A stretch of DNA of 24,000 nucleotides, taken from contig NZ_CP036523.1 of the NCBI RefSeq assembly GCF_008151785.1, positions 1,886,019 through 1,910,018 on the forward strand. The letters run 5' to 3'. The notes beneath the pieces are model-generated. The model did no database searches and was not told the DNA's origin. It saw only the letters and a program-made list of their open reading frames with translations. This DNA comes from Peptacetobacter hiranonis (GTDB lineage Bacteria; Bacillota; Clostridia; Peptostreptococcales; Peptostreptococcaceae). This document shows, piece after piece, positions 1 through 24,000 of this stretch. The translations under genes and the position numbers were made by a program. Each line of letters opens with the position of its first letter. The stretch's first letter is position 1.

Positions 1-661
1 CTTTCTTAGCTTCTGCTCTAAGTATAGCTGACTGTTTTTCACCTTCTGCCTGAAGGATAGATGCAGATTTATTACCTTCTGCCTGAAGTATTGCTTCTCT
101 TCTTTCACGTTCAGCTCTCATCTGTTTTTCCATTGCAACCTGTATATCATGAGGAGGCATTATATTTTTAAGTTCTACTCGATTTACTTTTATACCCCAT
201 TTATCAGTAGCTTCATCTAATATAGTTCTCATCTTAGCATTGATTATATCTCTTGAAGTAAGAGTTTCATCAAGGTCTAATTCACCTATTATATTTCTTA
301 AAGTAGTAGCTGTTAAATTTTCTATAGCTGATATAGGATTAGCTATTTCGAATACATACTTAACCGGATCAGTTACCTTATAATAAACTACTGTATCTAT
401 CTGCATAGTAACATTGTCCTTTGTGATAACTGGCTGTGGTGGGAAATCAACAACTAATTCTCTAAGGTCTATAATATACGCCATTCTATCTATAAATGGT
501 ACTAAGAAGTGAACTCCTGTTTTAGCTTCTTTTCTAAATTTTCCAAGTCTCATTATAATACCGACTTTTGACTGTTTTATAACCTTTACACAAGAAAGAG
601 CTATAAGTACAACAGCTACAATTAGTACTAAATTTATTATCGTTTTTACTACTCCTGTCAT
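1..661 (-). CDS. SPFH/band-7 (stomatin/prohibitin-like, QmcA/YbbK-type) membrane protein; its C-terminal part runs off the left edge of the window
   Basis: Absent from the ORF track because the frame is open to position 1. ATG at 661-659 lies 7 nt after a GGAGG. The translation is MTGVVKTIINLVLIVAVVLIALSCVKVIKQSKVGIIMRLGKFRKEAKTGVHFLVPFIDRM...KVNRVELKNIMPPHDIQVAMEKQMRAERERREAILQAEG... This shows an N-terminal TM anchor, an SPFH core and an Ala/Glu-rich coiled-coil tail. It sits directly downstream of an NfeD gene, its canonical partner. Confidence 0.85.
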   Translation of the reverse strand, partial: MTGVVKTIINLVLIVAVVLIALSCVKVIKQSKVGIIMRLGKFRKEAKTGVHFLVPFIDRMAYIIDLRELVVDFPPQPVITKDNVTMQIDTVVYYKVTDPVKYVFEIANPISAIENLTATTLRNIIGELDLDETLTSRDIINAKMRTILDEATDKWGIKVNRVELKNIMPPHDIQVAMEKQMRAERERREAILQAEGNKSASILQAEGEKQSAILRAEAKK

Positions 662-719
662 AATGACACCTCCATTAATCTATTCCTTTTATATGTTTTT
701 AGATAATCTAAAATACAAA

Positions 720-1154
720 CTACTTAGTTACAACTAACTTAACACCATCTATTCTAACTACTTTTACTTTTTCACCCTTTTTATAAGTTACTTCTTTTTC
801 AGACACAGCTGTCCATTTTTCCCCTTCTAAATTTACTATCCCATATGCAATATTTGATACATCTTTTTCCACAATAGCATATTTTCCAATAAGGGCATCT
901 ATATTAGTATTAGAAATATAGCTTTCGTCTTTTTTTACCATTAATTTTGTAGCTATAAAAAGCATTATACTTGAACTAACTCCAAATATTACTACCTGCA
1001 TAGGAATACTTTCAATATAAGTAGTTAAAAACATAGTGGCTAATGCTCCAAAACTAAACCAGATTAATGTAAGTCCCGCTGTAAACATCTCTCCTATTCC
1101 AAATATAACGGCAACCGCTAACCAAACTAGCTTTATATTTATTCCTAAAAGCAT
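720..1154 (-). CDS. NfeD-family membrane protein (YbbJ-like), partner of the SPFH protein
   Basis: 144 aa with three or four N-terminal hydrophobic helices, then a C-terminal soluble OB-like NfeD segment (GKYAIVEKDVSNIAYGIVNLEGEKWTAVSEKEVTYKKGEKVKVVRIDGVKLVVTK). The nfeD-SPFH gene order is classical. Confidence 0.8.
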   Translation of the reverse strand: MLLGINIKLVWLAVAVIFGIGEMFTAGLTLIWFSFGALATMFLTTYIESIPMQVVIFGVSSSIMLFIATKLMVKKDESYISNTNIDALIGKYAIVEKDVSNIAYGIVNLEGEKWTAVSEKEVTYKKGEKVKVVRIDGVKLVVTK

Positions 1155-1325
1155 ATATACTCCCTCCTTTCAAGAATTATACTTTTTTTAATTGCTTTAT
1201 CGTTTTCTTTTTTCTTATTATAGTACATATTTTGTTTTCAATGATTACAAAAAAGTATCAAATTTTTCTAATTTTAATTAATTTTTTCAATTTTGTAATT
1301 TTTTCTTCTCGATTTACAACTTTAT

Positions 1326-2837
1326 TTACAATATTTCAAATTCTTTCATTATATACGGAATTTTTTCTATAATATCAGTAGCATTAACAGTGTATTTTTC
1401 TTCAGCTATTTTGTCACCGATATATCCATGTAAATAAGCACCTACTACAGCTGCTTCAAATAAATTCATTCTTTGTCCTGCTAACGATGTTATTATACCT
1501 GTTAGGCAATCTCCCATTCCACCATTTGCCATGGCACTATTTCCAGTCATATTTATATATGTAGTATATCCATCTGTTATAACTGTTCTATTTCCTTTTA
1601 AAAGTACTATTGATTTAAGGTTTCTAGCTGCTTCCTTAGCTGCATCTATCCTATTTTCATTTATATACTCCATAGAAAATCCTGTTATTCTTGATAATTC
1701 TGCTGGATGTGGAGTGATTAAAGTCTCAACATTACTATTTTTTAAAATATCTTTATTGTTTTTTAAGCTGTTTATTCCATCTGCATCTATAATCACAGGA
1801 CATTTTACTATTTTTAAAATCTCCTCTAATATATTTAAAGTTGTTTTATTATCTCCCATACCAGGACCAATTCCTATAGCATTACTATTTTCAATAAGCT
1901 TTTTCACTCGTTCCTCTTCAGAATAGTTTACTGTCATAGCCTCCGTAAAAACTGTGCATAGTTTTTCTTGAACATCTTCATCACTTATAAGAGTAACCAG
2001 TCCACTTCCAGTTTTTACTGCTGATTCAGTCGCAATCTTGGCTGCTCCATAAAAACCTCTACTTCCTGCCACTATGCTAACTCTTCCAAAATTTCCTTTA
2101 TGTGCGTTTTTATCCTTTTTATTTATAAATCTTGCAATTTCACTTTTATCCATTATAAATTCACCATTATGAAATTTATCTTTTATAAATTTAGGTACTC
2201 CTATTTCTTCTACAACAATCTCTCCTGTATATTCATCTGACCTATAGTTTAAAAATCCCCTTTTATAAAATTCGAAACTTATAGTTTTATATGCTTTTAC
2301 AGCAATGCCTCTTATTTCACCTATATCGCTATCTAATCCAGATGATATATCTATAGCATATGTTTTTTTAGAAAATCTATTAATTAAATCTATAGCCTCT
2401 GCAAAAATTCCTCCAACATCTCTCTTTAAACCAGTTCCAAATATAGCATCTACACAAGCATCTGAATTTTTTAAAGCTTCTTCTAGATCTATCCTATTTT
2501 TATCATCTAAAAATCTAAGATTTACACCCATATTCTCAAGAATTTTAAAATTAATTAAAGAGCACTCAGTCAATTTTTCTTTTTTTCCAACCAAAAATAC
2601 TTCTACTTTCTTTCCTATTACAGAAAGTTTTCTAGCTATTCCAAGTCCATCTCCACCATTATTCCCAACTCCACATACAAGCGTATAAGAGTTATTTTCA
2701 TCTATATCTAAATTTTTAATCGCTGAATTTACAGCATTTTCCATCATTACAATTAATGGAATTTCAAGCTCTGTTACACACGCATTATCCATATTTTTAG
2801 TAAGATTAGAAGTTCCTACTAACATCAAAATCACCAA
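1326..2837 (-). CDS. nnr: Bifunctional NAD(P)H-hydrate repair enzyme (N-terminal epimerase, C-terminal ADP-dependent dehydratase)
   Basis: 503 aa. The YjeF-N motif GVGNNGGDGLGIARKL is in the N half. The carbohydrate-kinase-like C half contains HKGNFGRVSIVAGSRGFYGAAKIA, GPGMG and GGMGDCLTGIITSL. The start is uncertain: GTG at 2837 or ATG at 2825. Confidence 0.9.
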   Translation of the reverse strand: MVILMLVGTSNLTKNMDNACVTELEIPLIVMMENAVNSAIKNLDIDENNSYTLVCGVGNNGGDGLGIARKLSVIGKKVEVFLVGKKEKLTECSLINFKILENMGVNLRFLDDKNRIDLEEALKNSDACVDAIFGTGLKRDVGGIFAEAIDLINRFSKKTYAIDISSGLDSDIGEIRGIAVKAYKTISFEFYKRGFLNYRSDEYTGEIVVEEIGVPKFIKDKFHNGEFIMDKSEIARFINKKDKNAHKGNFGRVSIVAGSRGFYGAAKIATESAVKTGSGLVTLISDEDVQEKLCTVFTEAMTVNYSEEERVKKLIENSNAIGIGPGMGDNKTTLNILEEILKIVKCPVIIDADGINSLKNNKDILKNSNVETLITPHPAELSRITGFSMEYINENRIDAAKEAARNLKSIVLLKGNRTVITDGYTTYINMTGNSAMANGGMGDCLTGIITSLAGQRMNLFEAAVVGAYLHGYIGDKIAEEKYTVNATDIIEKIPYIMKEFEIL

Positions 2838-2915
2838 TCTTTCTATTTTATTTTTTTATATTCTACTTCTCAAGGATATTTTAACATTTTTCTTTAATTA
2901 TTTTAATAATTCTAA

Positions 2916-3974
2916 TTAATCATCATCTTCTTCATCGTCATCATTATTCTCGCTATTATAATCATTATCGTCACTATCATCGTCATCATCAGTGTTATTT
3001 CTACTTGAATCTTTTTCTTTTATCTCTTCTCTATCGTTGTCGTCATCTTTATAATCATTTACAGAATTATTGTTTTTACTGTTATTTGAGCGTGCTTTAT
3101 TTTTATAATAGTCCTCTATCTCGTCTATATCATCATCGTCATCATCTTCATAACCTTCGCTTCTATCCTCTAGCTCATCTAGTATCTCCTCTCTCAAATA
3201 AGCATATTTACCGTCTTTTAACATTTGGTTAAGCTTATCTATTGTCATACCTTCAATATCGTCCTCTTCTATCATCTGCATCGCTGCATATTCACCCATT
3301 GAAATTTCAGTATTTTTATTCTGCTGTATCTTATTTTTAGCTACTCTTATATACATAATATTTAAACCTTTAAACTTCTGGCTTATCAATTTTTTTATTT
3401 CTTTTTCGTAAGCTATATCGTCAGCACCTTCAAAACAAAGTGCTACCAATACTCTTCCATTTTTATTATTTTTAGAATCTTGTTTTATCTGTTTATAAAG
3501 CTGATCTAAGACTACAGCAAAGTCGTCATCATCTGATATATTCAAGTTTCCGTTTATTAATGATGCAGAATTTACTTTTTTATTTTTATCAAGATTTAGC
3601 TCTAAACTACTTCCATTTTCATCAAATGATACAGTAGCATAAGACTTAGGAGATGATGTATATATCACAGTCCCCACAATAATAGCTATTGTTGCAGCTA
3701 CTGTTACCAATCTTTTATAAACTGTACTCATCTTCTTTTTATTTCTTTCCTTTTTTTCATTGAAATCTATAACATTAGATTTTTCCTGATTTTCTTCCTT
3801 TTCAGTATCTACAATACTACTTTCATCAGCATTATATAAATCTTCTTCTAAGAAATATATCTTGTCACCGACATTCATTCCTTCTTTATTTTTTATTCTT
3901 AAAAATTCTGATTCGTTGGTAACAACTATCGAATATTCGTCCTTAATCTCTATAATAATTCCTTTATATAGCAT
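2916..3974 (-). CDS. rsgI: Anti-sigma-I factor, RsgI-like: N-terminal RsgI domain, one TM helix, extracytoplasmic domain, poly-acidic tail
   Basis: The N-terminus MLYKGIIIEIKDEYSIVVTNESEFLRIKNKEGMNVGDKIYF matches the RsgI N-terminal anti-sigma domain pattern. There is a single TM helix (LVTVAATIAIIVGTVIYT). I place the start at ATG 3974 (SD GGGGAGA upstream) rather than the track start 3998, which overlaps sigI. The gene begins 2 nt after the sigI stop. Confidence 0.7.
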   Translation of the reverse strand: MLYKGIIIEIKDEYSIVVTNESEFLRIKNKEGMNVGDKIYFLEEDLYNADESSIVDTEKEENQEKSNVIDFNEKKERNKKKMSTVYKRLVTVAATIAIIVGTVIYTSSPKSYATVSFDENGSSLELNLDKNKKVNSASLINGNLNISDDDDFAVVLDQLYKQIKQDSKNNKNGRVLVALCFEGADDIAYEKEIKKLISQKFKGLNIMYIRVAKNKIQQNKNTEISMGEYAAMQMIEEDDIEGMTIDKLNQMLKDGKYAYLREEILDELEDRSEGYEDDDDDDIDEIEDYYKNKARSNNSKNNNSVNDYKDDDNDREEIKEKDSSRNNTDDDDDSDDNDYNSENNDDDEEDDD

Positions 3975-3976
3975 AA

Positions 3977-4645
3977 TTATCTCCCCTTCTTTATCCACAG
4001 TTTTAAATTTCTATATCCTCTAAAGAGTATAATTATAACTGTTATAATAAACAACTTGCTCTTTCTAATCACTTTTTCGCTTACATCAAACCTATCAGAC
4101 ATATTTTTTATAGGTAATCTCTTTTTCATAAACATGAAATCTGTTATATCTTTTTCTTTACTAGATTTTTCAGATATGTCTATTGCTTTTTCTCTAGTAT
4201 CTTTATGCTTTGGAGCCTCATTTACAAGTTCTTCAAAACCAAATCCAAATTCCTCTATTTCTTCTTTTAATTGATTTATCTCGTTTATAGTAAACTCTCT
4301 ATTCAAATCCTCTTTGTCGTGATCTTCTAAATTCTCTACTAAGTCAGTTCCCTTTTCTTTATATTCTTCTATAGATTTATTTTTACTGTACTTGTTCTCT
4401 TTTTCAAAGAAATTTTTCAATCTGCTCTCGATTACTAACCTAGAAAAAGCATAAAAATCTCCTTTTTCTTCTTTGTATTTTTCTATAGCTTCTACAAAAG
4501 CTATCATACCTATGCTGTATTCGTCATCATTTTCTATAGACACATACCTTCCTGTGAATTTACTTATACAAGAAATTATAAATGGTATATGTTTTTCTAT
4601 AAATTCTTCGCTTACCCGAATTTCCTTTGTTTTTATATTTTCCAT
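3977..4645 (-). CDS. sigI: RNA polymerase sigma factor, SigI family
   Basis: 222 aa. The sigma-70 region-2-like segment (YSIGMIAFVEAIEKYKEEKGDFYAFSRLVIESRLKNFF) and the SigI-type C-terminal domain (RLPIKNMSDRFDVSEKVIRKSKLFIITVIIIL) are present. It lies immediately upstream of an RsgI-type gene. Confidence 0.75.
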   Translation of the reverse strand: MENIKTKEIRVSEEFIEKHIPFIISCISKFTGRYVSIENDDEYSIGMIAFVEAIEKYKEEKGDFYAFSRLVIESRLKNFFEKENKYSKNKSIEEYKEKGTDLVENLEDHDKEDLNREFTINEINQLKEEIEEFGFGFEELVNEAPKHKDTREKAIDISEKSSKEKDITDFMFMKKRLPIKNMSDRFDVSEKVIRKSKLFIITVIIILFRGYRNLKLWIKKGR

Positions 4646-4917
4646 ATAATCCTACCTTCTCTATTCCAAAAATAATTTCTAAACAAAATATTTTAATAAA
4701 TTTTCTATTTTTCTTTTTATTATATAATACAATAAATTTTCAGAATTTAGGTAAGTTTTATATTACAAATAAAATCAAATTATATAAATTTTTCCATCAA
4801 ATTTTAAATTTTTTTAACATCGCTAAACACTAGTATTTTCAATGTTTATATTTTCTATTTTTATCAATAAAATATATCAAATTTTCTAAAAACTTCAAAA
4901 AATTTTAAATTTTATTG

Positions 4918-4946
4918 TTGACAGAAAAAAATCTCTGAGCTACAAT
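4918..4946 (+). promoter_or_regulatory. Sigma-A type promoter of the ABC importer leader (TTGACA-17 nt-TACAAT)
   Basis: TTGACA at 4918-4923, exactly 17 nt of spacer, TACAAT at 4941-4946. The predicted TSS is near 4953. Confidence 0.65.
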
Positions 4947-4971
4947 AGGAACCATAGAAAATGAACTACAA

Positions 4972-4986
4972 AATTTTCAGAAAAAT
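4972..4986 (+). promoter_or_regulatory. CodY-box-like operator (AATTTTCAGAAAAAT)
   Basis: 14 of 15 matches to the Firmicute CodY consensus AATTTTCWGAAAATT. It sits about 20-35 nt downstream of the predicted TSS of an amino-acid-type importer operon. A weaker box (13/15) lies at 4880-4894, upstream of the -35. Confidence 0.35.
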
Positions 4987-5044
4987 ATTTTAAATTTTTA
5001 ATTATTAAACGAAGAAGAATTATTAAGGAAAAGGAGAGAACGTT

Positions 5045-5095
5045 ATGAAGACTTTAAAGAATAAACAGAGACGATTTTATTATAGCCACTATTAG
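5045..5095 (+). CDS. Leader peptide 1, 16 codons, MKTLKNKQRRFYYSHY (3 Tyr in the last 5 codons)
   Basis: GGAG at 5033-5036 lies exactly 8 nt before ATG 5045; the stop TAG is at 5093-5095. Tyr codons are at 5078-5083 and 5090-5092. The ORF end overlaps an RNA segment that can pair downstream. It is followed by two intrinsic terminators and then the permease gene. Confidence 0.55.
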   Translation: MKTLKNKQRRFYYSHY

Positions 5096-5210
5096 ATCGG
5101 TTTGTATCGATTCGATGCGAATAGGTACAGGCCGTTGGGATTTTTACGACTGTATCTATGTTGGCTAAGTTTCGATTTGTTTGTTTTGTAAAGTTTTTAT
5201 AAAATATATC

Positions 5211-5244
5211 GGCCACATAGAGCGAATACTATGTGGCTTTTTTT
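5211..5244 (+). terminator. Leader 1 intrinsic terminator A
   Basis: GCCACATAG (5212-5220) / CTATGTGGC (5229-5237), an 8-nt loop, then T7. Confidence 0.75.
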
Positions 5245-5282
5245 AATATATTTATATATAAATTATTTTTATATGAATATTT

Positions 5283-5321
5283 AGGCCGCATAGAAATCTA
5301 AACTATGCGGCCTTTATTTTT
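5283..5321 (+). terminator. Leader 1 intrinsic terminator B (tandem)
   Basis: AGGCCGCATAG (5283-5293) / CTATGCGGCCT (5303-5313), a 9-nt loop, then TTATTTTT. Confidence 0.75.
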
Positions 5322-5395
5322 ACAATTTTTTACTTTGAAAGTTTAGTTATTAAAAATAAAAATCAAAAAAGTTTTTAAAAGGAGTGTTTAAATTT

Positions 5396-6235
5396 ATGAT
5401 TTCAGTAGTTACACAAAGTTTAATTTTAGCAATTATGGCGATTGGGGTATACATTACCTTCAAAATACTAGACTTCCCAGATATGACAGCAGATGGAAGT
5501 TACACAATGGGAGCTGCAATATCAGCAGCAGCACTTGCGGGAGGATTAAATCCACTAGTTGGAGTTTTACTTGCAGTAGTTGGAGGAGCTTTAGCAGGAA
5601 TGGTTACAGGTCTTCTTCACATAAAAGTAAAAATCTCAAATCTATTATCAGGAATACTAACAATGGGGATGCTTTACTCAATAAATCTTAGAATAATGGG
5701 AAAATCAAATATACCACTATTCACATTCCCTAATCTATTCAAAGGTAATATACCTCCAGTAGTAATAGCACTTATATTCGTATTAATAGCAAAAATATTA
5801 CTTGATCTATTCTTAAAAACAGGACTTGGATACACATTAAAAGGTGTTGGAGATAATGAACAGATGATAAAATCACTTGGAATAAACATAGGAAATATAA
5901 AAATATTAGGACTTATGATATCAAATGCTTTAATAGCATTATCTGGTGCTCTAATGGCACAGTTCCAAGGATTTGCAGACGTAACAATGGGAATTGGTAC
6001 CCTAGTACTTGGTATAGCATCAATAATAATCGGACTTACATTATTCAAAAAAATCAGAGCTGTAAAAGCTACAACAGCAATACTAATAGGTGCTTTCATC
6101 TACCAGTTCACTATCTACTTCGCACTAAACTTAGGAATGCTTTCTACAGATTTAAAACTTATAAGCTCACTTGTAATCGTTACATTCTTAGCAGTTGGTA
6201 ATCTTCAGTTAAAAAAGAAAGCTGAAAGTAAATAA
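5396..6235 (+). CDS. ABC importer permease (COG4120-type, branched-chain-permease-like fold)
   Basis: Highly hydrophobic multi-TM protein (MISVVTQSLILAIMAIGVYITFKILDFPDMTADGSYTMGAAISAAALAGG...). I prefer ATG 5396 over the track's GTG 5384, because GTG 5384 overlaps the SD AAAGGAG (5378-5384). It is followed by the cognate ATPase and SBP genes. Confidence 0.85.
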   Translation: MISVVTQSLILAIMAIGVYITFKILDFPDMTADGSYTMGAAISAAALAGGLNPLVGVLLAVVGGALAGMVTGLLHIKVKISNLLSGILTMGMLYSINLRIMGKSNIPLFTFPNLFKGNIPPVVIALIFVLIAKILLDLFLKTGLGYTLKGVGDNEQMIKSLGINIGNIKILGLMISNALIALSGALMAQFQGFADVTMGIGTLVLGIASIIIGLTLFKKIRAVKATTAILIGAFIYQFTIYFALNLGMLSTDLKLISSLVIVTFLAVGNLQLKKKAESK

Positions 6236-6343
6236 AAATATAAATAAACAAAAGAAAAAAATATGTAACAAAATAAATCAAATAATAAAATACAGAATAA
6301 TCAATATTTTCAAATATTTATATCACTAAAAGGAGAGATAAAA

Positions 6344-7099
6344 ATGCTACAGCTAAAAAAAATAACTAAAACCTTCCCAAATCCATGTGGAGATGATAAT
6401 ACAGTTTTAAACAAACTTTCAATAGATATACCAGACGGAGAATTTGTATGCATCGTAGGAAGTAATGGTACTGGTAAATCCACTTTATTAAATATAATCT
6501 CTGGATTATTAAAAGAAACATCAGGACAGATTTTATTAGATGGAACAGATATTAGTAATCTTCCTGAACACAAAAAAACTCAGGTAATCAGTAGAGTTTT
6601 CCAAAATCCTAGCTTAGGAACTTGCCCTTCAATGACAGTTAGAGAAAATCTTTCTCTAGCATTAAATAAAGGGAAACTTTTAAATCTTAGAAAATGTCTA
6701 AGACATACAGATGATACACTTGAATCTTTATTAGAAGGTATATCACTTGATTTAAAAAAATTCCTTGATACACAGGTTCAGTTCTTATCTGGTGGACAAA
6801 GACAGTCATTATCGCTAATAATGTCTTGTCTAGCAGATCCAAAGGTACTACTACTTGACGAACATACAGCAGCACTAGATCCAAAAACATCAAATGAAGT
6901 AATAGCTCTTACTAACGACATAGTTAGAAAGAAAAACATAACTACACTTATGGTTACTCATAATCTTAAACACGCTCTAGAATACGGAGATAGACTTGTT
7001 ATGCTACACAAAGGAGAAATTGTAATGGATGTTACTGGCGAAGATAAAAAAAATATGACTGTTGAAGATATTTTAGAAAAATTCGAATACGCTGTATAA
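6344..7099 (+). CDS. ABC importer ATP-binding protein (COG1101-type)
   Basis: Walker A GSNGTGKST, ABC signature LSGGQRQ, Walker B LLLDEHTAALD and H-loop VTHN are all present. The SD AAAGGAGAG precedes the ATG. Confidence 0.9.
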   Translation: MLQLKKITKTFPNPCGDDNTVLNKLSIDIPDGEFVCIVGSNGTGKSTLLNIISGLLKETSGQILLDGTDISNLPEHKKTQVISRVFQNPSLGTCPSMTVRENLSLALNKGKLLNLRKCLRHTDDTLESLLEGISLDLKKFLDTQVQFLSGGQRQSLSLIMSCLADPKVLLLDEHTAALDPKTSNEVIALTNDIVRKKNITTLMVTHNLKHALEYGDRLVMLHKGEIVMDVTGEDKKNMTVEDILEKFEYAV

Positions 7100-7189
7100 C
7101 AAAATTTACCAGACTCAAATATTATTAAAAAACTAAAAAAATACCAACCAAACCAAACTAAAAAATACTAAAAATCGGAGGACACTATT

Positions 7190-8191
7190 ATGAAAATTAA
7201 CAAGAAATTAATCGCACTTATAACTACAGGAATTTTATCAATTTCAATGCTTACTGGCTGTTCAAGTGGAGGTGAATCTACTTCTTCGGACTCAGTTAAG
7301 AAAGTAGGTATAACCCAGCTTGTAGAACATCCATCTCTTGATCAGACTAAAGAAGGATTCATAAAAGCATTAGAAGACAATGGTTATAAAGACGGAGAAA
7401 ATGTAGAAATAGACTATCAAAATGCTCAAAATGATAACCCCACTTCTCAGACAATTGCTAGTAATTTCGTAAATGACAAAAAAGATTTAATCTATGCAAT
7501 ATCTACTCCATCAGCTCAAGCTGCATTCAATGCAACACAAGATATTCCGGTATTATTCACAGCTGTAACAGATCCAGTAGAGGCAGGCCTTGTAAAATCT
7601 TTAGATAACAAAGACGGAGGAAATGTATCAGGTACTTCTGACTTCTTATCAATAGACAAAACTATGTCTTTAGTTGAAAAATTAACTCCACAGGCTAAAA
7701 AAATAGCTGTAATATATTCTACAAGTGAAGTTAATTCTAAAGTTCAGGTTGATTCTTTAAAAGAATATGCTAAAACTAAAGGCTGGGAAGTAATAGAAAA
7801 AGGAATCAGTGCATCTTCAGAAGTAAATCAGGCTATAACTTCAGTTGTAGGAAAAGCAGATGTTCTTTACGTTCCAACAGACAACCTAGTTGTATCTTCA
7901 ATGCCTATAATAGCTAAAGTTGCAAATGAAAATAAATTACCTATAATCGCATCTGATGAAGGTTCTGTAACATCTGGAGCTCTTGCTTGTGGTGGTGTTG
8001 ACTACTATCAGTTAGGATACAAAACTGGTGAAATGGCAGTTCAGATATTAAAAGGTGAAAAACAGCCTTCTGACCTAGCTGTAGAAACTATGGACGAACC
8101 AGTTATAACTATGAATGAAGACACTATGAAAACTTTAGGTATAGAAAAACCAGCTGATATTGACGTAAAACTTGTTAAAACAGAAAATTAG
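7190..8191 (+). CDS. Lipoprotein solute-binding protein 1 of the importer (COG2984 / ABC_sub_bind family)
   Basis: Signal peptide plus lipobox LTGCSSG. The core KKVGITQLVEHPSLDQTKEGF...TPSAQAA...FTAVTDPVEAGLV...GTSD is typical of this family. SD is GGAGGA. Confidence 0.85.
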   Translation: MKINKKLIALITTGILSISMLTGCSSGGESTSSDSVKKVGITQLVEHPSLDQTKEGFIKALEDNGYKDGENVEIDYQNAQNDNPTSQTIASNFVNDKKDLIYAISTPSAQAAFNATQDIPVLFTAVTDPVEAGLVKSLDNKDGGNVSGTSDFLSIDKTMSLVEKLTPQAKKIAVIYSTSEVNSKVQVDSLKEYAKTKGWEVIEKGISASSEVNQAITSVVGKADVLYVPTDNLVVSSMPIIAKVANENKLPIIASDEGSVTSGALACGGVDYYQLGYKTGEMAVQILKGEKQPSDLAVETMDEPVITMNEDTMKTLGIEKPADIDVKLVKTEN

Positions 8192-8255
8192 ATTTTCAAA
8201 ATATAATTAGAGATAATACTAAAAAAACAAAATCTAAAAAATTTTCAAAAAACTA

Positions 8256-8284
8256 TTGACACTGTGTATTTTATATTCTAGAAT
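8256..8284 (+). promoter_or_regulatory. Sigma-A type promoter of leader 2 (TTGACA-17 nt-TAGAAT)
   Basis: TTGACA at 8256-8261, a 17-nt spacer, TAGAAT at 8279-8284. The predicted TSS is near 8291. A CodY-like 13/15 box (AATTTTCAAAAAACT, 8240-8254) abuts the -35. Confidence 0.6.
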
Positions 8285-8371
8285 ATATACAAGTTCAAAA
8301 AATAATTAATTTTCAATTAATTAAAAAAATTGAAATCAATAAACTATAACAAAAGAAAAGGAGAAACTATC

Positions 8372-8416
8372 ATGAAAACTAGACTTTATTATTACTATTA
8401 TAACCTATATATTTAG
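8372..8416 (+). CDS. Leader peptide 2, 14 codons, MKTRLYYYYYNLYI (6 Tyr, 5 of them consecutive)
   Basis: GGAG at 8360-8363 lies exactly 8 nt before ATG 8372, the same spacing as leader 1. The MKT start is also shared. Tyr codons are at 8387-8401 and 8408-8410; the stop TAG is at 8414-8416. Two intrinsic terminators and the SBP2 gene follow. Confidence 0.6.
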   Translation: MKTRLYYYYYNLYI

Positions 8417-8536
8417 AGGCTGTATCTAAACTAGCATAATGTACGGATACAGACCTCGGTAAATACAATCCAGGGCTTTGTGTCTGTGCAGGTTATAATA
8501 ATAAGTCAATTTTATGAAGTTTCATTACTTATATAT

Positions 8537-8575
8537 AAGCCGCATAGATCGAGAATTATGTGGCTTTATTTTTTT
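8537..8575 (+). terminator. Leader 2 intrinsic terminator A
   Basis: AAGCCGCATA (8537-8546) / TATGTGGCTT (8557-8566), including one G-U pair, with a 10-nt loop and a T-rich tail TTTATTTTTTT. Confidence 0.7.
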
Positions 8576-8593
8576 AGTAATATAATGATTAAT

Positions 8594-8633
8594 AAAAGCC
8601 ATGTAGTCTTAAACTATATGGCTTTTATTTTTT
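8594..8633 (+). terminator. Leader 2 intrinsic terminator B (tandem)
   Basis: AAAAGCCATGTAG (8594-8606) / CTATATGGCTTTT (8614-8626), including one G-U pair, with tail TATTTTTT. Confidence 0.7.
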
Positions 8634-8731
8634 CCCTGGAAATCAAATCAAAAACCTATCAAACGACAAATCAAATATAAATTCAAAATCAGAAACTTCA
8701 AATACACTAAAATAATTCGGAGGAAAATAAA

Positions 8732-9721
8732 ATGAAATCAAATAAAAAAATATTATCTTTAATACTATCTTTAACATTAGGAGCAACATTACTTACAGGA
8801 TGCTCAGGTGGTGGAAAATCTTCAGGATCATCTGATGAAGTAAAGAAAATAGGTATAACTCAGCTAGTTGAACATCCAGCACTTGACCAGGCAAGAGAAG
8901 GATTTATAGAAGGACTTAAAGAAAATGGTTTTGTAGAAGGAGAAAACCTAGAAGTAGATTTCCAAAATGCTCAGAACGATAACCCTACTTCTCAGACAAT
9001 AGCTAGCAACTTCGCAAATGATAAAAAAGACTTAATATTTGCAGTATCTACTCCATCTGCTCAGGCTGCATTAAATGCTACTCAGGATATACCAATAGTA
9101 TTCACAGCAGTTACAGATGCTGTTGAAGCTGGACTTGTAAAAAGCAATGAATCATCAGAAAATAATGTAACTGGTACATCTGATGCAATACCAGTAGATA
9201 AATCATTAGAACTAATAAAAAAATTCGTACCAAATGTTAAAACAATCGGTGTTGTTTGCAACACAAGTGAAATAAACTCTAAATTACAGGTAGATACTTT
9301 AAGAAAAGCTGCTGAAAAAGAAGGTATAAAAGTAATAGATAAAGGTGCAACTCAAGCAAATGAAGTTAACCAGGCGGTTGCAGCAGTTGCAAAAGAAGCT
9401 GATGTAATATTCACACCAACAGATAACCTAGTAGCATCTTCAATGCCTATAATAACTAAAGTAGCAACTGAAAATAAGATACCCGTTATAGGTTCTGAAG
9501 AAGGACATGTTGAAAATGGCGCACTTGCTTGTAATGGAATAAACTACAAAAATCTTGGTAAAAAAGCTGGAGAAATGGCAGCTCAGATACTAAAAGGTGA
9601 AAAACAACCTTCTGAAATACCAGTAGCTACTATGGAAGAAACTACAATAATAATAAACAAGTCAACAATGGAAAAACTTGGAATAAAAGATCCTCAAATA
9701 GAAAACGCAATATTTAAATAA
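8732..9721 (+). CDS. Lipoprotein solute-binding protein 2, paralog of SBP1 (COG2984 / ABC_sub_bind family)
   Basis: Lipobox LTGCSGG. It is collinear with SBP1 over the full length, with about two thirds of residues identical by eye, including the block QNAQNDNPTSQTIASNF. It has its own promoter, leader and SD (GGAGGA). Confidence 0.85.
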   Translation: MKSNKKILSLILSLTLGATLLTGCSGGGKSSGSSDEVKKIGITQLVEHPALDQAREGFIEGLKENGFVEGENLEVDFQNAQNDNPTSQTIASNFANDKKDLIFAVSTPSAQAALNATQDIPIVFTAVTDAVEAGLVKSNESSENNVTGTSDAIPVDKSLELIKKFVPNVKTIGVVCNTSEINSKLQVDTLRKAAEKEGIKVIDKGATQANEVNQAVAAVAKEADVIFTPTDNLVASSMPIITKVATENKIPVIGSEEGHVENGALACNGINYKNLGKKAGEMAAQILKGEKQPSEIPVATMEETTIIINKSTMEKLGIKDPQIENAIFK

Positions 9722-9726
9722 AAATA

Positions 9727-9747
9727 AAAAAAGTGCTATCACAGAAT
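9727..9747. terminator. Left arm of an ancestral bidirectional terminator hairpin, now split by the IS
   Basis: AAAAAAGTGCTATCACAGAA(T) is complementary to TTCTATGATAGCACTTTTT at 11216-11234 (14 bp, one mismatch). The A-run and T-run flanks fit termination of both convergent genes. Confidence 0.6.
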
Positions 9748-9753
9748 AAAATG

Positions 9754-9808
9754 GAACCTATAGAATGGACACTTGTAAAAAGGTGTTTCATCTATAGGTT
9801 CTTTTTTT
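9754..9808 (+). terminator. Strong intrinsic terminator inside the IS left end, upstream of the transposase promoter
   Basis: GAACCTATAG (9754-9763) / CTATAGGTTC (9792-9801), with an inner helix GACAC/GTGTT, then T7 (9802-9808). It is immediately followed by TATAAT (9810-9815) and the SD GAGGTGA. Confidence 0.7.
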
Positions 9809-9838
9809 GTATAATTTTAATATAGAGGTGAGTAATTT

Positions 9839-11161
9839 ATGAGTAAAAAACAATTTAGTAAAGAAGAAACATTAGAGCTATCAAAAAATCCATTTGTAAA
9901 GAATGTAAGCTGTAAATCAATAACATATACAAATGAATTTAAAATACATTTCATAACAGAATACAATAAGGGAAAAAATCCAACACAGATATTTAAAGAA
10001 GCAGGTTTTGACACTAACATCATAGGTGCAAAACGTATTAAATGCGCTAGCGAGCGATGGAGAAAGTCATATAAAGAAAATGGTATTTTGGGACTAGATG
10101 ATTCTAGAGTTAATAATTCTGGAAGACCAAGAAAAAGAAAATTAACAGATAAAGAGATAATAGATAAGAAGGATGCTGAAATAGCATATCTTAAAGCAGA
10201 GCTAGAACTAGTAAAAAAGCTAGACTTCGAAGAAAGGCAGGTGATGAATAATAAGCTACCTTCGGTGAAAATATTCAAATTAATTAATGATGTAATAAAT
10301 AAATATTGTTTAAAAAAAATGATAAAACATCTATGTATTGTTGCAGGAGTATCTAGATCTGGATTTTATAACTATTTAAAAAACAAGAATGTAATAAGCA
10401 AACAAGAAGAAAAGGATTTAGAAGCAAAAGAAATAATTCTTAAAGCATATAAGTTCAGAGGATACAAAAAAGGTTCTCGTTCAATAAAAATGATTTTAAA
10501 AAGTAAATTTAATATAATATTTAACAGAAAAAAAATTCAAAGAATAATGAAAAAATATGGAATTAAATGTCCTATTCGCGAGTCAAATCCAGCTAAACGT
10601 ATGGGAAAAGCAAGAAAAGAACATCACACAGTTCCTAATAAATTGAATAGAGAATTTAAACAAGGTATACCAGGAAAAGTACTTTTAACTGATATTACGT
10701 ATATGCCGTACGGCAATGGGAAAACAGCATATTTATCAACTGTAAAAGATTCTTCTACGAATGAAATTTTATCGTATCATTTATCGAAGAATTTAAAAAT
10801 GGATATTGTTATTTCAACTATTAACAATCTCATGTTATCAAATTCAGACAAATTACATAAAGATGCATTTATTCATTCTGATCAAGGAGTTCATTATACA
10901 AGTACTATTTTTCAGAACTTGTTAAAAAAATATAATTTAGGTCAATCTATGTCTAGAAAAGGTAATTGTTGGGACAATGCTCCGCAGGAGTCATTCTTTG
11001 GTCATATGAAAGATGAAATAGATTATAAAAGTTGCAATACATTTGAAGAGTTAAAAAGTTTAATAGATGATTATATGGATTATTATAATAATGATCGTTG
11101 TCAGTGGAATTTAAAACAGCTGACTCCTATTCAATATAGAAGTCAGCTGCTTGCTGCTTAA
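9839..11161 (+). CDS. IS3-family transposase: HTH plus leucine-zipper N-terminal part fused in frame to the DDE (rve) catalytic core
   Basis: 440 aa. The N-terminal HTH region is followed by a coiled coil (EIAYLKAELELVKKL), then a second HTH (LCIVAGVSRSGFYNYLK). The DDE core shows DITYMPY, IHSDQGVHYTS and GNCWDNAPQESFFGHMKDE. Confidence 0.9.
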   Translation: MSKKQFSKEETLELSKNPFVKNVSCKSITYTNEFKIHFITEYNKGKNPTQIFKEAGFDTNIIGAKRIKCASERWRKSYKENGILGLDDSRVNNSGRPRKRKLTDKEIIDKKDAEIAYLKAELELVKKLDFEERQVMNNKLPSVKIFKLINDVINKYCLKKMIKHLCIVAGVSRSGFYNYLKNKNVISKQEEKDLEAKEIILKAYKFRGYKKGSRSIKMILKSKFNIIFNRKKIQRIMKKYGIKCPIRESNPAKRMGKARKEHHTVPNKLNREFKQGIPGKVLLTDITYMPYGNGKTAYLSTVKDSSTNEILSYHLSKNLKMDIVISTINNLMLSNSDKLHKDAFIHSDQGVHYTSTIFQNLLKKYNLGQSMSRKGNCWDNAPQESFFGHMKDEIDYKSCNTFEELKSLIDDYMDYYNNDRCQWNLKQLTPIQYRSQLLAA

Positions 11162-11199
11162 GACTTTTTTATATATGTCCTTGACATAGGGACCATTTT

Positions 11200-11234
11200 A
11201 GAATGTTATTAAACGTTCTATGATAGCACTTTTT
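11200..11234. terminator. Right arm (plus former loop) of the ancestral bidirectional terminator split by the IS
   Basis: AGAAT is the target duplication copy, GTTATTAAACG the former apical region, and TTCTATGATAGCAC plus a T-run the arm. It is complementary to 9733-9746. Confidence 0.6.
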
Positions 11235-11304
11235 ATATATTATAAATATTTATTAGAAAATCATCATAAATATCATACTATACTTATATAGAATAATTTT
11301 ACAC

Positions 11305-13773
<2,469 letters not shown>

Positions 13774-13775
13774 CT

Positions 13776-13840
13776 AAAAAATAGAGGTGAACGCATGCTT
13801 TTTCACCAAAAAAAGGTATTAACAATAATAGTCAATACCT
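13776..13840 (-). terminator. Two terminator-like hairpins between the dut stop and the glycosidase start, inside the predicted glycosidase leader
   Basis: Read on the minus strand. AGGTATT/AATACCT (13840-13814) is followed directly by T6 (13813-13808). GGTGAA/TTCACC (13807-13786) is followed by TCTATTTTTT (13785-13776). The stems are short (7 and 6 bp). Confidence 0.4.
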
Positions 13841-13877
13841 ACATATTAGTCAAATATAATTTTTTATTACAATAAAA

Positions 13878-13906
13878 ATTGTATCATTTTAAACCTTTAC
13901 TGTCAA
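13878..13906 (-). promoter_or_regulatory. Sigma-A type promoter on the minus strand (TTGACA-17 nt-TACAAT) upstream of the glycosidase
   Basis: The reverse complement reads TTGACAgtaaaggtttaaaatgaTACAAT. The -35 is at 13906-13901 and the -10 at 13883-13878. Confidence 0.55.
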
Positions 13907-14033
13907 CTTTTTCTTTTTAATAGCTTATATCATAAAAAAATTATTCTTTTATAAAATTAAACATTTTAAAGAAAATTTATTTTTTGGAATAAATATATGA
14001 GCTATTCATTAACTAATGATAATACTATTATAC

Positions 14034-14468
14034 TTATTTTGTTCCTGTAGATCCGAATCCACCTTCTCCTCTTTCTGAATCAGTTAATTCTTCTACTTCC
14101 ATTACATTCACCTCATATATTGGCTTTACAACCATCTGAGCAATTTTCATATGTTTTTCTACAACAAAAGTTTCTTTTCCATGGTTTATAAGTATTACAC
14201 CTATTTCTCCTCTGTATCCTTCATCTATTGTTCCAGGAGTGTTTAATACTGTTATAGAATGTTTTAAAGCTAGTCCACTTCTTGGTCTAACCTGAGCTTC
14301 TGTCATATTAGGAAGCTGTATTGCAATACCTGTCTTTATTAATCTAGTTTCCCCTGCTGGTATTTCAACTTCTGAAACAGAATAAAGATCCATTCCAGCA
14401 TCACCTTTGTGTGCAAATTTTGGTATTATCGCATCTTCATTTAATTTTTTTATTTTAAGTTCAAACAT
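14034..14468 (-). CDS. dut: dUTP diphosphatase (dUTPase)
   Basis: 144 aa carrying the trimeric dUTPase motifs [32 protein letters not shown] and [13 protein letters not shown] is GGAGGG. Confidence 0.93.
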
Positions 14469-14483
14469 GTGTTCCCTCCATTA

Positions 14484-14512
14484 TTGAATATTTTCTACAT
14501 TTATTATATACT
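14484..14512 (+). promoter_or_regulatory. Candidate sigma-A promoter for topB (TTGAAT-17 nt-TATACT)
   Basis: TTGAAT at 14484-14489, a 17-nt spacer, TATACT at 14507-14512, about 80 nt upstream of the topB ATG. AT-rich context makes chance matches likely. Confidence 0.35.
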
Positions 14513-14592
14513 AAATAGGTATAATTTGGTACATAATTAAAATATAGAGATATATACAAATTTTTAAAATAAATCAAAAAGGTGGCGAGCAG

Positions 14593-16845
14593 ATGAAATT
14601 AATACTGGCAGAAAAGCCGTCAGTAGCAAAAACTATAGCCTCTTTCTTAGGTGCTAAGACAAGAAATCAAGGCTATTTTGAGGGAAATGGATATATAGTT
14701 ACATACGCTGTTGGGCATTTAGTTTCCCTTTATGATGTTAAAGACTACGACAAAGAAAAATACTCTGGCTCTTGGAAAATGGAAAATTTCCCTTTCATTC
14801 CGCCAGATAAATTTAAGTTTAAAGTAGATAAAAGTAAAAGAGATCAATTTAATGTAATAAAATCTCTTCTAAAAAGAGATGATATCGAATATATAATAAA
14901 TGCAACCGATAACGATAGAGAGGGGGAACTTATCGCATTTTTAATTTTCTTCCTTATAAAACCAAAAATACCAATAAAAAGAATACTTGTAAACGAATGG
15001 ACTCCAGAAGATATTACTAGAGGAATGAATAATTTAAAAGAAAACAATGAAATGTTAAATTTACAAGCTGCTGGATATACAAGGCTTATAACTGACTGGC
15101 TAATTGGGATAAACTTTACATCAGTTGCTACTTTAAAATACGGAAACGGAAAAATGCTAAATATTGGTAGAGTTATCCTACCTACAGTTAAATTAATATA
15201 CGATAGAGATATGGAAATTAAAAATTTCGTTCCTAAAACATATTACGAAATAGAAGGAAATTTCAAAGCTAAAAACGGAACTTACAAAGGTAAGTATATA
15301 TATAAAGGAAAAGAAAGTAGAATAGACGATTTAGAAGAATGTAAAAAAATAGTATCTGAAATAAATTCAGATAAAGGTACCATAAAAGATAAAAAGGTTA
15401 CAAATACCAAAGAATACGCTCCAAAGCTATTCTCTCTTACATCTTTACAGGGGTACATAACTTCTAAATATGCTCGATTTACATCTGATAAAGTCCTTAG
15501 TGTATGTCAGTCTCTTTATGAAGGGAAAGGAAAAGGGGGATTTATCACATATCCTAGAACAGACTCTATCTATTTAGAAGAAAGTTTAGCTTCTAAAGCA
15601 GAACAGACTTTAAATAAGATAAAAGAAAATCTTCCTTATAAAGATAAAATCAAATTTACTAAGACTAAGAGAGTTTTCGACTCTTCAAAGGTAGACAGCC
15701 ACAGTGCCATAATGCCTACCTATATAATACCAACAGGACTTAATGAAGACGAGATGATAGTCTACAACGCAATTAGAGATAGATTTGTCGCAAACTTCAT
15801 GCCTCCTGCAGAATTTGAAAACACTGATATAAAAACAGATGTCGACGGAAAAATATTCCAAACAAAAGGAAAAGTACTAAAATCTAAAGGATATCTTGAA
15901 GTCTACAATAAGCAGGATAAAAACGAACTTCTCCCATTCGTCGAAAAAGGTGAAGAAGTCGATGTACTAGGTGCTGCACCAGTTGAAAAACAGACTACAC
16001 CACCAAAATCATATACAGAAGATACACTTCTAAAAGCTATGAAAAACTGTGGTAAAAACGTATCTGATGATGATACAACTGTACTTTCTGGATATTCAAT
16101 AGGAACTTCAGCTACTAGAGCTGATGTTCTTAAAAAGATAAAAGATGTTGGCTATGTTAAAAAGAAAGGAAAATCCTATTATATAACAGAGCTAGGTATA
16201 AATCTCGTTGAAATTTTCCCTGTAAAAGAGCTTCTCGACGTTGACTTTACTGGTAAACTAGAAAAGAGCCTTAGCGATATTCAGAAAGGGCAATTTACTA
16301 GAAAAGAATACCTTAACAATATCTGCTCTTTCGTAGTTAGAAGTGTTAATACTATGAAAATGGACTCAAAGAAAAATATAAATCCAGAGCACTATGTCTA
16401 CAGCACTAAGTATAAAAAATATGTAAAAGAATCTTCTTTAAAAGCTATGGAAGAAAAAGGTAAATCCTCTGCTAAAGCTACAAACGCTAAAAAATCCGAT
16501 TCTAGCTCAACAAAATCAGTTGACAATAAATCCACTTCAAAAAATTCTAGTGAAAAGCAGAGTTTGGGAAAATGTCCAGTATGTGGTTCTGATGTATATG
16601 AATACGAAAAAGGGTTCTTCTGTGAAAACTACAAAGAGTGTAGATATGGAATCTGGAATGAGGATCAATGTTTTAAAAAGTTTAAAAAGAAACCTAATAA
16701 AACTATGGTAAAATCATTGCTAAAAAAAGGTGAAGCTAAAGTAAGATCATTTACCGATGCAAACGGAAATAAATTTGATGCTATAGTTAAATATCAAAAA
16801 AATCCAGCCAATGGAGCTTATGGTTGGATAATAGAAAGAATATAA
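14593..16845 (+). CDS. topB: DNA topoisomerase III (type IA) with a Lys/Ser-rich linker and a C-terminal zinc-ribbon module
   Basis: 750 aa. Toprim N-terminus MKLILAEKPSVAKTIA with DNDREGE, and the active-site tyrosine motif GFITYPRTDS. The C-terminus has CPVCGSDVYEYEKGFFCENYKEC (a Cys4-type ribbon) after a low-complexity K/S linker. Confidence 0.9.
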   Translation: MKLILAEKPSVAKTIASFLGAKTRNQGYFEGNGYIVTYAVGHLVSLYDVKDYDKEKYSGSWKMENFPFIPPDKFKFKVDKSKRDQFNVIKSLLKRDDIEYIINATDNDREGELIAFLIFFLIKPKIPIKRILVNEWTPEDITRGMNNLKENNEMLNLQAAGYTRLITDWLIGINFTSVATLKYGNGKMLNIGRVILPTVKLIYDRDMEIKNFVPKTYYEIEGNFKAKNGTYKGKYIYKGKESRIDDLEECKKIVSEINSDKGTIKDKKVTNTKEYAPKLFSLTSLQGYITSKYARFTSDKVLSVCQSLYEGKGKGGFITYPRTDSIYLEESLASKAEQTLNKIKENLPYKDKIKFTKTKRVFDSSKVDSHSAIMPTYIIPTGLNEDEMIVYNAIRDRFVANFMPPAEFENTDIKTDVDGKIFQTKGKVLKSKGYLEVYNKQDKNELLPFVEKGEEVDVLGAAPVEKQTTPPKSYTEDTLLKAMKNCGKNVSDDDTTVLSGYSIGTSATRADVLKKIKDVGYVKKKGKSYYITELGINLVEIFPVKELLDVDFTGKLEKSLSDIQKGQFTRKEYLNNICSFVVRSVNTMKMDSKKNINPEHYVYSTKYKKYVKESSLKAMEEKGKSSAKATNAKKSDSSSTKSVDNKSTSKNSSEKQSLGKCPVCGSDVYEYEKGFFCENYKECRYGIWNEDQCFKKFKKKPNKTMVKSLLKKGEAKVRSFTDANGNKFDAIVKYQKNPANGAYGWIIERI

Positions 16846-16860
16846 TTATAATAACAAACC

Positions 16861-16895
16861 AAAGGCGATTGAAATCTTTCAATCGCCTTTTATTT
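16861..16895. terminator. Bidirectional intrinsic terminator between convergent topB and the deacetylase gene
   Basis: Perfect palindrome AAAGGCGATTGAAA-TC-TTTCAATCGCCTTT (16861-16890), followed by TATTT on the plus strand and by TTTGTT on the minus strand. Confidence 0.8.
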
Positions 16896-17688
16896 AGTAA
16901 ATACTTAATACTGATGTATAGTCGGGATCTTTATATAAATGATCGAAGTACGAATGGGCAGATGTATATCCTATTCCCAATTTCCCTCTATTTTCATCTA
17001 TAACCTTGTACTGATCCATAGCTTTTTTAGCTCTATCTCTTTCAGCTTCAGTTTCTGATTTATAGTATTCTCTTTTGTCTTCTGGTATATATTTTATGTA
17101 TTTTGGTTTCATAAAATATCTAGCATCCTTTATTTTGTGCTCATCGCTAAGTCTTTTCAAAACTTCTCCATTTTTTCTGTGCATTATATGGTCATCGTAT
17201 TTATAATGATGTGCCACATGTGTAACACTTCCAAGTTCATTTTCAAATTTCAGCATAGTCTTTTCCATAAGTTCATAATGAGTTCCAGATTTATTATCAT
17301 CATCTGCAAGTATTATTATATTCTTTTCTTTAACTCCAAGTTCAAATAAAGCTGCTTTAAATTCATTATTTCTAAGTGTTTCTTTTTCTTTTCTAGAAAG
17401 TCCTTTAAATCTAGGATTTCTTGTAAAAACATTTACACCTGAACCATCTGAAACTAGTACAACATATACATTGTCAGCTCCACGCTCTTCTATTGCCTTT
17501 GTAATTGCACTAACTCCCCATAAAATTTCATCATCTTGATGTTGTGGATAAAATACAACGTGTTGTTTAAAGCTTTTGTTTGATAGTTTATCAATTATAT
17601 TATCTTGAGCACCTAAAGCCGTATTCGCTATTCCTAAAAACAAAATTGAAAGCATACTAATAATTATTTTTATTTTTTTATTTTTCAT
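16894..17688 (-). CDS. Secreted PIG-L/LmbE-family deacetylase-like protein
   Basis: 264 aa with a signal peptide (IIISMLSILFLGIANTALGA). It has a variant of the family AHPDDE motif (YPQHQDDEILWG), a VSDG element and a downstream His cluster (HVAHHYKYDDHIMH). The family call is moderate. Confidence 0.55.
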   Translation of the reverse strand: MKNKKIKIIISMLSILFLGIANTALGAQDNIIDKLSNKSFKQHVVFYPQHQDDEILWGVSAITKAIEERGADNVYVVLVSDGSGVNVFTRNPRFKGLSRKEKETLRNNEFKAALFELGVKEKNIIILADDDNKSGTHYELMEKTMLKFENELGSVTHVAHHYKYDDHIMHRKNGEVLKRLSDEHKIKDARYFMKPKYIKYIPEDKREYYKSETEAERDRAKKAMDQYKVIDENRGKLGIGYTSAHSYFDHLYKDPDYTSVLSIY

Positions 17689-17916
17689 ATTATCACCTCT
17701 AGTATTCTTTATTTTGTAAACAAGTTATTACTTTGATTTTGCATATATTAACATACTTCATTATTTAATGCTAGGATATGGCTAATCTTGTTATAATTTG
17801 TCATAGTTTGAGGTGATTTTTTAATAAATTAAATCAATTTTGTATTATTATTTAAATTTTATATGAATTATTATATTAAAATATAACAATTTTGTATTTT
17901 TTAAAACTAATTTTCT

Positions 17917-18393
17917 TTAAGATATAGCTATTCTCTTCACCTTATTCCAAACTTTTTTGTATCTTGGCTCTACAGTTTCTTTCATAGCACAAATTTTATC
18001 TGCCATACAAACTAGCCAAGCTTCTTTTGTTTTTGGAGGAACTGGAGTTAGTGGAAACATATGCTTCTTAATTATATCTTCTTCTATTTCTGAAATATCA
18101 AAATCTCTCATAGCATTTTTTAAAGATTTCATTGGATGGAAAAATCCATGCCACTTGTGACTATCATCCTTTTCATGCCAATCATATAAAAAATAATCGT
18201 GAAGCAACGCACCTCTGATAAGTGCTTCTTCGTCTACATATATATTAAATTTTTCAGCAAGTTCTAAACTCTTTTTAGCAACTAATATACTATGCTCATA
18301 TACAGAAACATCTCCATGCTGAATGAAATTTTTAGTTTCTTTAAATCTACCTTTTTCTTCTAATATTTGTATCATGTCGTTTATTTTTTTCAT
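17917..18393 (-). CDS. HD-domain metal-dependent phosphohydrolase
   Basis: H...HD signature (YEHSILVA ... ALLHDYFLYDWH). I moved the start to ATG 18393, which lies 7 nt after an AAAGGGGG SD; the track ORF starts at 18414. Confidence 0.75.
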   Translation of the reverse strand: MKKINDMIQILEEKGRFKETKNFIQHGDVSVYEHSILVAKKSLELAEKFNIYVDEEALIRGALLHDYFLYDWHEKDDSHKWHGFFHPMKSLKNAMRDFDISEIEEDIIKKHMFPLTPVPPKTKEAWLVCMADKICAMKETVEPRYKKVWNKVKRIAIS

Positions 18394-18503
18394 AAGCATG
18401 CCCCCTTTGTTCATACTTATATTAACATTTTTTCCTTAATTAGTTCTAAAGTTTTTATAAAAAATAATTAATTATTGTAAACTTATTTTGAAATATTTTC
18501 TAA

Positions 18504-19361
18504 TTATTTTTCATCTACTTCTTTTTCTTGTTCTAGCTTTTCTTTATCTAATTTTGCATAATACTCTTTAGCTTCTTTATCTGCTTTTTTAACTTTTTCA
18601 ACTAAATCATCTTTATAAATATCATCGTAATTAAAGTTTATTATATTTAATTCACCCTTAGGCACACTGCCTGTTTCTGTTTTACTATGTCTTAAAGTCA
18701 AATCTATAGCTCTAAAAGGAGCACCTGCCTCATCAAATTCTTCTCTAACATACTTTAAAATATTTGCTGCATTTTTAGGACTAATATCGTCAGTTTCAAC
18801 ATAAATAATTATATGCCCTACTGACCTCCCTAATTTTCTAATATCATAAAGCTTATCTACCTCTAAACTCTCTTGCACCATAGCATACTCTGGTATATCA
18901 TCATCTTCACTTTCATAATCTATGCTATTTTTTGTACGTATTTCTAGTGCTCCATAGTATATATCTCCTTTATATTTAAGCATTATCTTTTCTAAAATAG
19001 GATCAGTTAATTTTCTATATTCATTGTTTAACCTATCCGCAGTATTGTATCCATCAGTTATACTAGCATAATTATCGTATTCTAGTTTTCCAAACATATT
19101 AATACTCAAGTTAAATTTACTATCTATGCTACTTGGTGAGCTTATTCTAGCATGATAATATCCATCTTTAAAACTATAAACAACGTCATTTATCTGATAA
19201 TCCTTGTTTTTGTACTTTGTTTTTAATATTTCTTCTGCAGTATTTTGAGCAAGCATCTTTGAAACTGGATTTCCCATAAATGCATTTGCAAATCCAACAA
19301 GTCCTATAATCATAGCTATTGCGACAATAACAGCCAATCTTTTCCAAAATTTTTTAGTCAT
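18504..19361 (-). CDS. Membrane-anchored protein of unknown function; third gene of the ECF sigma operon
   Basis: About 285 aa with one N-terminal TM helix (LAVIVAIAMIIGLVGFANAF), a predicted extracytoplasmic domain and a Lys/Glu-rich C-terminal tail. I prefer ATG 19361, 9 nt after AAGGAG, which is embedded in the end of the anti-sigma gene. No family was recognised with confidence. Confidence 0.6.
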   Translation of the reverse strand: MTKKFWKRLAVIVAIAMIIGLVGFANAFMGNPVSKMLAQNTAEEILKTKYKNKDYQINDVVYSFKDGYYHARISSPSSIDSKFNLSINMFGKLEYDNYASITDGYNTADRLNNEYRKLTDPILEKIMLKYKGDIYYGALEIRTKNSIDYESEDDDIPEYAMVQESLEVDKLYDIRKLGRSVGHIIIYVETDDISPKNAANILKYVREEFDEAGAPFRAIDLTLRHSKTETGSVPKGELNIINFNYDDIYKDDLVEKVKKADKEAKEYYAKLDKEKLEQEKEVDEK

Positions 19362-19367
19362 ATTCAC

Positions 19368-19931
19368 CTACTCCTTTCTCAATCCAAAATGTAGTAGTCC
19401 TGCAATTATAGTTCCAATAATTGCAAACAAAGAGTATATAGCTCCCCACATAACCATTGATGCTATATCTAGATGCTCTACTCCCCTAAAAAATCCTATT
19501 CCATTGATTATAAAATTGCTTATTACAATGATACAAGGCACTGTATATGCAGCTTTCCAATGGAATAAATAATATCCAAAAGCTCCTATTATAGGCATAA
19601 TAAACGAATTTAGAAACATTTCTTCACTAGCTGTCAAACTAAGACCAAAGAAAATACCAAATATAATTATCATACCCAAATATTTATTTATTTTCTTTTC
19701 AACCTTTTTAGCTGCTTTATCTATGTTTATTGATTGAGGGTTTATTATTTGAGAATTCTTATTATCTTCTGTTATATTTTTGTTATTTGTATACATTTCA
19801 TCATATATTTTTTTACAACTTTCACACTCTGAAATATGCTTCATGACAGCATTTTCACTATCCTCACTTGCTACACCATCCCGAACAAGTGGCATTAAGT
19901 CCATACAAATATCACAAGTAATTTTAGTCAT
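19368..19931 (-). CDS. Anti-sigma factor: zf-HC2 zinc-finger N-terminus with a polytopic membrane C-terminus
   Basis: CDICMDLMPLVRDGVASEDSENAVMKHISECESCKKIYDEM is the zf-HC2 pattern (C-x2-C ... H-x3-C-x2-C), followed by several TM helices. The start overlaps the sigma stop by 8 nt (ATGACTAA), which suggests translational coupling. Confidence 0.75.
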   Translation of the reverse strand: MTKITCDICMDLMPLVRDGVASEDSENAVMKHISECESCKKIYDEMYTNNKNITEDNKNSQIINPQSINIDKAAKKVEKKINKYLGMIIIFGIFFGLSLTASEEMFLNSFIMPIIGAFGYYLFHWKAAYTVPCIIVISNFIINGIGFFRGVEHLDIASMVMWGAIYSLFAIIGTIIAGLLHFGLRKE

Positions 19932-20472
19932 TTTTAAATCCCTCCTTCTCTAATATTTTCTTTAGTTTGTTTTTAGTTCTAAAGAATACTACTCTAGCTG
20001 AACTTTCAGAAATATTGCATATTGCTGCAATTTCAACGTATGAATATCCATCTATTCTCATATTGAATATTTTTCTGCTAAGTTCTGATTCTGATTTAAG
20101 TATTTCTGATATAGCTTGTTTTAATTCTTTGTAAAAAATTTCTTCATTTATATTTCCTAATGAGTTATTTTTATTTTCTACTATATTTTTATTAATCTCT
20201 AAAATATTATAATCATATAAATCATGTAAACTCTCTGCTTTTATTTGAGTTGATTTTTTTCTTAAGTATGTATACCATTTATGTCTTGCTATGGAGAATA
20301 ACCATGTTTTTATATCCGACTCTCCTCTAAATGTCGCTATTGATTTTACCACTTCAACGAATACTTCTGATGTTATTTCTTCTGAAACGGAAGTATCTCG
20401 ACAAAGGCTGTATATGTATTTGTAGATATCTTTGTAGTATTGATTGAATAGTTCTTGGATAAGCTCTTTCAT
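19924..20472 (-). CDS. ECF-type (sigma-70 family) RNA polymerase sigma factor
   Basis: Region 2 (FVEVVKSIATFRGESDIKTWLFSIARHKWYTYLRK) and region 4 HTH (YSYVEIAAICNISESSARVVFFRTKNKLKKIL) are present. I placed the start at ATG 20472, 6 nt after the AAAGGAGGA SD; the track ORF starts at 20490. Confidence 0.85.
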   Translation of the reverse strand: MKELIQELFNQYYKDIYKYIYSLCRDTSVSEEITSEVFVEVVKSIATFRGESDIKTWLFSIARHKWYTYLRKKSTQIKAESLHDLYDYNILEINKNIVENKNNSLGNINEEIFYKELKQAISEILKSESELSRKIFNMRIDGYSYVEIAAICNISESSARVVFFRTKNKLKKILEKEGFKND

Positions 20473-20497
20473 CGGGATTCCTCCTTTCATTAGATTA

Positions 20498-20523
20498 GTC
20501 GTTTTGTAAGTGGTTTTTGTTAC
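20498..20523 (-). promoter_or_regulatory. Candidate ECF-type autoregulated promoter (GTAAC-17 nt-CGAC)
   Basis: The minus strand reads tGTAACaaaaaccacttacaaaaCGACtaa about 25 nt upstream of the sigma SD. It resembles the AAC / CGT-type ECF promoter pattern. Confidence 0.3.
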
Positions 20524-20608
20524 AAGATTTTAGAAATTTTTTTGTTTTTTATTTAATATTAGCACAATGTTAATAAAGTTAGTAAAATTATATTTTCTAT
20601 TTTTTTCA

Positions 20609-20645
20609 TAAAAAAAAGTGTGTAGCTATAAACTAACTACACACT
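20609..20645 (-). terminator. Intrinsic terminator downstream of ddh
   Basis: AGTGTGTAG (20617-20625) / CTACACACT (20637-20645), with an A8 run on the plus strand, which is a T-run on the minus strand after the stem. Confidence 0.75.
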
Positions 20646-20666
20646 ATAAATTACTTAATTATAACA

Positions 20667-21650
20667 TTATAACATTTTTGCTCTTAATTCTTCATTTGAT
20701 AATGGATGTAAATAACTTGGAGCTACATCAAATGGAGTTTTGCATCCCTTCATACCTTCCTGATTCATACGGTATGCTGCTCTAGCATAAGCAACTAACA
20801 CACTTGAAGTGAATTCTGGGTTAGAATCAAGCTGTAAGCTGTATTCTATAACATGTTTATTTTCATTTTCCCATCCAGTTGTACCACTGTATATTACAAA
20901 TCCACCATGAGGTATTCCACCATGTTCTCTCTGAAGTGTTTCTTCATCTATGAAATGTACTGTTGTATCATATTCATCGAAGTAGTTAGGCATTGTAACT
21001 ATTTCTTCTCTAATTCTATCTAAATCTGCACCTTCTTCTGCTACAGCAAATACTTCTCTTGTATGTTTCTGACGAGTAGTTAGTGTTGGATTGGCTCCAC
21101 TTCTAACTGCATCTAATGCTTCTGGTACAGGTATTGTGTACTGTCTAGCATCTTTTATACCTTCAACACGTCTTACTGCATCACTGTGTCCCTGGCTAAC
21201 ACCTTTTCCCCAGAATGTATATGCTTCCCCTTCTGGTAATATTGCACTAGCGTAAACACGATTTAGTGAGAACATACCTGGATCCCATCCAGTAGATATC
21301 ACTGCTATTTTATTTGACTCTTTACATTCTGCATCAACTGCTGCAAAATGTTCTGGTATTCTTGCATGTGTATCAAAACTATCAACTACATTGAAGTATT
21401 TAGCAAATTCTTTAGTCTGTTCTGGTAAATCTTTTGCACTTCCTCCACATAATACCATAACATCTATATCATCTTTCATATTTGCTGCATCTTCCATTTT
21501 ATATACAGGAATATTTGCATCATGTGGATGTATGCTGCTAGGATCTCTTCTTGAGAATATCCCTACTATTTCCATATCTTTTGTTTTACTTACGGCTGAT
21601 TCTACACCTTTTCCAAGGTTTCCATAGCCAACTATTCCAACTCTTATCAT
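20667..21650 (-). CDS. ddh: meso-Diaminopimelate D-dehydrogenase
   Basis: The N-terminus MIRVGIVGYGNLGKGVE...VGIFSRR and the overall length of about 327 aa closely resemble the Ddh family. I placed the start at ATG 21650, 8 nt after GGAGG; the track ORF starts at 21665. Confidence 0.85.
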   Translation of the reverse strand: MIRVGIVGYGNLGKGVESAVSKTKDMEIVGIFSRRDPSSIHPHDANIPVYKMEDAANMKDDIDVMVLCGGSAKDLPEQTKEFAKYFNVVDSFDTHARIPEHFAAVDAECKESNKIAVISTGWDPGMFSLNRVYASAILPEGEAYTFWGKGVSQGHSDAVRRVEGIKDARQYTIPVPEALDAVRSGANPTLTTRQKHTREVFAVAEEGADLDRIREEIVTMPNYFDEYDTTVHFIDEETLQREHGGIPHGGFVIYSGTTGWENENKHVIEYSLQLDSNPEFTSSVLVAYARAAYRMNQEGMKGCKTPFDVAPSYLHPLSNEELRAKML

Positions 21651-21807
21651 CGTCAAAACCTCCATTGTTTATAAATATAGTATAATAATATCACTAATTC
21701 TTTTTATTTGTATATATATTTTTTTAAAAATTTTGAAACTATTATGAGCAAATTTTTCAATTTTTTCGCAAATATTTAATACCCTTCAACTTCTTCTTTC
21801 AAACATA

Positions 21808-21842
21808 CAAAAAGACAACTAATATTTTTAACTAGTTGTCTT
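21808..21842 (-). terminator. Intrinsic terminator downstream of the vWA gene
   Basis: AAGACAACTA (21812-21821) / TAGTTGTCTT (21833-21842), a 10-bp perfect stem. The A-run on the plus side gives a T-run on the minus strand. Confidence 0.75.
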
Positions 21843-21858
21843 TATATTCTATAATTAT

Positions 21859-22503
21859 TTATTTTCTATCTTTTAAATCTTTTTCAATATTTCTTTTCCA
21901 ATCACCACTTAATTTTTCATCGCAGCATCTCATCATTTTAACAGCATCAGAAACTGCTTCATAATTTAATTCTATTCCTTTTTCGTCACAACAAAACTCA
22001 ACTGCATAATCTTCTTCAATTCCAAGATTTTTAGCCTCACCTATTGCATCTATATTCGCACCTAAGAAAAGAAACTCCCAATTATTTTCTTCTTTAGCTC
22101 TTTCAATTAATCTTTTAACATCATGATATCTGTATTTTTCACTGGCATTTTCAAGTCCATCTGTCATAATAACGAAAACAGTTTTTTCAGGAATATCTTC
22201 TTTTCTTGCATATTTGTGAATATTTCTTATATGTTTTATAGAATCTCCAACAGCGTCCAAAAGTGCTGTACAACTCATACAAACATAATCATCCTCTGTA
22301 AGTTCTTTAACTTCCTTTATATCAACTCTATCCAAAACCACATCTTGATTATCATTAAAAAATACAACAGATACAAGAGCATCTCCTTCTTCTTTTTTCT
22401 GTTTCTTTATAAGTGAATTAAATCCATCTATTGTATCACCTTCTAATCCACTCATAGATCCTGATTTATCAATTATAAATACTAGTTCAGTCAAATTTTT
22501 CAT
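21859..22503 (-). CDS. Small cytoplasmic von Willebrand factor A (vWA) domain protein with a duplicated CCDEK motif at the C-terminus
   Basis: MIDAS motif DKSGSMSG near the N-terminus (LVFIIDKSGSMSG), with later TDGLEN. The C-terminus has FCCDEKG...RCCDEKL. I placed the start at ATG 22503; the track ORF starts at 22518. Confidence 0.75.
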   Translation of the reverse strand: MKNLTELVFIIDKSGSMSGLEGDTIDGFNSLIKKQKKEEGDALVSVVFFNDNQDVVLDRVDIKEVKELTEDDYVCMSCTALLDAVGDSIKHIRNIHKYARKEDIPEKTVFVIMTDGLENASEKYRYHDVKRLIERAKEENNWEFLFLGANIDAIGEAKNLGIEEDYAVEFCCDEKGIELNYEAVSDAVKMMRCCDEKLSGDWKRNIEKDLKDRK

Positions 22504-22655
22504 ACTACCATCTCCCATTTATATTTTTTATCTATATTCACAGTATAGAATATTTCAAAATACAAATGGTCGCATGGTAGGTGACAATTAAAAATCGACC
22601 TATATATTATAAATCTAACAAGATATTCAATAAATCTAATAATCTATTTTTTAAT

Positions 22656-23216
22656 CTAACATCCTATTAAATTTTCTCCAAAATCATATAAAATATCATT
22701 TACTTCTAATACATCATATATTTTATTTTCTATACAATATTCAATTATAATATCAAATCTACTACTATGTGTTAACTTATATCCAGCCTTACCAATAAAA
22801 TCATCTGTTTCATCCAAATCTAATTCAAAAGCTAATGCAAATGCAATTGCAGTTATTTTGCTAGGCCTATAATCTGGATTATTCTTTATCTTTGAAAAAT
22901 GTTTTCTATCTATATTAGCCTTTCTATAAACATCTGATGTCTTAAGATTTCTTTTTTCTATAATAGAAAGAAGCTCCTCCGAAAAAGATTTCTCTAACTG
23001 TTGCTCCAAATCATACTCAGATATTTTTCTTCTACTCTTTAGGAAATCTTGCATCTCACAAATTTCTGAATCATCATCAATTTGCAAACATTTATCCTCT
23101 GAATTTAAATTACATATAATAATCTCACTATCAGAAAATAGATATTCACCTATATATCTATCTTTTATATATTTTTCTATTTCACAAAAGAGCTTCTTAT
23201 TTATTTTACTGTTCAT
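22656..23216 (-). CDS. HTH (XRE-like) domain protein with an uncharacterised N-terminal extension
   Basis: 186 aa. The central segment LLSIIEKRNLKTSDVYRKANIDRKHFSKIKNN fits an XRE-type helix-turn-helix. The gene lies 15 nt downstream of the ATP-grasp gene, so co-transcription is likely. Confidence 0.55.
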   Translation of the reverse strand: MNSKINKKLFCEIEKYIKDRYIGEYLFSDSEIIICNLNSEDKCLQIDDDSEICEMQDFLKSRRKISEYDLEQQLEKSFSEELLSIIEKRNLKTSDVYRKANIDRKHFSKIKNNPDYRPSKITAIAFALAFELDLDETDDFIGKAGYKLTHSSRFDIIIEYCIENKIYDVLEVNDILYDFGENLIGC

Positions 23217-23231
23217 AAATTTTTCTCCTTT

Positions 23232-24000
23232 TTAAAAACATCCATAAAATTCTTCTTCTGGTATATCTTGAAGTCCTGATACCTGCCCATCTCCAAGTTC
23301 CATAACTACAAGTTCATCATTTGATTTTCTAGCTAAATCTATAGTAACAAATCTACTATCAATTCTTTTACAAATTTCTTTGACCCATTTTATTTCATTA
23401 TCTGAAAGTCCTCCTTCAGAATGATGCCAATATGAGTCAATTATCAATGGTTCATTATCTAATACAAATACTCTATACTCATCAGAGATAGGCATACCAC
23501 TTTCTTTATGTTTACCAATAGATTTTAAATCAATAAATTCTCTAAGAACAATTCCTCCAGTTAATAAATCATCTTGTCTTTCTATAAAATTCTTTATAAC
23601 TTTTAATGCATTCTCTGTATCTTTTACATCTTCTATAAAACAAGCTTCATACCATTCGTGTTTTCTACTCTTTACATAATCTTTTACTATAACAGCTCCC
23701 TCAAACTTACTCAATAATTCTTTCAAAGATTCTTCAGAAAAATCTTCTGTCCATGCTGATTTCGCTGTGCAATCTTCAAAATCTTTATACCAATCTGGTA
23801 ATAAATGGTACTTATTATATTCATTAGGAGTATTAATTAATTCTATCCCTTTATTTTTAAGCTTTTCATAAAACTTTTGATACATATCAGGCTTCATCAT
23901 CCACCCTCTATAAATCGTACTTCCTTCTATATTTCCATTAAATAAACGTAATTTACCAAACTCTAAATCCTCGTAACTAAACAGTGACGTTTCAAATCCT
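23232..24000 (-). CDS. ATP-grasp domain protein (R2K-clade / DUF4343-like); its N-terminus lies beyond the right edge of the window
   Basis: The track ORF starts at 23900, but the same frame stays open to position 24000 (GFETSLFSYEDLEFGKLRLFNGNIEGSTIYRGW-MMKPD...), so the gene is truncated by the window. YRGWM, VIVKDYVKS and the C-terminal VMELGDGQVSG fit this ATP-grasp family as I recall it. Confidence 0.6.
   Translation of the reverse strand, partial: GFETSLFSYEDLEFGKLRLFNGNIEGSTIYRGWMMKPDMYQKFYEKLKNKGIELINTPNEYNKYHLLPDWYKDFEDCTAKSAWTEDFSEESLKELLSKFEGAVIVKDYVKSRKHEWYEACFIEDVKDTENALKVIKNFIERQDDLLTGGIVLREFIDLKSIGKHKESGMPISDEYRVFVLDNEPLIIDSYWHHSEGGLSDNEIKWVKEICKRIDSRFVTIDLARKSNDELVVMELGDGQVSGLQDIPEEEFYGCF

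Follow-up and report, generated by a model that had tools for sequence, protein, structure and literature searches.

Two tyrosine-codon leaders as probable ribosome-mediated attenuators of a tyrosine ABC importer in Peptacetobacter hiranonis

The window analyzed here (the whole 24-kb stretch of Peptacetobacter hiranonis DNA) carries an ABC importer operon and a stand-alone binding-protein gene, each of them preceded by a leader:

5397-8191, + strand: operon behind leader 1, with the permease (5397-6235, ATG start), the ATPase (6344-7099) and substrate-binding protein 1, SBP1 (7190-8191)
8732-9721, + strand: substrate-binding protein 2 (SBP2), a stand-alone gene behind leader 2

SBP1 matches the TrpX family. 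Compared with the tyrosine-binding protein CD0873 (PDB 6HNI), SBP1 gave an E value of 3e-125 and SBP2 one of 1.6e-116, with BLASTP identities to CD0873 of 64% and 62%, respectively, and SBP2 keeps Glu-263 and Tyr-279 of CD0873. This protein, whose tyrosine binding is established by crystallography, binds tyrosine specifically with a KD of 94 uM; it is an adhesin and vaccine candidate that has been linked to p-cresol production (PMC6816091). Its gene belongs to the Clostridioides difficile orthologue of the importer operon (6001-7023 of locus L008 in our set) and lies behind a leader encoding MNTLLNNKKYYYYYSHYF, which contains the run YYYYY. Residues Ala-262, Glu-263 and Tyr-279 of CD0873 failed to separate Tyr-type from Phe-type operons in the retrieved set, and Glu or Asp at position 263 together with Tyr-279 was nearly universal among the retrieved binding proteins, including those of loci with TRAP-like leaders.

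The leader of the importer operon contains a promoter, a mini-ORF and two terminators:

4918-4946, + strand: leader-1 promoter TTGACA-17-TACAAT (-35 at 4918-4923, -10 at 4941-4946, 17-nt spacer)
5033-5095, + strand: leader-1 SD GGAG (5033-5036) and ORF 5045-5095, 16 codons, MKTLKNKQRRFYYSHY and stop
5209-5245, + strand: terminator 1 (segments 4 and 5 of the switch), with 5' arm 5211-5220 (antiterminator partner), 3' arm 5229-5238 and U tract
5283-5321, + strand: terminator 2, a hairpin (5283-5313) and U tract, its arms identical in sequence to those of terminator 1

The promoter matches the consensus at 11 of 12 positions and has the joint top score in 4000-11500; the transcription start was placed at about 4953. 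The SD stands 8 nt before the ATG at 5045, and the ORF has three Tyr codons (5078, 5081 and 5090) and one Phe codon (5075). An initial annotation of this DNA had described the promoter, the 16-codon ORF with its GGAG and two intrinsic terminators after it (5211-5244 and 5283-5321), and our analysis recovered all of these where it had placed them, each terminator with its U tract. Terminator-like sites numbered seven in 4000-11500, against 2.1 +/- 1.5 in shuffles. Another mini-ORF farther upstream (4961-4993, MNYKIFRKIF) was dismissed because it was found only in the closest relative (L001).

A paralogous leader (8256-8635, MKTRLYYYYYNLYI) precedes the second binding-protein gene:

8256-8284, + strand: leader-2 promoter TTGACA-17-TAGAAT
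8359-8416, + strand: leader-2 SD and ORF 8372-8416, MKTRLYYYYYNLYI and stop, with five consecutive Tyr codons at 8387-8401
8536-8635, + strand: leader-2 tandem terminators, 8537-8566 and 8593-8627, with a U tract after each

The leader-2 ORF has six Tyr codons in all. The whole 24-kb window, both strands included, contains 16 ORFs of 10-25 codons with an SD and an ATG, and only two of them, the leader-1 ORF and its paralogue at 8372, have at least three Tyr codons.

Between each mini-ORF and its first terminator lie segments that can pair in more than one way:

5081-5089, + strand: segment 0, the 3' end of the leader-1 ORF, which pairs with segment 3b (helix a) if the RNA is ribosome-free
5098-5110, + strand: segment 1, the 5' arm of H1, which begins 3 nt past the stop and is predicted to be covered by a terminating ribosome
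5120-5134, + strand: segment 2, the shared strand, either 3' arm of H1 or 5' arm of P1
5146-5169, + strand: segment 3, comprising the P1 3' arm (3a), the antiterminator strand (5155-5166) and the ORF-end partner 3b (5161-5169)
8399-8497, + strand: leader-2 switch, with segment 0 at 8399-8407, 1 at 8416-8428, 2 at 8442-8456 and 3 at 8474-8497

The hairpins H1 (5098-5110 with 5122-5134) and P1 (5121-5132 with 5148-5159) compete for one strand, and this competition, located between the ORF and the terminator, lies at the heart of the switch. The stop codon abuts or overlaps the first base of H1. The antiterminator pairs 5155-5166 with the terminator arm at 5211-5221 (11 pairs, one bulge); terminator and antiterminator both use segment 4 and are therefore mutually exclusive. 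The end of the ORF also pairs downstream (TAGCCA 5083-5088 with TGGCTA 5162-5167, and TAGAT 5093-5097 with ATCTA 5154-5158), as seen in the minimum-energy fold of the free RNA. This pairing of the ORF end with 5154-5167 had been proposed earlier, together with an overlap between that second segment and the complement of the 5' arm of the first terminator, and both proposals held. The layout of the switch itself needed revision: the ORF end, antiterminator and terminator were as described, whereas H1 and P1 had been missed, making five segments instead of three. All five helices are satisfied by both window leaders, and in helix a leader 2 has AACCT/AGGTT in place of the AGCCA/TGGCT of leader 1, a compensatory change.

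The leaders were then folded with ribosome footprints, using transcripts cut before the 3' arm of the terminator. A stall at the Tyr codons gave H1 plus the antiterminator in both window leaders. With the ribosome on the stop codon P1 formed, and in the free RNA helix a formed; segment 4 was unpaired from segment 3 in both cases. These in silico folds are consistent with a fold chosen by the position of the ribosome. At equilibrium, full-length leaders always formed the terminator, whatever the ribosome mask, so the ON state must be kinetic, as is usual for attenuators. Duplex energies between the region around the start codon and the spacer that follows segment 3b beat shuffles (mean z -2.6); this is suggestive of a further helix, the gapless count being an unfair test of it, having picked its own register.

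A covariance model, one of the checks suggested in the initial annotation, found 40 full-length copies of the leader in 33 of the 77 loci with homologous transporters, besides the two window copies. The family ranges over Peptostreptococcaceae, Clostridium and other Clostridia, and its terminators come in 2-4 tandem copies with near-identical arms. Both competing folds are conserved. The OFF fold (helix a, P1 and terminator) has 95.0% of cells paired and 14 pairs changed on both sides, against 30-48% paired when the partners were slid, and the ON fold (H1 and antiterminator) has 94.4% paired with 7 compensatory pairs, against 24-49% for slid partners. Taken alone, the terminator is paired in 95.6% of cells and the antiterminator in 99.0%, with 3 and 2 compensatory pairs, respectively, and compensatory changes occur at 7 of the 9 pairs of helix a.

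The helix-a changes bear on what is being conserved at the end of the ORF. In a nascent-peptide sensor of the TnaC or SpeFL kind, a conserved C-terminal peptide would recognize free tyrosine inside the exit tunnel and halt the ribosome at or near the stop; a motif [FY]-x-S-[QH]-[FY]-x-stop does recur in many leaders, and MNTLINKQARFSFYSQFI is identical in several Clostridium species. However, the endings SHY, SQFR, NLYI, SLYI and YQIR, each followed by the stop, track the compensatory changes in helix a. The peptide thus changes with its RNA partner, and the constraint is therefore on the RNA and not on the peptide. The N-terminal halves are also unrelated among distant members. Moreover, a ribosome arrested at the stop would mask segment 1, so that high tyrosine would favor termination; this is the output of the simple model and makes a sensor superfluous. 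We regard such a peptide sensor as very improbable.

The family carries a clear translation signature. The ATG is invariant and the SD present in the 36 aligned leaders, which come from several genera, and the start, frame and stop position of the ORF are kept in all 36. The ATG and segment 0 are separated by 30, 39, 42, 45 or 48 nt, each value divisible by 3, whereas the lengths of three non-coding spacers or loops fall in every residue class. All 28 distinct ORFs are open in frame 0, and in all 28 the other two frames (1 and 2) are closed. Frame 0 holds 74 Tyr codons, and the other two frames hold 21 and 27. Of the 59 columns that are at least 90% conserved, 44 fall in the five helices; the others are the ATG and nearby A's, the T that opens an aromatic codon at three positions of the ORF, the T of the stop, and T's in the spacer and U tract. 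Once the five helices were accounted for, no aptamer-like conserved loop was left among these 59 columns.

The same counts address a more general coupling to translation, in which the attenuator would respond to overall ribosome availability or speed without regard to any particular amino acid and the Tyr and Phe codons would be a by-product of AT-richness and pairing. At 29% GC, TAT and TTT are common triplets in this genome; distant members have only two Phe codons, and helix a includes one of the aromatic codons (TAT at -5). However, Tyr codons are enriched about threefold in frame 0 over the other frames of the very same sequences, and the Tyr/Phe runs occupy unpaired columns upstream of helix a, directly before the structured part. 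Both of the Tyr-rich short ORFs in the window lead Tyr-transporter genes, and a homologue of the cargo binds tyrosine. A purely general coupling is therefore quite unlikely in our view.

Which amino acid is named does vary within the family. The Tyr run differs in length between two C. difficile strains (YYYYY and YYYYYY), and many relatives have Phe-rich or mixed peptides (FSFYSQFI, VVFNSQFR). The expectation that orthologous leaders carry a Tyr-rich ORF was thus borne out by the Tyr runs and the frame-0 excess, but not by these Phe-rich or mixed members, and some members of the family may sense Phe, or both Tyr and Phe. From sequence, the regulatory codons of the window leaders appear to match the amino acid handled by the cargo; this specificity is less clear for the Phe-rich relatives.

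We consider it probable (roughly 0.8) that each leader is a ribosome-mediated transcription attenuator that reports charged tRNA-Tyr and controls the tyrosine ABC importer. The speed at which the ORF is translated most likely decides between an early stop and read-through. The attenuator logic, already put forward in the initial annotation, is supported by the conservation of the reading frame, the covarying and mutually exclusive folds, and the homology to CD0873. We infer that a ribosome stalled at Tyr codons provides the signal, that switching between the folds follows the model, and that the response is to tyrosine itself. Two points count against the Tyr-sensor model: leader 1 has only three Tyr codons and one Phe codon, and one of the three Tyr codons is the last of the ORF, where a stall would mimic termination.

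When tyrosine is scarce, the ribosome would stall on the Tyr codons, 4 to 9 codons short of the stop, hiding segment 0 and leaving segment 1 free. H1 would then form and release segment 3, which would capture the 5' arm of the terminator, and RNA polymerase would continue into the transporter genes. When tyrosine is plentiful, the ribosome would reach the stop and mask segment 1, taken to begin at the stop codon or 3 nt later; P1 would form and lock away the antiterminator strand, and the terminator would follow. If no ribosome is present, the ORF end and segment 3b would pair, again leaving the terminator free to form. Segment 2 would thus choose between segments 1 (H1) and 3a (P1), segment 3 between segments 2 plus 0 and segment 4, and segment 4 would otherwise pair with segment 5.

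The second terminator may be handled by a relay. A duplex between its 5' arm and the 3' arm of terminator 1 is possible (-15.0 kcal/mol), and segment 3, by taking the 5' arm of terminator 1, may free a 3' arm that in turn sequesters the 5' arm of terminator 2, the process then repeating along the tandem. This idea would explain how terminator 2 is bypassed in the ON state and, if true, a single upstream decision would disarm every terminator in the row.

Other tRNA- or tryptophan-responsive devices were looked for at these loci. The statement in the initial annotation that the leader has no conserved T-box element was confirmed: RF00230 gave no match in the window at the gathering score and none in the leader at E values up to 10, and a T-box core regex was absent from the transporter leaders of all 77 loci, its sole match, in L018, being on the other strand and some 4 kb downstream from the gene for the binding protein. 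No TRAP (MtrB) array of 9-11 (G/U)AG triplets, 2-3 nt apart, was seen on reading 4950-5250. TRAP-like (G/U)AG arrays were observed upstream of homologous operons in loci L033 and L035-L038.

Textbooks describe leader-peptide attenuators for Trp, Phe, His, Leu, Thr and Ile/Val. Like the enterobacterial trpL, pheL, hisL, leuL and thrL, the window leaders have a short ORF with SD and ATG that is enriched in cognate codons, the ribosome position is proposed to select between overlapping terminator and antiterminator hairpins, and termination is proposed when the leader is untranslated. Unlike the enterobacterial leaders, they have Tyr codons, an importer instead of a biosynthetic operon as cargo, and a Clostridium-class Firmicute as host. 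Their switch also contains an additional layer, H1 and P1, ahead of the antiterminator, and belongs to a family with 2-4 same-armed terminators. A stalled ribosome would leave the first downstream hairpin, H1, free and a terminating one would disrupt it, whereas in trp it is region 1 of the 1:2 hairpin that a stalled ribosome covers.

In Firmicutes, leader-peptide attenuators are considered rare and T-boxes dominate (PMC2965389). The trpXYZ-type transporter of Streptococcus suis TrpX, for instance, is under T-box control (PMC9382623); it shares the PF04392/TrpX-like transporter family and attenuation by tRNA charging with the present system, the sensor there being a direct contact between tRNA and RNA. 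Amino-acid-specific attenuation in Gram-positives is also represented by a His leader peptide upstream of hisS paralogues in bacilli (PMC2965389) and by the Leu-rich attenuator peptide of Staphylococcus aureus ilv (PMC5794164), from which our leaders differ in amino acid, RNA family and cargo, and in a distribution that spans several families of Clostridia.

A literature search, in which subscription journals were thinly covered, found no prior Tyr leader peptide, as the initial annotation had stated, and no regulator of CD0873 or source of sRNA_2410. The riboswitches of C. difficile were surveyed in 2024, with no entry at the genes of the CD0873 operon (PMC11477304). The window leaders belong to the classical leader-peptide attenuator class, with Tyr as a specificity that we did not find described. 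A Tyr leader would fill a missing specificity among amino-acid leader-peptide attenuators, in a family conserved broadly in Clostridia, and the family predicts how the pathogen C. difficile switches on tyrosine uptake through the CD0873 operon. The five-segment layout, which would read a stalled and a terminating ribosome through competing hairpins, could also serve as a clean natural model for RNA-switch engineering.

At gathering thresholds, Rfam gave no match in the window and, in 11 related loci, only c-di-GMP riboswitches and one tRNA, away from the transporter leaders. Two resemblances are visible only in E-value mode. RF04312 (trpB) scores 32.9 and 31.6 bits in the window and 37-50 bits in relatives, below its gathering score of 59, and RF02863 (Enterococcus sRNA_2410) scores 23.8 bits in the window and 40-46 bits in relatives, below its gathering score of 61. 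The RF04312 alignment is full length (positions 1-107) and places the window P1 and terminator 1 on the two stems of the model, with segment 3 aligned to P1 and the "GGCU" shoulder. The trpB motif is an orphan with more than 900 representatives, for which Narunsky et al. (2024, PMC11109978) used the term "strong riboswitch candidate". Like our leaders it is found in Firmicutes, where it mostly precedes an uncharacterized amino-acid-type ABC transporter, and it shares with them a P1 whose right shoulder (GUAUCUgUg..GGCU) is the antiterminator, and terminator arms CCRCRUAG. P1 with a right-shoulder antiterminator and then an intrinsic terminator is likewise what we found in the leader family, with covariation. 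The Rfam model starts at P1 and has none of the ORF, helix a and H1 of the window leaders.

This likeness raises the prospect of a metabolite-binding riboswitch. In that case the ligand of the P1 area would be an aromatic amino acid or a related metabolite, and the presence of the mini-ORF would be incidental. The full-length, sub-threshold trpB matches in the window and in eight relatives point that way, as do the provisional label given to that motif and its similar order of P1, right-shoulder antiterminator and terminator (PMC11109978). An incidental ORF, however, is hard to reconcile with a frame, ATG, SD and stop position kept far beyond chance, or with aromatic codons that are conserved though outside every helix. 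The five helices leave no conserved unpaired pocket, the repeated aromatic codon differs between paralogous leaders, and the authors of the trpB motif were themselves unable to exclude a classic attenuator (PMC11109978). A riboswitch thus has a small probability in our assessment, and the leader-peptide attenuator remains the preferred reading.

The reverse relation is conceivable, and we propose it tentatively, as somewhat less than an even chance: the trpB class and sRNA_2410 could be, instead of riboswitches or sRNA genes, the 3' halves of a large family of aromatic leader-peptide attenuators, with the tandem terminators acting as a register-shift relay. In such trpB-class attenuators, Tyr, Phe or Trp codons may be chosen per operon. 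A metagenome scan with the trpB consensus 15-mer GTATCTGTGCCGGCT returned only chance matches among the 120 inspected, all without the P1 arm or terminator. The leader family offers a concrete, testable non-riboswitch mechanism for RNAs resembling the trpB motif and the Enterococcus "sRNA". The latter is catalogued as a small RNA gene and not as a cis-regulator like the leaders here. In its consensus, the closing helix resembles helix a, the inner hairpin GGUUUGUAU.../...AUACAAAC resembles H1, and a GCCACGUAG terminator is present. Read in the frame of the leader ORFs, this consensus begins ...AGC UAC UUU AGA UAG (S Y F R stop).

The window contains two leaders of one design. The first stands before the permease, ATPase and binding-protein operon and had been read in the initial annotation as a tyrosine-codon leader-peptide attenuator (4918-5395); its promoter, its 16-codon ORF with a GGAG at 8 nt and the two canonical intrinsic terminators past that ORF were all found again. 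The second is a paralogue preceding the stand-alone second binding-protein gene.

3977-4645, - strand: SigI-type sigma factor gene, divergent from the leader-1 promoter region
4918 (TTGACA), 17 nt, 4946 (TACAAT), + strand: leader-1 promoter
5045-5095, + strand: leader-1 ORF, ATG at 5045, 16 codons, MKTLKNKQRRFYYSHY and a stop, GGAG 8 nt 5' of the ATG
5211-5238 and 5283-5313, + strand: leader-1 intrinsic terminators, each followed by a U tract
5397-6235, + strand: permease
6344-7099, + strand: ABC ATPase
7190-8191 and 8732-9721, + strand: two lipoprotein-type binding proteins
8256-8635, + strand: leader 2, promoter TTGACA-17-TAGAAT, two terminators
8372-8416, + strand: leader-2 ORF, MKTRLYYYYYNLYI and a stop
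9839-11161: IS3-family transposase ORF, directly after the second binding-protein gene

A scan for promoter-like sites placed the leader-1 promoter and its twin at 8256 jointly first in 4000-11500. Only 16 ORFs of 10-25 codons with an SD and an ATG occur on both strands of the whole window, and the only two with at least three Tyr codons are the leader ORFs. Nowhere in the window did an Rfam family score at or above its gathering threshold, and the search found no T-box there, as had been claimed. Another small ORF in the 5' part of leader 1 (4961-4993, MNYKIFRKIF, SD AGGA) recurs only in L001, the closest relative, and probably has no meaning. Both binding proteins score about 300 bits against NCBIfam TrpX, below its equivalog cut-off of 390 bits. 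The closest relatives (L001 and L002) are Peptacetobacter species with a binding-protein identity of 96%; past the second binding-protein gene, their DNA has no ORF on the same strand that compares in size with the transposase ORF (NCBIfam, 297 bits). The 360-aa ORF downstream of the SigI-type gene (2916-3998) had no NCBIfam match.

One genome per species was scanned for binding-protein homologues, and the 77 usable loci were inspected 5' of the transporter. The leader arrangement was found in Peptacetobacter, Asaccharospora, Clostridioides, Metaclostridioides, Terrisporobacter, many Clostridium species and some uncultured Clostridia: an SD and ATG open an ORF of 14-21 codons, followed by one to four terminators with the arms GCCRCRYRG and CYRYGYGGC. 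The leader peptide of C. difficile is MNTLLNNKKYYYYYSHYF, and other examples are METLLNNKKYYYYSHYC, MITLLNNNKYYYYSQYL, MNTLNTNNLRSFYYYYQIR and MKAFANNQVNYIYYYSQFR; Phe-rich or mixed peptides also occur, such as MKTLLNKQVRFFSSQFS at a second C. difficile operon, MNTLINKQARFSFYSQFI in many Clostridium and MKNLSIITMQVVFNSQFR. The covariance-model check of conservation that the initial annotation had proposed was run with a model of 36 aligned leaders; it gave 40 full-length matches, spread over 33 of the 77 loci, and in the window it hit both leaders and nothing else.

The alignment reveals five competing segments and two mutually exclusive folds, OFF and ON. Together with the ORF end (segment 0), the segments of leader 1 are as follows.

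5081-5089, + strand: segment 0, ORF end
5098-5110, + strand: segment 1, 5' arm of H1
5120-5134, + strand: segment 2, 3' arm of H1 or 5' arm of P1
5146-5169, + strand: segment 3, 3' arm of P1, antiterminator strand and partner of segment 0
5209-5221, + strand: segment 4, antiterminator partner and terminator 5' arm
5229-5240, + strand: segment 5, terminator 3' arm

In the OFF fold (0:3b, 2:3a or P1, and 4:5 or the terminator), 95.0% of the alignment cells are paired and 14 pairs have changed on both sides, a result equalled by none of 500 shuffles; sliding the partners by 1-3 columns left only 30-48% paired. The ON fold (1:2 or H1, and 3:4 or the antiterminator) is 94.4% paired with 7 compensatory pairs, against 24-49% in slid controls. 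Helix 0:3b is the one that had been proposed between the ORF end and 5154-5167; seven of its nine pairs show compensatory changes (leader 2, for instance, has AACCT/AGGTT against AGCCA/TGGCT), and the proposed overlap of this partner with a complement of the terminator arm is borne out by segment 3, the antiterminator strand for segment 4. Conservation reaches 90% or more in 59 columns. The helices account for 44 of them, and the remaining 15 are the ATG with adjoining A's, the leading T of aromatic codons at three positions, the T of the stop and T's of the spacer and U tract, leaving among these columns no conserved unpaired pocket for a ligand.

To follow the proposed mechanism, each window leader was folded as a transcript ending just 5' of the terminator 3' arm, with the ribosome footprint kept single-stranded, and both gave the same outcome. 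With the footprint on the Tyr run, segment 1 is predicted to be free to form H1 and segment 3 to pair with the terminator 5' arm as antiterminator; stalling there would thus turn the operon ON. A footprint at the stop codon covers segment 1 in the predicted fold, so that P1 forms and the terminator arm is free, and a ribosome reaching the stop would give OFF. Without a ribosome the ORF end is predicted to pair with segment 3b, again freeing the terminator arm, and an untranslated leader would also be OFF. The duplex energies are balanced (H1 -15.8, P1 -13.2, antiterminator -15.3 and terminator -16.8 kcal/mol). Because the complete leader RNA at equilibrium always folds into the terminator, the ON state would have to be a kinetic choice, as for other attenuators. 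The footprint folding, the ORF conservation and the covarying exclusive folds support the ribosome-mediated reading as the most likely one, and we infer a response to tRNA-Tyr charging. The proposed mechanism shares the logic of the trp, phe and his attenuators and adds one layer to it.

The ATG is invariant across the aligned leaders. The first structured segment lies 30, 39, 42, 45 or 48 nt from it, five distances that are all multiples of three, and the lengths of the three non-coding spacers in the same RNAs fall into every residue class. All 28 distinct ORF sequences have an open frame 0 and stops in frames 1 and 2; frame 0 holds 74 Tyr codons versus 21 and 27 in the other two. The ATG, frame and codon statistics are evidence, at the level of sequence, that the leader ORF is translated. 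In most leaders the hairpin that follows has its first base within the stop codon; otherwise the stop lies 2-3 nt 5' of this hairpin, as in leader 1, and in two variants it is displaced three codons into it. At three homologous loci (L010 3901-3966, L016 3981-4046 and L022 3799-3864) the usual TAG is TTG or AAG, and the ORF extends three codons to a TAA within the H1 5' arm. The SD and start-codon region also has a complement in the spacer that separates segment 3b from the terminator, such as GTTTTCAT for ATGAAAAC (window 5040-5060 with 5185-5200, and 8365-8380 with 8510-8530; mean z -2.6 versus shuffles in 31 leaders). This is only suggestive of a helix that might hold translation of the leader to a single round or shut off re-initiation.

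Terminators are repeated in tandem: 20 of 22 leaders have at least two, in sets of 2-4 with near-identical arms (window 5209-5321 and 8536-8635, and the L001-L043 leaders). The antiterminator holds terminator 1 alone, and terminator 2 would still have to be bypassed. Each terminator's 3' arm can pair with the next one's 5' arm (-10 to -18 kcal/mol), and the tabulated variation of the arms consists of transitions, by which wobble pairing with several partners is kept. This suggests a register-shift relay that could carry antitermination along the whole row, but tandem duplication would also explain the similarity of the arms. The L022 leader has a ~45-nt insertion in the terminator 1 loop (3990-4045), followed by two intact terminators.

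The C. difficile locus (L008) has two transporter operons in tandem with different leaders (300-4240). Behind the Phe-rich MKTLLNKQVRFFSSQFS comes a binding protein with ~70% identity to CD0873; the Tyr-rich MNTLLNNKKYYYYYSHYF precedes the CD0873 operon, where gene 6001-7023, behind the YYYYY leader, is near-identical to PDB 6HNI chain A (CD0873). Strain HC132 (L028) has one Tyr codon more in the Tyr-rich leader. CD0873 was crystallised with tyrosine bound, and of the 20 amino acids is stabilised by tyrosine alone, with a KD of 94 uM (PMC6816091). The window binding proteins match 6HNI with E = 3e-125 (first) and 1.6e-116 (second); Glu-263 and Tyr-279 are kept in the second, and the first has Asp at position 263. 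In the retrieved set, operons of the Tyr type and the Phe type are not told apart by the CD0873 specificity residues, which thus give no pointer to the ligand of the Phe-type systems.

The literature searched, with subscription journals thinly covered so that an earlier description is possible, contained no Tyr leader peptide, as the initial annotation had supposed, and described no regulator for the CD0873 operons. Nothing is listed at the genes of these operons in a 2024 review of riboswitches in C. difficile (PMC11477304). The claim that leader-peptide attenuation is uncommon in Firmicutes agrees with a 2010 survey, by which amino-acid leader peptides were essentially unknown there before its own His case (PMC2965389). 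The interest lies in an amino acid so far missing among leaders, in an importer as the regulated cargo, in the link to a pathogen and in a possible explanation for orphan motifs (trpB motif, sRNA_2410).

The P1-to-terminator part aligns over the full length of RF04312, the trpB motif (32.9 bits in the window and 37-50 in relatives versus a gathering score of 59). This orphan "strong riboswitch candidate", with >900 representatives in Firmicutes and Fusobacteria, mostly precedes an uncharacterised ABC transporter of amino-acid type; its authors noted an antiterminator in the P1 right shoulder and were unable to rule out a classic attenuator (PMC11109978). The stretch that starts at the ORF end aligns to RF02863, Enterococcus sRNA_2410 (24-46 bits versus 61; sub-threshold matches at L032 974-1195 and window 5082-5262). 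By the gathering criterion the window leaders belong to neither family. The RF02863 consensus has a closing helix (helix a), H1 and terminator like those of the window leaders and reads ...S Y F R stop in the leader-ORF frame; sRNA_2410, which is catalogued as an sRNA gene, probably represents a homologous attenuator's leader after premature termination.

The same transporter family is under T-box control in Streptococcus suis (PMC9382623). Five further loci, with the binding-protein gene first, have leaders of ~9-11 (G/T)AG triplets at 2-3 nt spacing before a terminator (L033 5700-5800; L035 5740-5830; L036 and L038 5640-5750; L037 5780-5870). These arrays look like TRAP (MtrB) sites, and the transporter family may be under a third type of attenuation. 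In Fusobacterium sp. MFO224 (L071 5650-5910), a consensus promoter, an AGGAGG, a 43-codon ORF with KKWWR and a strong terminator lie 5' of the binding-protein homologue; this ORF may be a Trp-codon leader of different design.

Follow-up and report, generated by a model that had tools for sequence, protein, structure and literature searches.

In the trp attenuator of E. coli, three alternative helices (1:2, 2:3 and 3:4) form a three-state switch that acts on a single terminator. The his leader of Salmonella and E. coli sets the helices A:B, C:D and E:F against B:C and D:E; only its last hairpin is a terminator, and its segments all have different sequences. Tandem riboswitches and attenuators place two intrinsic terminators in series within one 5' leader, and each riboswitch terminator there has its own sensor.

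The trpB ncRNA motif (RF04312) is SRC-39-1, an orphan RNA listed as a strong riboswitch candidate, whose commonest context is the 5' UTR of an uncharacterised amino-acid-type ABC transporter (PMC11109978). The Enterococcus RNA sRNA_2410 (RF02863) gives two transcripts on Northern blots of E. faecium Aus0004 (PMC5593968). In streptococci, the trpX/TrpXYZ tryptophan ABC transporters are controlled by a T-box (PMC9382623).

Here we analyze two leaders, leader 1 and leader 2, that lie within a window of 24,000 nucleotides from Peptacetobacter hiranonis, together with related leaders designated by L numbers. Each of the two is very probably a ribosome-mediated leader-peptide attenuator that operates through the helices A':B, B:C and 2:3, a mechanism that we infer from anatomy, comparative data and folding.

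Anatomy of the leaders and their RNA class

The initial annotation of this stretch had proposed that one sensing ORF controls two tandem terminators through a chain of pairings (1:2, 2:3, 3:4, 4:5 and 5:6), and that leader 2 repeats the geometry of leader 1 with different bases. Every pairing that it listed is present, at the positions and with the segment sequences that it gave (Table 1). Its remark that the four terminator 5' arms share GCCRCAUAG also holds: allowing at most one mismatch, GCCRCATAG occurs within the window only at these four terminator hairpins. A terminator scan recovered three of the four, and hairpin scripts recovered terminator B of leader 1 (5283-5313). The spacer between terminators A and B is A+U-rich, without ORF or aptamer, and measures 44 nt in leader 1 and 24-29 nt in leader 2. 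The order at the locus is promoter, leader, permease, ATPase, binding protein, and a promoter is also visible at the equivalent position of related loci. Conservation of the element extends to about 25 Peptostreptococcaceae leaders, and the region of leader ORF 2 matches our purpose-built leader model at 120.6 bits. A scan of metagenome contigs with TGTATCTRTGTTGGYT gave, among the matches listed, the real leaders L138 (131.6 bits) and L192 (44.6 bits), the rest being almost all chance matches. The possibility that the hairpins are the terminator of a convergent gene was excluded, as the upstream genes are divergent.

Table 1. Positions of leader, terminator and gene features in the window.
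Feature	Coordinates	Strand	Details
Promoter of leader 1	4918-4946	+	TTGACA, 17-nt spacer, TACAAT; 11/12 consensus match
Shine-Dalgarno site of leader ORF 1	5031-5038	+	AAGGAGAG; read from sequence
Leader ORF 1	5045-5095	+	MKTLKNKQRRFYYSHY, then stop; Phe 5075-5077, Tyr 5078-5083 and 5090-5092, stop codon 5093-5095; in-frame conservation across ~25 leaders
Leader 1 segment 0	5043-5074	+	5' part of ORF 1 including AUG; 5' strand of long-range helix P0 (MFE fold)
Leader 1 segment 1	5083-5097	+	TAGCCAC..TAGAT; TAGCCACTATTAGAT; within ORF and over stop codon; pairs with segment 2
Leader 1 segment A'	5098-5108	+	Begins 3 nt after stop codon; partner is 3' part of B
Leader 1 segment B	5121-5134	+	Alternative partners: A' upstream or C downstream
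Leader 1 segment C/segment 2 (hub strand)	5150-5167	+	CTGTATCTATGTTGGCTA; partners B (5150-5159), segment 1 (5154-5167), segment 3 (5156-5166)
Segment 2 portion pairing with segment 1	5154-5167	+	ATCTATGTTGGCTA
Leader 1 segment 0'	5172-5202	+	Spacer from segment 2 to terminator A; 3' strand of P0 (MFE fold, duplex energy)
Leader 1 terminator A	5211-5245	+	Segment 3 5211-5220 GGCCACATAG, loop, segment 4 5229-5238(9) CTATGTGGCTT (5229-5239), seven U; -14.8 kcal/mol
Leader 1 A+U-rich spacer hairpin	5248-5280	+	5248-5258:5270-5280
Leader 1 terminator B	5283-5322	+	Segment 5 5283-5293 AGGCCGCATAG, loop, segment 6 5303-5313, U-rich tail; -18.7 kcal/mol
Leader 1 operon	5396-8191	+	ABC permease 5396-6235; ATPase 6344-7099; lipoprotein substrate-binding protein 7190-8191
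Promoter of leader 2	8256-8284	+	TTGACA, 17-nt spacer, TAGAAT; 11/12 consensus match
Leader ORF 2	8372-8416	+	MKTRLYYYYYNLYI, then stop; Tyr codons 8387-8401 and 8408-8410; holds segment 1 (8399-8406)
Leader 2 switch region	8418-8497	+	A' 8418-8426; B 8441-8456; C/segment 2 8473-8497
Leader 2 antiterminator strand	8484-8494	+	CTGTGCAGGTT; segment-1-pairing part 8490-8497
Leader 2 helix 1:2 core	8401-8406 with 8490-8495	+	TAACCT with AGGTTA
Leader 2 segment 0'	8495-8525	+	ATAATAATAAGTC (8495-8507) pairs with Tyr-codon stretch 8382-8394; AGTTTCAT (8518-8525) pairs with ATGAAAAC (8372-8379)
Leader 2 terminator A	8537-8576	+	Segment 3 8538-8547 AGCCGCATAG, segment 4 8556-8566 TTATGTGGCTT, U tract; -12.5 kcal/mol
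Leader 2 terminator B	8591-8636	+	17 bp and U tract; core segments 5/6 8596-8606 AAGCCATGTAG and 8613-8625; -20.0 kcal/mol
Second substrate-binding lipoprotein gene	8732-9721	+	Solitary; predicted to be controlled by leader 2; CD0873 (PDB 6HNI) match, E = 1.6e-116

The leaders score as sub-threshold relatives of the trpB motif and Enterococcus sRNA_2410, to whose RNA class they probably belong. The trpB model scores 32.9 bits at 5118-5248, 31.6 bits at 5251-5322 and 37.5 bits at 8440-8575, so that no element in the window reaches its gathering score of 59 bits. These values belong to a continuum that runs from the window (33-37.5 bits) through L006, L010, L021 and L138 (38-50 bits) to L201 and L192 (59-64.5 bits), which pass the gathering score at 59.2 and 64.5 bits, respectively. 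The model alignment matches B:C to P1, TTGGCT to GGCU and terminator A to the terminator of the motif. The architecture of the motif is found here as well: P1 (helix B:C), the conserved GGCU, and a terminator 5' arm pairing with the right shoulder of P1, which holds the antiterminator. The terminator arms are likewise of the CCGCGUAG type, and the position in the 5' UTR of an amino-acid-type ABC transporter is the same. The two differ in that the trpB model covers neither the ORF, segment 1, A', P0 nor the second terminator, and in that the published reading is a riboswitch, whereas the evidence presented here favours ribosome-mediated attenuation.

For sRNA_2410, whose gathering score is 61 bits, the window reaches 23.8 bits and the best relative, L138, reaches 47.2 bits. 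The family overlaps the trpB-motif hits on the same elements, and its consensus contains the pairing of segment 1 with segment 2, A':B, a GCCaCGuaG/CuaAGuGGC hairpin and a second hairpin; in contrast to the leaders described here, it carries the annotation of a candidate trans-acting sRNA, and the arms of its second hairpin are unrelated to those of the first. Its two transcripts are as expected from two termination sites. The streptococcal T-box system shares with the present one the transporter family, control by tRNA charging and premature termination in the 5' leader, but it reads uncharged tRNA directly, whereas the reader here would be a ribosome. The T-box model RF00230, which does find a T-box in L021, gave no match in the window even at E ≤ 10.

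Leader ORFs and their transporters

Every leader has a Shine-Dalgarno site, an ATG and an in-frame stop codon adjoining A'. The site reads AAGGAGA 6-9 nt before both window ORFs, and a strong site precedes the ATG by 6-9 nt in 22 of the 24 listed leaders; in L014 and L015, the true ATG is preceded by GGAGGG. The ORFs have 14-16 codons, and among relatives their length changes by whole codons. Aromatic codons are concentrated toward the end: three Tyr and one Phe codons fall within the last six sense codons of leader 1, and six Tyr codons within the last nine of leader 2. Tyr-rich ORFs, as in the window, are present in L006b/L023 of C. difficile, L009, L010 and L019, and Phe-rich ORFs, the type carried by paralogues, in L006a, L014-L017 and L020. 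A conserved Trp codon marks the ORFs of Lactobacillales relatives, and it is present in seven Trp-type loci, including L192 and L201.

The binding protein of the leader 1 operon matches the tyrosine-binding protein CD0873 (PDB 6HNI) with E = 3e-125. CD0873 binds tyrosine, and the Trp-binding protein SP1069 has Gln at the position of its Tyr-279 (PMC6816091). Both binding proteins of the window have an acidic residue at the position of Glu-263 of CD0873 and Tyr at that of Tyr-279, the second lipoprotein keeping the equivalents of both Glu-263 and Tyr-279, while the L192 protein has Gln at the Tyr-279 position, like SP1069 (PMC6816091). The Glu-263 equivalent does not separate Tyr-leader from Phe-leader operons, which all have an acidic residue; only the Trp-type proteins differ, and these co-occur with Trp-codon leaders. 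The listed protein matches to the window permease are all >96% identical to it. The binding-protein matches suggest that the ABC importers of the window handle tyrosine or, more broadly, aromatic amino acids.

The sole feature of the leaders that tracks transporter type is which codons (Tyr, Phe or Trp) the previously unremarked upstream ORF contains, the RNA core being unchanged, which suggests that the codon choice of the short ORF switches with transporter specificity. This argues for the ribosome, rather than a ligand pocket, as the sensor. It weighs against the proposal that the leader is a ligand-binding riboswitch, or that an RNA-binding protein recognises the repeated GCCACAUAG hairpins, the ORF being incidental in either case. 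That proposal draws on the listing of the trpB motif as a strong riboswitch candidate (PMC11109978), on the sub-threshold matches to its model at 5118-5248 and 8440-8575, and on the finding that RNA pairing (P0 and 1:2) accounts for part of the peptide conservation. Nevertheless, the ORF stays open, in frame and preceded by its Shine-Dalgarno site despite indels and a divergent N-terminus, and its stop codon always abuts A'. The related leaders contain no conserved multi-helix junction or pocket beyond the mutually exclusive hairpins, and the authors who described the motif could not exclude a classic attenuator (PMC11109978). We consider a riboswitch or protein target highly improbable. A TRAP-like protein acting on UAG repeats was also considered and found no support.

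Alternative helices and ribosome position

Measured against dinucleotide shuffles, the full leaders give z = -9.97 (leader 1) and -7.21 (leader 2). The duplex energies in leader 1 and leader 2 are -10.5 and -4.7 kcal/mol for 1:2, -11.3 and -10.5 kcal/mol for 2:3, -15.2 and -13.2 kcal/mol for 3:4, -15.4 and -11.5 kcal/mol for 4:5, and -19.9 and -14.7 kcal/mol for 5:6. All of the helices 1:2, A':B, B:C, 2:3, 3:4, 4:5 and 5:6 are present and conserved, and conservation along the leader peaks in segment C/segment 2. In a set of 18 related leaders, 1:2 is 96.8% paired, 2:3 is 96.6% paired and 3:4 is 89% paired, with compensatory changes; in the same set A':B, which appears in the MFE fold as 5098-5108:5124-5134, is 96.9% paired with three compensatory pairs. 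Helix 1:2 also has three compensatory pairs in the 18 leaders and is predicted independently by RNAalifold, and B:C is 85-91% paired in related leaders. Each of 1:2, A':B, B:C and 2:3 shows compensatory changes and exceeds slid controls.

Covariation between the two copies, which the initial annotation had claimed, is borne out. Between leader 1 and leader 2, the differences in helix 1:2 amount to two genuinely compensatory exchanges (G-C to A-U, and A-U to U-A), and the change from U-A to C-G in 2:3 is genuine (alignment columns 126/187). The same two helices covary in the wider alignment of 18 leaders. A further long-range helix, P0, is formed in the MFE fold of leader 1 by the pairs 5043-5056/5189-5202, 5058-5069/5176-5187 and 5072-5074/5172-5174; its duplex energy is -25.9 kcal/mol (z = -6.9), and in L013 and leader 2 covariation links segment 0' to the ORF start.

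Ensemble folding agrees with the earlier proposal that the short Tyr-rich ORF is the sensor and that segment 2 is the antiterminator for terminator A. The probability of helix 2:3, P(2:3), is 0.00 in the absence of a ribosome. With the ORF masked as far as a ribosome stalled at its aromatic codons, P(2:3) rises to 0.69-0.99 in 11 of the 13 leaders folded (L010 and L021 do not show this expected ensemble), and with the ribosome at the stop codon it is 0-0.48. For leaders 1 and 2, the values are 0.94 and 0.86 in the stalled state and 0.11 and 0.35 at the stop codon, respectively. A high P(2:3) in leader 1 requires that the AUG region be occupied as well: with a single ribosome footprint and nested-structure folding, P(2:3) in leader 1 is 0, because P0 wins.

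The sensing logic as first described was incomplete, however, since it omitted both P0 and the choice between A':B and B:C, the most conserved switch of the leader. Stalled and terminating ribosomes both mask segment 1, so it is this choice that would tell one from the other; from the positions, A' is masked by a terminating ribosome and free when the ribosome is stalled at Tyr12/13. In the proposed mechanism, a leader without a ribosome would zip into one long rod (P0, 1:2 and A':B), and terminators A and B would form. When tyrosine is plentiful, a ribosome at the stop codon would cover segment 1 and A', and B would pair with C, the 5' half of segment 2, thus leaving segment 3 to segment 4 and causing termination. 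When tyrosine is scarce, a ribosome stalled on the Tyr codons would cover segment 1 and leave A' uncovered, so that A':B would form; the freed C/segment 2 would then pair with segment 3, and the polymerase would pass terminator A. The signal sensed in this proposal would be charged tRNA-Tyr.

Three elements of a classic attenuator are found here, namely a translatable ORF with a Shine-Dalgarno site, probably cognate codons and, in silico, mutually exclusive helices selected by ribosome position. As in the E. coli trp attenuator, both no translation and full translation would lead to termination, stalling would antiterminate, and the terminator is thermodynamically stronger than the antiterminator. 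The present leaders differ from trp in the additional A':B/B:C switch, which would read the stop-codon position, and in P0, which would sequester the AUG.

Possible pairing between the twin terminators

The initial annotation had further proposed that the state of terminator A is passed on to terminator B by a relay, the pairing of segment 4 with segment 5. Under tyrosine scarcity, segment 4, once freed, would pair with segment 5, a near-copy of segment 3; segment 6 would then be without a partner, and terminator B would also be passed. A polymerase that leaks through a formed terminator A would leave segment 4 in 3:4, and terminator B would stop the transcript. In this way, the second terminator would remove leaky transcripts at no cost to induced expression.

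Such a relay is feasible. In both leaders, no upstream stretch pairs better with segment 5 than segment 4 does (z = -3.7 and -3.4). In most leaders (L013 was left out), a barrier of 8-10.6 kcal/mol separates 4:5 from 5:6, compared with 7.9-9.3 kcal/mol from 2:3 to 3:4 and 10.6-17 kcal/mol for the leak path from 3:4 to 4:5. The same method gives 5.8 kcal/mol for E. coli trp, taken as a benchmark. Leader 2 (5.0 kcal/mol) and L021 (5.7 kcal/mol) have low relay barriers, because terminator B has extra pairs outside 4:5 in these leaders. As first put forward, the relay had depended on 2:3 and 4:5 being able to compete with the terminators; in most leaders the 4:5 barrier equals or exceeds the one between 2:3 and 3:4, leader 2 (5.0) being low. 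In species with a gap of 5-12 nt, the combination 2:3+4:5 is as stable as 2:3+5:6. The equilibrium MFE fold at length 5297 contains 4:5 in every ribosome state and so does not inform on the decision at terminator B, for which path barriers were used instead. The spacer hairpin 5248-5280, which would draw segments 4 and 5 together, only modestly beats shuffles (z = -2.4, with similar results in L001 and L002). Taken as calculations, these results make it plausible and energetically sound that the twin stop signals pair with each other, so that one decision could open both.

The specificity of the relay did not hold up equally well. In register, 4:5 is 97.0% paired across 22 adjacent terminator pairs, values reached by 4-5 of 500 shuffles, but the control pairing 3:6 comes close at 96.0%. 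The in-register counts are 190 Watson-Crick pairs, 28 G-U pairs and 7 mismatches for 4:5, against 182, 33 and 10 for 3:6; compared pair by pair, the relay is favoured in 13 of 25 and the control in 7, with 5 ties, the pairs not being phylogenetically independent. A fold with 2:5 in place of 4:5 is also isoenergetic in leader 1 (see below). A nested long hairpin combining 3:6 and 4:5, returned by a search with a 60-nt window, was rejected as an artefact of truncated segments 3 and 6, since two separate hairpins are more stable.

The near-equal conservation of 4:5 and 3:6 is what would be seen if the leader-peptide attenuator were real and terminator B were an uncoupled fail-safe whose look-alike arms stem from tandem duplication or gene conversion. 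Segment 2 would then open terminator A only, and terminator B would always stop a fixed fraction of polymerases. Second terminators with unrelated arms, lacking a significant upstream partner, do exist (in the second leader of L004, L192, L201-L203 and L206), which means that leaders can have one without a relay; L204 retains a partial match of 9 bp, and in L205 no second terminator is evident. Shared arms can also arise by descent, because L020 shows a recent tandem duplication with four near-identical copies, loops included, which indicates that duplication is ongoing. On the other hand, the arms are identical across genera in which loops, spacers and proteins have diverged (permeases 60-75% identical), and Peptostreptococcus has changed both terminators together, to CCGCC/GGCGG. 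Acting constitutively, so strong a terminator B, whose U tract is perfect in most species, would limit induced expression without a gain in dynamic range. Moreover, pairing of segment 4 with segment 5 would be physically unavoidable once segment 4 is free, and its barrier exceeds that of a validated antiterminator. We therefore regard an uncoupled terminator B as unlikely, though a serious contender.

The isoenergetic fold raises another possibility, in which segment 4 would displace segment 2 from segment 3 after terminator A has been passed, and segment 2 would then pair with segment 5, one strand serving each terminator in turn. Leader 1 accommodates such recycling: 2:5 (-12.0 kcal/mol) equals 2:3 (-12.1 kcal/mol), the fold 3:4 + 2:5 reaches -39.3 kcal/mol against -37.3 kcal/mol for 2:3 + 4:5, and the barrier to terminator B is 9.5 kcal/mol. 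By our estimate, the barrier of ~9 kcal/mol from 2:3 to 3:4 allows the rearrangement within the ~1 s transit to terminator B. However, 2:5 is mostly weaker than 2:3 and 4:5, with -7.6 against -12.2 and -15.3 kcal/mol in L006a, -5.1 against -10.3 and -11.1 in L013, and -7.0 against -9.6 and -12.0 in leader 2. The barriers of recycling are lower than those of the relay in 9 of 10 valid leaders, the exception being leader 2 (5.2 vs 5.0), and upstream of segment 5 it is segment 4 rather than segment 2 that pairs with it best. Recycling of segment 2 thus appears improbable.

The 4:5 relay has much in common with the his leader, where a stalled ribosome also shifts the pairing register by one segment through to the terminator; at least five overlapping alternative helices are present here, and we infer from them that the register shift would propagate. 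The difference is that the middle hairpin is itself a terminator, since seven U come after 3:4 and the terminator scan scores it accordingly, and that the arms are repeats; copies of the terminator can therefore be added, and relatives carry 2, 3 or 4 of them. The leaders also differ from tandem systems in that a single sensor precedes both terminators, terminator B having none of its own. Based on the pairing and barrier calculations, we consider the chances that terminator B is opened by the 4:5 relay to be evenly balanced, and we find the attenuator and relay together, by a modest preponderance, the best explanation of both leaders. A wider reading, which we advance tentatively and hold to be somewhat short of probable, is that of a shift register: the stall state would be copied from hairpin to hairpin through 2-4 terminators with identical arms, later terminators would kill only leaked polymerases and let licensed read-through pass, and the >900-member trpB-motif class would consist of leader-peptide attenuators with codon-swapped specificity. 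Terminator copy number could then evolve freely, because any tandem duplicate would come under the same control.

These results give an orphan RNA class, filed until now as a riboswitch candidate, a testable attenuator mechanism. If the relay works, it would widen the dynamic range of attenuators by simple means, with leak filtered, induced expression untaxed and duplicates controlled free, and the principle would be reusable in synthetic biology. The same leaders head the tyrosine-uptake operons of C. difficile, including that of CD0873, a colonisation factor and vaccine candidate, which feed p-cresol production; expression of these operons would then follow the charging of tRNA-Tyr or tRNA-Phe.

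The leaders and their transport operons

The window derives from Peptacetobacter hiranonis: its permease at 5396-6235 shows 100% identity to proteins carrying that species name, and related loci belong to Peptacetobacter. It carries two transcription units, each headed by a promoter, and in both leaders AAGGAGA stands 6-9 nt ahead of a short ORF (see table). The initial annotation had described the leaders as chains of six segments forming helices 1:2, 2:3 (the antiterminator), 3:4 (terminator A), 4:5 (the relay) and 5:6 (terminator B). All of its named segments read as given and all of its listed helices form; of its four terminators, three were recovered by a terminator scan and all four by hairpin scripts, and its arm motif GCCRCATAG occurs within the 24 kb only at these four sites. 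Against shuffled sequences, the structure of the whole leaders scores z = -9.97 (leader 1) and -7.21 (leader 2). The element is confirmed as real and conserved.

A close homologue of both window binding proteins is CD0873 of C. difficile (PDB 6HNI; E = 3e-125 for unit 1 and 1.6e-116 for unit 2), whose crystal structure holds tyrosine (PMC6816091). Both proteins have an acidic residue at the position of CD0873 Glu-263 and Tyr at that of Tyr-279. Directly after the solitary binding-protein gene of unit 2 lies an IS3-family transposase (9839-11161), and divergent from leader 1 are a SigI-like sigma factor and an RsgI-like anti-sigma factor (2916-4645, minus strand).

Features of the two units and of related loci (window coordinates unless a locus is named)
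Feature	Coordinates	Detail
Promoter, unit 1	4918-4946	near-consensus
P0, leader 1	5043-5074 with 5172-5202	first ~30 nt of ORF, AUG included, with spacer between segment 2 and terminator A
Leader ORF 1	5045-5095	MKTLKNKQRRFYYSHY*
A', leader 1	5098-5108	
B, leader 1	5121-5134	
C, leader 1	5150-5159	5' half of segment 2
Unit 1 genes	5396-6235 (permease)	ABC permease, ATPase, lipoprotein substrate-binding protein
Promoter, unit 2	8256-8284	near-consensus
Leader ORF 2	8372-8416	MKTRLYYYYYNLYI*
P0, leader 2	8372-8394 with 8495-8525	
Unit 2 gene	8732 onward	solitary binding protein paralogous to that of unit 1, under leader 2; lacks its own permease and ATPase
Second mini-ORF	L201 1123-1161; also L192, L202, L203, L204	between second terminator and binding-protein gene
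Interrupted U tract	L006 3876-3887; L010 3924-3930; L021 2977-2987; others	UUCG(U/C)G

The proposed sensing switch and the long-range helix

We assessed helix conservation in an alignment of 18 leaders, with slid pairings as controls. Helices 1:2 (96.8% paired) and A':B (96.9%), each with 3 compensatory pairs, B:C (85-91%), 2:3 (96.6%) and 3:4 (89%) compare with 28-53% for the controls; in the alignment, these mutually exclusive helices are all maintained. RNAalifold independently gives 1:2 + A':B + 3:4.

In most leaders A' starts at the stop codon or at most 3 nt from it, so that a terminating ribosome would cover both segment 1 and A'; B would then be free for C, and segment 3 would be left to segment 4. 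In contrast, a ribosome stalled at Tyr12/13 would cover segment 1 and expose A', allowing A':B to form and freeing C, and with it segment 2, for segment 3. The chain proposed initially was right in outline but lacked both this A':B/B:C switch and the helix P0 considered below, and it did not discriminate a stalled from a terminating ribosome, since a ribosome that has reached the stop codon masks segment 1 too. Partition-function folding of 13 leaders just before segment 4 emerges gave a 2:3 probability of 0.00 without a ribosome (13/13), 0.69-0.99 with the ORF covered to the stalled codon +12 (11/13) and 0-0.48 once the ribosome stood at the stop codon. Two of the 13, L010 and L021, did not show the predicted 2:3 behavior in this folding.

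P0 is a long-range helix between the ORF start and the spacer. In the minimum-free-energy structure of leader 1 it comprises 14 + 12 + 3 bp (duplex -25.9 kcal/mol, z = -6.9), and it is present in 14/14 leaders tested (z = -1.3 to -6.9). P0 also covaries, the own pair of the related locus L013 reaching -21.1 kcal/mol versus -13.7 or weaker for cross pairs; in leader 2 it pairs the Tyr codons with ATAATAATAAGTC. Nucleotide conservation over the codons of the peptide N-terminus (M-K/N-T-L-x-N-K-Q) is explained by this pairing. In nested folding P0 and 2:3 are mutually exclusive, and in leader 1 the probability of 2:3 is 0 with a single 28-nt footprint and 0.94 with a second ribosome on the AUG; codon 11, the P-site codon of the stalled ribosome, lies exactly 30 nt from the AUG. 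From the folding, P0 could coexist with 2:3 as a pseudoknot, demand a queue of ribosomes, or shut the leader after the decision. Its role could be re-initiation shut-off, anti-antitermination, or a second-ribosome requirement.

Codon content and RNA families

The same leader lies upstream of permease homologues in Peptostreptococcaceae (Peptacetobacter, Clostridioides, Metaclostridioides, Asaccharospora, Peptostreptococcus and 'Clostridium' culturomicium). In these loci a covariance model built in this analysis gave 27 full-length matches above 88 bits and one 5'-truncated match in L007, second leaders being matched in L001, L002, L004, L006 (C. difficile) and L008. The model further matched one metagenome copy (L138) and, weakly, L192. 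All related leaders have a Shine-Dalgarno sequence and an ATG, and the stop codon of their ORF adjoins the conserved GGGTTTGTA; ORF length differs by whole codons only. The C-terminal half of the ORF is either Tyr-rich (e.g. YYYYYSHYF in C. difficile) or Phe-rich (e.g. RFFSSQFS, RFSFNSQF), and the two types occur as paralogues within one genome in C. difficile and M. mangenotii (L010 + L014). The C. difficile Phe-type leader precedes a permease, an ATPase and a CD0876-like binding protein; the Tyr-type leader precedes the next transport system, which we infer from the gene numbering in PMC6816091 to end in CD0873.

Several neighboring features were observed in these loci. The L138 leader ORF (4847-4903, MNRLSHSKLICGFNSQFR*) contains an internal CGCATAG...TATGCGG hairpin resembling the terminator arms, and two tandem c-di-GMP-I class riboswitch aptamers (3413-3496 and 3599-3688) lie ~1.2 kb upstream of that leader on the same strand. 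L021 also carries a genuine T-box leader (1708-1968, minus strand; 96.1 bits), situated ~0.8 kb upstream of its Tyr-type leader and encoded on the other strand.

Six loci whose binding proteins are homologous to that of L192 (Desemzia, Carnobacterium, Isobaculum, Tetragenococcus, Furfurilactobacillus) are of Trp type: in 6/6 a Shine-Dalgarno sequence precedes an ORF that closes with x-W-Q-S-(Q/H)-x-x-stop, or something very similar, beside A'. The Trp codon is kept (two in L205), and N-terminally the ORFs are unrelated. In NCBI these binding proteins are named as tryptophan-specific, and that of L192 carries Gln where CD0873 has Tyr-279, a residue also present there in the Trp-binding SP1069 (PMC6816091). 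ORF codon content thus follows transporter type with the RNA core unchanged; of all the evidence, this argues most strongly that the sensor is the ribosome and the class not a riboswitch. TTGGCAAAGCCAA of the Trp-type leaders could form a small hairpin, and part of its conservation may be structural. Downstream of the second terminator, Trp-type loci carry a second mini-ORF with its own Shine-Dalgarno sequence and a conserved K/R-R-W motif (e.g. MKKKVTKRWRNK*), which may be a second, translational, Trp-sensing step.

At gathering thresholds, Rfam gave no match in the window or in 16 relatives. In E-value mode the window leaders match RF04312 (trpB motif) sub-threshold, at 32.9-37.5 bits versus a gathering score of 59, and scores climb continuously through L006 (38-44), L010 (42), L138 (47) and L021 (50) to L201 (59.2) and L192 (64.5 bits), which pass it. 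In the model alignment, RF04312 stem P1 is the B:C hairpin (5121-5130 with 5150-5159), missing from the earlier description, followed by GGCU and terminator A. The trpB motif is a 2024 orphan 'strong riboswitch candidate' with >900 members, mostly 5' of an uncharacterised ABC transporter, for which its authors could not exclude a classic attenuator (PMC11109978). The same elements match RF02863 (Enterococcus sRNA_2410), whose consensus comprises segment 1:segment 2, A':B, a hairpin with GCCaCGuaG and one further hairpin; the two families probably describe one RNA class. Their matches overlap at L201 914-1107, L138 4886-5111 and window 5082-5262. E. faecium sRNA_2410 is 195 nt long, Northern-validated and 'produced as two transcripts' (PMC5593968), as two termination sites in one leader would give; this 'sRNA' is likely a prematurely terminated leader. 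We conclude that the window element is very probably a tyrosine-sensing leader-peptide attenuator of the trpB-motif/sRNA_2410 class.

Tandem terminators and the proposed 4:5 relay

Across genera, all 2-4 terminators of a leader share their arms while loops and spacers differ, and in Peptostreptococcus both terminators have changed to CCGCC/GGCGG. The proposed relay, in which a freed segment 4 pairs with segment 5 and disables terminator B, proved physically sound. Segment 4 is the best upstream partner of segment 5 in both window leaders, the Phe-type C. difficile leader (L006a) and L010 (z = -3.4 to -6.2), and in many relatives the gap between them is only 5-12 nt, making 4:5 a compact hairpin; in the short-gap leaders L009, L010 and L012, 2:3 + 4:5 matches 2:3 + 5:6 in stability. 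The direct-path barrier from 4:5 to 5:6 is 8-10.6 kcal/mol in 8/10 valid leaders, equalling or exceeding that from 2:3 to 3:4 (7.9-9.3 kcal/mol). The E. coli trp antiterminator is experimentally established; its barrier by the same method is 5.8 kcal/mol, below both. Leader 2 has a relay barrier of only 5.0 kcal/mol, as seven extra terminator B pairs lie outside 4:5. A polymerase leaking past a formed 3:4 would leave it intact, and since the path from 3:4 to 4:5 is uphill with a barrier of 10.6-17 kcal/mol, terminator B would still catch the leak. Leaders with a long inter-terminator gap (44 nt) have an A+U hairpin in that spacer (window 5248-5280; equivalents in L001, L002), only modestly above shuffles (z = -2.4 to -2.9); by folding it would bring segments 4 and 5 together.

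Comparatively, the relay is inseparable from two other accounts. Over 22 adjacent terminator pairs, 4:5 in register is 97.0% paired (4-5/500 shuffles reach the observed values), but the control 3:6, a helix dispensable for the relay, is nearly as well paired (96.0%; 27-50/500), and the relay:control:tie count of 13:7:5, over 25 pairs, comes from phylogenetically non-independent pairs. Near-equal pairing of the two also fits descent by terminator duplication, and the four similar-looped copies of L020 indicate that recent duplication can create shared arms. Alternatively, released segment 2 may be re-used on segment 5: in leader 1, 3:4 + 2:5 slightly exceeds 2:3 + 4:5 in stability, although segment 4 is the better partner of segment 5 in most species. 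The 4:5 relay accounts most simply for the persistence of identical arms; we rate as even the chances that it is what opens terminator B.

Elsewhere the arms differ. In the second leader of P. hominis (L004) the arms of the second terminator are unrelated to the first, and its best upstream partner is weak (z = -2.1); in L192, L201-L203 and L206 the second terminator also has unrelated arms, with no significant upstream partner. L204 retains a partial 9-bp match, and L205 has no evident second terminator. Two terminators are thus the rule in the class, look-alike arms a feature of the Peptostreptococcaceae Tyr/Phe branch. Copy number reaches three in M. mangenotii Phe-type leaders (L014, L015, L017 ~3845-3957) and four in 'Clostridium' culturomicium (L020 3700-3871), and in L016 (3782-3942) the first terminator loop has a ~40-nt insertion, itself a hairpin. 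In many species a conserved UUCG(U/C)G breaks the U tract of the first terminator, whereas that of the last is uninterrupted; of the two hairpins, the first may be the weaker terminator.

The proposed scheme shares its domino with the his leader, but here one of the intermediate hairpins also terminates transcription, and the terminator repeats make such a domino extendable.

Follow-up and report, generated by a model that had tools for sequence, protein, structure and literature searches.

How is the expression of a solitary binding lipoprotein regulated when its gene stands apart from the transporter that it would serve? The question is raised by SBP2, a gene in the window (the whole stretch of Peptacetobacter hiranonis DNA analysed here, 24,000 nucleotides), and by the leader that precedes it, with its tyrosine-rich mini-ORF and its terminators. 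We consider it very likely that this leader (leader 2) is a ribosome-mediated, tyrosine-sensing transcription attenuator controlling SBP2 as an extra tyrosine-binding lipoprotein, and that the tyrosine uptake protein is most likely made in larger amount only under tyrosine shortage. The features of the locus are listed below.

8256-8731, + strand: leader 2 as a whole, upstream of SBP2
8256-8284, + strand: promoter, with -35 TTGACA at 8256-8261, a 17-nt spacer and -10 TAGAAT at 8279-8284 (11 of 12 positions matched)
8358-8363, + strand: Shine-Dalgarno AAGGAG of the mini-ORF, with GGAG at 8360-8363 and an 8-nt spacer to the ATG at 8372
8372-8416, + strand: mini-ORF MKTRLYYYYYNLYI and stop, 14 codons, with the Tyr run at 8387-8401, an extra Tyr at 8408-8410 and the stop TAG at 8414-8416
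8399-8406, + strand: 5' strand of helix P0, UAUAACCU, within the ORF, where it covers the final Tyr codon of the run, Asn and part of Leu; partner at 8490-8497
8416-8426, + strand: S1, GAGGCUGUAUC, beginning at the stop codon's final base; partner S2 at 8446-8457
8440-8490, + strand: hairpin P1, S2 (8440-8459) with S3 (8473-8490); contains the antiterminator strand and resembles P1 of RF04312
8477-8497, + strand: antiterminator strand, S3 plus the tail AGGUUAUA; complementary to the T1 5' arm at 8533-8549
8537-8575, + strand: terminator T1, 11-bp stem at 8537-8566, tail TATTTTTTT, U-tract to 8575; -13.0 kcal/mol
8591-8633, + strand: terminator T2, 17-bp stem at 8591-8629 followed by a U-tract; -20.5 kcal/mol
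8634-8639, + strand: CCCTGG motif, adjoining T2 on its 3' side; complementary to CCAGGG at 8470-8475
8719-9721, + strand: SBP2 region, with Shine-Dalgarno GGAGG at 8719-8723 and the SBP2 lipoprotein gene (PF04392) at 8732-9721

Several of these features had been described in a first-pass annotation of the locus, and the promoter, the GGAG placed 8 nt ahead of the ATG and the mini-ORF, in which Tyr accounts for six of the 14 codons, five of them consecutive, are all found as it had described them. The strong local hairpin that it had noted at 8416-8457 corresponds to S1:S2 (8416-8426 / 8446-8457; -17.2 kcal/mol). Its two tandem terminators are also present, both with U-tracts, although the second stem begins at 8591 and not at 8594. 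SBP2 had been called an orphan paralogue, which agrees with its 63% identity to SBP1, the binding protein encoded further upstream, and with the fact that we found no permease or ATPase gene downstream of SBP2. The promoters of leader 2 and of its counterpart before the upstream operon (leader 1) are the top-scoring promoter matches within 4500-10000, and the Peptacetobacter orthologues (L001-L004) have a TTGACA-type promoter at the position equivalent to that of leader 2.

TAT is a common triplet at 23% G+C, and one could therefore ask whether the leader features arose by chance from the composition of AT-rich intergenic DNA. However, when both strands of the window are examined for short ORFs that combine a Shine-Dalgarno sequence, an ATG and at least two consecutive Tyr codons, only those starting at 5045 and 8372 emerge, and runs of at least four Tyr codons in comparable ORFs occurred in none of 300 simulated 24-kb sequences having the dinucleotide composition of the leaders themselves (22.7% G+C). 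The initial opinion that composition could hardly explain the Tyr-run ORF is thus borne out. Moreover, the ORF and the helices are kept, with covariation, across genera, so that a coincidence has a probability close to nil and this reading can be regarded as already refuted. Relative to shuffled sequences, both leaders also fold far more stably, with z-scores of -7.3 (leader 2) and -9.95 (leader 1).

The second of the two ORFs found in the window belongs to leader 1, which is paralogous to leader 2 and is organized as follows.

4918-5383, + strand: leader 1 as a whole
4918-4946, + strand: promoter
5033-5036, + strand: Shine-Dalgarno sequence
5045-5095, + strand: mini-ORF MKTLKNKQRRFYYSHY and stop
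5081-5088 / 5162-5167, + strand: P0
5098-5108 and 5124-5134, + strand: S1 and S2
5211-5238 and 5283-5313, + strand: terminators T1 and T2
5384-6235, 6344-7099 and 7190-8191, + strand: genes under leader 1, encoding a permease, an ATPase and SBP1

The two nucleotide sequences had been considered largely different, a view that does not hold: leaders 1 and 2 can be aligned over their entire structured core, and their differences are mainly compensatory. P0 is a clear case, since leader 2 has double compensatory changes that turn the AGCCA/UGGCU of other members into AACCU/AGGUU. These same changes alter the encoded peptide from S-H/Q to N-L, which indicates a constraint on the RNA and not on the peptide.

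Leaders 1 and 2 are in fact paralogous members of a conserved family of putative leader-peptide attenuators. We identified about 30 distinct leaders or loci, from about ten genera, in Peptostreptococcaceae and Clostridium, always ahead of ABC-transporter genes, and the binding proteins of the transporters concerned are closely homologous to CD0873 of C. difficile. Each of the approximately 30 leaders has a mini-ORF of 14-21 codons, whose ATG follows a Shine-Dalgarno sequence at a distance of 7-10 nt. In most of them the stop codon lies 0-3 nt from S1, with a shift into S1 in three (L010, L016 and L022); in leader 2, the stop and S1 have one base in common. Family members can form two mutually exclusive sets of helices, P0+P1+terminator or S1:S2+antiterminator, and usually have two to four tandem terminators with near-identical arms. 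Tyr-run mini-ORFs ahead of orthologous transporter genes are present in Peptacetobacter, Asaccharospora, Metaclostridioides, Clostridioides difficile, Terrisporobacter and a Clostridia MAG. Across these genera, Tyr is encoded interchangeably by TAT or TAC, and the run is longer or shorter by whole codons. The run is always immediately upstream of the 5' strand of P0 and overlaps it. In both window leaders and in the Tyr leader of C. difficile, it ends 17 nt upstream of S1. On a constant scaffold the codons vary as a cassette: the window leaders and the leader of the CD0873 operon in C. difficile have Tyr runs, and those of Clostridium are Phe-rich. Some members, those of the ...VFNSQFR type, have just two aromatic codons, and in these codon sensing is less obvious.

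The comparison of the two leaders and their relatives for compensatory substitutions, which had been proposed as a check, revealed such changes in both registers. In the termination register (P0+P1+T1), 95.0% of alignment cells are paired, compared with 29-48% in controls where the partner strand was slid by 1-3 columns, and 10 pairs are changed on both sides. Shuffled alignments gave 4.8 +/- 1.4 such pairs, and none of 500 reached the observed value. RNAalifold independently predicted the P0, P1 and T1 helices. In the read-through register (S1:S2+antiterminator), 97.2% of cells are paired (26-52% in slid controls) with five pairs changed on both sides, and again the observed covariation score was reached by none of 500 shuffles. 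Within this register, the S1:S2 helix is 96% paired in the family alignment, with three pairs changed on both sides, and the helix between the antiterminator and the T1 5' arm is 98% paired across 18 leaders. Together with the conservation across genera, the compensatory changes in both helix sets support the earlier argument for selection on function.

These data suggest how the switch may operate; we infer that the ORF is translated and that the ribosome stalls, and likewise in which direction and with what kinetics the leader switches and that the decision is relayed to T2. Transcription would start at the promoter at 8256-8284, and would probably also arrive by read-through from the upstream operon, and a ribosome would then translate the 14-codon leader. 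When charged Tyr-tRNA is ample, the ribosome would reach the stop codon and cover S1; S2 would then pair with S3 to form P1, the 5' strand of P0 would pair with the tail AGGUUAUA that follows P1 (and doubles as the 3' strand of P0), the antiterminator would be fully sequestered, T1 and T2 would form, and transcription would end. When charged Tyr-tRNA is scarce, the ribosome would stall in the Tyr run, covering the 5' strand of P0 and leaving S1 exposed, so that S1:S2 would form first during transcription. S3 and the tail would thereby be free to take the T1 5' arm, and RNA polymerase would continue into SBP2.

In leader 2, the P0 duplex has a predicted energy of -8.7 kcal/mol, and P0 and P1 together reach -35.0 kcal/mol. 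P1 alone, at -23.5 kcal/mol, clearly exceeds S1:S2 in stability, and the duplex of the antiterminator with the T1 5' arm has -15.5 kcal/mol. Minimum-energy folds masked to mimic ribosome footprints favoured P1+T1 under every footprint. Since these folds always give the terminator state, the switch does not follow from thermodynamics by itself, and the read-through state must be a kinetic, co-transcriptional trap.

T2, at -20.5 kcal/mol, would block induced read-through unless it were co-regulated with T1. The core of its arms is identical to that of T1, and a duplex of the T2 5' arm with the T1 3' arm has a predicted -14.7 kcal/mol; the freed T1 3' arm may pair with the near-identical T2 5' arm and hand the decision to the second terminator. 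When consecutive 3' arms were compared for positions at which they differ, they proved identical at 222 of 248 positions and relay-compatible at 242 of 248; of 10 informative positions, only four keep dual pairing. Such a terminator relay is compatible with the sequences, which do not specifically support it.

The gene under control fits a tyrosine signal. In C. difficile, the lipoprotein CD0873 serves in tyrosine import, acts as a colonisation factor, is considered a vaccine candidate and is linked to p-cresol production. SBP2 is highly similar to this protein (PDB 6HNI; E = 1e-116), as is SBP1 (E = 3e-125), and has Ser-Glu at the positions of CD0873 Ala262-Glu263. Judged by sequence similarity, SBP2 is a CD0873-like homologue of tyrosine-binding proteins, and CD0873 itself has been shown to bind tyrosine (PMC6816091). 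The C. difficile operon encoding CD0873 has its own leader, MNTLLNNKKYYYYYSHYF, of the YYYYY type. The residues at Glu263 and Tyr279 did not separate binding proteins linked to Tyr-type leaders from those linked to Phe-type leaders, as every leader-linked binding protein has Glu or Asp at the first position and Tyr at the second.

Is the ribosome really the sensor? The leaders share part of their architecture with the trpB motif (RF04312, SRC-39-1), an orphan RNA and strong riboswitch candidate of Firmicutes found mostly upstream of amino-acid-type ABC transporters (Narunsky et al., 2024, NAR, PMC11109978). In both, the 5' UTR contains two hairpins, of which the first, P1, includes the antiterminator in its right shoulder and the second is a terminator, and both have AGAUAC...GUAUCU.UG..GGCUAU and terminator arms of the form CC.C.UAG/CUA.G.GG; the Rfam model, however, includes no upstream ORF. 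Leader 2 matches RF04312 with 37.5 bits (E = 0.0096; 8440-8575), leader 1 with 32.9 bits (E = 0.074; 5118-5248) and the C. difficile orthologue with 44.3 bits. Four such matches spanning P1 and T1 lie between 32.9 and 44.3 bits, compared with a curated gathering score of 59, a threshold that no leader passes among 22 loci. P1 might thus bind an amino-acid-related ligand and control the terminator directly, the mini-ORF being incidental. We regard this as improbable, given that every invariant column of the 18-sequence alignment sits within a competing helix, and that the P1 loop varies in sequence and length and has no conserved unpaired pocket; moreover, all members have an ORF with a Shine-Dalgarno sequence and an ATG, whose cassette follows the pathway (Tyr, Phe, His) while the scaffold stays constant, and the authors of the trpB motif could not themselves exclude a classical attenuator (PMC11109978). 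A sensor of another kind would be the nascent peptide, detecting free tyrosine in the exit tunnel and arresting the ribosome at or near the stop, as in TnaC. The C-terminal S-Q/H-F/Y is indeed conserved across genera, the stop adjoins the regulatory helix, and an arrested terminating ribosome would likewise set the register of the RNA. Yet the C-terminus is accounted for by the RNA: UAUAGCCA pairs with UGGCUAUA, the Ser of the conserved tail is always encoded by AGC, and the N-L of leader 2 arose via compensatory changes, whereas the length and N-terminal sequence of the peptide vary freely. A ribosome held at the stop would also cover S1 and promote termination, and so repression by tyrosine with no need for a Tyr run, which is the feature most amplified in the clade; sensing by the peptide is therefore about as unlikely as a riboswitch.

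Control by a TRAP-like protein or by uncharged tRNA in the manner of a T-box, with an irrelevant ORF, has some precedent in the same PF04392 transporter family and follows the same logic of an RNA attenuator responding to aromatic supply. The homologous Trp transporter TrpX of Streptococcus suis is reported to be under a T-box (PMC9382623), and TRAP-like arrays of (G/U)AG repeats precede the transporter in four loci (L033, L035, L036 and L038). In those cases the sensor is uncharged tRNA or TRAP, whereas for the window leaders we propose the translating ribosome. Here, the T-box model (RF00230) has no match at its gathering threshold, nor even at E <= 10 in a permissive search of 4500-9000, and leader 2 contains 10 (G/U)AG triplets scattered over 447 nt with no regular spacing, unlike a TRAP site, for which we took about 9-11 triplets spaced 2-3 nt apart. 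The conserved nucleotides are all explained by RNA-RNA pairing, and this possibility appears even more remote than the two preceding ones. At gathering thresholds, Rfam gave no trpB, T-box or leader family at the transporter leaders of the window and 22 related loci. Hits in this set were confined to c-di-GMP riboswitches, which are unrelated, one tRNA and one T-box that lies on the other strand.

Sensing by a translating ribosome, which we favour, is a textbook mechanism. Like trpL, pheL (the leader of pheA) and hisL, the window leaders have a short ORF rich in cognate codons, a choice between overlapping helices that would be made by the position of the ribosome, and a terminator before the structural genes. 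The his leader of Salmonella has a six-segment scheme, A:B/C:D/E:F versus B:C/D:E, and leader 2 resembles hisL in that the register shifts over several segments. The window leaders nevertheless have no sequence or structural homology with these three and matched no Rfam leader family, and they differ by the use of tyrosine, by a P0 5' strand located inside the ORF, and by two to four tandem terminators with identical arms; unlike in classical attenuators, an untranslated leader may also default differently. No Tyr leader is known to us from E. coli. In the literature searched, we found neither a Tyr version of leader-peptide attenuation nor a description of the 5' UTR of the CD0873 operon.

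The closest relatives are the His leader-peptide attenuators predicted for his operons of Peptostreptococcaceae and Lutispora (Ashniev et al., 2022, BMC Genomics, PMC9413887, Additional file 6B). They occur in the same bacterial family, have the same proposed mechanism, and their scaffold aligns with that of the window leaders over its full length: the regulatory codons are followed immediately by S1 (GGGWTTGTA), then by P1 (CATAGATACAAGCCC...GGGNTTGTAKCTATG) and, behind a short tail, by the terminator. The His attenuators, however, have a His run where the window leaders have Tyr codons and no His run, the tail/P0 sequence is AUGAUGGG instead of the UGGCUAUA or AGGUUAUA of Tyr leaders, and the target is a biosynthetic operon and not a transporter or an orphan binding protein. 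Since the same scaffold carries His codons before his operons, codon identity tracks operon function. A Tyr version, the P0 helix and tandem terminators with the same arms are absent from that study (Ashniev et al., 2022, PMC9413887).

If our reading is correct, tyrosine would join the amino acids sensed by leader-peptide attenuation, and one clostridial RNA scaffold would have been re-targeted to His, Tyr and Phe by the swapping of a few codons. It would also give the CD0873 operon of C. difficile a concrete regulatory mechanism that can be tested, under which the supply of tyrosine would govern how strongly this antigen is expressed, and it poses the problem of the joint relief of several tandem terminators whose arms are identical. 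A wider proposal can be made only tentatively, and we hold it to be somewhat less probable than its opposite: the leaders would be multi-register "domino" attenuators (S1:S2, then S3:T1 5' arm, then T1 3' arm:T2 5' arm, and onward) that switch off two to four tandem terminators at once, and the Tyr, Phe and His leaders and the more than 900 trpB-motif (RF04312) RNAs would constitute a single modular ribosome-sensing scaffold, with specificity set by exchange of the codon cassette and the trpB motif not being a riboswitch. This would offer a specific candidate explanation for the orphan trpB motif. When true members of this motif were sought in metagenomes with the pattern AGATACGACN{8,38}TCTNTNNNGGC, the matches listed were all chance ones, and viral contigs, scanned twice, yielded nothing or chance hits located in coding regions.

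Finally, the CCCTGG motif that follows T2 is kept in all Peptacetobacter SBP2 leaders.

Leader 2 (8256-8731) and leader 1 (4918-5383) stand ahead of genes for two homologues of the C. difficile binding protein CD0873, in the following arrangement:

2916-4645, minus strand: SigI-like sigma factor (PF04542) and RsgI-type anti-sigma factor (PF12791), divergent, upstream of leader 1
5384-6235: permease gene
6344-7099: ATPase gene
7190-8191: binding-protein gene SBP1 (PF04392)
8732-9721: binding-protein gene SBP2 (PF04392)
9839-11161, plus strand: ORF of an IS3-family transposase (HTH and rve domains), within ~9730-11265

SBP1 and SBP2 are 63% identical to each other, and SBP2 shares 94-98% identity with Peptacetobacter proteins. 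For both, the nearest solved structure is CD0873 (PDB 6HNI/6HNJ/6HNK; E = 3e-125 and 1e-116), which was crystallized with bound tyrosine and shows a thermal-shift response specific to this amino acid (PMC6816091). The equivalents of CD0873 Glu263 and Tyr279 are Glu and Tyr in SBP2, and Asp and Tyr in SBP1. Synteny between the window and two other Peptacetobacter loci (L001, L002) extends as far as position 9732, 11 nt past the SBP2 stop. Together with the transposase, which lies between inverted repeats (AAAAGTGCTATCA and TGATAGCACTTTT), this indicates that the region 3' of SBP2 is an insertion or rearrangement in this strain.

All elements that the first-pass annotation had assigned to leader 2 were recovered: a TTGACA-N17-TAGAAT promoter at 8256-8284 (11 of 12 positions matching), a GGAG Shine-Dalgarno (SD) at 8360-8363 separated by 8 nt from the ATG at 8372, a mini-ORF at 8372-8416 encoding MKTRLYYYYYNLYI*, a local hairpin pairing 8416-8426 with 8446-8457 (-17.2 kcal/mol), and two tandem terminators, 8537-8566 and 8591-8629, both with a U-tract after the stem. 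Both leaders fold far better than shuffled sequence (leader 1, z = -9.95; leader 2, z = -7.3). The argument that the Tyr run goes beyond base composition also holds: a run of at least four Tyr was absent from all 300 24-kb sequences simulated with the AT-rich dinucleotide composition of the leaders themselves. Over the whole window and both strands, leaders 1 and 2 are the only short ORFs with SD and ATG that contain at least two consecutive Tyr codons.

One genome per species was scanned, yielding 78 loci with binding-protein relatives, and SD-preceded Tyr-run mini-ORFs were found to recur in several genera on the coding strand upstream of transporter genes. A search with the conserved sequence of helix P1 enlarged the family to about 30 distinct leaders, including further types.

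Leader peptides of the family
Peptacetobacter: MKTRLYYYYYNLYI, MKNKFYYYYYNLYI, MKTTALLNSKTYYYYYSLYI
Asaccharospora: METLLNNKKYYYYSHYC
Metaclostridioides: MITLLNNNKYYYYSQYL
C. difficile: MNTLLNNKKYYYYYSHYF (six Tyr in one strain)
Terrisporobacter MAG: MNTLNTNNLRSFYYYYQIR
Clostridia MAG: MKAFANNQVNYIYYYSQFR
Clostridium species, Phe-rich type: MNTLINKQARFSFYSQFI
C. difficile, second system: MKTLLNKQVRFFSSQFS
Further type: ...VFNSQFR

The binding protein encoded by the operon behind the C. difficile Tyr-run leader has 98% identity to CD0873. Every member has an SD, an ATG and 14-21 codons, and in nearly all of them the stop lies 0-3 nt ahead of the conserved strand GGGUUUGUA (S1); in three loci (L010, L016, L022) the usual stop is lost and translation extends to a stop inside S1. 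The number of Tyr codons varies in frame between six and five among C. difficile strains (L028 2370-2429), and in one Peptacetobacter strain a Cys codon (TGT) interrupts the run (L001 5605-5649). In Asaccharospora irregularis, an orphan binding-protein gene without adjacent permease or ATPase gene has its own leader, MNTLINKQARFSFYSQFI (L027 5687-6987), so the arrangement of leader plus orphan binding protein is not unique to the window.

The same RNA is also found with another codon. Ahead of the his operons of C. difficile, Intestinibacter, Terrisporobacter, Acetoanaerobium and Lutispora, Ashniev et al. 2022 (PMC9413887) had predicted attenuators with His leader peptides. Aligned against the Tyr and Phe leaders, those from Terrisporobacter and Lutispora (Additional file 6 of PMC9413887) matched in S1, P1, tail and terminator, and had a His run where the others have the Tyr run. 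The scaffold is thus modular, with codon identity tracking the regulated pathway, and this is the strongest argument for ribosome sensing.

Eighteen diverse leaders were aligned with MAFFT (A3), and the result supports two mutually exclusive predicted registers, one for termination and one for read-through. The termination register consists of P0, in which the ORF-internal UAUAGCCA pairs with UGGCUAUA just 3' of P1, of P1 itself (S2 with S3), and of the first terminator (T1). It is paired in 95.0% of cells, against 29-48% in slid controls, and has 10 pairs changed on both sides versus 4.8 +/- 1.4 in shuffles (0/500); RNAalifold independently returned the same three helices. The read-through register, S1:S2 plus S3/tail with the T1 5' arm, is paired in 97.2% of cells (slid controls 26-52%), with five pairs changed on both sides and a covariation score reached by none of 500 shuffles. 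Invariant columns all fall inside helices of the two registers, and the P1 loop varies in both sequence and length. The conserved peptide C-terminus (S-Q/H-F/Y), whose Ser codon is always AGC, reflects RNA constraint. Leader 2 forms P0 from UAUAACCU / AGGUUAUA where UAUAGCCA / UGGCUAUA is usual, two compensatory changes that convert the peptide S-H to N-L, and P. hominis has the intermediate form UAUAGCCU / AGGUUAUA. The alignment of the two leaders that had been suggested as a check shows them to be paralogues differing by compensatory substitutions.

In leader 1, leader 2 and the C. difficile leader, the P0 5' strand opens with the final Tyr codon of the run, which lies 17 nt upstream of S1. 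A ribosome waiting there for Tyr-tRNA would cover P0-5' and leave S1 exposed, so that S1:S2 could form once S2 is transcribed; this would leave S3 and the tail available for pairing with the T1 5' arm (duplex energies of -14.8 kcal/mol for leader 1 and -15.5 for leader 2). A ribosome at the stop would instead cover S1, allowing P1, then T1 and the second terminator (T2), to form (leader 2: P1 -23.5 kcal/mol, P1+P0 -35.0, T1 -13.0, T2 -20.5). Masked minimum-energy folds preferred the terminator state in every case, and the switch must therefore be kinetic. Kinetic switching is accepted for classical attenuators. Family conservation and covariation in both registers support the initial interpretation, and leader 2 is very probably a Tyr-responsive leader-peptide attenuator; we are less confident of the detailed helix choreography, which is an inferred mechanism.

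Control of other kinds is excluded in the window, where Rfam searches gave no T-box match and TRAP-type repeats are absent. The RNA half of the leaders resembles the trpB motif (RF04312), an orphan 'strong riboswitch candidate' whose more than 900 members mostly precede an amino-acid-type ABC transporter; those who described it were unable to rule out a classical attenuator (PMC11109978). The two window leaders scored 37.5 and 32.9 bits and the C. difficile one 44.3 bits, under the threshold of 59, which none of the 22 loci tested reached, so the window elements are not members by the curated criterion. Neither a Tyr leader peptide nor a leader of the CD0873 operon is described in the literature searched. 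This kind of attenuator is already known; the member proposed here would be specific for tyrosine and would act on a transporter or an orphan binding protein. The mechanism is a textbook one, here extended to a clinically studied C. difficile antigen operon, with added interest from the modular scaffold, a terminator relay that may exist and a potential connection to an orphan riboswitch candidate.

Concerning the relay, most family members carry 2-4 tandem terminators whose arms share the core GCCRCAYRG / CYRTGYGGC, with variable loops and spacers. Between successive terminators, 222 of 248 positions of the 3' arms agree, so that a 3' arm is able to pair with the 5' arm of the terminator after it (-14.7 and -16.9 kcal/mol for the window leaders), and a simple hairpin search found such pairing in two further loci (L005, L006). 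It would pass a single decision along the chain. Dual pairing is kept at only 4 of the 10 positions able to discriminate a relay, which we regard as possible from the sequences.

CCCTGG at 8634-8639 adjoins the T2 3' end and can pair with CCAGGG at 8470-8475, on the 3' side of P1; it is kept in all Peptacetobacter SBP2-type leaders, also without T2 (L003) or with an unrelated T2 (L004). A semi-conserved GTTTTCAT / AAGTTTCAT (8518-8530, with equivalents in other leaders) stands out in the spacer that joins the P1 tail to T1 and is variable elsewhere; it may be a pause site or small hairpin.

Two neighbouring tyrosine-type transporter operons of C. difficile (L008) have a Phe-rich (RFFSSQFS, 328-381) and a Tyr-rich leader (KKYYYYYSHYF, 3929-3985). 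Bradshaw et al. proposed that both C. difficile binding proteins take tyrosine; the differing leaders suggest that the two systems respond to different aromatic amino acids. Upstream of sbp-perm-atp operons in Alkaliphilus, Hathewaya and Clostridium, four loci (L033 at ~5650-5990, L035, L036, L038) contain ~9-11 (G/T)AG triplets spaced by 2-3 nt, e.g. TTGTAGAATCGTAGTATTGTAGGATTTGTAGGAGAT, with a terminator after them; the arrays resemble TRAP (MtrB) binding attenuators before relatives of the same transporter. In Fusobacterium sp. MFO224 (L071, ~5700-5950), an SD-preceded ORF, MYSSNILIENKKWWRC..., with two adjacent Trp codons and then a strong terminator, lies upstream of a PF04392 binding protein with Met at the CD0873 Glu263 position, and is possibly a Trp leader with a scaffold unrelated to this one. 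We also observed tandem c-di-GMP-I riboswitches (L031 2652-2932) and, on the opposite strand, a T-box (L030 1708-1968, minus strand), both no more than a few kb away from a transporter leader.
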